From an uncultured Gammaproteobacteria bacterium (GTDB lineage Bacteria; Pseudomonadota; Gammaproteobacteria; JAADGQ01): 61,392 bases of DNA. Below the pieces are notes generated by a model. It searched no databases, was not told the origin of the DNA, and saw nothing but the letters and a program-made list of their open reading frames with translations. A program made the translations under genes and the position numbers. Positions 1-61,392 of the stretch are shown piece after piece; the first letter of the stretch is position 1, and each line of letters opens with the position of its first letter. The stretch is taken from the NCBI GenBank assembly GCA_964468225.1, contig CAYXVC010000001.1, positions 3,386-64,777 of the forward strand. Direction: 5' to 3'.

Positions 1-503
1 CCAACTTTAGATAGCCCTGCCTGAGTGCTGTTCTCAACAACAATACCATAGCTTTCGGCAATCAGAGCAGAAATGACACCGCTAATACGCAAAAATGCCT
101 CAAACACTTGATAAGCTCGATCTTTATCATATGTTTTCACGCAATTAGCTAATACAACTTGTTGGACTCGATTCATCATACCCAACAAATAAAGATTTTT
201 TACACCCCTCTTCACATGAAGCAAACCGATAAACCACTGGTGATCCCAAAACTCAGATCGTTGCTGACCCTTTGTAATAGTGGCGACCCAATCGGCTAAA
301 GTCTTTTCAACTTTAGGGCGCTCTCCTTCGTTAAACACTGCTTTCGTTTCATCTATCGCATACAGCGTGTCATAAAAAACAGTAACAATCTCGGGAGCCC
401 ATGAAGCAATTACTTCTGCTTCCTCCTGAAGAATATTCCAATCTTCTTCGTGGTAATCAATCAGTGATGAAATAGTATCAAAAAGCTCTGTGACTTGACT
501 CAT
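1..503 (-). CDS. Globin-coupled sensor / protoglobin-type sensor globin domain protein, N-terminal part (3' end runs off the window)
   Basis: Absent from the ORF track because it is open at the window edge. Reverse translation from ATG at 503 gives MSQVTELFDTISSLIDYHEEDWNILQEEAEVIASWAPEIVTVFYDTLY...WFIGLLHVKRGVKNLYLLG.... The layout resembles sensor-globin N-termini (DosC/HemAT type), with a His-x-x-R-G proximal-His-like segment. AAGGAG lies 8 nt upstream of the ATG. Confidence 0.55.
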   Translation of the reverse strand, partial: MSQVTELFDTISSLIDYHEEDWNILQEEAEVIASWAPEIVTVFYDTLYAIDETKAVFNEGERPKVEKTLADWVATITKGQQRSEFWDHQWFIGLLHVKRGVKNLYLLGMMNRVQQVVLANCVKTYDKDRAYQVFEAFLRISGVISALIAESYGIVVENSTQAGLSKV

Positions 504-628
504 AATAAAGATACTCCTTATCCCTAGGAACATTAACAAAATAGCCTCTACAAATTGTAAAAGCTATTTCATATTCGCTTCTTAAGTTTTTAAATGCAAT
601 AAAAAGCTAATTATGCCACTTTTTTATC
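482..628. repeat. Tandem duplication, copy A (147 bp): last 18 nt of htpG + intergenic region + first ~22 nt of the globin-sensor gene
   Basis: Aligns with 631-777 at roughly 90% identity by eye (two 1-nt indels, about a dozen substitutions). A ~40-bp core, caaaatagcctctacaaattgtaaaagctatttcatatt, is identical in both copies. Confidence 0.9.
540..568 (-). terminator. Second copy of the same hairpin (repeat copy A), 36 nt upstream of the globin-sensor start codon
   Basis: Sequence is identical to 690-718. Its position leaves no room for a promoter between hairpin and ATG, so it would be a second terminator or a 5'-leader structure. Confidence 0.35.
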
Positions 629-630
629 AT

Positions 631-777
631 AAAGTTCTGTGACTTGGCTCATAAATAAAGCACTCCTTATTCCCAGGAATAATCAACAAAATAGCCTCTA
701 CAAATTGTAAAAGCTATTTCATATTTGCTTCTTTGTTTTTAAATGCAATTAAAAATTAATTATGCCACTTTTTTATC
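631..777. repeat. Tandem duplication, copy B (147 bp); overlaps the true htpG 3' end
   Basis: Same unit as 482-628, period 149 bp. It keeps the AAGGAG and ATG of the globin gene (ATG at 652) but runs into the copy-A relic of the htpG 3' end. This gives a 13-codon ORF, MSQVTELYDKKVA (611-652, minus). Confidence 0.9.
690..718 (-). terminator. Candidate intrinsic terminator of htpG (hairpin in repeat copy B)
   Basis: The minus-strand RNA reads AAUAGCUUUUACAAUUUGUAGAGGCUAUU followed by UUGUUGAUUAUU. The stem is AAUAGC/GCUAUU plus UACAA/UUGUA with U.G/U-A pairs between them. It lies 42 nt after the htpG stop. Confidence 0.45.
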
Positions 778-2649
778 CAGCAACAATCCATTCATACGAC
801 GAACAAATGCAACAGGATCATTAAGTTGGCCACCTTCAGTCAACAAGGCTTGGTCAAACAATAACAAGCTCCACTCCTTAAAGCGCTCTTCGTCATTTTC
901 CGCTTTAATGCACTCAACCAAGGCATGATCCGGGTTAATCTCCATGATTGGAGTCACATCCGGCATACTGTGCCCCGCTTCTTTCATCAGCTTTTGTAAG
1001 CTTGCCCCCATATCGTGCTCTTCAACAACCAAACATGATGGAGAGTCAGTCAAGCGATGGCTGACTCGAACTTCTTTAACTTGATCACCAATCGCTGTTT
1101 GCATTTTCTCAACCAGAGACTTAAATGCTTCTTCAGTCTCTTTTTGCGCCTCTTTTTCCTCTTTATCTTCCAAGTCACCCAGATCCAAAGTTCCTTTAGC
1201 GATGGATTTCAGAGATTTCCCTTCGAACTCACTCAAATAAGAGATCATCCAATCGTCCACACGCTCATGCATCAACAATACTTCGATACCTTTTTTACGG
1301 AATACTTCCAGATGAGGGCTGCCTAATGCTGCGGCATAACTCTCGGCCGTAATATAATAGATATCTTTCTGTCCCTCTTTCATGCGTTCGATATACGCAT
1401 CCAGAGAGACATCTTCAACATCGTTGTCATTATGTGTTGAAGAAAAACGTAACAGTTTAGCAATGCGCTCACGATTTGCAGTATCTTCTGCAATCCCCTC
1501 TTTCATTACTTTGCCAAAAGTTTTCCAGAATTCAGCGTAAGTCTCTTGCTCACTCTTCGCCATTTTTTCCAGCTTACCCAAAATTCGGGAAACCGAAGCC
1601 GAGCGTAATTTATCGATCTGTGCATTTTTCTGTAATATTTCACGCGAAATATTCAATGGCAAATCATCAGAATCAATCACACCGCGAACAAAGCGCAGAT
1701 ACGTTGGCATCAGTTGATCTGCATCTTCCATAATAAAAACACGTTTTACATACAGTTTGATTCCGTGAGAACGTTCTCTTTCATACAGATCAAAAGGAGC
1801 CCGTTTTGGAATATAAAGCAGTGACGTATAAGACTGCGTACCTTCGACACGATTGTGGAGATAAGTCAGCGGATCTTCAAAATCATGCGCGACATGTTTG
1901 TAGAACTCTTTGTACTCTTCTTCTGTGATCTCCTTCTTAGGACGAACCCAAAGAGCAGAAGCACGATTCACCGCTTCATATTCATCTTCTTTGCCCTCTT
2001 CTGTCGACTTCATTTCGATAGGCAAATTGATGTGATCTGAATAGCGCGTGATAATTGAGCGCAATTGATAACTTTCTAACAGTTCGTCTTCACCCTCTTT
2101 CAGATGCAAAACAATCTCGGTTCCGCGAGCTGCTTTTTCAACAGTTTCCAGTGAATAGGTACCTTCCGCTTCTGACTCCCAACGCGCACCATGTTCATGA
2201 CCCAAACCCGCTTTCCGTGTGGTCAACGTCACCTTGTCTGCAACAATAAATGCGGAGTAAAACCCCACACCAAATTGACCAATCAGATGAGAATCTTTCG
2301 CCTGATCACCTGTTAATGCTGACATAAACTGCTTGGTACCCGATTTAGCAATCGTACCAATGTGATCAACCACCTCTTCACGAGTCATGCCGATGCCATT
2401 ATCCGTAATCGTAATAGTGCGTTTCTCTTTATCAAAATCGACTCTGATTTTGAAATCACTGTCGCCTTCATACAGTGCATCATCAGCCAGCGCTTCGAAA
2501 CGTAGCTTGTCGCAAGCATCAGACGCATTGGAGATCAGCTCCCGTAAAAAAATCTCTTTATTCGAATAAAGAGAGTTGATCATCAGTTTCAATAACTGAT
2601 TGACCTCGGTTTGAAATCCCAGCGTTTCTTTGTGTGATTCAATTGTCAT
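760..2649 (-). CDS. htpG: Molecular chaperone HtpG (Hsp90)
   Basis: The 642-aa ORF carries [14 protein letters not shown] and [11 protein letters not shown] motifs and is full-length collinear with HtpG. I prefer the start at Met14 ([13 protein letters not shown]) because GGGGA lies upstream. Confidence 0.95.
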
Positions 2650-2699
2650 AGCAGGCTGTTTCCCCTTGGTTTTTCCATTTATTAACAAACGATGGCAGA

Positions 2700-2729
2700 A
2701 TAGTGGGTTCGACCTGCCGGTTTTTCAAG
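2700..2729 (-). promoter_or_regulatory. Sigma-32 (heat-shock) type promoter for htpG
   Basis: The minus strand reads CTTGAAA-15 nt-CCCACTAT, against the consensus CTTGAAA-N13-17-CCCCATNT. It lies about 50 nt upstream of the htpG ATG. Confidence 0.6.
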
Positions 2730-2770
2730 GTCTACCGATACGTTCCTAACGCCCTCTTTTATATTGATAA

Positions 2771-4417
<1,647 letters not shown>

Positions 4418-4433
4418 GAAGTCACCACTGACC

Positions 4434-4859
4434 TTGTGGCGTGATTTTCAGTTCTGGGCGGTTATTGCAACCGCCCTTCTGTTTTTGTACGGACTCTATC
4501 TATGGGCTCAACCCACTATAGATTTGGCATGGCCACTCAATTTTCCTAAAGAGTTTTTACTACTTGTTTTGATCTATCCAGTGTTGGAAGAGATTGTATT
4601 CCGAGGTTTATTACAAGAACGTTTTCATTACTGGATTTCATATCAGCTACCCGGCCCGATCAGCGCCTCTAACTTCATCACCAGCCTTATCTTTACAGCG
4701 ATGCATTTCATTTACCATCCACCACTCTGGGCTGCTGCTGTGCTTATTCCATCACTGGCATTTGGCTATTTTAAAGATCGATATGGAAGCCTGAAAGCCC
4801 CAATAATACTCCACATTTTTTTCAATGCAGGTTATTTTTTGATTTTCTTCAAGCCCTGA
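4434..4859 (+). CDS. CPBP-family (CAAX-type) intramembrane glutamic protease, short form; start codon uncertain
   Basis: Motifs EEIVFRGLL, FTAMHF and HIFFNAG occur in a 4-TM hydrophobic protein. The long ORF (4092-) overlaps pgm by 326 nt. There is no in-frame ATG after the pgm stop, and the first plausible start is TTG at 4434. Confidence 0.6.
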   Translation: MWRDFQFWAVIATALLFLYGLYLWAQPTIDLAWPLNFPKEFLLLVLIYPVLEEIVFRGLLQERFHYWISYQLPGPISASNFITSLIFTAMHFIYHPPLWAAAVLIPSLAFGYFKDRYGSLKAPIILHIFFNAGYFLIFFKP

Positions 4860-4863
4860 ATAT

Positions 4864-5310
4864 TTACGACAGAGAGTTATTTTTCAGACGATACCCTTGT
4901 GCAAGACAATGGTTAAGCCACTCTCTTAAAAACAGATTGACATCACGCTTCTCATTTTGGAAAGGGACTTTGGCTAAAATGAAAGGATAGACCGCAAAAA
5001 ACTTCGAATCTTGCTGGCAAGCCACAACTTCGGCAAGCCGGGCATCATGATAAATACGAATTTTTACTGAGGGGTTTACAACAAACAGATCATGGCTTTT
5101 CAAATCATGGTTCAGCGTAATGGAAGTTGTAAATTTACAACGTTCGACCACCGAAACCGTCACAGTGTGTGAATCATCGCTCAATAATAAAACCTCATCA
5201 GGAAGTGTTTCAAGCCCTTGAGTGAGCTTGAGCAATAACCGATAATTAATTTCATACACTCTTGCCCAGGAATAAAATCGGCGTATTCGAACCCGATTAT
5301 CAAGCCTCAT
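4864..5310 (-). CDS. DUF1249 family protein (YqiB-like)
   Basis: YHDARLAEVVACQQ and NLFLREWLNHCLAQG match my memory of E. coli YqiB (YHDAMVAEV..SSQQ, NQFLADWLRYCLAHG). Confidence 0.75.
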   Translation of the reverse strand: MRLDNRVRIRRFYSWARVYEINYRLLLKLTQGLETLPDEVLLLSDDSHTVTVSVVERCKFTTSITLNHDLKSHDLFVVNPSVKIRIYHDARLAEVVACQQDSKFFAVYPFILAKVPFQNEKRDVNLFLREWLNHCLAQGYRLKNNSLS

Positions 5311-5318
5311 GATGGCTT

Positions 5319-6401
5319 TTAATCCTGTTTCGATGCAATTGCATCACGAATCTCTTTTTCCATGCGATCAATCAATTGTTCATTGGAAACTTTATGATCC
5401 GGTTTACCATTGAGGTAAATCAGGTTGGGTGTTCCACCCGTCACCGCGACTTGTACTTCACGCGCCTCTCCAGGCCCGTTCACCACGCAGCCAATCACAG
5501 CAACATCCAAGGGTTCAATAATATCTTCCAGCCGCTCTTCCAATGCATTCACTGTGCTAATCACATCAAAGTTCTGCCGTGAGCAACTTGGACAAGCAAT
5601 TAAATTAATACCCTTGCTGCGTAAGTGGAGGCTTTTCAAAATATCGAAGCCCACCTTGATCTCCTGCACGGGATCAGCCGCCAGAGAGACACGCAACGTA
5701 TCACCGATTCCTTCGGCTAATAACATACCCAAACCAATTGCAGATTTGACGGTGCCTGCACGAAAACCACCCGCTTCAGTAATTCCCAAATGCAGCGGTT
5801 GCTCAATTTGGCTTGCCAGAATTCGATAAGCCGCCACGGTCATGAAAACATCAGAAGCTTTCAGGCTGATTTTGAAATCTTGAAAATCATATTGATTAAG
5901 CAGGTCAACGTGCCGCATTGCAGAATCAACCATCGCTTGTGGCGTGGGTTCTTTATAACGCTGAAGAAGCTCTTTTTCCAAAGAGCCTGCATTCACTCCA
6001 ATACGGATCGGAATATTATGCTCACGCGCACAATCAACCACTGCCTTCACACGATCATCACGTCCGATATTTCCGGGGTTAATGCGCAGGCAATCCACGC
6101 CAAGCTCCGCAACACGCAGTGCAATTTTATAATCAAAATGGATGTCTGCAACTAAAGGAACTTCAACCTCTTTGCGGATGGCACCAAAAGCTTCTGCTGC
6201 GTCCATGGTAGGTATAGATACACGTACAATATCAGCACCAACACTCTCTAACGCTCTGATTTGTGCCACGGTCGCCTGTACATCACAGGTATCCGTATTA
6301 GTCATACTCTGAACCGAAATGGGTGCATCACCACCCACCGCAACAGAGCCGACCTGAATTTGTCTGGACACTCGGCGTTTGATTGTTGTTTTAAAGCTCA
6401 T
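5319..6401 (-). CDS. ispG: 4-hydroxy-3-methylbut-2-en-1-yl diphosphate synthase (flavodoxin)
   Basis: Collinear with IspG, with C-terminal CPSC...GC Fe-S ligands ([17 protein letters not shown]). I take the start at Met19 (MSFKTT..), which overlaps the rodZ stop by 11 nt. Confidence 0.93.
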
Positions 6402-7347
6402 CGGTATTTGCCTTGTCCCCCGCTTTACCCAATGTAAAACGTGCCATTTTTCCACGGATATAGGGGATTAAATCAAAAGGTTTACCGTTATATTGAATCG
6501 TTACACCGATTGCATAACCCAAAAGAACATCAAAAGGAGCGACGCCCGACACATTAAGCTCGCTGCCACTTTTTGCCAAATTAAAATATAAGCGCTGACC
6601 TGAAGAGTCAGTAATCTCTACCCAGGAATCTTCTATAAATTTTAGTACCATTGTGACATGGCTTTCTTCAGATAAAATTTTACTGGAGGATTGTTTTACA
6701 CTAACAGATGGGTTAACAACAGGTTCTGATTCAGTTTCAATGGCTGGAACAGAATCTCCAGCACGAAAATTATTTTCGACCCAATGATCTTCCGGCAGTT
6801 CTATTTCTATACTTTCACTATTTTGAAAAATATTCTCTGAAGCCAGTGCTTCTATTTCATCACCAACGTCGACACGCTCTTCAAATGTATTTGTTACCAC
6901 CACTTTTTCTTTCGGTTCAGAACTATTAAACAGATAAACAAACAAGAGCAAAGCCAAACAGACAGCCACCAGAGATAAAATCTGCCAACGCGGTAAAGCA
7001 TGTTGCTCTGATACTTGATCTTTGGTTTTACAAACATTCTCCAACACAGGCAAAGGTTGCTCTGTTTCACTGTTTTCGTAAAGCTTGATTAAAGTTTCAG
7101 GGTTTAAACCCACCAAGTGTGAATAACTGCGAATATAACCTTTAACAAAAATAGCTTCCGGTAAAGCACTATAATCATCACGCTCCAATGCACTAATAAT
7201 ACTTTTATCCAGATACAACTGCTCTGCAACATCCATCTGGCTCAACTGGTTTGATTCACGAGCTTTACGCAACTCTGAACCAACCCCAATGGCAACAGAA
7301 GAGTGCTGTTGATCATCTTTGCTGGCAGATTCCATAAATGCCTTCAT
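6391..7347 (-). CDS. rodZ: Cytoskeleton protein RodZ (HTH + TM + C-terminal DUF4115-like domain)
   Basis: N-terminal XRE-type HTH ([19 protein letters not shown]), a single TM segment, and a conserved position between pilW and ispG. The ATG at 7347 forms an ATGA overlap with the pilW stop. Confidence 0.8.
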
Positions 7348-8096
7348 GGTTTTTTCGACTCCAGATACCATAGCGCTTCCTGAGAATCAGGAAACTTCCC
7401 GGTCAAAGCGTTGGCGTATCGTGCCATCACTGCTTGATCTCCATTATGACGCTCTATTCGCAGACCTAACCATAACGTTTCAGGCGTTTGCTCTGCAAGC
7501 CCTTCATAGCGTTGAAGAAACGCACGCGCTTGCATATAGTTTCCCTGCTCAAACTCAAGAAGTGCTAATTGATACAGTGAACGTGCCTGAAGCGGATGCA
7601 TTTCTATAGCTTTACGAAAATAAAATTCAGCCCGCTCCTTATCCGGTATACGCAATGCACACAGCCCTGCATTTTCATACGCTTCCTCTGGTGTGGCATA
7701 AAGAGGATTGCGTGCACTCACCAAAAAGTGTTTTTCGGCATCTTTATAACGCGTTTGTTCGCACAAAAACACACCGTAATTATTTTGCATCGGTGAATCT
7801 CCCGGTGCGCGTTTTATTGCCTTTAAATAATGCGATTCCGCCAGCGCCGCCTGCCCCAACAAGCGATAACTCTCTGCAATATAGTGATGTGTTGAGGGCA
7901 ACTCCGGCTTTAACTCCAACGCTTTTCGCAACTTTTCAACACCCTCCCTCTTATTGCCTTGACGGATATAAGCATGTGCCAATTGCGCATTGACCTCTGC
8001 CGCAGATTGCTGATTGTCTTTAGGTGATTGTTTCGACGCAGAACTGCAGGCCACCACACTCACCATGATGATAAAAAACAGAATAGTTTTGTCCAT
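7344..8096 (-). CDS. pilW: Type IV pilus biogenesis/stability TPR lipoprotein PilW (PilF)
   Basis: Lipoprotein signal [20 protein letters not shown] repeats, and conserved rlmN-pilW-rodZ-ispG synteny. TAATG overlap with the rlmN stop. Confidence 0.8.
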   Translation of the reverse strand: MDKTILFFIIMVSVVACSSASKQSPKDNQQSAAEVNAQLAHAYIRQGNKREGVEKLRKALELKPELPSTHHYIAESYRLLGQAALAESHYLKAIKRAPGDSPMQNNYGVFLCEQTRYKDAEKHFLVSARNPLYATPEEAYENAGLCALRIPDKERAEFYFRKAIEMHPLQARSLYQLALLEFEQGNYMQARAFLQRYEGLAEQTPETLWLGLRIERHNGDQAVMARYANALTGKFPDSQEALWYLESKKP

Positions 8097-9199
8097 TAAA
8101 CTAGCTCACTTATTGTATTGCGTTTGGTTCGATCTTTTACTTGCCCTGCTAACTGCCCACACGCGGCATCAATATCTTCACCACGCGGCTTACGAGTCAT
8201 TGTAATAAAACCGGCAGCCATCAAAATTTGCCGGAATTGCTCAATCGCTTCCGCTGTCGAACAGACATAGTCCGTCCCGGGAAAAGGGTTAAATGGAATT
8301 AAATTAATTTTTGACGGAATCCCCTTAAGCATTTTAACAAGCTGCCTTGCATGTGCGGGCAGATCATTCACACCATCAATCATGACATACTCAAACGTAA
8401 TTGATCGCCCCGGCAGTTTAGTAGTATAGCGCTTACATGCCGCCATCAAGCGTTCGAGCGGGTATTTTTTATTAATTGGCACTAACGTATTGCGTATTTC
8501 ATCGGTCGTCGCGTGCAAAGAGATCGCCAGACTCGCATCACTCATGTCAGTAAAACGATCCAACGCAGGCACCACACCCGCTGTGCTTAAAGTAATTCGC
8601 CGTTTGGATAAGCCAAAGCACAAATCATCCATCATCAGATTCATCGCACTGATGACATTGTTCAAATTAAGCAGGGGCTCGCCCATACCCATCAAAACAA
8701 CATTAGTAATGGGGCGCGATTTTTCACCCTTATCCTTTAAGTATTGATCAACCCACAAAACCTGACCAATCATTTCACTCACTGTTAAATTACGATTAAA
8801 ACCTTGCTGCGCTGTGCAGCAAAAAGAGCAATCCAGAGCACAACCGACTTGAGAGGAAATACACAAGGTGCCTCGCTCTTTTTCAGGGATCAAAACCGTT
8901 TCAATGGAGTTGCCACCGTCTAGCTGAAAAAGCCATTTACAGGTGCCATCTTTCGATATTTGCTCCCGTACCATTTCAGGTATTTTTATTTCAGCACTCT
9001 CTTTCAAGTGGTTTCGAAGTGCTTTGCTCAGATTAGTCATCTCATCAAAGTCATGTACCCCAACCTGATAGATCCATTTTAGTACCTGAGAAGTGCGAAA
9101 GGCCTTTTCACCCATTTGAGCAAAAAAGGCCTCCATCGCTTGCCGATCCAAATCTAACAGATTAGTTTTGGTCGGGCTTTTTTTTATCTCAATACTCAA
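8096..9199 (-). CDS. rlmN: 23S rRNA/tRNA (adenine-C2)-methyltransferase RlmN (radical SAM)
   Basis: 367 aa with radical-SAM motif CALDCSFC and GMGEPL. Sits in ndk-rlmN synteny. Confidence 0.93.
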
Positions 9200-9205
9200 A
9201 GTAAA

Positions 9206-9643
9206 TTACCGAGAGCGAGTGCAAACACAGCTTCCGGAATTGGCACCGAAAAAATATTCGATCTCTTCTTTAGCTGTTTCAGCGGCATCCGAACCGTGCA
9301 CTGCATTTTCATCAATAGAACTTGCGAAATCTGCACGAATCGTCCCTTTTGCCGCTTCTGAAGGGTTGGTTGCACCCATCAGCTCACGATTTTTTGCAAT
9401 CGCATTTTCGCCTTCAAGCACTTGCAACATCACAGGGCCGGAAATCATGAATGAGACCAGATCATTGAAAAACGGACGCTCTTTATGCACCGCATAAAAA
9501 CCTTCTGCTTGCTCACGTGTCAATTGCTCCATTCTTGAAGCAACAACTTTCAAACCCGCTGTTTCAAAACGGCTATAAATTTTTCCAATCACATTTTTTG
9601 CGACGGCATCTGGCTTGATAATAGAAAATGTACGTTCAATCAC
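9206..9643 (-). CDS. ndk: Nucleoside-diphosphate kinase
   Basis: [14 protein letters not shown]... and NAVHGSD (active-site His). 145 aa. Confidence 0.95.
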
Positions 9644-9699
9644 TACTCATAATCTCCAAAGTTTTTTGTAAAATTCAAGGAGGAAGTGTAGCGGTTTAT

Positions 9700-10719
9700 T
9701 TAGGCTTTAGCCACTGATAGATCAATCATCGCTTTAAAAGGTTCACCTGCATTTTCCTGCACTAATTTTGGCACCAGATAGCCCGGCAATCGAGTGCGCA
9801 GTGCCGTCATCAAATCAATCGCTTCTGCCTGTTCAACCTCAAAGTGTGCAGCACCCTGAACTTTATCCAAAAGGTGCAAATAATAGGGTAGAACATCTGT
9901 TTTAAATAACGCCTCACTTAAACCTTCCAACGCTTCAACAGAATCATTCACTCCGCGTAATAAAACAGTCTGGTTGAGCAAAGTCGCACCGGTTTTTCTT
10001 ATTTTGTAAATAGCATCGCTGACATCGACATCAATCTCATTAGCATGATTCACATGCAAAACCACCACCATTTTAATTTTTTTCTGTAACTGGCTGAGTC
10101 GTTCGACAAACTCATGATCAATTCTGGAAGGTAGAGCAATCGGTGTGCGCGTATGCAAACGCAATCTGCGAATATGAGGTATCTCTTCAAGACGCTGCAT
10201 CAATTGGAAAAGTCGATCATTATTCAGTGTCAGTGGATCTCCGCCACTTAAAATGACCTCACTCATTTCCTTGTCATTTTCCAGATAACTAAAAACCTCT
10301 TCCCATTGCGCTGTTGTCAGAGTGACTTCCTGATAGGGAAAATGACGACGAAAGCAGTATCGGCAATGAATCGCACAAGCGGAGCTTGCGATTAACAGTG
10401 CCCTACCATGGTATTTATGCAAAATACCTCTACGCGGCATTGAACCGGACTCATTCAATGGATCGTCAGTAAAACCAGCGACATTCCGCAACTCATCGCC
10501 ATGAGGTAATATCTGGCGCAGCAGTGGATCATTCAGATCATTTTTTTGAATCCGGTCAATCCACGCCAATGGCACTCGAAGCGGAAAGCTTTGATGAGCA
10601 CCTTGCATACCCATCGCCTGTTTGTCTGATAATAGTGGCAACATACTTGCCAACACATCCGGAGATTTAATTGATCGCGCCAGCTCTTGCTGCCATTCTT
10701 TTTTTACTTGATTTGCCAT
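9700..10719 (-). CDS. epmB: EF-P beta-lysylation protein EpmB (lysine 2,3-aminomutase family)
   Basis: Radical-SAM motif CAIHCRYCFRR, KamA-family collinearity, length around 340 aa. The start is either ATG at 10719 or TTG at 10728. Confidence 0.85.
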   Translation of the reverse strand: MANQVKKEWQQELARSIKSPDVLASMLPLLSDKQAMGMQGAHQSFPLRVPLAWIDRIQKNDLNDPLLRQILPHGDELRNVAGFTDDPLNESGSMPRRGILHKYHGRALLIASSACAIHCRYCFRRHFPYQEVTLTTAQWEEVFSYLENDKEMSEVILSGGDPLTLNNDRLFQLMQRLEEIPHIRRLRLHTRTPIALPSRIDHEFVERLSQLQKKIKMVVVLHVNHANEIDVDVSDAIYKIRKTGATLLNQTVLLRGVNDSVEALEGLSEALFKTDVLPYYLHLLDKVQGAAHFEVEQAEAIDLMTALRTRLPGYLVPKLVQENAGEPFKAMIDLSVAKA

Positions 10720-10782
10720 GTTCGGCAAAGATACAGGAAAGACTGTTTAAGTGAAAATCCTGCTTTCTGAATTCAAACAAAT

Positions 10783-10804
10783 AAGCCCCCAATAAAGGGG
10801 GCTT
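10783..10804 (-). terminator. Intrinsic terminator after the 645-aa lipoprotein gene
   Basis: AAGCCCCC-6 nt loop-GGGGGCTT, followed on the minus strand by ATTTGTTTGAAT. It lies 17 nt after the stop codon. Confidence 0.75.
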
Positions 10805-10820
10805 ACTATGTTTAAGAAAA

Positions 10821-12758
10821 CTACATCATGCTTGGTGACACCATAGGTACATCAGAGTCAGGCATGTCACCCATCATTGGAGGAGGGCCCGCACCATCAC
10901 CAATACCATGACCAGGTTCAACAGGCATCATTACCAAAGGTTCAGAATTTTGATTGAGAGTAAGTTCCACTCCTGAAATTTCTTCATATTGAAAGATAAA
11001 GCCCTCTTCATCAAAAATAATTAAATATACAATTGCGGCATCAAATTGACCTTCTTCACTCCAATAATAAATATCAGAGCCTTGATCATCGACCATTCCA
11101 CCGCCAATTATATTTTCAAATACATCATTAAATTCGTTCCCGGAAATTTTTTCAGAAACAATGATATATTCACCTTTTTTCTCTAAACCCGAGACGGTAT
11201 AAAACGAACTCTCAATCTGTTCAAACTCACCATCATCCATGTAGAATTCGCTCTCTTCAAAATCAAACTCTTCAAAGGGCTCATCCATCGGAATAGGAAG
11301 CCAATTCATACCGCCATCTTTCCAATTTTTATCCTGATCACAAGCTGTATCACACCATCGATATTTCAACAGATTGCCTTCGCCATCAAAGATTTCTTCT
11401 GTATTAAATACGGATACATTCTTTTCTCCATCGAATGTATCTGTGTAGGTTCCCTCTGTTCTCAAAAAGCCACCATCATCACTGACACGCCCTTTTGAAG
11501 ACGTATTTGACACAAATTCAGGCGTGTAATTATTCATATTAAAAACAATGTTAATCATGCCATCGGGATCACTCTCTTTTTCACTCAAAGAGATCGTTGA
11601 CGAGTATCCGCCTTTGCCAAACTCATCACCCATATCAAAACTATTTTTATCATGAATCTTGACTATTTTTTCGTCACCTTGATCTGAATAAATAAAAGTG
11701 TACGCATAACTTGTTAGGTCATCTTCATAACGAAACCCGCTATTCACACGTTTCTCATCCTCCGACCAGGTCACAAAAAAACGTTCATCCGCAACAACAG
11801 AAGAACCTATGAATTCAACACGATCCCCATCATCACCTTTTGCAGTTATAGAAACAGGATCCATATAATAGGGGTCTATCTCAACTTCGTATTGAAAGTC
11901 TTCATCAACACTGAACTGTGTATAACTGATTGCCCCCAATGGAATCACTTCACCTGCAACAAAGTCAGGTTGAGGCTCAACCCAAGGCTCATCAATCGGA
12001 AGATCTACATCTTCTGGAGAATCATAAATTACAACTCCATCCACTTCTTGTGGCTCAGGCATGACTTGATAATCCTCTGGAGGAACACTATCATCGCCCA
12101 TATCCTGATGGTTCGGCATTGTTAGAGGGTCAACTGCAGCGATATTTACACCCGGATTCCCACCTGAAACAGCACCGCCAGTACCATAAAGATCACCGAA
12201 TTGGCTTTCATATAAATCATCAATGCGTTTATTAATTTCATCATTAGCTTTCACCAGTGCTTCGGTCACGTTGAGTGAAATTTCTTTTTCTGGAATAGAG
12301 CATGCTTCGCCCAATGCTGTGCCGTCACAACGCGATTTGATATCATCCCAAACTGCATCCAGCATCAAGACTTCACGCTCTTGTTCCAGACGGCTGAGCT
12401 CAACGGCAAAAGCTGAGCCTTTAATCATCAAATAACCAAAGCTGACATTTTGCCAATCTCCATCAGGGCCAAAAGGAGCAGGCTCGGTTCCGTCCCCTAT
12501 TTCAGCATTTTCAGACGCACCCGACATCGTCACAGAACGACTCAGCGCTCGTGCATTTGATTCTGCTCTTTTTGTAAGCAGTGACTTAGGAATTTCGATG
12601 CTTCTTTGGGCAGGCAAGTTTTTTAATTGGTAGGCTTCAGTACTACTTTCCCCGGAGCTTTTCTCCAAAGGTGAATAAACAGAATCCCCTCCACACGCAC
12701 TCAGCGCGAGTGCAATAGAACTGACCAATAAAGTCTCTTTTACTCTTATCCTGTTCAT
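10821..12758 (-). CDS. Acidic lipoprotein of unknown family (645 aa) with Met-rich C-terminal tail; paralogue of 28556-30004
   Basis: Lipobox LALSAC. Collinear with the 482-aa ORF at several blocks: SIEIPKSLL, LMLDAVW..C..x..GEACSIP, ISYTQFS..DFQYEV, and a C-x3-C motif near the C-terminus. I recognise no family. Confidence 0.8.
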   Translation of the reverse strand: MNRIRVKETLLVSSIALALSACGGDSVYSPLEKSSGESSTEAYQLKNLPAQRSIEIPKSLLTKRAESNARALSRSVTMSGASENAEIGDGTEPAPFGPDGDWQNVSFGYLMIKGSAFAVELSRLEQEREVLMLDAVWDDIKSRCDGTALGEACSIPEKEISLNVTEALVKANDEINKRIDDLYESQFGDLYGTGGAVSGGNPGVNIAAVDPLTMPNHQDMGDDSVPPEDYQVMPEPQEVDGVVIYDSPEDVDLPIDEPWVEPQPDFVAGEVIPLGAISYTQFSVDEDFQYEVEIDPYYMDPVSITAKGDDGDRVEFIGSSVVADERFFVTWSEDEKRVNSGFRYEDDLTSYAYTFIYSDQGDEKIVKIHDKNSFDMGDEFGKGGYSSTISLSEKESDPDGMINIVFNMNNYTPEFVSNTSSKGRVSDDGGFLRTEGTYTDTFDGEKNVSVFNTEEIFDGEGNLLKYRWCDTACDQDKNWKDGGMNWLPIPMDEPFEEFDFEESEFYMDDGEFEQIESSFYTVSGLEKKGEYIIVSEKISGNEFNDVFENIIGGGMVDDQGSDIYYWSEEGQFDAAIVYLIIFDEEGFIFQYEEISGVELTLNQNSEPLVMMPVEPGHGIGDGAGPPPMMGDMPDSDVPMVSPSMM

Positions 12759-12874
12759 GATTAACTCTCTCTATATCAATGACAAAAAATTTAATTAAGG
12801 AACATGCCGTACTTCGCTTTTTCAACTACACTTTACACTTTATGCGTTTCAAGTAGCTCAAGTCCATTGAAACA

Positions 12875-12918
12875 ATGTATCACTATGTAATTTTGAGGAG
12901 TTGATACACTCTGATACA
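12875..12918. promoter_or_regulatory. Phased short repeats in the divergent promoter region (candidate OmpR-family response-regulator boxes)
   Basis: TGATACA occurs at 12902 and 12912 (10-bp phase). The inverted core TGTAT/TGTAA occurs at 12876 and 12886, also in 10-bp phase. The site lies between the lipoprotein start (12758) and the OMP start (12995). Confidence 0.35.
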
Positions 12919-12994
12919 AACTGACGAATTGAGTTACGCCAAAATACTCACTTTATTTTGTGCATATGTCCTATTTTTCCGGATACTTATAAAC

Positions 12995-13927
12995 ATGAAG
13001 GTTTCTATTGGAATGCGTTCCATCGTATTGATTATTTGCCTATTCGCCAACTCAGACCTCATGGCAGCAGATATCGCGCATGATGTAAGAAGTACAGAAA
13101 CACCTTCTCATACAAAAGATGGCGGATTTGTCGAGATCGGATTGAAAGCATCGACAAAGCGTAACCCGATAGAGGCTGAAGGCGATCAGGCTGGATTCTC
13201 GTTATTACTTGACGGCAGTTATCAATGGAAGGGGTTATTTATTGAAGCCATTGAAGACTCCTCAACACTCTTCACCGCAGGATACAACGCCTGGAATAGC
13301 AACCACTGGTCGCTCGATCTCGTTGTAAGCCAGATCTATGATGATGTTATAGATTATAACAATTTCAGAAATGTTGAAATATTTGAAGGGGAACCTCTGA
13401 GCGAAAACACGGATGGCATTGAAGGTTCAACTGGTATTACAGAAATCAGCCTGGTTACCAACGAAGCTATTGTGAATCGCTTTAAAAACTTGCGTGACAG
13501 AAATAGTGATTTTCTGGTCGGTGGTAGAGCCACCGCTTATTATGGAAACTATATTTTCCAGTTCGGGCTGCTCACAGACACAAGCAATCAACGTAAAGAT
13601 ATTGTCACACTAATAGAAGCCGGACGAAGCTGGCAAATACGCAACTGGAATTTATACACATTAGGCCGTGTTCGCTACAAGACTTCGAAAGTTGTTATTT
13701 ACTACCCATATATCGACGATTCGCAACAAGAAACCGAGGCATTTTATTCTAAAAGCAGAACATCAGTATTAGCATTAAAGGTAGGAGCAACTCGTCCGTT
13801 AACCGAAAATTGGCTATTTAGATGCTCACTGGAATATAAAACACTTGCGGAAAGTTTTTTCCAAAGCCCCATGATCACAACCCGTCATGGCGCATCTTTC
13901 TCCACATCAATCAGCTATGTTTTTTAA
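12995..13927 (+). CDS. Outer-membrane beta-barrel protein, MipA/OmpV-like (tentative family)
   Basis: Signal peptide MKVSIGMRSIVLIICLFANSDLMA, alternating beta-strand pattern, and C-terminal SISYVF. The start is chosen at an internal ATG; the track ORF begins at TTG 12929. Confidence 0.6.
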   Translation: MKVSIGMRSIVLIICLFANSDLMAADIAHDVRSTETPSHTKDGGFVEIGLKASTKRNPIEAEGDQAGFSLLLDGSYQWKGLFIEAIEDSSTLFTAGYNAWNSNHWSLDLVVSQIYDDVIDYNNFRNVEIFEGEPLSENTDGIEGSTGITEISLVTNEAIVNRFKNLRDRNSDFLVGGRATAYYGNYIFQFGLLTDTSNQRKDIVTLIEAGRSWQIRNWNLYTLGRVRYKTSKVVIYYPYIDDSQQETEAFYSKSRTSVLALKVGATRPLTENWLFRCSLEYKTLAESFFQSPMITTRHGASFSTSISYVF

Positions 13928-13929
13928 TC

Positions 13930-14337
13930 ATGTTAATGATTAAACGAATGACGCAACCGCTACTCTTAATCACAATATTGCTATGCAGTGTATCAATGAA
14001 AATTCACGCAACCAATATTAAGCCTTCTCTGGAAATAACTCCTGATCGTTGCATTAGTTTGCACAAAGGTCAGGTTTGTTATCAACAGATCACAATCCAT
14101 TGGCAATCATCCACTAAAGCAGATTATTGCCTATTTCAGCAAGAGATCAGTACCCCCCTGAAATGTTGGAAAACATCGAAATCAGGTAAAATTAAAATAG
14201 ATTTTCAATCGACCGAACCTCTTGATTTTGACTTGCGTCAACAAGATAACAACACCCCTGTTGCCACATCAACTGTATCCATCCACTGGGTATATAAATC
14301 CACAAAAAGGCAAAAAAGAGGATGGAGGCTATTTTGA
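13930..14337 (+). CDS. Small secreted 4-Cys protein, DUF3019-like (tentative)
   Basis: Signal peptide, then CISLHKGQVC...CLFQQEISTPLKC. Placed between a MipA-like OMP and a two-component system, an arrangement I recall for DUF3019. The family assignment is from memory only. Confidence 0.5.
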   Translation: MLMIKRMTQPLLLITILLCSVSMKIHATNIKPSLEITPDRCISLHKGQVCYQQITIHWQSSTKADYCLFQQEISTPLKCWKTSKSGKIKIDFQSTEPLDFDLRQQDNNTPVATSTVSIHWVYKSTKRQKRGWRLF

Positions 14338-15041
14338 AACCCGTTTCAGATAATGATATTCCACATATTTTAGTGGTTGAAGATGACCCGTCACTCAGCG
14401 AATGGATTTGTGACTACCTTACGTCCCAGAGCTACAAAGTCAGCTTGACGGATCGTGGTGATAAAGCCGTTCATTTAATTCAGAATATTATGCCCGACTT
14501 AGTGGTTCTTGATGTGATGCTTCCCGTGCTGGATGGGTTTGAGGTATGCAAACAGGTTCGCGCTTTCTATAAGAATCCCATCCTGATACTCACCGCCAGA
14601 ACAGAAGAGACAGACGAAGTATTGGGTTTTGATCTTGGCGCGGATGATTATCTGTCAAAGCCCGTCAAACCACGTATTTTGCTGGCCAGAATCAAAAGAT
14701 TGTTAAAGCATAAAGAGACGTTGCAAACCCTCCGGTTTGGGCATTTAAAAATTGATGCCTCCTCAAAAACCGCAACTTTTTTTAATGAGCGACTAGATCT
14801 CTCCTCCAATGAGTTTGAAGCACTCTGGCTTCTGGCTCAAAATGCAGGAAAAATAGTCACTCGAGATCATCTGATGCAAAACCTGTTAAAACTGGAATAC
14901 GATGGAATCAATCGTGCCATTGATTTGATGATTTCCAGATTACGCAAAAAATTGAACGATGACTCCTCCAATCCGGAAAAAATAAAAACAATCAGAGGCA
15001 AAGGCTACCTGTTTGCGACCGATGCTTGGAACGATGCATAA
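14322..15041 (+). CDS. OmpR/PhoB-family response regulator
   Basis: Receiver domain (ILVVEDD, VVLDVMLP, KP) plus a winged-helix output domain (IKTIRGKGY). Confidence 0.9.
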   Translation: MEAILKPVSDNDIPHILVVEDDPSLSEWICDYLTSQSYKVSLTDRGDKAVHLIQNIMPDLVVLDVMLPVLDGFEVCKQVRAFYKNPILILTARTEETDEVLGFDLGADDYLSKPVKPRILLARIKRLLKHKETLQTLRFGHLKIDASSKTATFFNERLDLSSNEFEALWLLAQNAGKIVTRDHLMQNLLKLEYDGINRAIDLMISRLRKKLNDDSSNPEKIKTIRGKGYLFATDAWNDA

Positions 15042-16329
15042 ACTCACCGTATCACTGTTGCTCGTCGTCATTATTGCAACGCTCGGCTTGGGTTGGGCCT
15101 TAGATGGTCTGTTTGAACGGTACTCAAGCGATTCGCAAGAAGATGACTTATCCCCTTATCGGGAAATCGGTGCAAGTCTGGCAAAAATGATTGATCTTCA
15201 TCAGGATTCGGAACAAGCCATCAAACAGATCAATTCCGGTCAAAACCTTAAGTTTTCGACAAAACCATTTTCAGAGTTTTTATTACCCTCGGAACTCCGG
15301 GCTGAATTTACTTATGAACAACCACTCGCACTGGAATCGGATGATGGTTTGACGCTGAATTTCTATCTGCCTCGAAAGCAACAAGTATTGACGCTCGCAC
15401 TCCCTGCGACACTAAAAACTTCCGAGGAAAAACCACTGCGTTTATTCTTTACCGTAATATTTTACGCAGGTATTTTGGCACTGCTATTGCTCTGGCTATA
15501 TCCATTGGTAAACCATCTGATCAAACTCAAAGAGACAGCAATAGCTTTCGGCAAGGGCGACCTTGAGCAGCGTTTACCAACAGACTCTATCTCTTATATT
15601 TCAGAGATAGAAATTGAGTTCAATCGCATGGCGCAGCAAATTCAAACACTGGTCAGTGACAATAAACTGCTGAGCAGCGCAGTCTCCCACGATCTGCGCA
15701 CACCTTTGGCCCGACTCCGGTTTGGTATTGACGTTTTATCAGAAAATGACGACCTGCAAACAAGGGAAAAATATCAGCAGCGTATCAGTCAGGATGTGGA
15801 TGAAATGGAATCTTTGGTTGAAACATTACTCGACTATACAAAACTGGATCAGTCTATGATCAAACTGGAGAAAGTACCAATAAACCTCGAAACCACGGTC
15901 AAGGCTTGCCTCAAAAATACAGGAAACCACTCTAAAGAAATAGCATTTCAACATTCCACAAAAAAGCCCATCATTGCAGCCAGTGAACGTTACCTTTCCA
16001 TGCTGATCAATAACATTTTCCAAAACGCACTCCAGTATGCAAACAGCCATGTTTTTCTTTCAATAACAGCCAGAAAAGATCACATTTTGTTCTCGGTCGA
16101 AGATGATGGCGAAGGCATACTGGAAAATGAGCGAGATCAGGTTCTAAAGCCTTTTGTTCGTGGCAGCCTTGCCAAAACCAATCAAGGTTATGGAATGGGG
16201 CTCGCCATCTCCAAGCGCATTGCTGAATGGCACGGGGGGGAATTAGCGATATTGCAGTCCAATACATTAGGTGGCGCAAGAATTGAAGTCACATTTCCGA
16301 TTCCTAACGAATCAGATGCAGCTGCGTAA
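15034..16329 (+). CDS. Sensor histidine kinase (2 TM, HAMP, HisKA, HATPase)
   Basis: H-box SHDLRTPL, N box, and G2 box GYGMGLAI. The ATG at 15034 overlaps the RR stop by 8 nt; ATG 15022 is an alternative start. Confidence 0.88.
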   Translation: MHKLTVSLLLVVIIATLGLGWALDGLFERYSSDSQEDDLSPYREIGASLAKMIDLHQDSEQAIKQINSGQNLKFSTKPFSEFLLPSELRAEFTYEQPLALESDDGLTLNFYLPRKQQVLTLALPATLKTSEEKPLRLFFTVIFYAGILALLLLWLYPLVNHLIKLKETAIAFGKGDLEQRLPTDSISYISEIEIEFNRMAQQIQTLVSDNKLLSSAVSHDLRTPLARLRFGIDVLSENDDLQTREKYQQRISQDVDEMESLVETLLDYTKLDQSMIKLEKVPINLETTVKACLKNTGNHSKEIAFQHSTKKPIIAASERYLSMLINNIFQNALQYANSHVFLSITARKDHILFSVEDDGEGILENERDQVLKPFVRGSLAKTNQGYGMGLAISKRIAEWHGGELAILQSNTLGGARIEVTFPIPNESDAAA

Positions 16330-16693
16330 CACTTTCAAGTTTATTCCACACTCGATCGGCTGTAATAATTTTAGCTTTTAAATGTGCTCCGGTTGCCAGG
16401 CACGCTCTATCAGCTAAAGATAGGCCTAAACTTTTACAACTCAACCATAATGCCGCCGCTATAACAGCTTCGTCCTCACTAAAGTCAACAACCTCCAAGC
16501 CCAAAGCTTTTAGAGATGCCTCTATTTTACTAACCTGGCTTCCTGACTTTTCTAATTTTTGCAATACTTCTGACCAATTTACTGCGGATATCACGCAGCG
16601 TTCAATATGCTGTTTAACATATTCACCACCTCGCTCATTATGAATTGCTGCAAGAAGTGCCGAAGCATCAACAACCCATTTTTCTTTTTTCAT
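16304..16693 (-). CDS. vapC: Type II toxin VapC (PIN domain)
   Basis: 129 aa, N-terminal VVDASALLA (PIN Asp). 4-nt overlap with the upstream antitoxin gene. The 3' end overlaps the convergent kinase gene by 26 nt. Confidence 0.8.
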   Translation of the reverse strand: MKKEKWVVDASALLAAIHNERGGEYVKQHIERCVISAVNWSEVLQKLEKSGSQVSKIEASLKALGLEVVDFSEDEAVIAAALWLSCKSLGLSLADRACLATGAHLKAKIITADRVWNKLESVTQLHLIR

Positions 16694-16941
16694 CTATTTT
16701 CAAGCTCTGCGGACTTTCTACGCTCATTAATTAACTCTTGCGCCAAATCAGTTTCTTTAGAAACAGTGCTGCATGCCTGATGTACTGACTGCCAAAGCTG
16801 CTCTTTAGATTCCATAACAAGCCGCCCCCCTTCAACCCATGCAATCAGTTGTGAACCTGATTCTATTGCAAGCTGATGACGCAAACTGGCTGGAATAACT
16901 ATTCTACCTTGCTTGCCAACGGATAATTCTGCAGTTTGCAT
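16690..16941 (-). CDS. vapB: Type II antitoxin, AbrB/MazE/SpoVT-type (VapB)
   Basis: SpoVT-AbrB motif VGKQGRIVIPASLR. I prefer the ATG at 16941 over the TTG at 16962. Confidence 0.75.
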   Translation of the reverse strand: MQTAELSVGKQGRIVIPASLRHQLAIESGSQLIAWVEGGRLVMESKEQLWQSVHQACSTVSKETDLAQELINERRKSAELENR

Positions 16942-16964
16942 AACATTACTTTCCAAAATCAATA

Positions 16965-17021
16965 TGCCACTATTGTAACGCTATTGTGGCACAAAGCAAT
17001 TTTCAACCATTTCAATGGTTG
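16965..17021. promoter_or_regulatory. Two palindromes upstream of vapBC (candidate TA operator)
   Basis: TGCCAC-N15-GTGGCA at 16965-16991, containing the direct repeat CTATTGT x2. CAACCAT-ttca-ATGGTTG at 17004-17021. Confidence 0.3.
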
Positions 17022-17157
17022 CAGATAATCCGGTTACATCAACAAAATTAAGAACGTGAATAGAATATTCACCGAATTACCACCAAAATTTCCCAGCCTT
17101 GCAAGATATTGTTAGTATCACACTATTTTCTTCAAGAAGTCTGAGCGGATTAACATA

Positions 17158-19953
17158 ATGAGCAAAAACCTACTCGATAGTTTTGGTGTCAAATCGACAC
17201 TTACTGTTGCGAATAAAACCTACCACTACTTTTCACTTCCGGCGGTCGCCCAATCAAGCGGCATTGATCTAACCTCACTTCCATTTTCACTTAAAATCCT
17301 GTTAGAAAATCTGCTCAGACGTGAAGACGGTATTGAAGTCAAAAAAGCTGATATTGAAGCGATATGCAAATGGGATGCAAAAGCGACTCCAGACAAAGAG
17401 ATCCTTTTCATGCCTGCTCGTGTTCTCCTTCAGGATTTCACGGGTGTACCGGCTGTTGCCGATCTTGCTGCAATGCGCTCTGCATTAAAACGGCTCGGGG
17501 GCAACCCTGATAAAATCAATCCTTTTACACCGGCAGATTTGGTGATTGACCATTCAGTACAAGTCGATCAATACGCCTCTGTAACCGCTATAAAAGCGAA
17601 CTCTGAACTTGAGTACAGTAGAAATAAAGAGCGTTATCAGTTTTTACGCTGGGGACAAAATGCTTTTGATGATTTTAGAGTGGTTCCACCTAATACAGGC
17701 ATTGTTCATCAAGTCAATCTTGAATACTTAGCTAAAGTCGCCATGACATCCGACGTTGACGGCGAAACCTGGGTTTATCCTGACACGCTCATCGGCACAG
17801 ATTCACACACCACCATGATTAATGGCCTCGGTGTTGTAGGCTGGGGTGTAGGCGGCATTGAAGCCGAAGCTGCTCTGCTGGGTCAACCCTCCTCATTATT
17901 GGTTCCACAGGTGATTGGCGTTAAGCTAAAAGGTCAGATTCCAGACAATACCACCGCCACAGATTTAGTTTTAACAATTACTGAAATCCTGCGCAAAAAA
18001 GGAGTGGTTGGTAAGTTTGTAGAGTTCTTTGGCTCAGGTCTGGCCAACCTCACTTTGGCAGATCGAGCCACCATCGCCAATATGGCTCCCGAATATGGCG
18101 CAACCATCGGGCTTTTCCCCGTTGATGAAAAAACAACTGATTTTCTGAAATTAACAGGCCGTGGCGATATAGCTCCACTGGTCGAAGCTTATTATAAAGC
18201 GCAAGATCTTTGGCACGATGCAGAAAAAAACACCCCAGAATATACCAGTATTGTAGAAATTGATTTAAGCGATGTTGAGCCGTCACTTGCAGGCCCGAGC
18301 CGTCCGCAAGACCGCGTTATACTCTCTAAAGTTCGCAACTCATTTCGCTCTGCACTCAGTGAACACCTTGAAGATGAGCTGGGTGGCGTTGATGACGACT
18401 CTATGGTCTGCTGGCTGGGTGAAGGTGGCAGTGCCATGCAGATCCCACCCGAACTGCATGAGCAGCACCCTGACGCTGAACTGGATAAACTGTTAGGTCG
18501 AAATATCCCGACCCGTCAACCTGATGGTGTTGCTTATAATTTATGTCATGGCTCTATCGTCATTGCGGCCATCACCAGTTGTACCAACACATCGAATCCA
18601 AGTGGTTTAATCACAGCAGCACTGTTAGCCCGTAACGCCGTCCATCGTGGCCTCAAATCTCAACCGTGGGTAAAAACAAGCCTGGCTCCTGGCTCCAAAG
18701 TAGTGACTGATTATCTCGATTCTGCGGGCCTACTGCCTTATATGGAAGCACTTGGGTTTCATGTTGTAGGTTACGGCTGCACCACCTGCATTGGTAACAG
18801 CGGCCCACTGCACAAACACATCAGCGATGCGATTACTGAAGGTAATTTATCCGTTGCTGCAGTGCTGTCAGGTAACCGAAACTTTGAGGGACGTGTAAAT
18901 CCGTTAGTGCGTGCAAATTATCTGGCCTCCCCTGCCCTGGTGATTGCTTTTGCTTTAGCGGGCAATCTTAATGTCGATCTGAGCACCGCTCCCGTGGGCA
19001 TTGACTCCAACAACCTGCCCGTCTACCTTGATGATCTCTGGCCTTCGCCTGAAGAAGTCGCACAATTTGTTGAAAAACATGTTGGGCTTGAACAGTTTGA
19101 AAATGCTTATCATGATGTTTTCAAAGGCGAGCCTGAATGGAATGAGCTGGATGTACCTACGGGCAAACTCTATAGCTGGAAAGAAAATTCCACCTACATT
19201 AAAGAGCCTCCATTTTTCGCCACGATGAAAAAAGAACCCGCGCCTGTACAAGATATAAAACAAGCGCGTGTACTCGCACTGTTAGGTGATTCAGTCACCA
19301 CGGATCATATCTCACCCGCAGGATCTTTTACTTCCGAAACACCCGCAGGAAAATACCTTATTGAAAATGGCGTTGCACTTGCAGACTTCAACTCTTACGG
19401 CGCCAGACGCGGTAATCATGAAGTCATGATGCGTGGCACATTTGCCAACATCCGCCTGCGTAATTTACTGGCACCAGGCACTGAAGGTGGTTTCACTCGG
19501 CATCAACCTGAAGGTGAAGGCATGACCATCTATGATGCCTCCATGAAATACCAGTCGGACAATGTTCCTTTGATCGTCATTGCCGGTAAAGAGTACGGCA
19601 CAGGTTCATCGCGTGATTGGGCTGCTAAAGGGCCAAAGCTGCTGGGAATCAATGCCGTAATTGCAATCAGCTATGAACGCATTCATCGCTCCAATCTTAT
19701 TGGAATGGGTATTTTGCCATTACAGTTTTTAGAAGGTGAAAGTGCGGAGTCACTGAATATAGATGGCACAGAGGCTTTTGATATCGGTGGATTGAAAAAC
19801 TTAACACCCGGACAAAAAATCACAGTCACTGCAACATCAAAAAATGGTGAAAGCAGAACCTTTTCAGTGATTGCGCGTATTGATACGGCCAATGAACTGG
19901 AGTACTTCTACCACGGAGGAATCTTACCTTACGTGCTTCGTCAAGCATTGTAA
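17158..19953 (+). CDS. acnA: Aconitate hydratase AcnA
   Basis: 931 aa. Fe-S ligand contexts ITSCTNTSNP and GYGCTTCIGNSGPL. Collinear with E. coli AcnA, with extra residues in one linker region. Confidence 0.95.
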   Translation: MSKNLLDSFGVKSTLTVANKTYHYFSLPAVAQSSGIDLTSLPFSLKILLENLLRREDGIEVKKADIEAICKWDAKATPDKEILFMPARVLLQDFTGVPAVADLAAMRSALKRLGGNPDKINPFTPADLVIDHSVQVDQYASVTAIKANSELEYSRNKERYQFLRWGQNAFDDFRVVPPNTGIVHQVNLEYLAKVAMTSDVDGETWVYPDTLIGTDSHTTMINGLGVVGWGVGGIEAEAALLGQPSSLLVPQVIGVKLKGQIPDNTTATDLVLTITEILRKKGVVGKFVEFFGSGLANLTLADRATIANMAPEYGATIGLFPVDEKTTDFLKLTGRGDIAPLVEAYYKAQDLWHDAEKNTPEYTSIVEIDLSDVEPSLAGPSRPQDRVILSKVRNSFRSALSEHLEDELGGVDDDSMVCWLGEGGSAMQIPPELHEQHPDAELDKLLGRNIPTRQPDGVAYNLCHGSIVIAAITSCTNTSNPSGLITAALLARNAVHRGLKSQPWVKTSLAPGSKVVTDYLDSAGLLPYMEALGFHVVGYGCTTCIGNSGPLHKHISDAITEGNLSVAAVLSGNRNFEGRVNPLVRANYLASPALVIAFALAGNLNVDLSTAPVGIDSNNLPVYLDDLWPSPEEVAQFVEKHVGLEQFENAYHDVFKGEPEWNELDVPTGKLYSWKENSTYIKEPPFFATMKKEPAPVQDIKQARVLALLGDSVTTDHISPAGSFTSETPAGKYLIENGVALADFNSYGARRGNHEVMMRGTFANIRLRNLLAPGTEGGFTRHQPEGEGMTIYDASMKYQSDNVPLIVIAGKEYGTGSSRDWAAKGPKLLGINAVIAISYERIHRSNLIGMGILPLQFLEGESAESLNIDGTEAFDIGGLKNLTPGQKITVTATSKNGESRTFSVIARIDTANELEYFYHGGILPYVLRQAL

Positions 19954-20065
19954 TAAAAAAGGGATCACCCAGCACGCCGATTATTGGACTTATTCGCTTG
20001 ACTCATGAAGAGCAAACGGGAATTATCAAGCCGCGCTGTTGCCTTATTATTAGAAGAGTAGAAGA

Positions 20066-21109
20066 GTGATAGACAGTCAGACACATATTGACTCTTTGGC
20101 TTACAGCCAAGGCGCTCCTGAAGCCCGTGCCACTATTCGCAGCCAGGCTGAAGATTTTCAGGTCGAAGAGCAGTCCGGTTTTGAACCGGATCATGAAGGT
20201 GATCATGCTTGGCTTGTCATCAAGAAACGTCACACCAATACGGACTGGCTCGCTCGTCAATTAGCACAACATGCGAATGTTAAACTACTTGATGTGGGCT
20301 ATGCAGGCATTAAAGATCGACACGCAGTCAGCACTCAAAGCTTTACTGTCAACATTGCGGGCAAACAAGAGCCTGATTGGTCAGAGCTGAATTGTGATGA
20401 GATCACAATACTCAAAGTCACTCGCCACCGTAGAAAATTAAAGCGTGGCTCACTCATCGGCAATCGCTTTCAACTCATATTGCGCCACTTTGAAGGGTGT
20501 AAAGAGACCACCGAAGCGCGTTTACAAACCATCTCTGAGCATGGTGTACCCAACTATTTTGGCAGTCAGCGCTTTGGGTTTAATAACCTGCAACATGCAC
20601 ATGCTCTATTAGTTGATAAAGTTCAGGTAAAAGAGCGACACAAACGCAGTTTATACATCTCATCTGCACGCTCATTCCTCTTCAATATTGTACTTTCTGA
20701 ACGTGTTAAACAAGGTTTTTGGAATCGCTGCATGGTGGGTGATCGGCTGATCGACCCGGAAACAGAGCAACTCCTGATTACAGGAGCTTCTAACAACAAT
20801 CTGAATGGCTATCTCGATGCGATGAAAACCCACCCTACTGCTCCACTTTGGGGGCGTGGTTTGTTACAGACAACAGGGCAAGCACTTCAGTTTGAACAAG
20901 AAACATTATCAAAACAGAGTGACTGGCTGACAGGGCTTGAATATGCAGGGCTCCAGCAACAGCGCCGAGCAACGCGTCTTGAAGCAAAAAACCTGCAATG
21001 GTGCTGGCTGGATCATTCAACACTTCAATTGCAGTTCAATCTAACTTCTGGCAGCTATGCCACCACTGTTCTGAGAGAAGTTGCACATTGCTCTGCAAGT
21101 ACTCACTAG
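20066..21109 (+). CDS. truD: tRNA pseudouridine(13) synthase TruD
   Basis: GTG start. GYAGIKDRHAVSTQ (catalytic Asp context). Collinear with E. coli TruD. Confidence 0.88.
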   Translation: MIDSQTHIDSLAYSQGAPEARATIRSQAEDFQVEEQSGFEPDHEGDHAWLVIKKRHTNTDWLARQLAQHANVKLLDVGYAGIKDRHAVSTQSFTVNIAGKQEPDWSELNCDEITILKVTRHRRKLKRGSLIGNRFQLILRHFEGCKETTEARLQTISEHGVPNYFGSQRFGFNNLQHAHALLVDKVQVKERHKRSLYISSARSFLFNIVLSERVKQGFWNRCMVGDRLIDPETEQLLITGASNNNLNGYLDAMKTHPTAPLWGRGLLQTTGQALQFEQETLSKQSDWLTGLEYAGLQQQRRATRLEAKNLQWCWLDHSTLQLQFNLTSGSYATTVLREVAHCSASTH

Positions 21110-21519
21110 TAACCAAAAATTTGATCAAGAGTGCTTTCCAAACTTTCCAACTCGTCCACATTGCTCAGAGTTTTTAATCGTGTACCTTCACCATTGAATA
21201 ATACTAGTGTGGCATTACCAGCCATATTTTTGCGTGAAAATTCCACTCCTTTCCGAGAACCAGTTTCAACAATACGGAATTCGATGCGATCTTTATAAAA
21301 GCCTCTAATGGTATCGACCCGATTCATCATGTTAAGACTGCGAACGCCTTCTTTATTATGCACCAGTACAGCAACGTTTTTTCCACTACCAATCACGGAA
21401 AGATCTTCGCTATAACCCGTGGGCAGCATTTTGATTCCAAGCGTCATACCAATAATGATAATCAGAAGAATAAGTGACCACTGTATCCAACGGTTTTTAG
21501 TTATATTTATATTGCTCAT
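21106..21519 (-). CDS. Membrane-anchored hypothetical protein (thioredoxin-fold-like, no CxxC)
   Basis: Start at MSNINITKNRW.. preceded by GGAAGGAAAG. One N-terminal TM segment. No recognisable catalytic motif. Confidence 0.5.
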   Translation of the reverse strand: MSNINITKNRWIQWSLILLIIIIGMTLGIKMLPTGYSEDLSVIGSGKNVAVLVHNKEGVRSLNMMNRVDTIRGFYKDRIEFRIVETGSRKGVEFSRKNMAGNATLVLFNGEGTRLKTLSNVDELESLESTLDQIFGY

Positions 21520-21704
21520 GCTTTCCTTCCAAACAGTCTTGATGTGAGTAAGTCTCGAAAATATGCACAATAAAAACCACCTTCTCGCATTCCAGGAGCA
21601 CCTTCATCAACTCCTCCAAGCGTAATATAACCGATCATCTCACTTCTCCGAGCAATTAAAAGTTAATAATACTACTAATATCATTTTTCTTTTTGACTAT
21701 GACC

Positions 21705-21830
21705 CTAATCTTCAGCAATAACACGGTCTGTATCTAAGAAAGCATGTTGTGCCTCAAAGAAGGCGACACCATGTTTTTATTGATTTTCCTGATTCTTTTT
21801 CTCATCCCACTCAAAGTACTGTTTACTCAT
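21705..21830 (-). pseudogene. BrnT (DUF497) toxin remnant with an in-frame stop and truncated C-terminus
   Basis: Minus-strand reading: MSKQYFEWDEKKNQENQ*KHGVAFFEAQHAFLDTDRVIAED*. This matches the DUF497 N-terminal consensus FEWDE.KN..N..KHGV.FEEA...F.D. The TAA is at 21777-21779. No BrnA-like ORF follows. Confidence 0.65.
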
Positions 21831-21999
21831 AGGATAAATATAGCGTTGATATGGCTAAATAGCCATACTCATTAAGCAGGGCAATCGGACTTAAAACGCC
21901 TTGAAAAATAGATGCTGATAAGGTAATAGGTCTACCTTTTCGGATTTTAGAAAAATATTTAAGAAGGCTCCACATTTGCAGAATTCAGGTTACACAAAA

Positions 22000-22314
22000 T
22001 CACACCCTTTTTACAGATTGTTCCTCACTCACACTTCGCTCCACCTGTTTAATATCTGATGAAACTGATACCCGTGTTTCATCAATCAAACGGTGCAACT
22101 CTGCGAGATCAGCTTCTTTTGCCATACTGTTTTTCAGGCTATCCACTCTCTCCAGCTCGTCATTAACGCTATCTTTAGCGGATTGAAGCATCTGCTTTCC
22201 TTGCCGCACCCACGCTATCACTTTGCGCACTAACGCTGGAAATTCATCGGGACCAACCACTAACAGTGCCACAATTCCGATCAACAGCACTTCCCAAAAA
22301 CCGATATCGAACAT
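22000..22314 (-). CDS. tatB: Sec-independent translocase subunit TatB (short, 104 aa)
   Basis: MFDIGFWEVLLIGIVALLVVGPDEFPALVRKV is a typical TatB N-terminus. Confidence 0.85.
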   Translation of the reverse strand: MFDIGFWEVLLIGIVALLVVGPDEFPALVRKVIAWVRQGKQMLQSAKDSVNDELERVDSLKNSMAKEADLAELHRLIDETRVSVSSDIKQVERSVSEEQSVKRV

Positions 22315-22332
22315 TAATAATCTCCGATCAAA

Positions 22333-22539
22333 TTACACCTGAGTTTTACTATTTTTCAATGCCGCCTTTTCATCAGACCCATCAGCATTTTTACTCTCAT
22401 CATTCATTGCTTTCTTGAATCCGCTTAAAAAACCACCCATATCGTTACCCATGCCACGGAGTTTTTTAGTTCCAAAAATAAGCGCAACAATCGCTAAAAT
22501 AATCAAAAGTTGCCAGATACTGATTCCACCAAAACCCAT
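22333..22539 (-). CDS. tatA: Sec-independent translocase subunit TatA
   Basis: [31 protein letters not shown] is a typical TatA/E sequence. Confidence 0.88.
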
Positions 22540-22588
22540 AATTTCACCTCAATATTTATTTAGTCGATACATAATAGTACCACTCAAC

Positions 22589-22625
22589 AAAAAAAAAGGA
22601 TGCGCAGCCAATGACTGTGCATCCT
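22589..22625 (-). terminator. Intrinsic terminator after the molybdoenzyme large-subunit gene
   Basis: 11-bp stem (AGGATGCGCAG / CTGTGCATCCT, one mismatch) with a 7-nt loop. On the minus strand it is followed by a run of 8-9 T. It begins 23 nt after the stop at 22648. Confidence 0.7.
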
Positions 22626-22647
22626 AATATCCAGAAAACCGCCCCCT

Positions 22648-25356
22648 TTAAGCGATATTGCGTGGTGCAAAAGACATCGAACGGAAAGTCTTTTTATATT
22701 TAGACTCACCAATTTTTTTCACCCGGGCAATGCCCATCTTGTAGTTATAGTTACCCGTGATATTGTCAATCACGCGCGCCTGAACTGCATTAGAAGATTG
22801 CGCTACATTAAGAAAGTTGCTGTAGAGCACACCCTTCTTAATAGCAGGAGTCACCACAGCCACCGCTGTAAACGCACCCTTGGAAATTTCAATGTGGCCA
22901 TTCTTCATCAGCTCAGAGAACTGGAAGTCATTACCACCTACACCGAGAATCGTATCTTTAAAGATGGGAACACGATCATTCCATGCCATCACCATATCAC
23001 CCGACTCAATGCCGCGATTTTTGGCATCCTCTGGGTGTATTTCTACAAACTGAGCATCCCACGGGAAACGTTGCGCAATATAAGCACGCCGCTCCGTATC
23101 ATCAAAACCCGATTGCCAGATTTCATTCATACGGCCATTGGTATGCCACAACTCATCATCCTTGGGGTCGAGCCAGTTCCAGAGATCAGAAAAGAGACTC
23201 CAGGGGTGCTTCTGAATATTGACTTTACCGGTTTGCGAATTGAAATGGGTGTATTTTTTACTGTGAAAATTAGCTCCCGTAGGCCCATCCTTACCCCATT
23301 TTTTATCCATATCCGCCTGCGTCAACGTCGTATCATGCAACCGCTTAGTACCGTGTAATGTACCGTTGTCGTAGTTGTAGAAAGTCGGCCCCTGAATACC
23401 ATCAGTACCCAGCTCACGCATTTTTTCATGAAGCGTTTTTCCTTCTTTATGCGCAGCCACTTTCACCATATGAAACGCTTTGCGCCCCTTACGGCTGAAA
23501 CGTGACATCTCTTCAGCGACATCATTGGAATTTTTCCAGTCGTAACCTTCAAAACCCATGCGCTTGGCAAGCTGCCCTATAATCCACCAATCAGGTTTCG
23601 CTTCACCCGGTGCATCATAAAACTTGCTGTAGAGGCGCAAACGACGCTCTCCATTAGCCCGAGTGAAGTCCACTTCACCCCATGTTGCTGCTGGAAAGAT
23701 GATATCGGAATAGCGACCACCAATCGGATAACGCAAATAGATATCCTGATCAATCACCACCATGCCGCCAGAGTCAGCACGCTTTTTGAGCGTATCAATA
23801 ATCTCCTGCTTATCCCACGAACGCACCTGATTAGGATTATTCAGCGTCAGCTCTTCAAAGGTCTGTGCAAAGCGCCCTGACCCAAGCATGGATTGAATCC
23901 AGGTGGTACCGATAACATGCGCCATACGGACCTGACCGGAACGCAACCAGCGGTCAGTATCAAGTGCTCTTCTACGACGACCTGGTACTTTCTCTGGCGA
24001 TTTGTTACGCGGATGCGCTGCGCCACTTTGACCACCACGCTGATGACCGCCAAAACGCCCTACAACCTGCCCGGGACGGCCTCCGGCACCACAACTGGTT
24101 GCCAGTGAAGAGATGGCGTTGGTATTGGCCGTATTATTAGACCAGTAGAAACCCTTTTCGATACCAAAAGAGGCTTTAACCCGACTGCCATCGGCTTTCG
24201 GTTTAGCAATCCACTCCGCAGCTTGTTTGATTTTCTTCGCATCAACACCTGAAATTTTAGCCGCATTAGTGAGCTTGTAATCATCCTGAGAGAGCAACCA
24301 TTTTTTGTAGCCCTCAAAACCACTGGTCTGGAATTTACCCCAAGTAGTACGCCATTGCCACGGCGTATTACGAGTCCCTTGCCCAAAGCCTGAGCTCGAT
24401 TCCCACTTGTTGTTGACCCACTTTTCAACCCACTCTTTATCTTCCCAGCCATTCTCCAGAATGATGCGTGTAATTGCACCCACCACCAGAACATCAGTCC
24501 CTGGTATGACATCCAGATGGATGCCTTTGCCGGTTTTCACCGCGTAAGCAATCCCTGCTGTCTGGCGTGGATTGAGCCAGATCGTCTTCATACCACGATC
24601 AATCCCCGGTTTTATGTATTGAGTGTAGATAATGGTTTTTGTCTCATAAGGATCAGTGCCACAAACCACCAACGTATCAGCCGCCCCCCAATCTTCATAA
24701 GATGGGCCGAAATTATCAAACCCGGCATCACGAAAACCGGGCGTGGAAGTCACCCGCGCCGGAGTATCATGCCAAGTAAAAGCGGCTGTGTTGATATCCT
24801 TGCCACCAAACTTGGTAATTGCGTAGGTATTTTCCATGTATTGGTAAGAGTACGTTTTGATGGAATAGGCATTCGCCCCATGCTCTTTCACTACATGTTT
24901 GGCCACCTCCGCCGCCACTTCCAGCGCAAAATCCCACGATACGGGCTGCAAAATACCAAAGATGCGCATCAGCGGTGTTTTCAAACGATCTCGTGTCGGA
25001 CTATCCGGGTTATAGCATTTTTGCGCAATACAACCCCCACGAATACTCGCATCGCCTGATAAATTGACCGCTTTGGTCTGTCTATCAGGAAGCACCACTA
25101 CATTGTGAGGTCTGCTTTTATGCATCACCACATTATGCTGCGTCGGTGCCACCCACTCCTCAAGTGCCGAGCAAGGAAAATCGACACCAAAAGCATTTTG
25201 TGACGCTTTGGGACCACCATCACCGCTGCCCAGTGGCCAACGATAAACCTTGTAGCCACAAGCGACGATACAGTAGTCGCACGCTGTTGTTAGAACATCT
25301 GCGTTTTTCGGTGGAAGTGGGGCGCTATCCCCAGGGATATAATATTCAGTTGCCAT
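22648..25356 (-). CDS. idrA: AioA/IdrA-family molybdopterin oxidoreductase, large (catalytic) subunit; candidate iodate reductase IdrA (arsenite oxidase AioA not excluded)
   Basis: 902 aa with no signal peptide. N-terminal 3Fe-4S motif CDYCIVAC (C-x2-C-x3-C) in TTACDYCIVACGYKVYRW, against AioA MTCHFCIVGCGYHVYKW. Collinear blocks: VVLPDRQ..SIRGG, GRFGGHQRGG, and the C-terminal ...RSMSFAPRN. AGGAGG lies 7 nt upstream. The gene context is two cytochrome c peroxidases. Confidence 0.6.
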   Translation of the reverse strand: MATEYYIPGDSAPLPPKNADVLTTACDYCIVACGYKVYRWPLGSGDGGPKASQNAFGVDFPCSALEEWVAPTQHNVVMHKSRPHNVVVLPDRQTKAVNLSGDASIRGGCIAQKCYNPDSPTRDRLKTPLMRIFGILQPVSWDFALEVAAEVAKHVVKEHGANAYSIKTYSYQYMENTYAITKFGGKDINTAAFTWHDTPARVTSTPGFRDAGFDNFGPSYEDWGAADTLVVCGTDPYETKTIIYTQYIKPGIDRGMKTIWLNPRQTAGIAYAVKTGKGIHLDVIPGTDVLVVGAITRIILENGWEDKEWVEKWVNNKWESSSGFGQGTRNTPWQWRTTWGKFQTSGFEGYKKWLLSQDDYKLTNAAKISGVDAKKIKQAAEWIAKPKADGSRVKASFGIEKGFYWSNNTANTNAISSLATSCGAGGRPGQVVGRFGGHQRGGQSGAAHPRNKSPEKVPGRRRRALDTDRWLRSGQVRMAHVIGTTWIQSMLGSGRFAQTFEELTLNNPNQVRSWDKQEIIDTLKKRADSGGMVVIDQDIYLRYPIGGRYSDIIFPAATWGEVDFTRANGERRLRLYSKFYDAPGEAKPDWWIIGQLAKRMGFEGYDWKNSNDVAEEMSRFSRKGRKAFHMVKVAAHKEGKTLHEKMRELGTDGIQGPTFYNYDNGTLHGTKRLHDTTLTQADMDKKWGKDGPTGANFHSKKYTHFNSQTGKVNIQKHPWSLFSDLWNWLDPKDDELWHTNGRMNEIWQSGFDDTERRAYIAQRFPWDAQFVEIHPEDAKNRGIESGDMVMAWNDRVPIFKDTILGVGGNDFQFSELMKNGHIEISKGAFTAVAVVTPAIKKGVLYSNFLNVAQSSNAVQARVIDNITGNYNYKMGIARVKKIGESKYKKTFRSMSFAPRNIA

Positions 25357-25369
25357 GTCGTCCCCCTCC

Positions 25370-25945
25370 TTATGATTGTATTAAGTTTGTGTTACGGCCA
25401 AAGATCAGCCCCATCATGCCGACGGCGTAAATCTTATCGCCATCAAGCTCCAGAAGCACCTGCGGTAAACTTTGATATGCCTGCCCCGATATGACGATGC
25501 CGTGGCGCGTCAGATCGTAAGTAGATAAGTGCAGAGGGCACTGCCCCAAGACGCGATGATTACCTTCCACCTGATAAGTCCCTTGCATAGGCCCACCCTG
25601 GTGAGTACATAAGTAGTTAAATGCGACGATATCGCGCTGCTTGCCAATACCACCGCCTGCTTCAACACCGCCCATCTTCACCAGCATCGCATCAGAATTC
25701 GGCAAATTATCTGGGTAATTAAAGCTCTCTGGCTTGTTATCACGCAGTTTGCTTAACCTTCCGATCAACTTGCGAGGATATTGCGCCACTTGAGCATCTC
25801 TCGCAAAAGCAGTCCCCGGAAACAGTGTCACCGTACTGGCCGCCGTAATACCCGCACCCGAATAGAGCAAGAACTCACGGCGGTTGACCATGCAGTTGCC
25901 ATGAGCCTCCGCAGATCGCTCTTCTTTTTTAATTTCAGTGGTCAT
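25370..25945 (-). CDS. idrB: AioB/IdrB-family Rieske [2Fe-2S] small subunit with twin-arginine signal
   Basis: Tat motif NRREFLLYSGAG...AFA. Rieske ligands CTH...CPLH (C-x-H / C-x-x-H). The ATG forms an ATGA overlap with the upstream peroxidase stop. Confidence 0.65.
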   Translation of the reverse strand: MTTEIKKEERSAEAHGNCMVNRREFLLYSGAGITAASTVTLFPGTAFARDAQVAQYPRKLIGRLSKLRDNKPESFNYPDNLPNSDAMLVKMGGVEAGGGIGKQRDIVAFNYLCTHQGGPMQGTYQVEGNHRVLGQCPLHLSTYDLTRHGIVISGQAYQSLPQVLLELDGDKIYAVGMMGLIFGRNTNLIQS

Positions 25946-27108
25946 TTTTTAACCCCCTTAAGTTCCGCCAATGTAAACAGCGGTGCATAATCAGGCAATT
26001 TTGGTTTTGCCATTTCAATTTCATCACCCGAAAATGCTTCTATGAAAGCGACAAGATCTTCTTTCTCCTCATCCGTCAGACCTAATTTTTTAATCAGCGG
26101 ACTTTTGGTTTTATAAGAAGTAGTGCGACCATCTTCGGTAAAGCCGCCTCGATCATAGAAGTCCACCACCTCTTCCATAGTAAAGAGCTGTCCATTATGC
26201 CCATAAGGTGCTGTGTACGCGGTGTAACGCAACGAAGGTGTACGGAATTTACCCAGTGACCACTTGTTTTTATTACGGAAATAAAGCCCAGGGTCATCCT
26301 TTGATGTGCGATATAACTCTTCTGTCGCACCCTTGGCGTAGAGTTCAAAACGATAAGTGATCTGCGCCAAACCATCTTCCAGCCAACGTGGGCTCGGTGG
26401 CATACCGACATTGTAATATTTTTCATCCGTCGCCAACGGGCCATTGTGACATTGCACACAGCCTGCTTTACCTTCAAACAACGCTTTACCACGCACCTGC
26501 TCTTCGCTTAATGCGGACTTGTCACCCCGCAGATATTGATCCAGCGGCGTATCTTTTTGAATCAGCGTCCGTTCAAAAGCAGCAATAGCACGCCATGCAT
26601 TTTTGATGGTGGGCCAAGGTTGGCCAAACACTGTGTTGAAACGTTTGACGTAGTCTGGGATCAATCGCAGACGTGCCTCCATCAAATCACGTTCACCGTT
26701 ACCGGCAACGCCCCCACGAGCGGCCGATGGCGCTTGTGCCTCCAATGAAGGAACCGAACCTGCCCAAAAGAGCTTGCCGTAGTAGCCGGAATTGATGATG
26801 GTTTGACTGCTACGCCAATGCACCGTACCGGGATAGCCGCGAGAGATATCCTCTGCCCATGACCAGCCTTGATCAGATGCATGACAGGTCGCACAACTGA
26901 TTGATGCATCCCCTCCCAAACGTGGATCAAAAAACAGTAGTTTACCCAGCGCCACCTTAGCATCTGACATCGGGTTATCTGCTGGAACCGGTGGATCATA
27001 ATCCAGCGATGCCAGTGATGGCTTGGCCGCCCATGCGGAACCTGCACAAAGCAGACCGATGGCCGTACTCATCACCAGCAGTTTGATACGAAATGTGATT
27101 GTATTCAT
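25942..27108 (-). CDS. Di-haem cytochrome c peroxidase (CCP/MauG family); IdrP-like
   Basis: Signal peptide. Two CxxCH motifs (CATCH, CVQCH). GAGGAGG RBS in the 14-nt spacer after the preceding peroxidase gene. Confidence 0.85.
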   Translation of the reverse strand: MNTITFRIKLLVMSTAIGLLCAGSAWAAKPSLASLDYDPPVPADNPMSDAKVALGKLLFFDPRLGGDASISCATCHASDQGWSWAEDISRGYPGTVHWRSSQTIINSGYYGKLFWAGSVPSLEAQAPSAARGGVAGNGERDLMEARLRLIPDYVKRFNTVFGQPWPTIKNAWRAIAAFERTLIQKDTPLDQYLRGDKSALSEEQVRGKALFEGKAGCVQCHNGPLATDEKYYNVGMPPSPRWLEDGLAQITYRFELYAKGATEELYRTSKDDPGLYFRNKNKWSLGKFRTPSLRYTAYTAPYGHNGQLFTMEEVVDFYDRGGFTEDGRTTSYKTKSPLIKKLGLTDEEKEDLVAFIEAFSGDEIEMAKPKLPDYAPLFTLAELKGVKK

Positions 27109-27122
27109 CTCTGCCTCCTCAA

Positions 27123-28250
27123 TTAATTACGTACGTTGTTCCAATCGGCGATGGCTTCGTACTCCTTCGGATAGGCTTCAGCCCATACGAATTCGCTTCC
27201 CGTCAATGCATCACCCGACAGAGATTCAAGAAAAGCCACCAAGTCCTTCTGTTCCTTGCCAGAAAGTCCAAGAGGCTTAATCAATGGGTCTTTGTGACTA
27301 TCAGGCCCACCGCCATTGTTATAGAACGCCACTACCTCTTTCAGTGTTTTTATCATGCCATTGTGCATATAGGGCGGCGTATGTTTCAGCTCACGCAATG
27401 TAGGCGTGATGAACTTGCCCATATCAGAACCATCTGCCGTGTGCGTCTGCACATAAGCTCCGGGGTCACGCTTCAGATTCATGTAATTACTGATTCCCAT
27501 GAAGCTGGCATAGGCAATAAATGCCTGATGACGTTCAGGATCCATAAACACATCGTAATTTTCTGGTACGCCCGTATTATGACCCTTGTTATCAGTAAAA
27601 TTGGCACCGTTATGGCATTGAATACAACCCGCCTTGCCTTTAAACAGCTTCATGCCACGCTTCGCTGACGACGACATTTTTCCGTTATCAAAAGGCGCAT
27701 TACGAGAAGTAAGCGTTTTCAAATACTCAGGTATGGCTTTACGGGTCGAACCGTTGGATGGCTCACCATATCCCGCATCTTTAAACATCTTCACATAAAC
27801 AGGATCCTGCTTAAGCCGCTCCTGCATGATGCGCATATCCATATTGAGAATATAATCCTCGGTGATCATGCCACGAGTCACATCATTAAGATTGGTACCA
27901 ATACGACCATCATGATTCCATACCGTTTTATGTACCGTATTGATCATCGTCGGTGAATTGCGAAAATGTTTATTGCCAGGATACCCAGGAGAAAGTGCAT
28001 CCGGATGAGAAAAGCCATGCTTTGGATCATGGCACTTGGCACAAGAGATTGCTGCATCCCCTGAAAGCCGTTTATCAAAAAAGAGTCGTTTACCCAGCTC
28101 CGCCTTTGCTTTGTCAATTTTTACCTTCGGTAGTGGGCCAATATCAGGTACGCTTGCCGCATTAGCACTCAAAGCGACCCCCAACCCCACTGCCACCGCT
28201 ATAAAATAGAGCAGCTTGGAATGCTGCTTTTTAATCGCCCTTACGGCCAT
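27123..28250 (-). CDS. Di-haem cytochrome c peroxidase (CCP/MauG family); IdrP-like
   Basis: Two CxxCH motifs (CAKCH, CIQCH). I prefer the start at MAVRAIKKQHSKLLYFIAVAV.. (28250) because GGAGGAGGGG lies directly upstream. The track ORF extends to 28331. Confidence 0.85.
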   Translation of the reverse strand: MAVRAIKKQHSKLLYFIAVAVGLGVALSANAASVPDIGPLPKVKIDKAKAELGKRLFFDKRLSGDAAISCAKCHDPKHGFSHPDALSPGYPGNKHFRNSPTMINTVHKTVWNHDGRIGTNLNDVTRGMITEDYILNMDMRIMQERLKQDPVYVKMFKDAGYGEPSNGSTRKAIPEYLKTLTSRNAPFDNGKMSSSAKRGMKLFKGKAGCIQCHNGANFTDNKGHNTGVPENYDVFMDPERHQAFIAYASFMGISNYMNLKRDPGAYVQTHTADGSDMGKFITPTLRELKHTPPYMHNGMIKTLKEVVAFYNNGGGPDSHKDPLIKPLGLSGKEQKDLVAFLESLSGDALTGSEFVWAEAYPKEYEAIADWNNVRN

Positions 28251-28555
28251 ACCTACCCCTCCTCCAGATTGAAAAATCTCAAACCGCTGCGCTGTTTTTA
28301 AATCAACACAACGGAGGACTATTGTTTGCACTCATTCGTACAGTTAAATAGCAATGCATAATGCAGGCCAGCCATAAAAGGCAACAATATTTCTATATAA
28401 TTCAACAGAGTAAGAAATAGATACGAACAGAAGAAGATGAACGTTTCGTTCTACAGCAACGCCTTGCTCACAAACTTGCAGTTACAAACAAAACAAAACG
28501 TTCAGGGAGCTTTCAGATAGGGAGAGCAAACGACACAACCAGTGCATCAACCAGT

Positions 28556-30004
28556 TTAATCAGCTATCGTAATTTGAGCTGTATCCATTTCAATATAACC
28601 AGGGCGATACCCTGCTTCATCGACAATCGCTTTAAATGTATAAATTTTGGCATTTCCAATTTCAGCTTCACTGCCCCAATACAAAAATTCAGCAACACCC
28701 TCTGTGACCGAGCCGTACCCCAACCTGTCTTCAATGCCTCCATCAAACCCATCGGATGCGATAATGTAAGCACCATCTTCCAACAACCCTGAAACAGAAA
28801 TATCTATAAGAGGTGATTCAGTGACCGTTTCAGTGATCGTCATTGTCGTTTGATTTTTATCACCATTGATCGTCGTTGTGTTAGTGGGCGAAGTAGTTGA
28901 AATGGTTGAGCCCGATGCTGTCCACGCCCCTTGATCCTCACAATTTTCTTCACATACCGTACTATTAACGACATCCCCATCACGATCAAAAATCTCTTTC
29001 TTGCTGTAACTAACCAGGCCAGCGTCTTCCTTGGTGCTATAAGAAGAAAAATCAGCCCGCAGAGTACCAGAATCATTATTGGCTTCACCAATTGCAAAAA
29101 AAGATTGCATGCCCAACTCACTGTTTTTCCGTGACTCGAACTCAACCAATATTTCACCATTTGAGCCATCTAGTGTTTTTAGTGTAATAATTTCTGTATA
29201 TGTGTTTGACAAATTTTCAGAAGATTTATCCGAGCTATCGTATTGAATTTTTACGGACTCTTCATTGCCATCATCAAGATAACTGTAGGTATAGACGTAC
29301 TTTGAATCACTATTTTCAAAACGATACGAAGAGGTCACACGTTGTTTGTTGGCAGGCCATTTCACCAATAATGTTGTCGCATCTTCATTATCCAGCCCAA
29401 TAATTCTTTCCATTTCGGAGAGGTCAAGTGACACTTCGTACTGAAATTCACTCGCCTCCGAAAAAGAGGTATAAACAATCGTTCCAAAACTGATATCGTC
29501 ACCTGAAGTCATTGATAATCGAGGTTCATTGGTTTCAAATGACGCGCCACCCCGTTGATTGTTATTAACAGCATCAATTCTTTCCGCAACAGCCTCTGCC
29601 GCAATAACAATCTCATTTGTTAACTGCAACACAATCGTATCTTGAGGTATTGTACAAGCTTCTCCAGGCGCGAAATCTTTACACTGCAACTGTATTCCTG
29701 ACCAGACTGCATCTAACATTAAAAGTGGTATTTGGTGATTTAATCGATTCACCTCCGCTTCAGTAACACGGTGATTAACTTTGGCAAAAATGGAACCTGC
29801 TTCGCCACTATTGTCAGTGGCTCGAGAAGAGCTTTCCTGTTTGCCTAATAATGAATCAGGAATTTCAATACTGTTTTTCTCTGGAAAGTACTGCATAGCA
29901 TAAGATTTTGCCTGATTTTTTATTGACTGATCCTCGCTACCACAAGCGCTCAACACTAAAATAACAGGAACAAACAGCAGTGACACTGGGTTCTTTTTCA
30001 TCAC
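28556..30004 (-). CDS. Acidic lipoprotein of unknown family (482 aa), paralogue of 10821-12758, directly upstream of the peroxidase/molybdoenzyme operon
   Basis: Lipobox VLSAC. Shared blocks with the 645-aa protein: NSIEIPDSLL, LLMLDAVW, GEACTIP, IVYTSFS..EFQYEV, VCEENCEDQGAW. I recognise no family. Confidence 0.8.
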   Translation of the reverse strand: MMKKNPVSLLFVPVILVLSACGSEDQSIKNQAKSYAMQYFPEKNSIEIPDSLLGKQESSSRATDNSGEAGSIFAKVNHRVTEAEVNRLNHQIPLLMLDAVWSGIQLQCKDFAPGEACTIPQDTIVLQLTNEIVIAAEAVAERIDAVNNNQRGGASFETNEPRLSMTSGDDISFGTIVYTSFSEASEFQYEVSLDLSEMERIIGLDNEDATTLLVKWPANKQRVTSSYRFENSDSKYVYTYSYLDDGNEESVKIQYDSSDKSSENLSNTYTEIITLKTLDGSNGEILVEFESRKNSELGMQSFFAIGEANNDSGTLRADFSSYSTKEDAGLVSYSKKEIFDRDGDVVNSTVCEENCEDQGAWTASGSTISTTSPTNTTTINGDKNQTTMTITETVTESPLIDISVSGLLEDGAYIIASDGFDGGIEDRLGYGSVTEGVAEFLYWGSEAEIGNAKIYTFKAIVDEAGYRPGYIEMDTAQITIAD

Positions 30005-30124
30005 ACTCTCACTTAATGCACTTCAGATAACAGGAAATAAGAATATACCCAGGCTTTTGGTTTTAGCAATAGATTCAGCTGGTCAAAAACCGATTTTGAG
30101 AAGAGAAACATGCTCAGAGAAAAA

Positions 30125-30979
30125 TTAAGAAGCAATATGGTTCAGCGCAGCCAACCCTTGGGATAATTCAGGGTAACGCAATACAACCATTAACTCATTT
30201 AGTATTTTACTATTATCTATTCGCCGTGATTCTTGCAGATAAGAGCGCATCGCTGGAGAAATCTGTGACTCTGCATCAAAGCGACTGACTTGTGGTGGGC
30301 GCGGCAAGCCCAATGCATCAGCAACGGCAAAAAAATACTCTGTCATAGTGGTCTGTTGACCATCTGAAACATTATAAATTGCTCCGGCCAGCCCACGATC
30401 CATCGCAGCCAGACAAACTTGAAGCAGATCATCTTCATGAATACGATTGGAAAAAGGAGCTTCTTCAATCCGTAAAACGGGGCGACCGTTACGAAGGGAC
30501 TCAATGGGCAGACGATCCAGGCCATAAATACCCGCTACACGCAATACAACAACCGGCACTCTATTTTTCACACCCCATAGACGCAACACATTCTCTGCAT
30601 CCAGACGACGCTTGCTTCGATCCGTTCCCGGTTGCGGCGAAGTTTCTTCATTCACCCATCGACCCTGACAATCACCATAAACACCCGTGGTACTGATATA
30701 AACAATTTTCTCAGGAAGATTCTCAGGCACCAGACTCGCCAACCAATGTCGCATTCGCGTATCAAAGATTCCATCGTCAGGAGGAGGAGCAAAATAGTAG
30801 AGCTTTTTATTTTCTAAGGGCAGTCCAACCAAGGTTTCCGGATGATCAAGATCACCCAACTTCATTGTGACACCAGCACATACGCTCTCTCGTCGAACCA
30901 GTGCTGTGACTTGTTTATCTGAAGCGAACCGTTGCTGGGCAAGAGACCTTCCAAGCCGACCCATCCCTATGATAAACAT
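30125..30979 (-). CDS. SDR-family NAD(P)-dependent epimerase/dehydratase-like protein
   Basis: N-terminal GMGRLG Rossmann-like motif, 284 aa, general SDR/NmrA-like collinearity. Substrate unknown. Confidence 0.6.
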   Translation of the reverse strand: MFIIGMGRLGRSLAQQRFASDKQVTALVRRESVCAGVTMKLGDLDHPETLVGLPLENKKLYYFAPPPDDGIFDTRMRHWLASLVPENLPEKIVYISTTGVYGDCQGRWVNEETSPQPGTDRSKRRLDAENVLRLWGVKNRVPVVVLRVAGIYGLDRLPIESLRNGRPVLRIEEAPFSNRIHEDDLLQVCLAAMDRGLAGAIYNVSDGQQTTMTEYFFAVADALGLPRPPQVSRFDAESQISPAMRSYLQESRRIDNSKILNELMVVLRYPELSQGLAALNHIAS

Positions 30980-30982
30980 TTG

Positions 30983-32656
30983 CTAAATTTCCCAGCGCAT
31001 CCCTGCGGTAATCATATTTTCTGTCAGGTTTTCATAACCCACTGTGGCTTGATAATAAAGAAACATGGAATTTCCATTCGGACGAAGTGCTGTGAAACCA
31101 AGCCCTAAATTAAAATAGCTGGAATCAATCTTTCCGCCCGGCAGTGAGAATGTTTTTCTCGCCACACGATCTGCCGTAAACCGACCATTGATAATCAGCT
31201 CATCATCGTCCAGCTCATTGACCCACTCAAGGCGCACCATAGGCTGCAATACACCCCACTTATAGTCCATGTTATAGCTTGCCTGTGCACCGAGATTCAA
31301 CGTTAAATTTGTCTGTTCCTGACTGCCCATTGTTAACGATGCAAGCCCGGCACCCAAAGCGCCCGGGTTTGAAACGGATTCGGCATAACCATCCACTTTG
31401 GTGGACAAGTGCACCAACTGCCCATACCCACCTAAATTAATTGCACCCAGACTATGATCGTAACCGCCTCCCAAACTCAGGCTAGTCTGGCTGCCAAAAT
31501 AGTCTGCGCTGGCTGTTTGATCAACACTGCTTCCTCCCAAACTACCTGTAATATAGCGTTCTTGCTCATAATCACTGCCTGCATAGCTGAACGCACCATC
31601 AAAATAGAAATTATCAGGCGTATAAAAAGTACCGTACAAAGTCATGCTATAGCCATTACTATCCAGCAACCCACGATTGCCTGCCATTTCAGAACCGGCA
31701 TTAGAATAACCCAGAGCAACACCCAATAAAGAATCATGAGTCACTCGATAATCCAGACCGGCGGTCACTCCGAGAGTATCAAAATCAGAAGCAAAACGAT
31801 TATCCGATGCATCCATTTCACCTAAAACAACAACACCATTCACAAAGCTGCTTAAACGACTCATATCCATCATTCCAGGCAATACATCATCAGCGCTCGC
31901 TCCACCACCATATTGCTCGCTCAACTGATTAAAAGAAAAAAGCCCCGTTTCAGTCTGGAACAATAAATTACCCGCACTATTTGCACGCTCCTTACGGCGA
32001 GTACTCATACGCTGTGTAATATTTCGAAGGCCAGCAAGTGCAGCCTGGCGTGCTATTGTAGTAGAGAGATAAGCCGCTTTGGGTGTAATTCTATCGAGCA
32101 GTTCAGCCGAATTTTCAGGATTATCAAGCAACAAGCCACAATCCTGTTGAAAATTTGAAGAACCACTGTAGGTGTAACATACATTCCCGATGACCCGAGC
32201 AACTTTCTGGCTGGATAAACCTTGAGCCGCATTCACCAGCGCCTGCACTTCTTCACCATCAGCATCAGGTATCGATAAGCTACAGCTGGCACTTGCGCCA
32301 TCCAGGTCATTACAACTCACTTCGATTTTTCCAGGTAATGTGCACGAAGCAGTGTTGCCTTCCCCTTTCACACACTCGAAGGTCTCACTTGTCGAAGTTT
32401 CGCACTGAAATGCTCCGCTCTCAGTCGGTGATTCATCACAACGTTTAATCTCTTCAACCATTTTCAACAGATTAATTTTGGCAGATTGACTGATAGAAAT
32501 ACCTTCTGAGATCACTTCGCAATTCGCAATACCAAGTGGGTTATCATCTTCATCAGTATCGCAAGTAATAGTGACCTCTGCTGCATGAGTTGATGTAGAG
32601 ACCAAACACACAAGCAAGCTCAATAAAAGAGTTTTAATTGGTTTTAATTGAAACAT
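30983..32656 (-). CDS. Autotransporter: short Cys-rich passenger + C-terminal beta-barrel translocator
   Basis: Signal peptide MFQLKPIKTLLLSLLVCLVSTSTHA. Passenger of about 190 aa with 10 spaced Cys. C-terminal ~280 aa show an autotransporter beta-domain pattern ending ..GMRWEI. Confidence 0.7.
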   Translation of the reverse strand: MFQLKPIKTLLLSLLVCLVSTSTHAAEVTITCDTDEDDNPLGIANCEVISEGISISQSAKINLLKMVEEIKRCDESPTESGAFQCETSTSETFECVKGEGNTASCTLPGKIEVSCNDLDGASASCSLSIPDADGEEVQALVNAAQGLSSQKVARVIGNVCYTYSGSSNFQQDCGLLLDNPENSAELLDRITPKAAYLSTTIARQAALAGLRNITQRMSTRRKERANSAGNLLFQTETGLFSFNQLSEQYGGGASADDVLPGMMDMSRLSSFVNGVVVLGEMDASDNRFASDFDTLGVTAGLDYRVTHDSLLGVALGYSNAGSEMAGNRGLLDSNGYSMTLYGTFYTPDNFYFDGAFSYAGSDYEQERYITGSLGGSSVDQTASADYFGSQTSLSLGGGYDHSLGAINLGGYGQLVHLSTKVDGYAESVSNPGALGAGLASLTMGSQEQTNLTLNLGAQASYNMDYKWGVLQPMVRLEWVNELDDDELIINGRFTADRVARKTFSLPGGKIDSSYFNLGLGFTALRPNGNSMFLYYQATVGYENLTENMITAGMRWEI

Positions 32657-32683
32657 AGTGACCACTTCCCGAAATAACACAAA

Positions 32684-33373
32684 TCAGAATTTATAACTGA
32701 CACTCGCCGAGAACAATGGCAGTATCTTGATTTTATCCAGATCATCCTGAATATTGGCGACTTCTTTTGCCAGATTGTCCTGAAAAACAGACTCATTGCT
32801 CACATCAATAGAGTTCCCACTACTATCTGCCACGACACCGCTGGCATCCATAGCAATCTTTAATTGGCCTGTCATTAAAATACCGACATCCATATTGACT
32901 CCCCAGCGTTTTCCATCGGACACTGCATTCCCCCACCCCAAGCCAAAATAGGGTGCTACAGGACGAAATTTCATTTGGCCATTAAGCGCTAGATTACCGC
33001 TATAAGTTTCACTACCAACCGGATAGCTATCCGAGCCGGAAGCACCGACTTCAAGGCTTGATTGATTGACCATCATCCCAAGGCTTAATCTGAAATCACC
33101 TGCAACAGGATACCAATCAGCAAGCAAACTGAACGATCTCATATTAATATCTGCAGTGTAATCAATCTGATCCAGACCAAAATCAGCATTCAGTGTCAAT
33201 GCATTCAAACCAACACGTCCATTAAGGTGAGAATTAAGCTTGGCTATGACCTCGACCCCCAACCCTTTTGGGAAGCTCAATTGAGGTGCGACTGCAATAT
33301 CTGCCGCATAAGAAAAAGAGGCCGATAAAAACAACACCCCTCCACTTGCTACTTTCAATGCTCTATTCATCAT
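32684..33373 (-). CDS. Small outer-membrane beta-barrel protein
   Basis: Signal peptide ending SFSYA, alternating beta-strand pattern, terminal ..SVSYKF. Confidence 0.6.
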   Translation of the reverse strand: MMNRALKVASGGVLFLSASFSYAADIAVAPQLSFPKGLGVEVIAKLNSHLNGRVGLNALTLNADFGLDQIDYTADINMRSFSLLADWYPVAGDFRLSLGMMVNQSSLEVGASGSDSYPVGSETYSGNLALNGQMKFRPVAPYFGLGWGNAVSDGKRWGVNMDVGILMTGQLKIAMDASGVVADSSGNSIDVSNESVFQDNLAKEVANIQDDLDKIKILPLFSASVSYKF

Positions 33374-33641
33374 TTATTATCGCCATCTACACAGAACAAT
33401 TTGTTATTACTCAAACATTATATTTCACTTTACCAACAATAGAAAACTTGCTCAAATTCATTCAGGGCTTTTCTTGCAATATTCAAACTGAAAATGAAAT
33501 GAGTCTATTTGACGTATCCGAACTTTCAGTCCGTAACACTAACCCTCCAACTTTAGCTGGCAGTTGAGTTATCTGAGACCTCGTATTACCATGCGCGGCA
33601 CCGAATATTTCAGTTAAGCCTTTAATTACAGGGAATAGTTA

Positions 33642-34700
33642 ATGCGAATAAATAGCTTGGATGGCTTGCGGGGGTTTGCTGTCATATTGGTTTTAGTATT
33701 TCACTCTTTTATGCCGTTTACTTTTGGTGGTTTTATTGGGGTAGATATATTTTTCGTTCTTAGTGGGTTTCTTATTACAACCTTGTTACTTAAAGAATAC
33801 GATACATGTAAAACTATCAGCTTCAGAAATTTTTACATGCGCCGGGCTTTAAGGTTAGCACCTGCTTTGATTATCGTTGTGACCTCGTTTTATATTTATA
33901 GTCAATATTTTATGGTCGGCGAAAAACAGGAAATGGCCTTTGTCGCTGTGTTAGGCACACTATTTTATATTGCAAATTTAGCGGTAGCATTTGATTGGTT
34001 CCCAATGAGCTACTTGCTTCCCACATGGTCATTGTCAATTGAGGAGCAGTTTTATTTCTTCTGGCCTATTTTACTTTTGCTGTTGTTAAATGGTTTGAAA
34101 AATCGCAAGAACCTGATCATTACCATTAGTCTTATAATTATTTTTCTTTGGATAAACCGTACTATTTTAGTTTTTAATGGTGCTTCGATTAACCGGCTAT
34201 ATTTTGGTTCAGATACTCATTTTGATGGTTTATTTGTCGGTTGCCTGAGCGCGCTGTTGATTGCAGAGTTCAAAAACAGGAATTTCAATGTTAATGGTAT
34301 TTTGCATAAATACAAAACAATTATTCCGGTCCTGGCAATTGGTTTTTATGTTGTATCAACTATTGTTCTAGGCAATGAAATAAGGGTGCTCTATATCTGG
34401 TATTTTCCACTATTAGAAATAGTATCTGCTGTATTAATCAGCTTTTTATATTTGCAAAAAAATGATCGAACAGTTTTTCTGTTTTCTAATAAATTTCTGA
34501 CGTGGCTAGGAAAAATTTCCTATGGTTTATATCTGTGGCATTGGTTTATTTATAGAGTAATGTCCGATGCGGGTGCTACCGGTGGATACATTGCGCTGTA
34601 TGGAGCCGGGGCTTCAATATTGATAGCAGCTTTGTCATACTACCTTATAGAAAAACCCATTTTGAAGATGAAAAAACGATTTTATTCCGTTAAGAAATAA
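33642..34700 (+). CDS. Acyltransferase family 3 (membrane O-acyltransferase)
   Basis: MRINSLDGLRGFAVILVLVFH.., roughly 10 TM segments, SLSIEEQFY motif. Confidence 0.85.
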   Translation: MRINSLDGLRGFAVILVLVFHSFMPFTFGGFIGVDIFFVLSGFLITTLLLKEYDTCKTISFRNFYMRRALRLAPALIIVVTSFYIYSQYFMVGEKQEMAFVAVLGTLFYIANLAVAFDWFPMSYLLPTWSLSIEEQFYFFWPILLLLLLNGLKNRKNLIITISLIIIFLWINRTILVFNGASINRLYFGSDTHFDGLFVGCLSALLIAEFKNRNFNVNGILHKYKTIIPVLAIGFYVVSTIVLGNEIRVLYIWYFPLLEIVSAVLISFLYLQKNDRTVFLFSNKFLTWLGKISYGLYLWHWFIYRVMSDAGATGGYIALYGAGASILIAALSYYLIEKPILKMKKRFYSVKK

Positions 34701-34701
34701 T

Positions 34702-34732
34702 GAGCTTGGTATTTTTCCTGGCTACCAAGCTC
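34702..34732. terminator. Hairpin between convergent genes (candidate bidirectional terminator)
   Basis: Perfect 10-bp stem GAGCTTGGTA / TACCAAGCTC with an 11-nt loop. A T-rich tract follows on the minus strand (lpd side). Confidence 0.5.
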
Positions 34733-34753
34733 TGGTTACAACATCAAAAAACT

Positions 34754-36499
34754 CTATTTTTTCTTTGGCGCGTATAAATCTGTACACGTCCCCTCTGCCA
34801 TTTCTGCGGCAAAGTTGAAGGTTTCCGAAAGGGTCGGATGAGGATGAATCGATAGTGCGATATCTTCAATATCAGCGCCCATCTCCAATGCAAGTACCGC
34901 TTCGGCAATCAACTCCCCCGCATTAGTGCCCACTATGGCCGCACCGATGATTTTGTGGTCTTCATCGAAAAGCACCTTGGTCATTCCTTCATCACGACCA
35001 ATCGACAATGAGCGACCGGAAGCAGCCCACGGGAAAACACCTTTTATGTATTTAATACCCTCTTTTTTACACTCATCTTCAGTTTTACCCATCCATGCTA
35101 CTTCGGGGTCAGTATAAGCCACCGATGGAATGGTACGAGCATCAAAGAACGATTTTTCACCCGCAATATTTTGTGCGGCAACCTTACCTTCGTGAGTCGC
35201 TTTATGTGCCAGCATAGGCTGACCGACAACGTCACCAATAGCGTAGATGTGATCGACGTTGGTATGCTGTTGTTTATCCACTTCGATGAAACCCCAGTCA
35301 TTAACAGCCACACCCGCTTTTTCAGCATCAATCAACTTGCCGTTCGGTGTACGACCGATAGCAACCAACACACGATCGAAGGTATCTGTCTCGGGAGCAC
35401 CTTTGCCTTCAAAAGAGCAGACAAGGCCTTTATCGGTCGGCTCAATGGCAGTCACTTTGGTGTTCAGAAGGATATTTTCATACTTCTTCTTGATTCGACG
35501 CTCCAGCGGACGCACCACATCACGATCTACGCCCGGAATCAGACCCGGTGACAATTCAACCACACTGACTTTTGACCCCAACGCATCGTATACAGTCGCC
35601 ATTTCCAGACCGATGATACCGCCACCGACCACTAACAGACGCTTGGGAACTTCTTCTATTTCCAGTGCATCGGTGGAATCCATCACACGAGGATCGTCCC
35701 ACGGAATAAATGGTAATTTGGTCACACGCGAACCAGCCGCAATGATGCAATTTTCAAAACCAACGATCTTTTTACTACCGTCTTCTGATTCTACTTCAAT
35801 GGTATGAGGTGAAGTGAATTTACCGTAACCGTGGACAATTTTAACTTTGCGCTGTTTGGCCAAGTGTTTCAAACCACCAGTCAATTTACCTACGATTTTT
35901 TCTTTATAGCCACGCAGTTTGCTTAAATCAATTTCAGGTTTATTGAATACCACACCGATTTCGTGAAATTCAGCCGCTTCGTTAATGACTTGTGCGGTAT
36001 GCAGCAATGCTTTTGATGGAATACAACCGACATTCAGGCAAACACCACCGATGCTTTGATAGCGTTCGATCAAAATGACTTTTTTGCCTAAATCAGCCGC
36101 ACGGAAAGCCGCTGTGTATCCACCAGGGCCAGAACCCAGAACAACCACTTCAGTGCTGATATCCACATCGCCACTGTAACTTGCGGCAACAGGCGTTGGC
36201 ACGGCAGGTTGACTCTTCTCCTCTTTTGCGATTGCTGATGTAGAACTCGAAATTTCAGCGCCCACTTCCAACATCAAAAGTGTACTGCCTTCAGAGACCT
36301 GATCACCTACAGAGACCAATATTTCTTTCACCACACCCCCTTGAGGGGCTGGAATTTCCATTGAAGCTTTATCTGACTCAACTGAAACCAGTGAATCTTC
36401 CGGTGCAATGGCATCTCCCACATTGACCAGAACTTCAATCACTTCAACGCCATCAAAATCACCAATATTAGGGACTTTTATTTCAACAATATCACTCAT
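34754..36499 (-). CDS. lpdA: Dihydrolipoyl dehydrogenase (E3) with N-terminal lipoyl domain
   Basis: Start at MSDIVEIKVPNIG.. (Met17 of the track ORF). Lipoyl-Lys context VESDKASMEIP, then GGVCLNVGCIPSK redox disulfide and FAD/NAD folds. Confidence 0.92.
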   Translation of the reverse strand: MSDIVEIKVPNIGDFDGVEVIEVLVNVGDAIAPEDSLVSVESDKASMEIPAPQGGVVKEILVSVGDQVSEGSTLLMLEVGAEISSSTSAIAKEEKSQPAVPTPVAASYSGDVDISTEVVVLGSGPGGYTAAFRAADLGKKVILIERYQSIGGVCLNVGCIPSKALLHTAQVINEAAEFHEIGVVFNKPEIDLSKLRGYKEKIVGKLTGGLKHLAKQRKVKIVHGYGKFTSPHTIEVESEDGSKKIVGFENCIIAAGSRVTKLPFIPWDDPRVMDSTDALEIEEVPKRLLVVGGGIIGLEMATVYDALGSKVSVVELSPGLIPGVDRDVVRPLERRIKKKYENILLNTKVTAIEPTDKGLVCSFEGKGAPETDTFDRVLVAIGRTPNGKLIDAEKAGVAVNDWGFIEVDKQQHTNVDHIYAIGDVVGQPMLAHKATHEGKVAAQNIAGEKSFFDARTIPSVAYTDPEVAWMGKTEDECKKEGIKYIKGVFPWAASGRSLSIGRDEGMTKVLFDEDHKIIGAAIVGTNAGELIAEAVLALEMGADIEDIALSIHPHPTLSETFNFAAEMAEGTCTDLYAPKKK

Positions 36500-36512
36500 T
36501 ATTTTATCCCCA

Positions 36513-37799
36513 TCACAACAATAGACGACGTGTATCAGATAACACACGACTCATAAGTTTCGTGAAACGTGCACCATCAGCACCATCAATCACACGATGG
36601 TCATATGAAAGCGACAGTGGCAACATCAAACGGGGTTCGAACTCTTTACCATTCCAGACAGGTTGAATTTTTGAACGTGAAACGCCCAAAATAGCAACTT
36701 CAGGGGCATTCACAATCGGTGTAAAGTTAGTTCCACCAATACCTCCCAGACTGGAGATCGTAATGCATCCACCTTGCATGTCTGAAGGCTTTAGTTTTTT
36801 ATCACGCGCTTTGATACTGATTTCACCCAGTTCAACTGCCAGATCGACGATACTCTTGTGATCTACATCATGTACGACGGGAACCACCAAACCATCGGGG
36901 GTATCAACCGCAATACCAACATTGTAATAACTTTTTAAAATCAAATTTTCACCGGTCGCATCCAGTGAGGCATTAAATCGGGGCAGTTTTTTCAACGCAG
37001 AGACGACCGCTTTCATCATAAACACCAGCGGTGTAATACGAATGCCCTGCTCTTTATAATCAGCCCCCAGCTCTTTGCGAAAAGCTTCCATATCGGTGAT
37101 ATCGGCTTCATCAAACTGTGTCACATGTGGAACGGTCACCCAGTTACGATGCAGGAATTTTCCTGTGAGTTTGTTGATCTTGGTCAAAGGTTTGCTTTCG
37201 ATTTTTCCCCATTGACTGAAATCAATTTCAGGCATGGGTGCTACACCCAGACCACCACTTGTAGCAGGTTGGTTTAAAGCACGTTTAACAAAGCCCTGTA
37301 CATCCTCTTTTGTAATGCGACCTTTACGACCTGAACCATCAACAATACCTAAATCAACACCCAGTTCGCGAGCAAACTTACGAACAGAAGGAGTGGCATA
37401 AGCTTTGGCAAAAGAGTCTTCGTTGATCTTCGCAGTGGGTGATGTTTTAGCTGCGGGTGCGGCAGGCTTAGGCGCAGCAACTGGAGCTACGGATTTTGCT
37501 GGCTCTGGAGTCGAAGTTTCTACTTTTGAACTCTCTTTGTTCTCTGTAGAAGCTGCCGCATTCCCCGAAGGTTCCAAAATTAGCAGTAAACTCCCTTCAG
37601 AAATTTGATCTCCCAAGCTGACTTTAATCTCTTTTACCACGCCCGCTTCAGGAGCAGGAATTTCCATTGAAGCTTTATCAGACTCAACCGAAATCAGTGA
37701 ATCTTCTACCGCAACGGTATCGCCCGCAGAAACTAAAATTTCGATGACTTCAACACCATCAAAATCACCAATGTTTGGAACTAAAATTTCTTTACTCAT
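36513..37799 (-). CDS. aceF: Pyruvate dehydrogenase E2, dihydrolipoyllysine-residue acetyltransferase (single lipoyl domain)
   Basis: One lipoyl domain (VESDKASMEIP), an Ala/Pro linker, a subunit-binding domain, and a catalytic domain with DHRVIDGA. Confidence 0.92.
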   Translation of the reverse strand: MSKEILVPNIGDFDGVEVIEILVSAGDTVAVEDSLISVESDKASMEIPAPEAGVVKEIKVSLGDQISEGSLLLILEPSGNAAASTENKESSKVETSTPEPAKSVAPVAAPKPAAPAAKTSPTAKINEDSFAKAYATPSVRKFARELGVDLGIVDGSGRKGRITKEDVQGFVKRALNQPATSGGLGVAPMPEIDFSQWGKIESKPLTKINKLTGKFLHRNWVTVPHVTQFDEADITDMEAFRKELGADYKEQGIRITPLVFMMKAVVSALKKLPRFNASLDATGENLILKSYYNVGIAVDTPDGLVVPVVHDVDHKSIVDLAVELGEISIKARDKKLKPSDMQGGCITISSLGGIGGTNFTPIVNAPEVAILGVSRSKIQPVWNGKEFEPRLMLPLSLSYDHRVIDGADGARFTKLMSRVLSDTRRLLL

Positions 37800-37820
37800 A
37801 TTTCAATCACCCACTCTGAA

Positions 37821-40481
37821 TTAAGCATGCAGAGGATTCGTTTTTTCAGTATCGATGCCATATTTTTCTATGGCTTTGGCAACTTTTTTAGCATCCATCT
37901 GACCTTCGTCAACCAGAGCCTTCAAAGCAGCAACCACAATATTCACTGCATTCACTTCAAAATGTTTACGCAGTTGTGCACGTGTATCGGAACGACCAAA
38001 ACCATCCGTTCCAAGCACCACATAACGACCCGGTATCCATTCACGAATCTGATCGGCATAGTTACGAATGTAATCCGTCGCGGCAATGAACGGTCCTTTA
38101 CGACCTTTTAAGGTTTGAGCAACAAAAGGGGTGCGGGCTTTTTTGGTTGGGTGCAGACGATTCCAACGTTCACAATCATTGGCCTCACGAGTTAACTCAT
38201 TAAAGCTTGTCGCACTAAAAATATCAGATTCCACACCCCAATCTTTTTTGAGAAGATCCGCCGCCGCAATCACTTCACGCAAGATCGTACCCGACCCCAT
38301 CAATTGCACTTTCAGTTTTGCCTTACCCCCAGTACTGAGTTCATACATTCCCTTGAGAATACCCTCTTCAGTACCCTTGGGCATGGCGGGATGTGTGTAG
38401 TTTTCATTCATGGTCGTCACGTAGTAGAAGACATTCTCCTGCTCTACATACATACGGCGCAGGCCATCCTGAATAATCACCGCCAGTTCATAATTGAATG
38501 TTGGATCGTAACTGACACAATTAGGAATCGTGTTCGCAGTCACAAGCCCATGGCCATCCTGATGCTGTAAACCTTCACCCGCCAATGTGGTGCGACCGGC
38601 TGTCGCGCCAATCAGAAAACCACGCGCCTGCATGTCACCCGCCGCCCAGGCCAGATCACCAATGCGCTGAAAGCCAAACATGGAATAATAGATATAGAAC
38701 GGAACCATATTCACCGCATGATTGGCATAAGAAGTTGCCGCTGCAATCCAGGAAGACATCGCACCCGCTTCATTGATTCCCTCTTCCAGAATCTGACCCG
38801 ATTTATCCTCTTTATAGAACATAATCTCGTCTTTATCTTGAGGTGTATAGAGCTGCCCCACAGAAGAGTAAATGCCCAACTGGCGAAACATGCCTTCCAT
38901 ACCAAAAGTACGCGCCTCGTCAGGCACGATAGGCACAACGTATTTGCCCATTTTTTTGTCGCGGCAAAGAATCGTCAACATGCGTACGTAAGCCATAGTC
39001 GTAGACATCTCTTTGTCGCCACTGCCTTTAAGCAGCGCATCAAAGACAGAGAGTTCAGGCACTTCCAAAGGCGCGGCAGTTTGATGACGCACTGGCAGAT
39101 AACCACCCAGCTCTTTACGACGCGCATGCATGTATTGCATTTCGGGGCTATCTTCTGCCGGTTTGTAATATTTGCCTGCGGCGGCATCTTCATCATTCAA
39201 CGGAATATTAAAACGATCACGTACATAGATCATTTCATCATCAGCGAGTTTCTTCTGTGAGTGTGTGCGATTTTGCGCTTCACCCGCAGCGCCCATTCCA
39301 TAACCTTTTACCGTATGAGCCAAAATAACCGTCGCCTGACCGCTATCAACAGCAGCCTTGTAAGCCGCGTACACTTTATGAGGATCATGACCGCCTCGAT
39401 TCAAACGCCACACATCAGCATCTGACATTTTGGAGACCATCTCCAATAACTCTGGATATTTACCAAAGAAATGCTGACGAACGTAAGCGCCATCTTTGGC
39501 TTTATAGTTCTGAAAATCACCATCCACGCACTCCAACATGCGTTTTTGCAATAAACCATTCTTATCTTTGGCAAGCAATGGATCCCAATAGGAACCCCAC
39601 AATACTTTGATGACATTCCATCCAGCACCACGAAAACCCGCTTCCAGCTCTTGAATAATCTTGCCGTTACCGCGCACAGGGCCATCGAGACGTTGTAGAT
39701 TGCAATTGACCACCCAGACCAGATTATCCAGTTTTTCACGGCCTGCGAGTGAAATCGCACCCAATGATTCAGGTTCATCCGTCTCACCATCACCAAGAAA
39801 GGCCCAGACTTTGCGCTGTTTGGTATCTGCCAAACCACGGTCTTGAAGGTATTTCATGAAACGCGCCTGATAGATTGACATAATCGGCCCCAGCCCCATA
39901 GAAACTGTGGGAAACTGCCAAAAGTCCGGCATCAGCCAAGGATGAGGATAAGAGGAGAGCCCATCACCATCGACCTCTTGACGAAACTTGTTCAGCTGAT
40001 CTTCGCTCAAACGACCTTCAAGGAAGGCACGCGCATAAGTTCCTGGAGAAGCGTGACCTTGTGAATAGATCAAATCACCACCATGTTCATGGCTGGGCGC
40101 TCGCCAGAAGTGATTAAAGCCCACATCATAAAGCACTGCGGCAGAAGCAAAAGTTGCGATATGCCCACCCAGTTCGCTTGACTTACGGTTTGCCTTCACC
40201 ACCATTGCCATCGCATTCCAGCGTATAAAGGAGCGAATGCGCTGCTCAATGGCCAAATCTCCCGGATGATGTGCTTCCATATGGGTTGGTATGGTATTTA
40301 CATAAGCCGTATTCGCAGAATAGGGCAGATTAGCACCTGAGCGACGCGCCTTATCTATCATCTGCTCTAACAGAAAATGGGCTCGTTCAACGCCTTCGTT
40401 TTCGATGACAGCTTCAAGAGCATCGATCCACTCCTGAGTTTCAACGGCATCAATATCAGGAATTTGTGATTGCTGAGACAT
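37821..40481 (-). CDS. aceE: Pyruvate dehydrogenase E1 component (homodimeric type)
   Basis: About 886 aa from MSQQSQIPDIDAVETQEWIDALE. ThDP motif GDGETDEPES. Collinear with E. coli AceE. Confidence 0.95.
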   Translation of the reverse strand: MSQQSQIPDIDAVETQEWIDALEAVIENEGVERAHFLLEQMIDKARRSGANLPYSANTAYVNTIPTHMEAHHPGDLAIEQRIRSFIRWNAMAMVVKANRKSSELGGHIATFASAAVLYDVGFNHFWRAPSHEHGGDLIYSQGHASPGTYARAFLEGRLSEDQLNKFRQEVDGDGLSSYPHPWLMPDFWQFPTVSMGLGPIMSIYQARFMKYLQDRGLADTKQRKVWAFLGDGETDEPESLGAISLAGREKLDNLVWVVNCNLQRLDGPVRGNGKIIQELEAGFRGAGWNVIKVLWGSYWDPLLAKDKNGLLQKRMLECVDGDFQNYKAKDGAYVRQHFFGKYPELLEMVSKMSDADVWRLNRGGHDPHKVYAAYKAAVDSGQATVILAHTVKGYGMGAAGEAQNRTHSQKKLADDEMIYVRDRFNIPLNDEDAAAGKYYKPAEDSPEMQYMHARRKELGGYLPVRHQTAAPLEVPELSVFDALLKGSGDKEMSTTMAYVRMLTILCRDKKMGKYVVPIVPDEARTFGMEGMFRQLGIYSSVGQLYTPQDKDEIMFYKEDKSGQILEEGINEAGAMSSWIAAATSYANHAVNMVPFYIYYSMFGFQRIGDLAWAAGDMQARGFLIGATAGRTTLAGEGLQHQDGHGLVTANTIPNCVSYDPTFNYELAVIIQDGLRRMYVEQENVFYYVTTMNENYTHPAMPKGTEEGILKGMYELSTGGKAKLKVQLMGSGTILREVIAAADLLKKDWGVESDIFSATSFNELTREANDCERWNRLHPTKKARTPFVAQTLKGRKGPFIAATDYIRNYADQIREWIPGRYVVLGTDGFGRSDTRAQLRKHFEVNAVNIVVAALKALVDEGQMDAKKVAKAIEKYGIDTEKTNPLHA

Positions 40482-40750
40482 ATGGTGACTACAACCTCGT
40501 ATTAATTTTGCCTGTTTTGAAGGCACAAAATAGCAGAAAAGGCCGCAATTCTACCTCTTTTTTCCATAAACAGGAAATCAAAGACACTTTGCAAACCTCA
40601 GTTTAAAAGGCACTGGCAAGGCACACATAGCTTTAGGTATCAAGAGATACACGATAACTTCACTGAATTGGCTTTGTATTCTAACTGCTATTGTTTCCAC
40701 TGCATTTTATAAATAAGGAGCGCTTCAAAAAAACAGGGGAAAATCCATAG

Positions 40751-40794
40751 CAACAGTGTATAGTTATACTGTTGTTTAGCATACACTTTATAAT
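40751..40794 (+). promoter_or_regulatory. Palindrome plus consensus -10 hexamer upstream of the GGDEF gene
   Basis: CAACAGT-N10-ACTGTTG at 40751-40774, followed by TATAAT at 40789-40794, 30 nt before the ATG. Confidence 0.3.
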
Positions 40795-40823
40795 ATTAAT
40801 TCAATTATCATAAAACCACTACC

Positions 40824-41849
40824 ATGGATATACTCGACTCTGTAGCCAAAGTTACAGAACAGAAAGACAAGGATTCACTGGAGATCAGTTTAGTCACAAC
40901 CCTTGCTGAACTTTATCAACCTACATCCATTCGCCTGCTAAAAATCACTAATACACAAACTAACACTGAAGCCTTGGTCAGCATGGCTTATCATTCCACC
41001 AGTAAAACCGTCAATACTTCTGTTTTAGAAAAAATTCCTATCGATCAAGACGACAGCTTGCAATATTGCCTCACTCATACCGAACCCGTTATTGATACTG
41101 CTTACCATAACCAGTCCATCCGTGCGATTTACCCGATATTTAATAACCAAAACACTGTTATTGGTTTTATTGAACTTGTCACCCCATCGTTTGATGAAAC
41201 TCAAAACAAATTTGTAACAGCATTTATGAAAATTTATCGTAATTATTTACGCATCATGGATGAAAGTAATCACGATGAGCTCACAGGTTTACTCAACAGA
41301 AAAACCTTTGATTCAAACTTTCAAAAAATTCTTCTGGAAGCTAAAGCTATTGAACAAAAAAGCCACAAACGCCGCAAAATAGAAAAAAATAACTACTACT
41401 GGCTTGCTATTGCAGATATCGACCATTTCAAACAGGTCAATGATGCGTATGGCCATCTGTTTGGTGACGAAGTATTGATACTCTTAACCAATATCATGCG
41501 AAATACATTTAGAAATAACGACAAGCTCTATCGTTTTGGTGGTGAAGAATTTGTTATTATTTTATCTCCCACAGATGCCTTCGGTGCCAAATGCGCTTTT
41601 GAGCAATTCAAAAAAGCCGTCGAAAGCTACAAGTTTCCAAAGATAAAAAAAATCACCATCAGCCTAGGTTTTACCCAAATAAAACCGCTGGGCACACCTA
41701 TTAGCACTATTGATAAAGCCGATGCAGCGCTCTATTACGCAAAAAAACATGGACGCAACAGCACCTATGAGTATGAGCAACTGGTGGCGGATGGAAAACT
41801 TGCTCCAGTAACAATTCATACCGAAGATATTGAAATTTTTAATGATTGA
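40824..41849 (+). CDS. Diguanylate cyclase (N-terminal GAF-like sensor + GGDEF)
   Basis: Active site RFGGEEF, with an I-site RNND five residues upstream. DELTGLLNR linker motif. Confidence 0.88.
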   Translation: MDILDSVAKVTEQKDKDSLEISLVTTLAELYQPTSIRLLKITNTQTNTEALVSMAYHSTSKTVNTSVLEKIPIDQDDSLQYCLTHTEPVIDTAYHNQSIRAIYPIFNNQNTVIGFIELVTPSFDETQNKFVTAFMKIYRNYLRIMDESNHDELTGLLNRKTFDSNFQKILLEAKAIEQKSHKRRKIEKNNYYWLAIADIDHFKQVNDAYGHLFGDEVLILLTNIMRNTFRNNDKLYRFGGEEFVIILSPTDAFGAKCAFEQFKKAVESYKFPKIKKITISLGFTQIKPLGTPISTIDKADAALYYAKKHGRNSTYEYEQLVADGKLAPVTIHTEDIEIFND

Positions 41850-42654
41850 CCCGCTCCAACAACAGATTTAAATTCCTCAAAATATCAGGCCATTTTTCCA
41901 CCCAACAACAACTATGATCTCCCTGAACGCTCACCAGCTTCGCTTCGAACTGTCGATCTACCACGGGCTTGAGCCATTGCATTTGAATATTACGATCGTC
42001 TTCCGCAACATAGTGCAGTTGCTTTATTTTGTCTGAAAGCGGTGGACGTAAGGCAGGATCCAAAGAGCCTTTCAATGGACTGTAACCATGAAATGATGTC
42101 CATTTTTCAACATCAAGATTTGCTGCAAGTGTCACAACCGCTTGAACTTTATCAAATCGCTCTGCCAGCAACATTGCTAATACACCACCACCACTGTGCC
42201 CCATCAGCACGACCGAATCATACTTTTCAGAAAAGCGTGCGAGTACAATAGCCATGCTATCCACTACTGCTTTGGAATAACGGCGATGTGTCCACCATAT
42301 CGGTGAACAAGGTGAAGATCGCTCAAAATAGCAGGGACGACCCAGATAGATAGCTGGCGCATCATCCAGCGCCATAAGATCCAGCATCAATGCATGACGC
42401 GGAGTGGGATCCAGCGAGACCTGATTTTTATACCGCCAGGGACGGCCATCGCCCTCAATATAAACATGCAATATATGTCCTTTACCTGGTTTAGAAAGAA
42501 CCACATGCTGAAATAAGCCGCCTTTTATTTTTTCAGAATGAAGGCCAAAGCGATCAGATAAATCATTATATGTTGGAATAGAGCTACAACCACTCACAAA
42601 CAAAAGCAAGCACCCGAACAACCACCAACCCTTCGTTTTAAATAAAAAAATCAA
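41839..42654 (-). CDS. Alpha/beta hydrolase lipoprotein
   Basis: Lipobox FVSGC, nucleophile elbow GHSGGG. TTG start (no upstream ATG). 11-nt 3' overlap with the convergent GGDEF gene. Confidence 0.65.
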   Translation of the reverse strand: MIFLFKTKGWWLFGCLLLFVSGCSSIPTYNDLSDRFGLHSEKIKGGLFQHVVLSKPGKGHILHVYIEGDGRPWRYKNQVSLDPTPRHALMLDLMALDDAPAIYLGRPCYFERSSPCSPIWWTHRRYSKAVVDSMAIVLARFSEKYDSVVLMGHSGGGVLAMLLAERFDKVQAVVTLAANLDVEKWTSFHGYSPLKGSLDPALRPPLSDKIKQLHYVAEDDRNIQMQWLKPVVDRQFEAKLVSVQGDHSCCWVEKWPDILRNLNLLLERVNH

Positions 42655-42764
42655 GTTTTTCCTACTGAATTATTGCAAAAAGAAAAAGGGTCAAATATCA
42701 TATCCACGCCTGACTCTTTACCCATAAGTTTCAATAACCCTGAATGAGCTGTGTGTTAAATACC

Positions 42765-43003
42765 CTAAACCGCACCAAAGCTCGTCACTATTTTTTTGCT
42801 ACGCCGCTCAATGATGCTCTGTATTTCACGAGTCACACCTGCTTCACCAAATTCTCGTTCAAATTTCTATGCTAATTTGATAGTGGCATCGCTATGGAAG
42901 AGCTTAACCAGGATTGAGCATATTGAAAAACAAAGCAGAGCTGCTCATCCAACCAGAGCCGCCCCACACAGTTATGATTCAGATATACCGAGAGAGCAGC
43001 CAT
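42765..43003 (-). pseudogene. hipA: hipA remnant: N-terminal ~44 codons, stop, then a frameshifted possible C-terminal ~33 codons; kinase core missing
   Basis: MAALSVYLNHNCVGRLWLDEQLCFVFQYAQSWLSSSIAMPLSN* aligns with the E. coli HipA N-terminus (..VTWMNNQRVGEL...FKYAPEWLASRYARPLS). The downstream frame KFEREFGEAGVTREIQSIIERR.. resembles the HipA C-terminal helix region; this part is tentative. The start overlaps the hipB stop. Confidence 0.5.
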
Positions 43004-43275
43004 CACCCCCAACCTCTGTTTCGGTAACCCCGAGGCTGCAAGCTCAGCTCTAAGCCTAAACATTGAATAACACTCAGCACCTTACCCAGCTCAGCAGTTT
43101 CTTTGCCATTTTCCAAATCTGAAACAAAACGCACCCCAACGCCACAGAACGCTGCAAATTCAGCTTGTGTCGCACCCTGCTGTTTACGAGCCTCACGTAC
43201 GATATAACCCACATCTTGTGAAGATAAAATATTCCCGTACAGTAATTTATCACCCAAACCCATAGCCTTACTCAT
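43003..43275 (-). CDS. hipB: XRE-family HTH antitoxin (HipB / Y4mF-like)
   Basis: HTH IVREARKQQGATQAEFAAFCGVGVRFVSDLENGK, ending ..LGLELSL. It directly precedes the hipA fragment. Confidence 0.7.
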   Translation of the reverse strand: MSKAMGLGDKLLYGNILSSQDVGYIVREARKQQGATQAEFAAFCGVGVRFVSDLENGKETAELGKVLSVIQCLGLELSLQPRGYRNRGWG

Positions 43276-43305
43276 AAATTATTCCCGTACAGGAAATATA
43301 ACTTA

Positions 43306-44193
43306 TCAAACTATATCCAATAGAGCGTCCTCTAATTTTTCATATTGAAATTGATACCCTGCATTCAGAATTTTTGTTGGCAATATTTGCTTTCCTGATA
43401 GTAATAACTCTTCTCCCATTTGACCCATTAATAGTTTTACAACGACCGCAGGCATAGGCAAAATAGTTGGGCGTTTTAGTGTCTTACCCAGCGTTTTTGT
43501 AAATACCCAGTTTGTTACAGGATTAGGTGATGTGCCATTAATAGCACCTTTCAGAGCATCATGATCAATACAATATAAAATAATACCCACCAAATCATCT
43601 AAATGAATCCAGGGCATCCACTGCTTACCTCCGCCTATTCTTCCCCCCAGGCACATTTTAAAAGGTGGCAACATTTTACTTAATGCGCCGCCTCCTTTTC
43701 CCAGAACAATGCCTGTACGCAATAAACAAGTGCGAATTCCAAGTGCTTGCGCCTGTAAGGCAGCTGCCTCCCATTGCTGGCATAACTGGCTGGAAAAACT
43801 ATCATCTCCCGACCCTGTTTCATCAACAGTATCGCTGGTTTCACCAACGCCATAATAACCAATAGCAGAACCGCTTATCAGCAATTCAGGTTTATGTTCT
43901 ATGGTTTTAAAATAGGTGATAAGCTTTTGTGTTGTATCAAGGCGGCTACTGAAAATACGTTGTTTTTGTTGATCACTCCATCGCTTATTAGCAATAGGTT
44001 CACCCGCCAGATTGATCACGACATCAAAAATAACATCACTCTTTAACTGTTCAAGATCACTAATCCCTGTAACAGGCAATTTAATTTTATCCGAGTGTCT
44101 ACTCAGCACGACAATATCATGCTTGTCTTTCAGTAAGCGGGAGCAAAGGGCAGAACCAATAAATCCTGTAGCGCCAGTAATTAAAAAATTCAT
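43306..44193 (-). CDS. TIGR01777-type epimerase family protein (YfcH-like, SDR39U1)
   Basis: Start at MNFLITGATGFIGSAL, preceded by GGAGAG. C-terminal DUF1731-like region ..LNAGYQFQYEKLEDAL. Confidence 0.8.
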   Translation of the reverse strand: MNFLITGATGFIGSALCSRLLKDKHDIVVLSRHSDKIKLPVTGISDLEQLKSDVIFDVVINLAGEPIANKRWSDQQKQRIFSSRLDTTQKLITYFKTIEHKPELLISGSAIGYYGVGETSDTVDETGSGDDSFSSQLCQQWEAAALQAQALGIRTCLLRTGIVLGKGGGALSKMLPPFKMCLGGRIGGGKQWMPWIHLDDLVGIILYCIDHDALKGAINGTSPNPVTNWVFTKTLGKTLKRPTILPMPAVVVKLLMGQMGEELLLSGKQILPTKILNAGYQFQYEKLEDALLDIV

Positions 44194-44272
44194 TTGACTC
44201 TCCATAAAATTAATACTTAATATCCCAAGTTTACCTGAATAAATCAACGAGACCTCTGTGTCAGGATACCTC

Positions 44273-45238
44273 ATGAAATTTTTAAAAATAGTATCAGGCT
44301 TTTTTTCTATGATCGGGTTAGCCTCATGCATTCAAATTCCACAAACAATTCAGTTTGATGAGTCAATACCATTCACCGAAATTGATGGTTATAAATTTCA
44401 TACAGAAATATTTGGAAAACCGGCCTCTCCACCTATTATAGTGGTTCACGGCGGCCCTGGCGGTGATTACGAATACCTGAAATCATTAAAGAATCTATCC
44501 CGGAATTACAGGGTCATTTTTTACGACCAGCGAGGAAATGGACTTTCTCCACGAGTTGATAAAAAGCAGTTGACACTGGAAAGTAATCTGGATGATTTGC
44601 ATTCGATCATTGAGCACTTTTCAAATGGAGAAAAAGTCAAACTGATTGGGCATTCATGGGGTGGTATGCTTGTTGTGGGTTATCTATCTAAACACCCGAA
44701 CAAGGTGTCACAAGCTGTGATTGTTGAGCCCGGAATGCTTGGCCCGGAATCGGCCAAAGTATTCGTGAATAAAATGAAGGAATCGCAGTCAATTTCGGGT
44801 CTGTTTTCGCTCATAAAATATATCAGTGCTTATCCATTGATTAAAAAGCAGGATGGGCACGAGGGCTATGATTATGTGATGACTAAAATATTAAACCTCA
44901 ATAAACCGGGCACTCCTTATCAGTGCAAAAACCAATCCATGCCACCGAATGCATTCAAGCGCGGTGGTTATGAGGCATTTAATAACATGTTAAAACCTGT
45001 GATGGATAACCCCGATTCATTTACCTATGATTTAACAGAAAACATATCCGAATACCGAGGTGATTTAATGTTAATCAGTAGTGAATGCAGTGAGTTTGGT
45101 TATACCTTTCAGGAAAAATATCATCTACCCAAACTTCCCAACCAAACCATCCACATTAAAGCTGAGGACATGGGGCATAATATGATCACTCTAAACCCGA
45201 AATGGAGCCTTGAAACAATTGAAGGTTTTTTCAATTAA
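44273..45238 (+). CDS. Alpha/beta hydrolase lipoprotein (proline iminopeptidase-like)
   Basis: Lipobox GLASC, HGGPGG oxyanion motif, GHSWGG nucleophile elbow. Confidence 0.75.
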   Translation: MKFLKIVSGFFSMIGLASCIQIPQTIQFDESIPFTEIDGYKFHTEIFGKPASPPIIVVHGGPGGDYEYLKSLKNLSRNYRVIFYDQRGNGLSPRVDKKQLTLESNLDDLHSIIEHFSNGEKVKLIGHSWGGMLVVGYLSKHPNKVSQAVIVEPGMLGPESAKVFVNKMKESQSISGLFSLIKYISAYPLIKKQDGHEGYDYVMTKILNLNKPGTPYQCKNQSMPPNAFKRGGYEAFNNMLKPVMDNPDSFTYDLTENISEYRGDLMLISSECSEFGYTFQEKYHLPKLPNQTIHIKAEDMGHNMITLNPKWSLETIEGFFN

Positions 45239-45239
45239 A

Positions 45240-46379
45240 GTGAGGGTAATCATAGCGCTAATTTTCGCAGTGATGACAATGAGCTTTTCAGCAACATCTA
45301 TCGGTAAAGAAGTGGCGCAAAAAAACAGAATAGTCACGGAGCTGCTTAATAAAATCTCAGAGCCGATTGAACCAGGGATTCAATATGTTGTTGTCGATAA
45401 AAATTCCACTGTTTTTGAAGGTAGTGTGGGTCTATCGGATATTAAGAAAAACGTGCCTTTGAGCCTAAGCCATACCATGGCGGCTTTCTCCATGACAAAA
45501 ACACTCACAGCAATTGCGGTGTTGCAGTTGTTTGAACAAAGTAAAATCAACCTTGATGGTAAAGTATCAGAATATATTCAGCATCCATATAACTCTGAAA
45601 TTACGATAAGGCAGCTATTGAATCACACGTCGGGTATCCCCAATCCAATACCACTCAAATGGGTTCACCTCGCAGATAAGCATTATGACTTTGATGAAAG
45701 CAAGGCCTTTGCTGAAATTCTCAAAGAGCATTCAGATCTGGATACTCAGCCCGGTACGGAATATAGTTATTCAAATATTGGGTATTGGTTGCTAGGCAAA
45801 CTGATTGAGAATGTGAGCGGTAAAAGTTACACAGATTATGTCACTGAAAATATTTTTAAACCGCTGGCGTTGAGCACAGATGAAGCGGGTTTCTTGATCC
45901 CGAACAATCATCATGCAAAAGGGTATTTGAAAAAGTGGTCATTTATGAATTTATTGGGTCGATTTTTTATTGATAGGGATGTGTTGGGAGATTATGAAGG
46001 ACGTTGGCTGCATATTAAAAACATCTATCTGAATGGCCCCTCTTTTGGCGGAGCAATAGGCACTGCAGAATCTTTTGGAAAAATACTGCAGGATTTGCTT
46101 TCTGAGCAATCAAAGCTTCTCCAGCCGAAAAGCAAGCAGTTACTCTACTCACAACAAGTCACGAAATCAGAAAAGAAAATAGCGATGACGCTCGGGTGGC
46201 ACATCAGTCAGCTCAATGGCGAGACCTACTATTACAAAGAAGGCGGTGGAGCAGGTTTTCATAGTGAAATGCGCATCTACCCTGAAAGCGGTTTGGCATC
46301 CGTTTTAATGACAAACAGAACCTCATTTAATTCAAGAAAAATCCTGAGTGAACTTGATACTAATTTTGTAGAAAATTAA
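45240..46379 (+). CDS. Serine hydrolase, class C beta-lactamase/PBP-like family
   Basis: S-x-x-K motif FSMTKT and YSN motif (YSYSNIGY). I chose the GTG start at 45240 because it gives a signal-like N-terminus. The start is uncertain (track ORF begins at 45210). Confidence 0.75.
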   Translation: MRVIIALIFAVMTMSFSATSIGKEVAQKNRIVTELLNKISEPIEPGIQYVVVDKNSTVFEGSVGLSDIKKNVPLSLSHTMAAFSMTKTLTAIAVLQLFEQSKINLDGKVSEYIQHPYNSEITIRQLLNHTSGIPNPIPLKWVHLADKHYDFDESKAFAEILKEHSDLDTQPGTEYSYSNIGYWLLGKLIENVSGKSYTDYVTENIFKPLALSTDEAGFLIPNNHHAKGYLKKWSFMNLLGRFFIDRDVLGDYEGRWLHIKNIYLNGPSFGGAIGTAESFGKILQDLLSEQSKLLQPKSKQLLYSQQVTKSEKKIAMTLGWHISQLNGETYYYKEGGGAGFHSEMRIYPESGLASVLMTNRTSFNSRKILSELDTNFVEN

Positions 46380-46397
46380 AAATAAAAAGGAATACTT

Positions 46398-47324
46398 GTG
46401 ACCCCCATCATCTCGATCCAAAACCTGACTAAAAAGTACGATTCAGGTTTGCTGGCACTAAAAAACATCAACTTGGATATCTACCATGGAGAAATTTTGG
46501 CTCTTTTGGGACCAAATGGTGCGGGCAAAACAACGCTGATCAGCATCATCTGTGGTCTCGTCACACCCAGCGAAGGCACTGTTTCAGTCGATGGTCATAA
46601 CATTATTACAGACTTTCGTAGCGCTCGATCAAAAATTGGTTTAGTGCCGCAGGAGCTATCGACCGCCACTTTTGAAAGCGTCTGGGATACAATGAATTTC
46701 AGTCGTGGTCTGTTTGGAAAACCGACAAATCATGACTTTATAGAAAAAATACTGCGTGATCTCTCGCTCTGGGACAAAAGAAAAGAGAGAATCATGACAT
46801 TATCGGGCGGCATGAAACGTCGTGTTTTGATCGCTAAAGCACTTTCTCACGAACCGACGATTCTGTTCCTCGACGAACCCACTGCCGGTGTCGATGTCGA
46901 ACTGCGCCGAGACATGTGGAAGATGGTTCAAGAACTGCGTGAAAACGGTGTCACCATTATTTTGACCACACATTACATTGAAGAAGCCGAAGAGATGGCC
47001 GACCGAATTGGTATCATCAACAAGGGTGAAATCATCATGGTCGAAGATAAAGATGTGCTGATGAATAAGCTCGGCAAGAAGCAACTCTCTTTGACCTTGC
47101 AAAACCCGCTCAACGATCTTCCCATGGAGCTTTCAGAATATTCACTGGATTTATCAAAGGAGGGGCATATTCTCACCTACACTTTTGACCCCCAGAAAGA
47201 ACACACTGGCATCCCCGAACTATTACGTCAATTAGGTCAACTCGGCATCGACTTTAAAGACCTTCAGTCCAGTGAAAGCTCATTGGAAGAGATCTTTGTT
47301 AATCTGGTAAAGGAAAAATCATGA
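46398..47324 (+). CDS. ABC transporter ATP-binding protein (ABC-2 type, YadG-like)
   Basis: Walker [10 protein letters not shown], signature LSGGMKRR, Walker [12 protein letters not shown] start with AAGGAA upstream. Confidence 0.9.
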
Positions 47325-48082
47325 ACCTCTATGGAATTCGTGCCATCTATCTATTCGAAATGGCGCGTACTTGGCGAACATTGCTACAAAGCCTCGTCTC
47401 TCCGATTCTCTCCACATCGCTCTACTTTGTGGTTTTTGGTGCGGCAATCGGTTCACGCATGGGCGAGATCAACGGCATCAGTTATGGTGCTTTCATCATT
47501 CCTGGCTTGCTCATGCTATCACTGCTTAATGAAAGCATTTCCAATGCCTCTTTCGGCATCTATTTTCCGAAATTTTCAGGCACAATCTACGAAATTCTTT
47601 CAGCACCCGTTTCGTATATTGAAGTTGTCATCGGCTTCGTTGGTGCGGCGGCGACCAAATCCATCCTGCTTGGTTTATTGATACTGCTGACCGCGAACCT
47701 ATTTGTGGATTATGAAATCGCACACCCGCTTTGGATGCTCTTTTTTCTAGTGCTCACGGCTATCACATTCAGTCTGTTCGGTTTTATCATCGGTTTATGG
47801 GCGGACGATTTTCAAAAATTACAGATCATCCCGATGATGGTCGTTATGCCTCTCACCTTTCTGGGTGGCGCTTTTTATTCCATCGATATGCTACCAGAAC
47901 CGTGGCAAACCGTCACGCTGTTCAACCCTGTGGTCTACCTGATTAGTGGTTTTCGCTGGAGTTTTTACGGCATCGCCGATGTCAACATTATCGCCAGTAT
48001 CGGAATGATCTTTGCTTTTATGTTTCTCTGTCTGACAACCATTTGGTGGATATTCAAAACAGGGTATCGGCTGAAGAGTTAA
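47321..48082 (+). CDS. ABC-2 type transporter permease (YadH-like)
   Basis: 6-TM protein. ATGA overlap with the ATPase gene. Confidence 0.85.
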
Positions 48083-48094
48083 AGGTATACCAAT

Positions 48095-48748
48095 ATGACG
48101 TACGATCTCTTTGAAGAGATACCTAATCCGAACCCTCAAACGATACATCTCGCAGAGGGCGCTCAAGTGCTGCCCAGCTTTGCCCGGGAAATGGACGACA
48201 GTCTGCTAAATGCTGTCAAACAGATCATCACCCAGGCACCTCTACGCCACATGACGACCCCGAACGGCTTTCAAATGTCAGTCGCCATGAGTAATTGCGG
48301 TCAACTGGGTTGGGTCAGTGATCGCAAAGGCTATCGCTATGAGCCTATTGATCCAATAACGAGAAAAACCTGGCCTACCCTACCTGGAATATTTCTCGAT
48401 CTGGCCAAAAAAGCAGCGTCATATACGGGGTTTGAAAATTTTTTACCAGACGCTTGTTTAATTAATTGTTACGAACCTGGAACGCGCTTATCTTTACATC
48501 AGGATAAAGATGAACATGATTCAAAAGCCCCGATCGTTTCTGTATCCCTTGGTCTTCCAGCAATTTTTTTATTCGGTGGATTACAACGTGAACATCCAGC
48601 AACACGCCACCGATTAGAACATGGTGATGTCGTTGTTTGGGGCGGCCCATCCCGTTTCGTCTACCACGGAATTGCACCACTTGCCAATGAATATCATTCC
48701 AAAGTAGGCCGTAAACGTATCAATCTTACATTCAGAAGAGTGTTTTAG
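48095..48748 (+). CDS. alkB: Fe(II)/2-oxoglutarate-dependent DNA repair dioxygenase AlkB
   Basis: HQDKDE (HxD), ...H..., RINLTFRRV. 217 aa. Confidence 0.88.
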   Translation: MTYDLFEEIPNPNPQTIHLAEGAQVLPSFAREMDDSLLNAVKQIITQAPLRHMTTPNGFQMSVAMSNCGQLGWVSDRKGYRYEPIDPITRKTWPTLPGIFLDLAKKAASYTGFENFLPDACLINCYEPGTRLSLHQDKDEHDSKAPIVSVSLGLPAIFLFGGLQREHPATRHRLEHGDVVVWGGPSRFVYHGIAPLANEYHSKVGRKRINLTFRRVF

Positions 48749-48753
48749 AATTT

Positions 48754-48981
48754 CTATGGACTCTCTATCGTAGTAGATTCTAAATTTTCCTTACGTAACA
48801 ACTCATACTCACTATAACTCATACCTTCATCATCAGATTGATCAATTGATGGGTTATGACTTTGATTGATGCTTTTTAATGCTTCATATACCCCTTCTTT
48901 CCCAATGCCTCCATTTTTTGCACAGGCATTCATAGAAATGATCAACCAAAACATACATACCCAACTGAACCAAATCTTCAT
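48754..48981 (-). CDS. Small lipoprotein, hypothetical
   Basis: 75-aa ORF with lipobox ISMNAC. No recognisable family. Confidence 0.4.
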   Translation of the reverse strand: MKIWFSWVCMFWLIISMNACAKNGGIGKEGVYEALKSINQSHNPSIDQSDDEGMSYSEYELLRKENLESTTIESP

Positions 48982-49005
48982 ATTTTTTCCTAAAAAATAT
49001 AAAAG

Positions 49006-49380
49006 CTACTTAATACTATTTATCGCTTCACCCTTGCAACGCAACTTACCTTCTATCGAAGGTGCGGCAGATTTTGACTTAAAGACGAAAGGTGGCAAAA
49101 CTGTATAACCATCGGAAACCCAGTGCTCGTTCCTGGTTTCTGACTCATACTCTTGATCATTACACAATTCTCCTGCGCGTTTATGCCACAATGCAACAAT
49201 TTCATCATGCTCATTAAAACCAGAACCATAATAGGTTAATTGATAGGAGCCATCATCCAATAGCTTTTCTTCATAGCCTATTTTTGATAACCCCGCCTCA
49301 CTCGATTTATACGTTGCGCATCCAACCAAAGAAACTGTCGTTACTATGACCGCACCGATTACAACTAAATTTTTCATCAT
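49006..49380 (-). CDS. Lipoprotein, hypothetical
   Basis: 124 aa with lipobox SLVGC. No recognisable family. Confidence 0.5.
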   Translation of the reverse strand: MMKNLVVIGAVIVTTVSLVGCATYKSSEAGLSKIGYEEKLLDDGSYQLTYYGSGFNEHDEIVALWHKRAGELCNDQEYESETRNEHWVSDGYTVLPPFVFKSKSAAPSIEGKLRCKGEAINSIK

Positions 49381-49522
49381 CTATTAATGCTCCAATACTC
49401 TGTAATACAAGTTAAACAGGAGACAATTATACTTATTTCACAAACCAAATTCGTCCATCCCTACAGGAAAAGATTTATTTTTTCGCAAATAATTCAATAA
49501 CTTAAAAATAAAATGAAAATAT

Positions 49523-50686
49523 TTAGTTAATTATCCTAGATTGTGTTGATTTTTTATATTGAGATGGAGTCATTCCCACTTCCTTTTTAAATGCTGTATA
49601 AAATGCTGATTTTGAGTTAAATCCGGCATCCATTAAGATGGTTAAAATTGATGTTTTCTCAGTCTCAGGGCAAAGCAACTGCTGCTTCGTCTGGTCAATT
49701 CGGTGTGAATTAATAAAATCGAAGAAGGTTTTCCCAAGCTCATCGTTAATCACTTGAGATAGATGATTAGACGTGCACCCTACTGAGTTCGCCAACTGCG
49801 GCAAGGTAAGCCCACCATCAAGATAAGGTTTGGATTTTTCCATTACAACGAATAAGCGAGCTTTGATTTCCTCACTATTTTTATTCGATAATTTTGATTT
49901 AATATACTTGGTACTTGATGAAATGGTATTAACATACTTAAATATGGAGGGTTGCCGTAAACCCATATATTCCATGCCGTATATAATCAACACCAGGATC
50001 ACATGCAATAGCACCCCTGCCTGACCTCCGATCCCAAGCCCTTCCGAAAAAAACACATCCACAATATAAAGCACCCACAAAGGGAGCAATAACCACAAAA
50101 GTAAAACGAGCCACGATAGATTCACCTCCTCTATTGCCGATAATTGCTGGCGAATCTTTTGGCGATAACATCGTAAATGACGGAAACTCATCCTTATGTA
50201 TATGGCAACTTGAATCATAACGAATAATGTCGCCAGCCCGTCGAATAAATTAGCCCTGAATACGGCTTCTGTCATATTGCCATCTAACCCGTATAGCATG
50301 ATGATTTTCTGATTAGAATCCAGCACCCAGGTCGGCAAAACAAAAAGTAAGCCAACAAAAAACGGCATAAAATGCCAACCATCTTTTTTGCTTTCAAACG
50401 GTGGTTTTATCGAGGTTAATGCACGAATATAAAAATAGAATAACGGCCCATAAAGATAATCTAACGGCCAGATCAACCCGATCAAATGAGGGTAACTATA
50501 AAAATAATGTGATTGAAACAGAAATTCGTCAATAAGAGAAAGTGTAAATACCAAAAGAAAAAATGCCAGATAACGATTGGCTTGTCGATTAGCAATCCTT
50601 CCATCCAGAAGTGCCACAACAAGAAATGCTCCTTGAGCTGCACCAATCAAATAAATAACAGATAATAAATCTATTTCGGGCATCAT
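49523..50686 (-). CDS. AraC-family transcriptional regulator with polytopic membrane N-terminal domain
   Basis: About 7 hydrophobic segments, then a C-terminal AraC HTH (..LANSVGCTSNHLSQVINDELG.., GFNSKSAFYTAFKKEVGMTPSQY). Confidence 0.8.
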   Translation of the reverse strand: MMPEIDLLSVIYLIGAAQGAFLVVALLDGRIANRQANRYLAFFLLVFTLSLIDEFLFQSHYFYSYPHLIGLIWPLDYLYGPLFYFYIRALTSIKPPFESKKDGWHFMPFFVGLLFVLPTWVLDSNQKIIMLYGLDGNMTEAVFRANLFDGLATLFVMIQVAIYIRMSFRHLRCYRQKIRQQLSAIEEVNLSWLVLLLWLLLPLWVLYIVDVFFSEGLGIGGQAGVLLHVILVLIIYGMEYMGLRQPSIFKYVNTISSSTKYIKSKLSNKNSEEIKARLFVVMEKSKPYLDGGLTLPQLANSVGCTSNHLSQVINDELGKTFFDFINSHRIDQTKQQLLCPETEKTSILTILMDAGFNSKSAFYTAFKKEVGMTPSQYKKSTQSRIIN

Positions 50687-50824
50687 TTAAAACCCAATAC
50701 CATGATCAGTTGTACGAGGCACGATTGATTGATACGTTTGCTGTTGATCCCGGACACAACCCTGCTCATGGTCACGTAACTGAGCCATGCTTTTCAATAA
50801 CTCCTGAAAATGATCTGTTTTCAT
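50687..50824 (-). pseudogene. mazG: mazG remnant (first ~45 codons only)
   Basis: Minus-strand ORF below the track cutoff: MKTDHFQELLKSMAQLRDHEQGCVRDQQQTYQSIVPRTTDHGIGF*. E. coli MazG begins ..[33 protein letters not shown]. ATGA overlap with the relA stop, consistent with relA-mazG synteny. The stop abuts the AraC ATG (TAAATG). Confidence 0.6.
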
Positions 50825-52929
50825 TTAATTCTTCTTGCCTCAAGAACGCCACGTAAATTAATTACTGCTTCCAATACTGAAGCCAGTTGCTCTGGATCAT
50901 TTATTTCCAGAGTTAAACGCATTCTGGCTTGTTGCAGACTTTTATTTGTAAAAGTGTTGACCGAATTAACATTCATTGAGCGTTTTGATAAAACCGCCAT
51001 AATGTCACGCAGTAGCCCCGTTCGATCCAGAGCAATAATTTCTATGTCCACCTCATAACTTTGATCCTGCTTGCCTCCCCAACTCACATGGACAAATCGC
51101 TGAGGGTGTCGCACTCTCAATGCCTCTGCATTCGAGCAATTTTCACGATGAATGCTGACTCCCCTCCCCTGAGTGATAAAACCAACGACCTGATCGCCCG
51201 GCAGTGGTTTACAGCATCGAGCCAGAGTTGTCATTAAGTCATCTACACCCTCAATGATAATATCGCTTTTTAGCTTATCCGATCTTCTGTCATGCTCCCT
51301 GTGTAAAGAGGGAAAGGGCTCTTCTTTAATTTTATTTTTAGGCGTTCCAAGAGAATTTAATACTTGATTAACACCTAAATCTCCACGCCCTATGGCAGCA
51401 TAAAGATCATCAATCTGATGCAGGTTAAATGTTTCTGTCAAGGCTTTTAAGATCGTATTACCGGGCAATGTACCCTTTTGCTTCGTGAGCGCAATTTTAC
51501 CCGAGTTGATATGCTCTTCTCTGAATTCACGTTTAAACCACGACTTGACCTTTGATAGAGCCCGGGAAGATTTCAGGTAACCAAAGTGCGGAACCAGCCA
51601 GTCACGGCTGGGTTTTGCATCTTTGGCTGTGATGATTTCAACCGTTTGGCCATTCAGTAACCGAGAGGTCAGAGAGACCATTTTTCCATTCACTTTAGCA
51701 CCGCGACATCGATTCCCAACCTCCGAATGAATATGGTAGGCAAAATCCAGAGGCGTTGCTGCGAAAGGCAACTCCACCACATGGCCTTTAGGCGACAACA
51801 CATAGATTCGTGAATGCTTTTGCAGCGTAAGATCGCCCCCTTCGGTTCGATTAAGCACATCACGCAATGATTCGAGTTGCTCTTCAAGGCCTTTGTCCCG
51901 CTTCCCTCCTTCTTTATAGCGCCAATGTGCAGCCACACCCAATTCAGCATAAGAATGCATCTTGTCTGTGCGGATCTGAATTTCTACCGTTTTTTCCTCA
52001 GGGCCAAGAACTGCAGTATGCAAACTTTGATAATTGTTCGCTTTTGGTGCAGCAACATAATCATCATATTCACTGGGAATAAATTGCCATAAATCATGAA
52101 CGATGCTTAACACGGTGTAACAGGAGGATAGATCCTTCACTATCACTCGCAAAGCTCGCACGTCATACAACTCAGAAAACTTCAAATGCTTCTTCTGCAT
52201 TTTTTTCCATATACTGAAAATATGCTTTACGCGACCATGAACTTCAGCCTCCAAACCGGCTTCATTGAGTCTGGTTTTCAGCACATCAACAATGGAGTGC
52301 ATGTATCGTTCACGGTCAACCCGACACTCTTCCAGTGCTTTGGCTATTTTTTTGTATTCAGCGGGATGCAAATAACGAAATGCCAGATCCTCCAGTTCCC
52401 ACTTCAACTGCCCAATACCCAAGCGATTGGCGAGTGGCGCAAATACTTGCGCTGTTTCAGTTGCAATTCGGTATTGAATTTCTTTTGTTTGCAATGCTAA
52501 TTGATGCATTCTTAGCACTTGATAAGCCAATATAATAAAGACTGCACGAGCATCGTTAACCATATTCAACAACATCATAGGATACGCGTTATGATCACTT
52601 CCTCCCAAGCTGCCCTTGAGATTATCAATCCAGTCGCTTTCCACTCTTATCAAGGCTTGTGATTGTATGGCTAAATTACAGATTGAAGGTGAATAGGCTT
52701 CAGACATAGCAGCGGGATCAAATTCTTCATTTTCTAAACCGGTAAGCAATATTGCTGCAACAATCGTTTCACAATCAACATGGATATGATCCAGAATTTC
52801 AGCGATCTGCTTCCGACTTTTTATTTCTGGTAAGTTTTTATTGGCAGAAAAAGCTAAAGCCGATTGAATGAGCTGAACCTCATCCTGACTAAAACTTTCA
52901 CTCCATTGATTCGCAAGCTCTCTTTTCAT
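50821..52929 (-). CDS. relA: GTP pyrophosphokinase RelA ((p)ppGpp synthetase I)
   Basis: 702 aa. Synthetase motif NNYQSLHTAV, plus TGS and ACT regions. The N-terminal pseudo-hydrolase domain lacks the HD..ED motif, which indicates RelA and not SpoT. Confidence 0.88.
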   Translation of the reverse strand: MKRELANQWSESFSQDEVQLIQSALAFSANKNLPEIKSRKQIAEILDHIHVDCETIVAAILLTGLENEEFDPAAMSEAYSPSICNLAIQSQALIRVESDWIDNLKGSLGGSDHNAYPMMLLNMVNDARAVFIILAYQVLRMHQLALQTKEIQYRIATETAQVFAPLANRLGIGQLKWELEDLAFRYLHPAEYKKIAKALEECRVDRERYMHSIVDVLKTRLNEAGLEAEVHGRVKHIFSIWKKMQKKHLKFSELYDVRALRVIVKDLSSCYTVLSIVHDLWQFIPSEYDDYVAAPKANNYQSLHTAVLGPEEKTVEIQIRTDKMHSYAELGVAAHWRYKEGGKRDKGLEEQLESLRDVLNRTEGGDLTLQKHSRIYVLSPKGHVVELPFAATPLDFAYHIHSEVGNRCRGAKVNGKMVSLTSRLLNGQTVEIITAKDAKPSRDWLVPHFGYLKSSRALSKVKSWFKREFREEHINSGKIALTKQKGTLPGNTILKALTETFNLHQIDDLYAAIGRGDLGVNQVLNSLGTPKNKIKEEPFPSLHREHDRRSDKLKSDIIIEGVDDLMTTLARCCKPLPGDQVVGFITQGRGVSIHRENCSNAEALRVRHPQRFVHVSWGGKQDQSYEVDIEIIALDRTGLLRDIMAVLSKRSMNVNSVNTFTNKSLQQARMRLTLEINDPEQLASVLEAVINLRGVLEARRIK

Positions 52930-52932
52930 TTA

Positions 52933-53823
52933 TTACTCAGCATCCGTTAAAGAACTAAAAATATCAGCCAGCTGCTGTGTTGCTGGCCCAACACTGTCTG
53001 GATGGCCAAAAATCAGATGAAGAAAGCTTGCACGCTGCTGCCCTGTTTTCAATCCCAGAGGTTTCAAAATGCCATCATTCAGTAATGATTCAATTTTATG
53101 TTCGGGCAACCAGCCAAAACCCAATCCACTGCGAACGGTCTCGACGGCGGTATCAATACTGCTCACCGTCCAGCGATACTCTGAGCCCAACCAACCAGAG
53201 TCACGTTTCATGTGCAAACCGGAATCACGAATCACCACCTGCATCTCTCTACGCAGATCGTTGTGAGTCGGTACGCGTTGCAACTGGTGAAGCGGGTGAT
53301 CTTTATGAGCAACCGCAATGAACTCCACCTTGATCAGCGAATTACCCAAAAATCCTTTAGGAACCCGAGAGCCAATCACCAAATCAGCACGTCCCTCCAG
53401 CAATGCTTCATCAGCACCTGAAAGCACCACTTCATTCAGTTGCACTCGAGTCCCCCTGCTCACAGGGATAAATTGTTTCAAGGCTGCCATTAAATAACTG
53501 GAAGGAAAAGCAACATCAACGACCAGATCAATTTCAGCTTCCCACCCCTCTTCCAGACAATAAGCCAGCTGTTCCAGCTCTGCGGCATCTTCGACCAACT
53601 GACGTGAACGACGCAGAAGAACTTCGCCCATTTCAGTGAGCACCGCTTTACGTCCCTCTATTTGCAATAAAGGTACACCCAACTGTTCATGTAACTTAGC
53701 GACCGTGTAACTGACCGATGACTGACTTCGATGAAGATACTCAGCAGCTTGCGCATAACCACCATAATCCACCACTGCCTGCAGCACTCTCCACTGCTCT
53801 AAAGCGACTTTTGGAGTTTTCAT
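52933..53823 (-). CDS. LysR-family transcriptional regulator
   Basis: HTH AAEYLHRSQSSVSYTVAKLHEQLG. Start at MKTPKVALEQW. Divergent from doxX-yqjG. Confidence 0.88.
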   Translation of the reverse strand: MKTPKVALEQWRVLQAVVDYGGYAQAAEYLHRSQSSVSYTVAKLHEQLGVPLLQIEGRKAVLTEMGEVLLRRSRQLVEDAAELEQLAYCLEEGWEAEIDLVVDVAFPSSYLMAALKQFIPVSRGTRVQLNEVVLSGADEALLEGRADLVIGSRVPKGFLGNSLIKVEFIAVAHKDHPLHQLQRVPTHNDLRREMQVVIRDSGLHMKRDSGWLGSEYRWTVSSIDTAVETVRSGLGFGWLPEHKIESLLNDGILKPLGLKTGQQRASFLHLIFGHPDSVGPATQQLADIFSSLTDAE

Positions 53824-53937
53824 TCTTACATACCTATCTATATTTTCGATCATTATAACCCATTATTTGCGCTTTTATATCGAAAAAACATTGTCATAAT
53901 ATATTCATCCATCAACAAATCTAATGAGGAAAATAAA

Positions 53938-54336
53938 ATGGAAAAAGCAACAACTTTAATTGGACGTATTCTTTTGGGGAGCATTTTTTTACTCGCCGGC
54001 ATCGGCAAAATTGGAAGCTATGCGGGTACTCAGGGCTACATGGAAGCCATGGGTGTACCGGGAATGCTTCTACCCTTGGTCATTTTTCTGGAAATTGGCG
54101 GTGGCCTTGCCCTGATCGCAGGCTTTCAAGCACGAATCACAGCTTTCCTGTTGGCCGGATTCTCGATCATTTCAGCAATCATCTTTCACGCGGATCTTAA
54201 CGACCAAATGCAATCGATCATGTTTATGAAAAATTTCGCGATTGCCGGTGGCCTGTTATTTGTCACGGCTTTCGGGGCAGGCACATGGAGCATTGATGCT
54301 TACCGTAGCAACAAAGCTGGCACAACAACATCTTAA
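53938..54336 (+). CDS. DoxX family membrane protein
   Basis: 132 aa, 4 TM. RILLGSIFLLAGIGKI is a typical DoxX N-terminus. Confidence 0.8.
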   Translation: MEKATTLIGRILLGSIFLLAGIGKIGSYAGTQGYMEAMGVPGMLLPLVIFLEIGGGLALIAGFQARITAFLLAGFSIISAIIFHADLNDQMQSIMFMKNFAIAGGLLFVTAFGAGTWSIDAYRSNKAGTTTS

Positions 54337-54358
54337 AATTTAACAGGAGTCATTCATT

Positions 54359-55360
54359 ATGGGTTTATTAATTGAAGGTGTTTGGCACGATCAGTGGTAT
54401 GACACAAAAAAGAGTCAAGGGGCGTTTGTACGTGCTGATTCACAGTTTCGCAACTGGATAACTGCCGATGGCTCAGCCGGGCCAAGTGGCGTGGCTGGCT
54501 TCAAGGCTGAGAAGGGGCGTTATCATCTTTATGTCTCACTCGCCTGCCCCTGGGCTCACCGTGCATTAATCTTTCGCGCATTGAAAAATCTGGAAGACGT
54601 CATTTCAGTGTCAGTAGTTGACCCTTACATGCTTGAGCAGGGCTGGGCATTCACAGGAAATTTCGACAGTGATTTGGATGACGTGAATGATTGCCAGTTC
54701 CTGCATCAAATTTACACGTTGCAGCAATCAGATTACAGCGGACGCGTCACCGTACCTGTGTTATGGGATAAGAAAACTCAAACTATCGTCAACAACGAAT
54801 CATCAGAAATCATTCGTATGCTCAATAAGGCTTTTGATGCGTTGACTGATGTTAAGCACGACTATTACCCCGAAGCATTACAAAGCGATATTGATGCTAT
54901 GAATGACTTTATCTATCCCAATATCAATAACGGAGTTTACCGCTGTGGCTTCGCGACCAAACAAACTGTTTATGAGGAAGCTTTCGACGAACTGTTTTCA
55001 TCTTTAGATGCACTGGAACAACGCTTGAAGCAGCAGCGTTATTTAGTAAACAATCAAATCACGGAAGCAGACTGGCGACTTTTTACCACGTTGATTCGCT
55101 TCGACGCGGTCTATTACAGTCACTTCAAGTGCAACTTGCGGCAGTTAAGGGATTATTCAAACCTAAGTCACTATTTACGTGAGTTATACCAAATTCCTGG
55201 TGTGAAAAATACGGTCAACTTCACCCATATTAAACAGCACTATTATTACAGCCAGTCGACGGTCAACCCAACTCGTATTGTCCCTAAAGGGCCAATATCA
55301 GATTTTGATCAGCCTCACAATAGAGCGCACTCACTGGCGGCGAGCCAAACTATAAAATAA
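54359..55360 (+). CDS. yqjG: Glutathionyl-hydroquinone reductase (Xi-class GST, YqjG-like)
   Basis: CPWAHR active-site motif, 333 aa. The DoxX-YqjG pairing matches E. coli yqjF-yqjG. Confidence 0.82.
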   Translation: MGLLIEGVWHDQWYDTKKSQGAFVRADSQFRNWITADGSAGPSGVAGFKAEKGRYHLYVSLACPWAHRALIFRALKNLEDVISVSVVDPYMLEQGWAFTGNFDSDLDDVNDCQFLHQIYTLQQSDYSGRVTVPVLWDKKTQTIVNNESSEIIRMLNKAFDALTDVKHDYYPEALQSDIDAMNDFIYPNINNGVYRCGFATKQTVYEEAFDELFSSLDALEQRLKQQRYLVNNQITEADWRLFTTLIRFDAVYYSHFKCNLRQLRDYSNLSHYLRELYQIPGVKNTVNFTHIKQHYYYSQSTVNPTRIVPKGPISDFDQPHNRAHSLAASQTIK

Positions 55361-55918
55361 TCCTTTTTCATGCCAGTTACTGATCAATAAATTATCATGT
55401 AGCTGGCTCTGATTTTGCAATAAAGCCAGTTCATCATTGAGTTGTGTCACATACAAAGTCATCAACTCACCCACTGGGTCAACCAGCTTGATTTGAGCAG
55501 CAATCTTTCCTTGTATAGAACAGTAACGTGACCCTAATAGTTTATAGCCGGAATTTTTTAGCTGTTCAGGCGATTTAATGATGAAATCAAGTTTGTCCAT
55601 CGTGACCGCAAGCTTTGAATAATTATCATAGATAAATTCACTGGCCAATTGTTTGTTATGATTCAACGCGACTTCCTGAGCCACCCGAACGACAAGATCG
55701 TCTCCTGATGTTTGTAAAAGATGCGTCAGTTGAACGCCGGTTATGATCACAACTGCAAATGATGCAGCGATGGCGAAATATTTGCTCTTCTGCCATACGC
55801 TCTGTTTATTCGAATCTTGTGCCTCTGTCATTGCGCTCATTCGAGCCAATACCTCAGAAGAAAGCACCTGGTTTTTATAATGACGCTGCACATTTTTATC
55901 GATGGCATCATTGCTCAT
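55331..55918 (-). CDS. Anti-sigma factor (single TM), cognate to the upstream ECF sigma
   Basis: Overlaps the sigma gene stop. One TM segment (YFAIAASFAVVIITGV). Assigned by position only. Confidence 0.5.
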   Translation of the reverse strand: MSNDAIDKNVQRHYKNQVLSSEVLARMSAMTEAQDSNKQSVWQKSKYFAIAASFAVVIITGVQLTHLLQTSGDDLVVRVAQEVALNHNKQLASEFIYDNYSKLAVTMDKLDFIIKSPEQLKNSGYKLLGSRYCSIQGKIAAQIKLVDPVGELMTLYVTQLNDELALLQNQSQLHDNLLISNWHEKGLFYSLARRQ

Positions 55919-56411
55919 GGCGCACCTCGACATCATGTTTTGCTAAAAACTTTCTGATTTTCTGTTTGGCTCGGTGAATATGGCTTAATACCGTACCACG
56001 CGGCTGTGCTGTAAACGTGGCTATTTCGTTGGCGGTATAGCCTTCAACTGCCATCAAAAAAAGTGCTTCTCGCTCCACGCCGCGTAAACTCTCCAGAGCC
56101 TCTTCCAGCATGGGATATTCCAGCTCACCCATTGTTTCCAAATGCGAGGTATCTTCCTGTTCTTCTATCGGTGGCACATCATCTATTGCAACAACGACTA
56201 CTAATTGCTCCCGTTTATTCAAATTTAAAAAACGGGAACGAACAGCGCTGAACAAATAAGGGCGACTGTGAGGCCCTTTGGCCTTCAAAACCGCTAACCA
56301 TGCATCCTGAATCACATCTTCAGCACGCGCCTTATCATGCGTTAAAGAGAGTGCATAGCGATAACCGCTATGCAACAACTCTTCGAGGTTTTGAGAGACC
56401 TCGTCCATCAT
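55908..56411 (-). CDS. ECF-type RNA polymerase sigma factor
   Basis: 167 aa. Region 2 (AEDVIQDAWLAV) and region 4 HTH (GYTANEIATFTAQPRGTVLSHIHRAKQKI). Confidence 0.85.
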   Translation of the reverse strand: MMDEVSQNLEELLHSGYRYALSLTHDKARAEDVIQDAWLAVLKAKGPHSRPYLFSAVRSRFLNLNKREQLVVVVAIDDVPPIEEQEDTSHLETMGELEYPMLEEALESLRGVEREALFLMAVEGYTANEIATFTAQPRGTVLSHIHRAKQKIRKFLAKHDVEVRHEQ

Positions 56412-56416
56412 CTTTC

Positions 56417-56824
56417 TTACATGCTTTCCAGATGGTATTTACGTTTTTTACCATCCACTTTATGCAGTAAGGCTTGAGTCGTTATAAGCTTGTCACCCGA
56501 GGGCCGAACCATAAAGTCAACATCCACCTTATTTCCATTTTGATCTTTAAAATCAGCACAACTGACATAAAAATCACCTTTTTTAACGATACCACTATGC
56601 AGCTTATCCAGTTTCAACTTTAAAAGGCCACCCTTAACAGAGTCATAAACATACATAGAGCCGTCTATAGTCTGCTGATTAATAAACTCATTCATTGAAT
56701 TTTGAACATTCGTGCGCAGATCACCTTTAATAGAAGGATCATCAGCAGCAAAAATGCTGAACGATAAAGAAGCGCCCAATAGCAGCGCAGTACAAGTTGT
56801 TGTAACTTTTTTGTAGGTAGACAT
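56417..56824 (-). CDS. Secreted hypothetical protein, first gene of the ECF sigma operon
   Basis: Signal peptide ..SLSFSIFA. 5-nt gap to the sigma gene. No family recognised. Confidence 0.55.
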   Translation of the reverse strand: MSTYKKVTTTCTALLLGASLSFSIFAADDPSIKGDLRTNVQNSMNEFINQQTIDGSMYVYDSVKGGLLKLKLDKLHSGIVKKGDFYVSCADFKDQNGNKVDVDFMVRPSGDKLITTQALLHKVDGKKRKYHLESM

Positions 56825-56921
56825 TAATTTTCTCCTGATTTTATTATGTTGTTACAGGTTATTTTTATAACCTGTACTTAAGTAAACAATCGGGAGGGGT
56901 ATTTGATTGCAATGGGCAAAA

Positions 56922-57353
56922 TTACGCTTGCTCTTTATAAACAGGTACAGCCGCCTTTGTTGCGGCCTTGAGAAGTTTTTTATCTAATGTAGCGATAGGC
57001 AAGCCTTTTCGCACAGCCAGTTCAAGATAAGCAGCATCGTAACTACTGAGATTATAAGCGCGTGCCAACGCTAAAGTTCTACTAAATGATTGGCTGGATG
57101 TTAGAGGGTCAACATAAATAGGTAGAGCCTCTAATTGTGAGATAAAATGTTCGACTTCCCCCACCTTAACCTCAAGGCGTTTTTCTGCGCCCAACAGTAC
57201 ATTTGTTGCTTCAAGATGCCATAAATCAGGCACCAACGCATCCACGTCAGTGAGACTTTCTAAAATTATTGTCGCGTATTTTTGATCTGAAGACTTTTCG
57301 CTTTCCAGTAACCAGCGCATGGCTACGGAATTGTCCAACACGAAACCGGTCAT
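56922..57353 (-). CDS. vapC: Type II toxin VapC (PIN domain)
   Basis: 143 aa with FVLDNSVAMRW (PIN N-terminal Asp). 4-nt overlap with the antitoxin gene. Confidence 0.8.
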   Translation of the reverse strand: MTGFVLDNSVAMRWLLESEKSSDQKYATIILESLTDVDALVPDLWHLEATNVLLGAEKRLEVKVGEVEHFISQLEALPIYVDPLTSSQSFSRTLALARAYNLSSYDAAYLELAVRKGLPIATLDKKLLKAATKAAVPVYKEQA

Positions 57354-57589
57354 TTACGGCCACTTTCCTTTATCTCATTCAGAAGATAATCAGATACTTT
57401 ATGTTTTTTGATTTTTAAGATATTACTGATAGCCACATGAGTCTTTTCGCGGCTGCATATACGACTGGGAATGAGATCAGCAATGGGTTTTCCACGATTG
57501 GTGATCGTAAACTCTTCGCCCGCTTCAACACGGCGAAGTATTTCAGGCAGTTTGGTTTTAGCCTCGTAAGAGCCAATTTCTTCTAACAT
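57350..57589 (-). CDS. Type II antitoxin, Phd/YefM family
   Basis: MLEEIGSYEAKTKLPEILRRVEAGEEFTITNRGKPIADLIP is a typical Phd/YefM N-terminus. Confidence 0.8.
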   Translation of the reverse strand: MLEEIGSYEAKTKLPEILRRVEAGEEFTITNRGKPIADLIPSRICSREKTHVAISNILKIKKHKVSDYLLNEIKESGRK

Positions 57590-57811
57590 AACACTCTCCC
57601 TTGAATCGACTGACCAGAATACTAGTCTACAGAATAAAAATCAAGAACAGAGCGATTTGACTCAAAATATGGCTTATAAGGGAAGGGGTCGAAATGTTGA
57701 ATTCAGGCTGGCAACTATTATTTGCATTACCACCCTCAGTGATCAGAAAAAATTATCATTTTTTCTGGCCACTGGAGCAACTTTTTATATTTTCAATCTA
57801 TGAAAAATATA

Positions 57812-58018
57812 TCAAGCTGGTACAACGTTATTTGCGCAAGGCCCTTTCTGACCTTCGCCAACTTCATACTCGACTGCTTGACCATCGTTGAGAGTAGCAT
57901 AACCACCCGAACCCTTAATTTCAGAGTGGTGAACAAACAAATCCTTTCCTCCATCATCTGGAGTAATAAAACCGAAACCTTTGTCCGCACTAAACCATTT
58001 TACCGTACCTTTACTCAT
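57812..58018 (-). CDS. cspA: Cold-shock protein, CspA family
   Basis: [20 protein letters not shown] (RNP1) and DLFVHHSEI (RNP2). 68 aa from the internal ATG, with AGGAAAG upstream. Confidence 0.92.
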
Positions 58019-58184
58019 CCTATTACTTTCCTCATTAATAACGAAAGTCCTTTTTAGCACATAATGGCACGAGAACCAATTGTTATTTTTCTTTTTATTG
58101 ACACTGTCGTCACTTACATAGTTTTTTTCAATGCTTTACCGGTACCCAACCACTGTCGATTTTAATAAAAATCCTGCGGATGCA

Positions 58185-58574
58185 TCACCCTTTAACGATG
58201 GAGACCGTAGCATTTTTTCCGTCAGTTCCCAAATATTTATATTTTTCGAGCAGCAGGTCAGCCATGCTTTTTTGTGCGGCCAGTATCGCGGCCGCCTCAG
58301 CCACTGCGGGCGTACCCATGTATTTTAAAACCACCGCCGAAGGATTCGGCACTTCAACTTGCGCCAACTGTTCCGCACTAAAAAAATGGAGTGGCCAACC
58401 CTGTTGCTCTGCCAAGGCCAATAACCCGACCTCATCACTCTTTTTATCAATACTCGCAACTGCCACCACAGATTCACAATTTTGATTGATCTGCGCCAAT
58501 GCCCGATCCACTGCCGCAGACAATGTTTCCAGCGAGGTTCCACGATCACAACCCATGCCCAATATCAGTTTCAT
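58185..58574 (-). CDS. Cobalamin biosynthesis protein CobE / CbiG C-terminal domain
   Basis: MKLILGMGCDRGTS.. is typical of the CbiG_C/CobE domain. It is in frame with, and 3 codons after, the stop of the preceding cbiG ORF. Confidence 0.75.
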   Translation of the reverse strand: MKLILGMGCDRGTSLETLSAAVDRALAQINQNCESVVAVASIDKKSDEVGLLALAEQQGWPLHFFSAEQLAQVEVPNPSAVVLKYMGTPAVAEAAAILAAQKSMADLLLEKYKYLGTDGKNATVSIVKG

Positions 58575-58583
58575 ATTGTTTTG

Positions 58584-59327
58584 TTATTGTCCTGAGGGCG
58601 GACGATATACCACCAGTCGTTCATTCAATTTTTCCCAGATGATATCGTCAATCTCACGCTGAGTAATCCAGAGCAGTGCCGGATACTTATCCAAATCGAC
58701 ATCTTCAAAGCGTTCAAATTTATGAATATTGGCAGGCAATGGCGTAGGCCGCGTCCACCACTTTTTTGAACCACACTCCTGCACCAGTGCAATCGGCTCT
58801 TCATTGACCACATGAGCAGAAACACGAGTAATGTTGAGTTTGGGTGCTTCCACTTTCCAGCCCAGCTCACGACCCAAAATATCGACGGGGATGGTTTTTC
58901 CCACGTCGGAGGCCGTCGTCACCACTGCAACCGCGTCCAATAGATCAGCCAGTTGCTCTGCGTATGCATTCGCACCACCGATATGACCCGACAATACTGG
59001 AATAACAAACTGTGCCGCATCATCCACTACCAATATGCCCGGATCTTCATCTTTGGATTTGAGGTGCGGTGCAATCAAACGCACCACCGCTCCCAGCGAC
59101 ACAAAAAACACAATTTGATCATAATCACTGAAAAAACCTGCCATTTGCGCCCGCAGTGCACCTTCATAAACATTCACTTTATTGGGTACATCGCTCATCA
59201 AGTCAGAAAACTTTGCTGATACGACAATTTCAGTATTGGGTATTTTCTCTGCCATCGCTGCGACTTGTTTAGCGCCGTGTTTGGTAATTGCCACAAGAGC
59301 CACACGCGGCGTTTGAATCTTATTCAT
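58584..59327 (-). CDS. cbiG: Cobalt-precorrin-5A hydrolase CbiG, N-terminal and middle domains
   Basis: VALVAITKHGAKQ.. and ..VLSGHIGGAN.. match the CbiG N/mid pattern. Start at Met15 of the track ORF. Confidence 0.75.
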   Translation of the reverse strand: MNKIQTPRVALVAITKHGAKQVAAMAEKIPNTEIVVSAKFSDLMSDVPNKVNVYEGALRAQMAGFFSDYDQIVFFVSLGAVVRLIAPHLKSKDEDPGILVVDDAAQFVIPVLSGHIGGANAYAEQLADLLDAVAVVTTASDVGKTIPVDILGRELGWKVEAPKLNITRVSAHVVNEEPIALVQECGSKKWWTRPTPLPANIHKFERFEDVDLDKYPALLWITQREIDDIIWEKLNERLVVYRPPSGQ

Positions 59328-59337
59328 ATTTACACAA

Positions 59338-60090
59338 CTATTTTTTGCGACAGCCGCGTATAATTTCACCGCGCTGTCGATTGGGGTTTTTGATTAACAT
59401 CAAGGAGAGATAATTGACTTTTTCATTCCGCAGAGAAGCCACATCATGAACCACCCGCTCATGCGGCGAACCTGCCTTTTCTATAAAGCGGCTGTACTCT
59501 AATAGTTGGCGCTTAGCTAATAGATCAATAATATCATCCAGCAAAGGTTTAACTTTGAGCAAGATCAGAGTATCGAACTCATCCAGCATCCGGTTAATCA
59601 CATTAAGGCCATAACCTGCGGGGATAATGGCGACCGTATCATCAACATCCGCCAGAGGCATTTGCACTCGCGCCGCAGCAGCATTAAATGATGGCACACC
59701 GGCAACAATTTCAATGGCAATACTTTCATCCAGTGCTGTCACGGTGCGCGCCAGATGGCCGAAGGTTGAGTAAGTCGAGGCATCGCCTTCCACCAGAAAC
59801 AGTACATCCTGACCCTGCTCCAGTTTCTCAATCACGGTCTCGGCAGCTCGCAACCAATATTTGGCCAGCTTTTCCACATCATGGGTCATCGGAAATATCA
59901 GTGATATGGATTGTTCAGGCAATGACAACCCCGCACGCAGCGCAATATCCAGTGCATAACTGTCACTTTTTGCATTACGAATCGGGTAACTCCAGACTTT
60001 ATCGGTCGAGAGCAATTCCCATGCACGGCGCGTGATCAGACCCGGATTACCCGGCCCCAAAGAGACACCGTATAAAGTACCCTTATTCAT
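59338..60090 (-). CDS. cobI: Precorrin-2 / cobalt-factor-II C20-methyltransferase (CobI/CbiL)
   Basis: Tetrapyrrole methylase motif LYGVSLGPGNPGLIT. About 250 aa. Operon position. Confidence 0.82.
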   Translation of the reverse strand: MNKGTLYGVSLGPGNPGLITRRAWELLSTDKVWSYPIRNAKSDSYALDIALRAGLSLPEQSISLIFPMTHDVEKLAKYWLRAAETVIEKLEQGQDVLFLVEGDASTYSTFGHLARTVTALDESIAIEIVAGVPSFNAAAARVQMPLADVDDTVAIIPAGYGLNVINRMLDEFDTLILLKVKPLLDDIIDLLAKRQLLEYSRFIEKAGSPHERVVHDVASLRNEKVNYLSLMLIKNPNRQRGEIIRGCRKK

Positions 60091-61366
60091 GGGCTTCACC
60101 GGATTGTGCGCAGACGATCCATACGGGGTTCTCTGCTTGCATACGATGCATGTGCAAAATGGGTTGGCTTCGGCTGGCTTGCAGCTGAGTCACATCCCAC
60201 GTTGCGTTTAATGCTTCCAGCGTCTGCGTCGCCAGTGCCAGATTTTCCAGTGTGACAAAATTCATCACCAATCCGCCTTGTGGCTTCAACCGCGACAGAC
60301 AGAGCTTGATTAACTCCGCCAATTCACCACCAGACCCTCCAAAAAATACCGCATCAGGGTCTGGCCAGTCTGCCAACAGTTCCGGCGCTTTGCCGTGTTG
60401 AACTCGATAATTGGTCATTGCCATTTGTTGACGGTTTTTTTGGGCAATAGTGAAATCCGCTTCGTTTTTTTCGATGGCATAAACGTAACCTTTACTGCAC
60501 AAACGCGCGGCCTCCAGCCCCACCGAACCTGAACCGGCACCAATATCCCAGACGATACTGTCAATACGCAGTTGTAACCGCGCCAGTGACACCGCTCGCA
60601 CTTCGCGTTTAGTAATCAGCCCTTTGTCCGGTTTACGCTGGGCAAACGACTCATCCGCCAAACCAAAGAGTGTGATCGGTTGTAACGTGTGGCGTTGTAA
60701 AATAACGATATTGGGATGGGTAAACGAATGTGCTGCTGCATCACTCAGTGATAGATCACGAATGATATTTTCACCATCTGTTAACAGAGCCTCAGCGACC
60801 GATAGTTTGAATGTCTCGCCCAGACCCGCGTTAATCAACATTCTGGCAATGCGATCAGGTGAGTTTTCAGAGCTGGTAAATAACGCAATCAAATCGCTGG
60901 AGCGTACTGTTTCCAATACGGGATATAGGCCGTGTTCAGGTCCGGTATTAATGCTCCACTCCCCCGCATCTTTGCTATGAACCGAACAGATCGCAGCCTC
61001 TTGCCAAGCCAGACCTAAACGAGAAAAAGCCAGTTGCAAAGTTGAAACATTAGGCATCACTTCACAAAGCTCTTCACCCAATTTATTGATCAGATAACGA
61101 CCGATACCGTGACACATCGGGTCACCTGTCGCCAACACCACAACGTTCAAACCTTCGGCCTGTGCTTCACTAATCCAGCGCGGCATTTTAGACAGACCAT
61201 CAGCAATATCGTATTGCTGTGCAGTCTGACTCAACTCATTTTTAAATAGTAAGAGCGTGCGGCGAGCACCAATGACGACATCGGCATGATGAATACGTTG
61301 AAGCGCTTCAGCACAGAGTCCCAGACCCCCATTATCCAACACGCCTATAATAAATACCGGTTTCAT
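60083..61366 (-). CDS. cobL: Bifunctional precorrin-6Y/cobalt-precorrin-7 C5- and C15-methyltransferase (CobL; fused CbiE-CbiT)
   Basis: 427 aa. N-terminal tetrapyrrole methylase half (VVLATGDPMCHGIG) and C-terminal SAM-MTase half (VWDIGAGSGSVGLEAA). Confidence 0.85.
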   Translation of the reverse strand: MKPVFIIGVLDNGGLGLCAEALQRIHHADVVIGARRTLLLFKNELSQTAQQYDIADGLSKMPRWISEAQAEGLNVVVLATGDPMCHGIGRYLINKLGEELCEVMPNVSTLQLAFSRLGLAWQEAAICSVHSKDAGEWSINTGPEHGLYPVLETVRSSDLIALFTSSENSPDRIARMLINAGLGETFKLSVAEALLTDGENIIRDLSLSDAAAHSFTHPNIVILQRHTLQPITLFGLADESFAQRKPDKGLITKREVRAVSLARLQLRIDSIVWDIGAGSGSVGLEAARLCSKGYVYAIEKNEADFTIAQKNRQQMAMTNYRVQHGKAPELLADWPDPDAVFFGGSGGELAELIKLCLSRLKPQGGLVMNFVTLENLALATQTLEALNATWDVTQLQASRSQPILHMHRMQAENPVWIVCAQSGEAHE

Positions 61367-61392
61367 AACGACTGCTCTATTTCTGCCAGTTT
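61363..61392 (-). CDS. 3' end of an upstream operon gene (unidentifiable, 9 codons)
   Basis: Minus strand reads ..KLAEIEQSL*, with its TGA overlapping the cobL ATG (ATGA). Confidence 0.3.
   Translation of the reverse strand, partial: KLAEIEQSL

Follow-up and report, generated by a model that had tools for sequence, protein, structure and literature searches.

A probable iodate reductase locus, idrP1-idrP2-idrB-idrA, with a downstream tatA-tatB pair in an uncultured gammaproteobacterium

Background

The iodate reductase Idr is an already described system, even though databases usually label such clusters, wrongly, as arsenite oxidase. The criteria that define Idr and a knockout of idrA have been published (PMC8692401): loss of idrA in Denitromonas iodatirespirans IR-12 abolishes growth on iodate, and the enzyme can therefore support respiration. 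In the same work the system was reported in 145 genomes in 2021, arsenite oxidase (AioA) loci were described as lacking a peroxidase pair, and Table S3 counts Endozoicomonas OPT23, Sedimenticola thiotaurini, Thiomargarita nelsonii, V. sinaloensis and tubeworm symbionts among the predicted iodate reducers (Reyes-Umana et al. 2021, PMC8692401). Dissimilatory iodate reduction has been studied by experiment in Azonexus hydrophilus NCP973 (PMC13455634). Kine and colleagues found that idr-bearing aerobic marine bacteria reduce iodate only when static and oxygen-limited, and that their idr genes are induced by 0.1 uM iodate (PMC11445184). Clusters from Alphaproteobacteria and SAR324, which form a clade distinct from that of the isolates, still reduced iodate in tests (PMC11445184, PMC13455634).

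Here we analyze a stretch of 61,392 nucleotides from an uncultured marine Gammaproteobacteria bacterium (“the window”). An earlier note on this DNA, made from the letters alone, had proposed four of its genes as a candidate iodate reductase locus, describing Idr as the IdrABP1P2 of Pseudomonas sp. SCT and strain IR-12. It had picked the right system, but one that is far more widespread and better documented than the note had it; at least 507 species genomes carry a relative in our scan. Phylogeny, profiles, insertions and gene order support the proposal, and we consider the locus to be probably idrP1-idrP2-idrB-idrA. Its product would be a periplasmic iodate reductase belonging, within the DMSO-reductase family, to the arsenite-oxidase branch. 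As a whole, the cluster is orthologous to those of a validated iodate respirer and of published predicted iodate reducers. What we add is a conserved sigma-54 type promoter with an upstream palindrome, a co-travelling tatA-tatB pair, and an invariant tyrosine in the peroxidases.

Results

Layout of the cluster

All four genes lie on the minus strand, close-packed as the earlier note had described them: idrP1 (27123..28250, 375 aa) and idrP2 (25942..27108, 388 aa) encode di-haem proteins of the CCP/MauG family with Sec-type signal peptides, idrB (25370..25945, 191 aa) the small subunit, a Rieske [2Fe-2S] protein that carries a twin-arginine signal, and idrA (22648..25356, 902 aa) the molybdopterin catalytic subunit, which lacks a signal peptide and has a 3Fe-4S motif in its N-terminal part. 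We place the start of idrP1 at an ATG with GGAGGAGG in front; the longest open reading frame extends to a GTG at 28331, and the 96%-identical relative in locus L081 is called at 375 aa. Read directly in the sequence, the idrP1/idrP2 spacer is the 14 nt that had been claimed (TTGAGGAGGCAGAG), and idrP2 and idrB do share an ATGA start/stop overlap at 25942-25945. The 13-nt idrB/idrA spacer (GGAGGGGGACGAC) also holds, but the AGGAGG quoted for it takes its A from the end of the TAA stop codon. The strong intrinsic terminator proposed after idrA is present on the minus strand at 22589..22625, as a hairpin (AGGATGCACAG...CTGCGCATCC) followed by T9 (U9 in the RNA). Its 12-bp interrupted stem appears in the minimum-free-energy fold and the centroid fold alike (76-nt stretch, minimum free energy -21.1 kcal/mol); a simple terminator scan overlooked it because the stem has one mismatch. 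The four co-oriented genes are spaced as for translational coupling and end at this terminator.

The expectation that the window holds no ars, aioXSR or Moco-biosynthesis genes was borne out among its 42 scanned ORFs. Unlike in Azonexus, no cytochrome c, moaA or regulator gene adjoins the cluster, and the cluster itself encodes neither a dedicated quinol dehydrogenase nor a cytochrome c.

The molybdenum and Rieske subunits

The translation of idrA contains the AioA-type 3Fe-4S motif that had been reported (CDYCIVAC, residues 26-33), and Pfam matches are far beyond chance (Rieske_3 1.7e-35, Molybdopterin 8e-34, with Molydop_binding also found). IdrA is 70-78% identical to the proteins of Endozoicomonas OPT23, S. 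thiotaurini and T. nelsonii and 50% identical to Azonexus IdrA, versus 28-33% to true AioA proteins. A profile built from sequences of the Azonexus clade (clade B) alone gives it 1140 bits versus 343 for the AioA of strain NT-26, while an AioA profile scores it (499) like the validated IdrA (504) and NT-26 AioA at 1412. Three insertions are common to the window and validated IdrA and missing in AioA, one of them (GTRNTxWQWRTTWG) nearly identical in the two; together with a C-terminal tail they account for the 57-77 aa by which the window protein exceeds AioA in length. The AioA-pocket residues His196, Arg434 and His438 are kept. The GRFGGHQRGG segment (residues 432-441) had been flagged with the caution that it retains the Arg and His of AioA, and rightly so: both occur in the window protein, validated IdrA and AioA, so the R-x-G-G-H motif cannot discriminate substrate. 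Next to it, the Glu of the AioA GGHQEG is Arg (GGHQRG) in clades A and B. Opposite the Glu of the AioA NSE motif stand Ser204 in clade A and Asp in clade B, in a loop where the alignment is uncertain.

IdrB carries the twin-arginine signal (NRREFL) and Rieske ligands (CTH at 113, CPLH at 136) named in the earlier note, with an AFA cleavage site, and is 55% identical to Azonexus IdrB. On TIGR02694 it scores 105.4 bits (cut-off 96), next to 115.7 for Azonexus IdrB and 231.7 for NT-26 AioB. A Tat signal on IdrB and none on IdrA is consistent with the hitch-hiker export proposed earlier.

Phylogeny and distribution

In a neighbor-joining (distance) tree of 49 sequences, the window IdrA falls with 100% bootstrap in a marine gammaproteobacterial clade (clade A) that includes Endozoicomonas OPT23, S. 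thiotaurini, T. nelsonii, V. sinaloensis and tubeworm symbionts, many of its hosts being sulfur-oxidising symbionts or large sulfur bacteria. Its sister, clade B, contains the IdrA of Azonexus NCP973, the one experimentally validated enzyme that the tree covers; the node joining A and B has just 69% support. The AioA of NT-26, Ralstonia and Thermus HB8 lie far from both. The large subunit is thus outside the AioA clade and inside the peroxidase-linked clade that the literature defines as IdrA. The P1-P2-B-A order is kept in all related loci with sufficient upstream DNA, in 70+ species-level genomes; three outgroup lineages (P0124, P0128, P0129) have the Rieske and Mo genes and no peroxidase gene. 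S. hydrogenitrophicus carries one copy per clade (P0096 and P0384).

The di-haem proteins

Each upstream gene encodes the two CxxCH motifs that had been noted, CAKCH and CIQCH in IdrP1 (residues 70 and 209) and CATCH and CVQCH in IdrP2 (residues 72 and 217), and both match Pfam CCP_MauG (6.7e-36 and 4.5e-40). In 70+ loci an IdrP1 orthologue of 62-79% identity is found at the corresponding place; IdrP2 orthologues are 60-78% identical to it, versus just 32-41% identity to P1. IdrP2 clearly matches the second Azonexus ccp (55% versus 35% to the first), and IdrP1 narrowly matches the first (47% versus 44%). Where canonical peroxidases place a Met haem ligand, both proteins have an invariant Tyr, which suggests a MauG/MbnH-like haem ligation. 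The pair appears closer to MauG/MbnH than to canonical peroxidases.

Promoter and upstream palindrome

On the minus strand, 120 nt upstream of the idrP1 ATG, lies a sigma-54 type -24/-12 element (TGGCCTGCATTATGCA, 28355..28370), and about 80 nt upstream of its -24 element a palindrome (GAACGAAACGTTC, 28439..28451). TGGC-N8-TGC occurs upstream of idrP1 on the sense strand in 39 of 71 loci, versus 6 on the antisense strand, at a constant position, and alignment A2 shows no variation in the core GGCCTG.ATT.TGC. In the validated Azonexus cluster the element reads TGGCACAGTGACTGCA, and a sigma-54-dependent regulator adjoins. The palindrome core is kept in seven of seven aligned loci while the DNA around it has diverged; the strict form GAAC-N5-GTTC recurs at a constant offset in 22/68 loci and never in shuffled controls. 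Judged by sequence conservation, the element would be a conserved sigma-54 type promoter and the palindrome a candidate enhancer (UAS).

A tatA-tatB pair in a 6.5-kb block

Downstream of idrA, on the same strand, follow tatA (22333..22539, 68 aa; TIGR01411 63.9 bits, cut-off 53.9) and tatB (22000..22314, 104 aa; TIGR01410 73.9 bits, cut-off 56.5), with no tatC after tatB. In a nucleotide comparison with L081, a 6.5-kb block with tatA inside shows 86% identity, and the sequences on either side are different; tatB is the last gene of the common block, homology stopping at 22019. Of the 65 loci whose downstream DNA exceeds 1 kb, just the window and L081 have tatA-tatB there. In this lineage the pair accompanies the idr genes. 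The promoter, the idr genes and tatAB make up a 6.5-kb unit that behaves as a module open to transfer or relocation.

Discussion

Following published models, IdrA would fold in the cytoplasm with its molybdenum cofactor and 3Fe-4S cluster and, bound to IdrB, be exported via Tat, a step in which the co-inherited TatA and TatB may assist. In the periplasm IdrAB would be supplied with electrons by a soluble c-type cytochrome, which is encoded outside the cluster and draws in turn on the bc1 complex, and would reduce IO3- to HIO, which would disproportionate abiotically to I- and IO3-; IdrP1 and IdrP2 may clear H2O2 or another by-product oxidant. Transcription would start at the sigma-54 promoter, with an enhancer-binding protein, its gene lying elsewhere in the genome, as the activator that acts from the palindrome.

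Automatic annotation of relatives as “arsenate reductase (azurin) large subunit” would make the locus an arsenite oxidase, AioBA. The best-matching solved structures are indeed AioA, the pocket His196, Arg434 and His438 are kept, and both subunits exceed curated cut-offs (TIGR02693 413 versus 359, TIGR02694 105 versus 96). On the same TIGR02693 model, however, true AioA (NT-26) reaches 1500 bits and validated IdrA 426, so the window match does not discriminate. With remote phylogenetic placement at 28-33% identity, a replaced pocket Glu, Arg for the Glu of GGHQEG, a peroxidase pair that AioA loci lack (PMC8692401), and none of the aioXSR, ars and pst genes of the NT-26 and Cytobacillus loci, we regard this assignment as very improbable.

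An Idr-like Mo-Rieske pair acting mainly on another oxyanion or an unrecognised periplasmic compound, with iodate reduction absent or a side activity, seems to us unlikely, though less so. It draws on the mere 50% identity to the Azonexus enzyme, the Ser204 versus Asp difference at a putative substrate-pocket position, the frequency of sulfur oxidisers among clade A hosts, and an extra haem-rich upstream module that these hosts often have and clade B lacks; the two clade copies kept by S. hydrogenitrophicus may hint at non-redundant roles, and we found no iodate assay or other experimental test of any clade A organism in the literature. Yet insertions, gene order, orthologous peroxidases and the change from Glu to Arg in GGHQ(E/R)G are common to clades A and B, published work treats the whole clade as IdrA (PMC8692401), and the distinct-clade alphaproteobacterial and SAR324 clusters did reduce iodate (PMC11445184, PMC13455634). 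It is somewhat easier to imagine, if still doubtful, that iodate is reduced without energy-conserving respiration, but in a side reaction under micro-oxic conditions or a detoxification by an otherwise aerobic organism. This is the behaviour reported for marine Alphaproteobacteria, the idr-bearing aerobes of Kine et al. needed oxygen limitation (PMC11445184), and the cluster brings no quinol dehydrogenase or cytochrome c of its own. Against it stands the growth phenotype of the IR-12 knockout (PMC8692401); the content of the window gives no sign either way on anaerobic respiration. Such a scenario departs from our main explanation in physiology and leaves the enzymology of an iodate reductase unchanged.

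Comparison with known systems

AioBA (Pseudorhizobium banfieldiae NT-26, PDB 4AAY; Alcaligenes faecalis, PDB 1G8K) shares with the window locus the 3Fe-4S motif, bis-MGD fold, Tat-signal Rieske partner and pocket His, Arg and His. AioBA is transcribed from a sigma-54 promoter, and NT-26 (aioR), like Azonexus, has the gene of a sigma-54-dependent regulator next to the cluster. The window protein differs in identity, length, the replaced pocket Glu and GGHQRG, the enzyme would run in the opposite catalytic direction, as a reductase, and a peroxidase pair takes the place of the aioXSR, cytochrome c and ars/pst context. For IdrP1 and IdrP2 the closest known systems are the di-haem enzymes of the MauG/MbnH/BthA group: their best NCBIfam match is the MbnH family and the best PDB match, that of IdrP2, is 6e1c (“Di-heme enzyme”). 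However, they score under the MbnH and MauG family cut-offs (209 versus 363, 191 versus 444), and an MbnP or methylamine dehydrogenase partner gene is absent here.

The isolated iodate respirers (Azonexus NCP973, compared here as plasmid locus L082, and IR-12 and Pseudomonas sp. SCT from the literature) have the same four genes in the same order. With Azonexus the window shares the Tat-Rieske and signal-less Mo subunits, orthologous peroxidases, IdrA insertions, GGHQRG and a sigma-54 type promoter, although its IdrA belongs to the sister clade. In Azonexus a histidine kinase and a sigma-54 regulator precede the cluster, and cytochrome c and moaA follow it; the window has none of these and carries tatA-tatB downstream instead. 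The Azonexus locus is on a plasmid, whereas that of the window sits amid housekeeping genes. The predicted iodate-reduction islands of marine Gammaproteobacteria (OPT23, S. thiotaurini, T. nelsonii, Vibrio spp., tubeworm endosymbionts) share with the window the IdrA clade, at 70-75% identity, the gene order and the promoter element. Their flanking genes are unrelated to those of the window, and 19-25 of these loci have an upstream multi-haem cytochrome c, di-haem cytochrome c and CydA-like membrane protein that the window lacks, whereas tatAB is limited to the window and L081.

Results

Organization of the cluster and predicted location of its products

The four idr (iodate reductase) genes occupy the minus strand in the order idrP1-idrP2-idrB-idrA (P1-P2-B-A), at the positions that the earlier note had assigned to them. 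idrP1, encoding the first di-haem protein (375 aa), spans 27123–28250; idrP2, for the second di-haem protein (388 aa), 25942–27108; idrB, for the Rieske subunit (191 aa), 25370–25945; and idrA, for the molybdenum subunit (902 aa), 22648–25356. The ATG of idrP1 follows GGAGGAGG; its open reading frame could reach a GTG at 28331, but the orthologue in the closest relative is annotated with 375 aa. The close packing described previously is read directly from the sequence: a 14-nt spacer including GAGGAGG separates idrP1 from idrP2, idrP2 and idrB overlap by 4 nt at ATGA (25942–25945), and a 13-nt spacer, GGAGGGGGACGAC, follows the TAA of idrB before idrA. The terminator likewise stands, as an interrupted 12-bp hairpin followed by nine U at 22625–22589 on the minus strand, on both sequence reading and folding. 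Inside the operon, a consensus scan for promoters and terminators gave nothing above chance, and an Rfam search of the cluster and its surroundings yielded no riboswitch or RNA element, its three weak matches lying far below gathering scores.

The translations contain every motif quoted earlier (CDYCIVAC and GRFGGHQRGG in IdrA; NRREFL, CTH and CPLH in IdrB; two CxxCH motifs each in IdrP1 and IdrP2), and Pfam and NCBIfam agree on the domain content with E-values from 1e-12 to 1e-123. The export signals, also read from the translations, comprise the NRREFL twin-arginine (Tat) signal of IdrB with an AFA cleavage site, an IdrA that starts MATEYYIPGD... without a hydrophobic leader, and hydrophobic Sec-type leaders on IdrP1 and IdrP2 ending in ANA and AWA, respectively. 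This is the pattern of Idr clusters (Tat on IdrB, none on IdrA, Sec on IdrP1 and IdrP2), with the same distribution given in the published description of IdrABP1P2 (PMC8692401), and it supports a predicted periplasmic location for the Idr proteins.

The large subunit groups with iodate reductases

In a neighbour-joining tree of 49 sequences with 100 bootstraps, the window IdrA falls within a clade of marine gammaproteobacterial IdrA-like proteins (clade A, 100% bootstrap) together with sequences from Endozoicomonas OPT23, Sedimenticola thiotaurini, Thiomargarita nelsonii, Vibrio and tubeworm symbionts. The sister clade B, also at 100%, holds Azonexus and Sulfurivermis fontis; the node joining A and B has 69% support, and A+B is separated from the arsenite oxidase subunit AioA by several unnamed lineages. 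Azonexus hydrophilus NCP973 is one of two strains for which dissimilatory iodate reduction was measured in a 2026 study (PMC13455634). Its enzyme, taken from a plasmid collection, is the sole validated IdrA in our comparisons; the IdrA proteins of Pseudomonas sp. SCT, Denitromonas IR-12, Azoarcus DN11 and Roseovarius azorensis appeared by name neither in the best 120 matches of either homologue search nor among the cluster members examined.

In the 49-sequence alignment, the window IdrA is 66–78% identical to marine gammaproteobacterial proteins, 50% to Azonexus IdrA, and 28–33% to AioA of NT-26 (Pseudorhizobium banfieldiae), Ralstonia, Thermus HB8 and Cytobacillus. A profile made from clade B only scores the window IdrA at 1140 bits versus 343 for NT-26 AioA, and an AioA profile assigns 499 bits to the window, 504 to the validated IdrA and 1412 to NT-26. 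The clade B profile served as a surrogate for the published IdrA profile HMM, on which membership is set at ≥640 bits (PMC8692401). Three insertions absent in AioA are common to the window and validated IdrA, including the near-identical QGTRNTPWQWRTTWG at residues 326–340 and a 27-residue segment at 799–825. Tree, profiles and insertions agree in placing the large subunit in the IdrA clade and apart from bona fide AioA, in line with the candidate assignment of the earlier note.

A competing reading, that the locus encodes an arsenite oxidase (AioBA), draws on database labels and on structure: nearly all named database relatives (protein matches P0001–P0120) carry the name arsenite oxidase or "arsenate reductase (azurin) large subunit," and the closest solved structures to the window IdrA are arsenite oxidases, matched at only 288 bits. 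The window proteins do exceed the cut-offs of the two family models, TIGR02693 (413 bits) and TIGR02694 (105 bits), but these scores are similar to those of the validated IdrA and IdrB of Azonexus hydrophilus NCP973 (426 and 116 bits) and far under those of the true AioA and AioB of NT-26 (1500 and 232 bits). Because the TIGR02693 cut-off of 359 bits also admits the validated IdrA, Idr proteins come to be labelled as arsenite oxidases, and since the window scores match those of validated Idr, the "arsenate reductase (azurin)" label does not discriminate. We regard an AioBA identity as very unlikely, as the large subunit has the low identity to characterised AioA given above, lies several tree lineages away and falls outside the AioA clade. 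The earlier observation on genomic context also holds: the aioXSR or ars-pst/phn context of the AioBA loci of NT-26 and Cytobacillus is absent around the cluster, with no aioXSR, ars or pst/phn gene among the 42 window ORFs scanned.

The active site separates the families less simply. We take the AioA substrate pocket to consist of H195, E203, R419 and H423 (A. faecalis numbering). His196, Arg434 and His438 of this pocket are kept in the window IdrA. At the position of the pocket Glu (motif NSE), clade A has Ser204 and clade B has Asp, in a loop of uncertain alignment, and with that uncertainty the full His, Glu, Arg, His set of AioA is not found in the window IdrA. Nineteen alignment columns set Idr (A and B together) apart from AioA; among the replacements, the Glu of GGHQEG in AioA becomes Arg440 in Idr (GGHQRG), and the Asn adjoining the pocket His is replaced by Asp197. 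AioA, both Idr clades and the intermediate lineages all retain the Arg and His of R-x-G-G-H, so this segment is uninformative on substrate, just as had been cautioned. The Ser204/Asp difference possibly reflects a functional difference between clades A and B; as read from the alignment, none of these active-site residues assigns the substrate.

Two distinct peroxidase-family genes accompany idrBA across related loci

A species-level scan, in which each species was represented by one genome, turned up relatives in at least 507 genomes; the best 80 of these are all 70–78% identical to the window IdrA, and the P1-P2-B-A order recurs in each of the best 80 loci with sufficient upstream DNA. Orthologues of P1 are 62–79% identical and those of P2 60–78%, whereas P1 and P2 are just 32–41% identical to each other, and the two persist as distinct orthologues in more than 70 loci. 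Compared with Azonexus, the window P2 pairs clearly with the second ccp gene product (55%, versus 35% for the first), and P1 pairs narrowly with the first (47%, versus 44% for the second). Outside A+B, the lineage representatives P0124, P0128 and P0129 have Rieske and Mo genes without a peroxidase gene, and in the lineage nearest A+B (P0123) a peroxidase gene is present.

Associated peroxidase genes are the feature by which Reyes-Umana et al. tell IdrA from AioA (PMC8692401), and in the window two di-haem peroxidase-family genes adjoin idrBA. Because the loci carry these genes and several clade A organisms are named as predicted iodate reducers or IdrA carriers in Table S3 of that study, the Idr identification is supported, and with it the interpretation of the locus as a predicted iodate reductase cluster, idrP1P2BA. 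Clades A and B coexist in one genome, as Sedimenticola hydrogenitrophicus encodes one of each (P0096/P0384; the clade A protein is 71% identical to the window and the clade B protein 67% to Azonexus).

Upstream elements and limits of the module

A sigma-54 type −24/−12 element, TGGCCTGCATTATGCA, lies at 28370–28355 on the minus strand, 120 nt upstream of the idrP1 ATG. The strict form TGGC-N8-TGC occurs at a constant position on the sense strand in 39 of 71 loci, versus 6 on the antisense strand. About 80 nt farther upstream, at 28451–28439 on the minus strand, is the palindrome GAACGAAACGTTC (GAAC-N5-GTTC), the strict form of which is shared by 22 of 68 loci and absent from the shuffled controls. 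Both blocks are conserved across seven aligned loci in which the remaining upstream DNA has diverged. The combination of sigma-54 type promoter and palindrome precedes idrP1 in many clade A loci. A gene for a sigma-54-dependent regulator adjoins the Azonexus and Thiothrix idr clusters, and in the window no enhancer-binding protein gene was found. Neither sigma-54 nor rpoN is mentioned in PMC8692401 or PMC13455634, the texts of which were searched for both terms.

The closest relative (L081, GCA_021648145.1; IdrA 96% identical) delimits the module. The two loci are homologous at the nucleotide level over exactly 22019–28505 of the window, at 86% identity, with wholly different flanks, and tatA and tatB lie in this common block together with the promoter region and the four idr genes. 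The tatA-tatB pair, which lacks tatC, lies directly downstream of idrA on the minus strand (window 22000–22539; L081 12775–13329), a position it has in only 2 of 65 loci, these two, where it has been co-inherited with the idr genes. Lone tatA genes were seen near the idr genes of a Thiothrix plasmid (L083 4684–4905) and beside aioA in Cytobacillus (L087 6350–6538). The genes that flank the cluster in the window do not recur in any of 80 other loci, and the G+C content is 48.5% in the cluster versus about 43% in both flanks. The limits of homology with L081 and the non-conservation of the flanks are those of a horizontally mobile unit; the ends of the 6.5-kb module showed neither direct nor inverted repeats, and no integrase or tRNA. 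The window, whose gene content includes htpG, pgm, ispG, rodZ, rlmN, acnA, truD, aceEF-lpd, a RelA/SpoT-family gene and cobalamin biosynthesis, is chromosomal. Two minus-strand genes in the flanks have no Pfam or NCBIfam match: one at 28556–30004, for a predicted lipoprotein of 482 aa with a high content of Ser, Thr, Glu and Asp, and one at 21106–21570, for a 154-aa protein with a single hydrophobic segment.

An invariant tyrosine in IdrP1 and IdrP2

IdrP1 and IdrP2 match best to the MbnH family model and to PDB 6e1c, with both scores under the family cut-offs. We considered and rejected the identification of 6e1c as BthA, because the haem-ligand numbering of the BthA paper does not fit the 6e1c chain; BthA is presumably 6nx0, and 6e1c is probably MbnH. 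Tyr310 of IdrP1 (27321–27323) and Tyr318 of IdrP2 (26155–26157) are each invariant in 75 of 75 sequences. When the Azonexus orthologue of IdrP2 is aligned by HMMER with CcpA of G. sulfurreducens (3hq6), the Tyr in F-Y-D-x-G-G falls opposite the Met of AVAVM, which we take to be the haem ligand in the canonical peroxidase. The invariant Tyr may point to MauG/MbnH-like His/Tyr ligation in place of the His/Met ligation that the electron-transfer haem has in canonical di-haem peroxidases. Elsewhere in IdrP2, residue 303 (26200–26202) lies in PYGHNG in the window and L081 versus PYMHNG in the other 74 aligned orthologues; since the two Gly codons differ (GGG and GGA), the Met-to-Gly change is real and lineage-specific and not a sequencing error.

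In MauG and BthA, Tyr-His ligation of a haem permits a bis-Fe(IV) state, and BthA nonetheless reduces H2O2 (PMC6405878). If IdrP1 and IdrP2 were MauG/MbnH-like, there would be specific oxidative chemistry within the iodate pathway, and the pair may go beyond simple H2O2 scavenging by acting on HIO or I−, or by maturing or repairing IdrAB. That they are in fact bis-Fe(IV)-capable His/Tyr enzymes with such specific chemistry we regard as unlikely. We judge equally improbable the separate proposal that clade A differs in substrate preference or role, although at 50% identity to the validated enzyme the clade A protein could differ from that of the Betaproteobacterial iodate respirers in the substrate it prefers or in its physiological role.

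Discussion

The basic picture of Idr has been in print since 2020–2021, and our findings in the window leave it unchanged. A 2021 study counted the system in 145 genomes, and an idrA knockout exists in Denitromonas IR-12, for which reduction of IO3− to I− that depends on molybdenum and on idrA has been shown (PMC8692401). Iodate-reducing activity and its induction were shown in Roseovarius azorensis (PMC11445184), and idr clusters derived from MAGs conferred iodate reduction on heterologous expression in E. coli (PMC13455634). We found no iodate-reduction experiment on any clade A member in the literature. In one published model, a c-type cytochrome donates electrons to IdrAB, which converts IO3− to HIO and H2O2, the latter being reduced in turn by IdrP1 and IdrP2. 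In a second, IdrAB carries out a four-electron reduction of IO3− to HIO, abiotic disproportionation of HIO gives I− and IO3−, and the peroxidases just detoxify incidental oxidants. For the predicted iodate reductase of the window, anything in this mechanism beyond the periplasmic location would follow by homology.

The conversion of iodate to iodide shapes the speciation of iodine in the sea, the emission of volatile iodine and ozone chemistry, and it affects how mobile radioactive iodine-129 is. The locus extends the list of predicted iodate reducers by one, from an uncultured lineage of marine Gammaproteobacteria. Standard pipelines call Idr proteins arsenite oxidase, which can mislead surveys of the arsenic cycle as well as of the iodine cycle. 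The promoter and palindrome, tatAB and the invariant Tyr offer handles on how the pathway is switched and on the true role of the peroxidase-like proteins.

On the Azonexus plasmid (L082), the order is histidine kinase, sigma-54 regulator, ccp, ccp, Rieske, Mo subunit, cytochrome c and moaA. The window cluster is not adjoined by a gene for cytochrome c, MoaA, a quinol dehydrogenase or a regulator, so the electron donor cytochrome and the other three functions would have to be supplied by genes outside the cluster, elsewhere in the genome. A quinone oxidoreductase is likewise not encoded in the cluster as described in the literature. Other clade A loci, 19–25 of them, have three co-oriented genes upstream of idrP1 (for example, L067 718–5854 and L057 2864–3697), encoding a protein of about 800 aa with multiple haem c motifs, a di-haem cytochrome c of about 277 aa and a CydA-like membrane protein of about 633 aa. 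This haem-rich module, which may form a dedicated electron path from quinol to Idr, distinguishes those loci from that of the window, which is without it.
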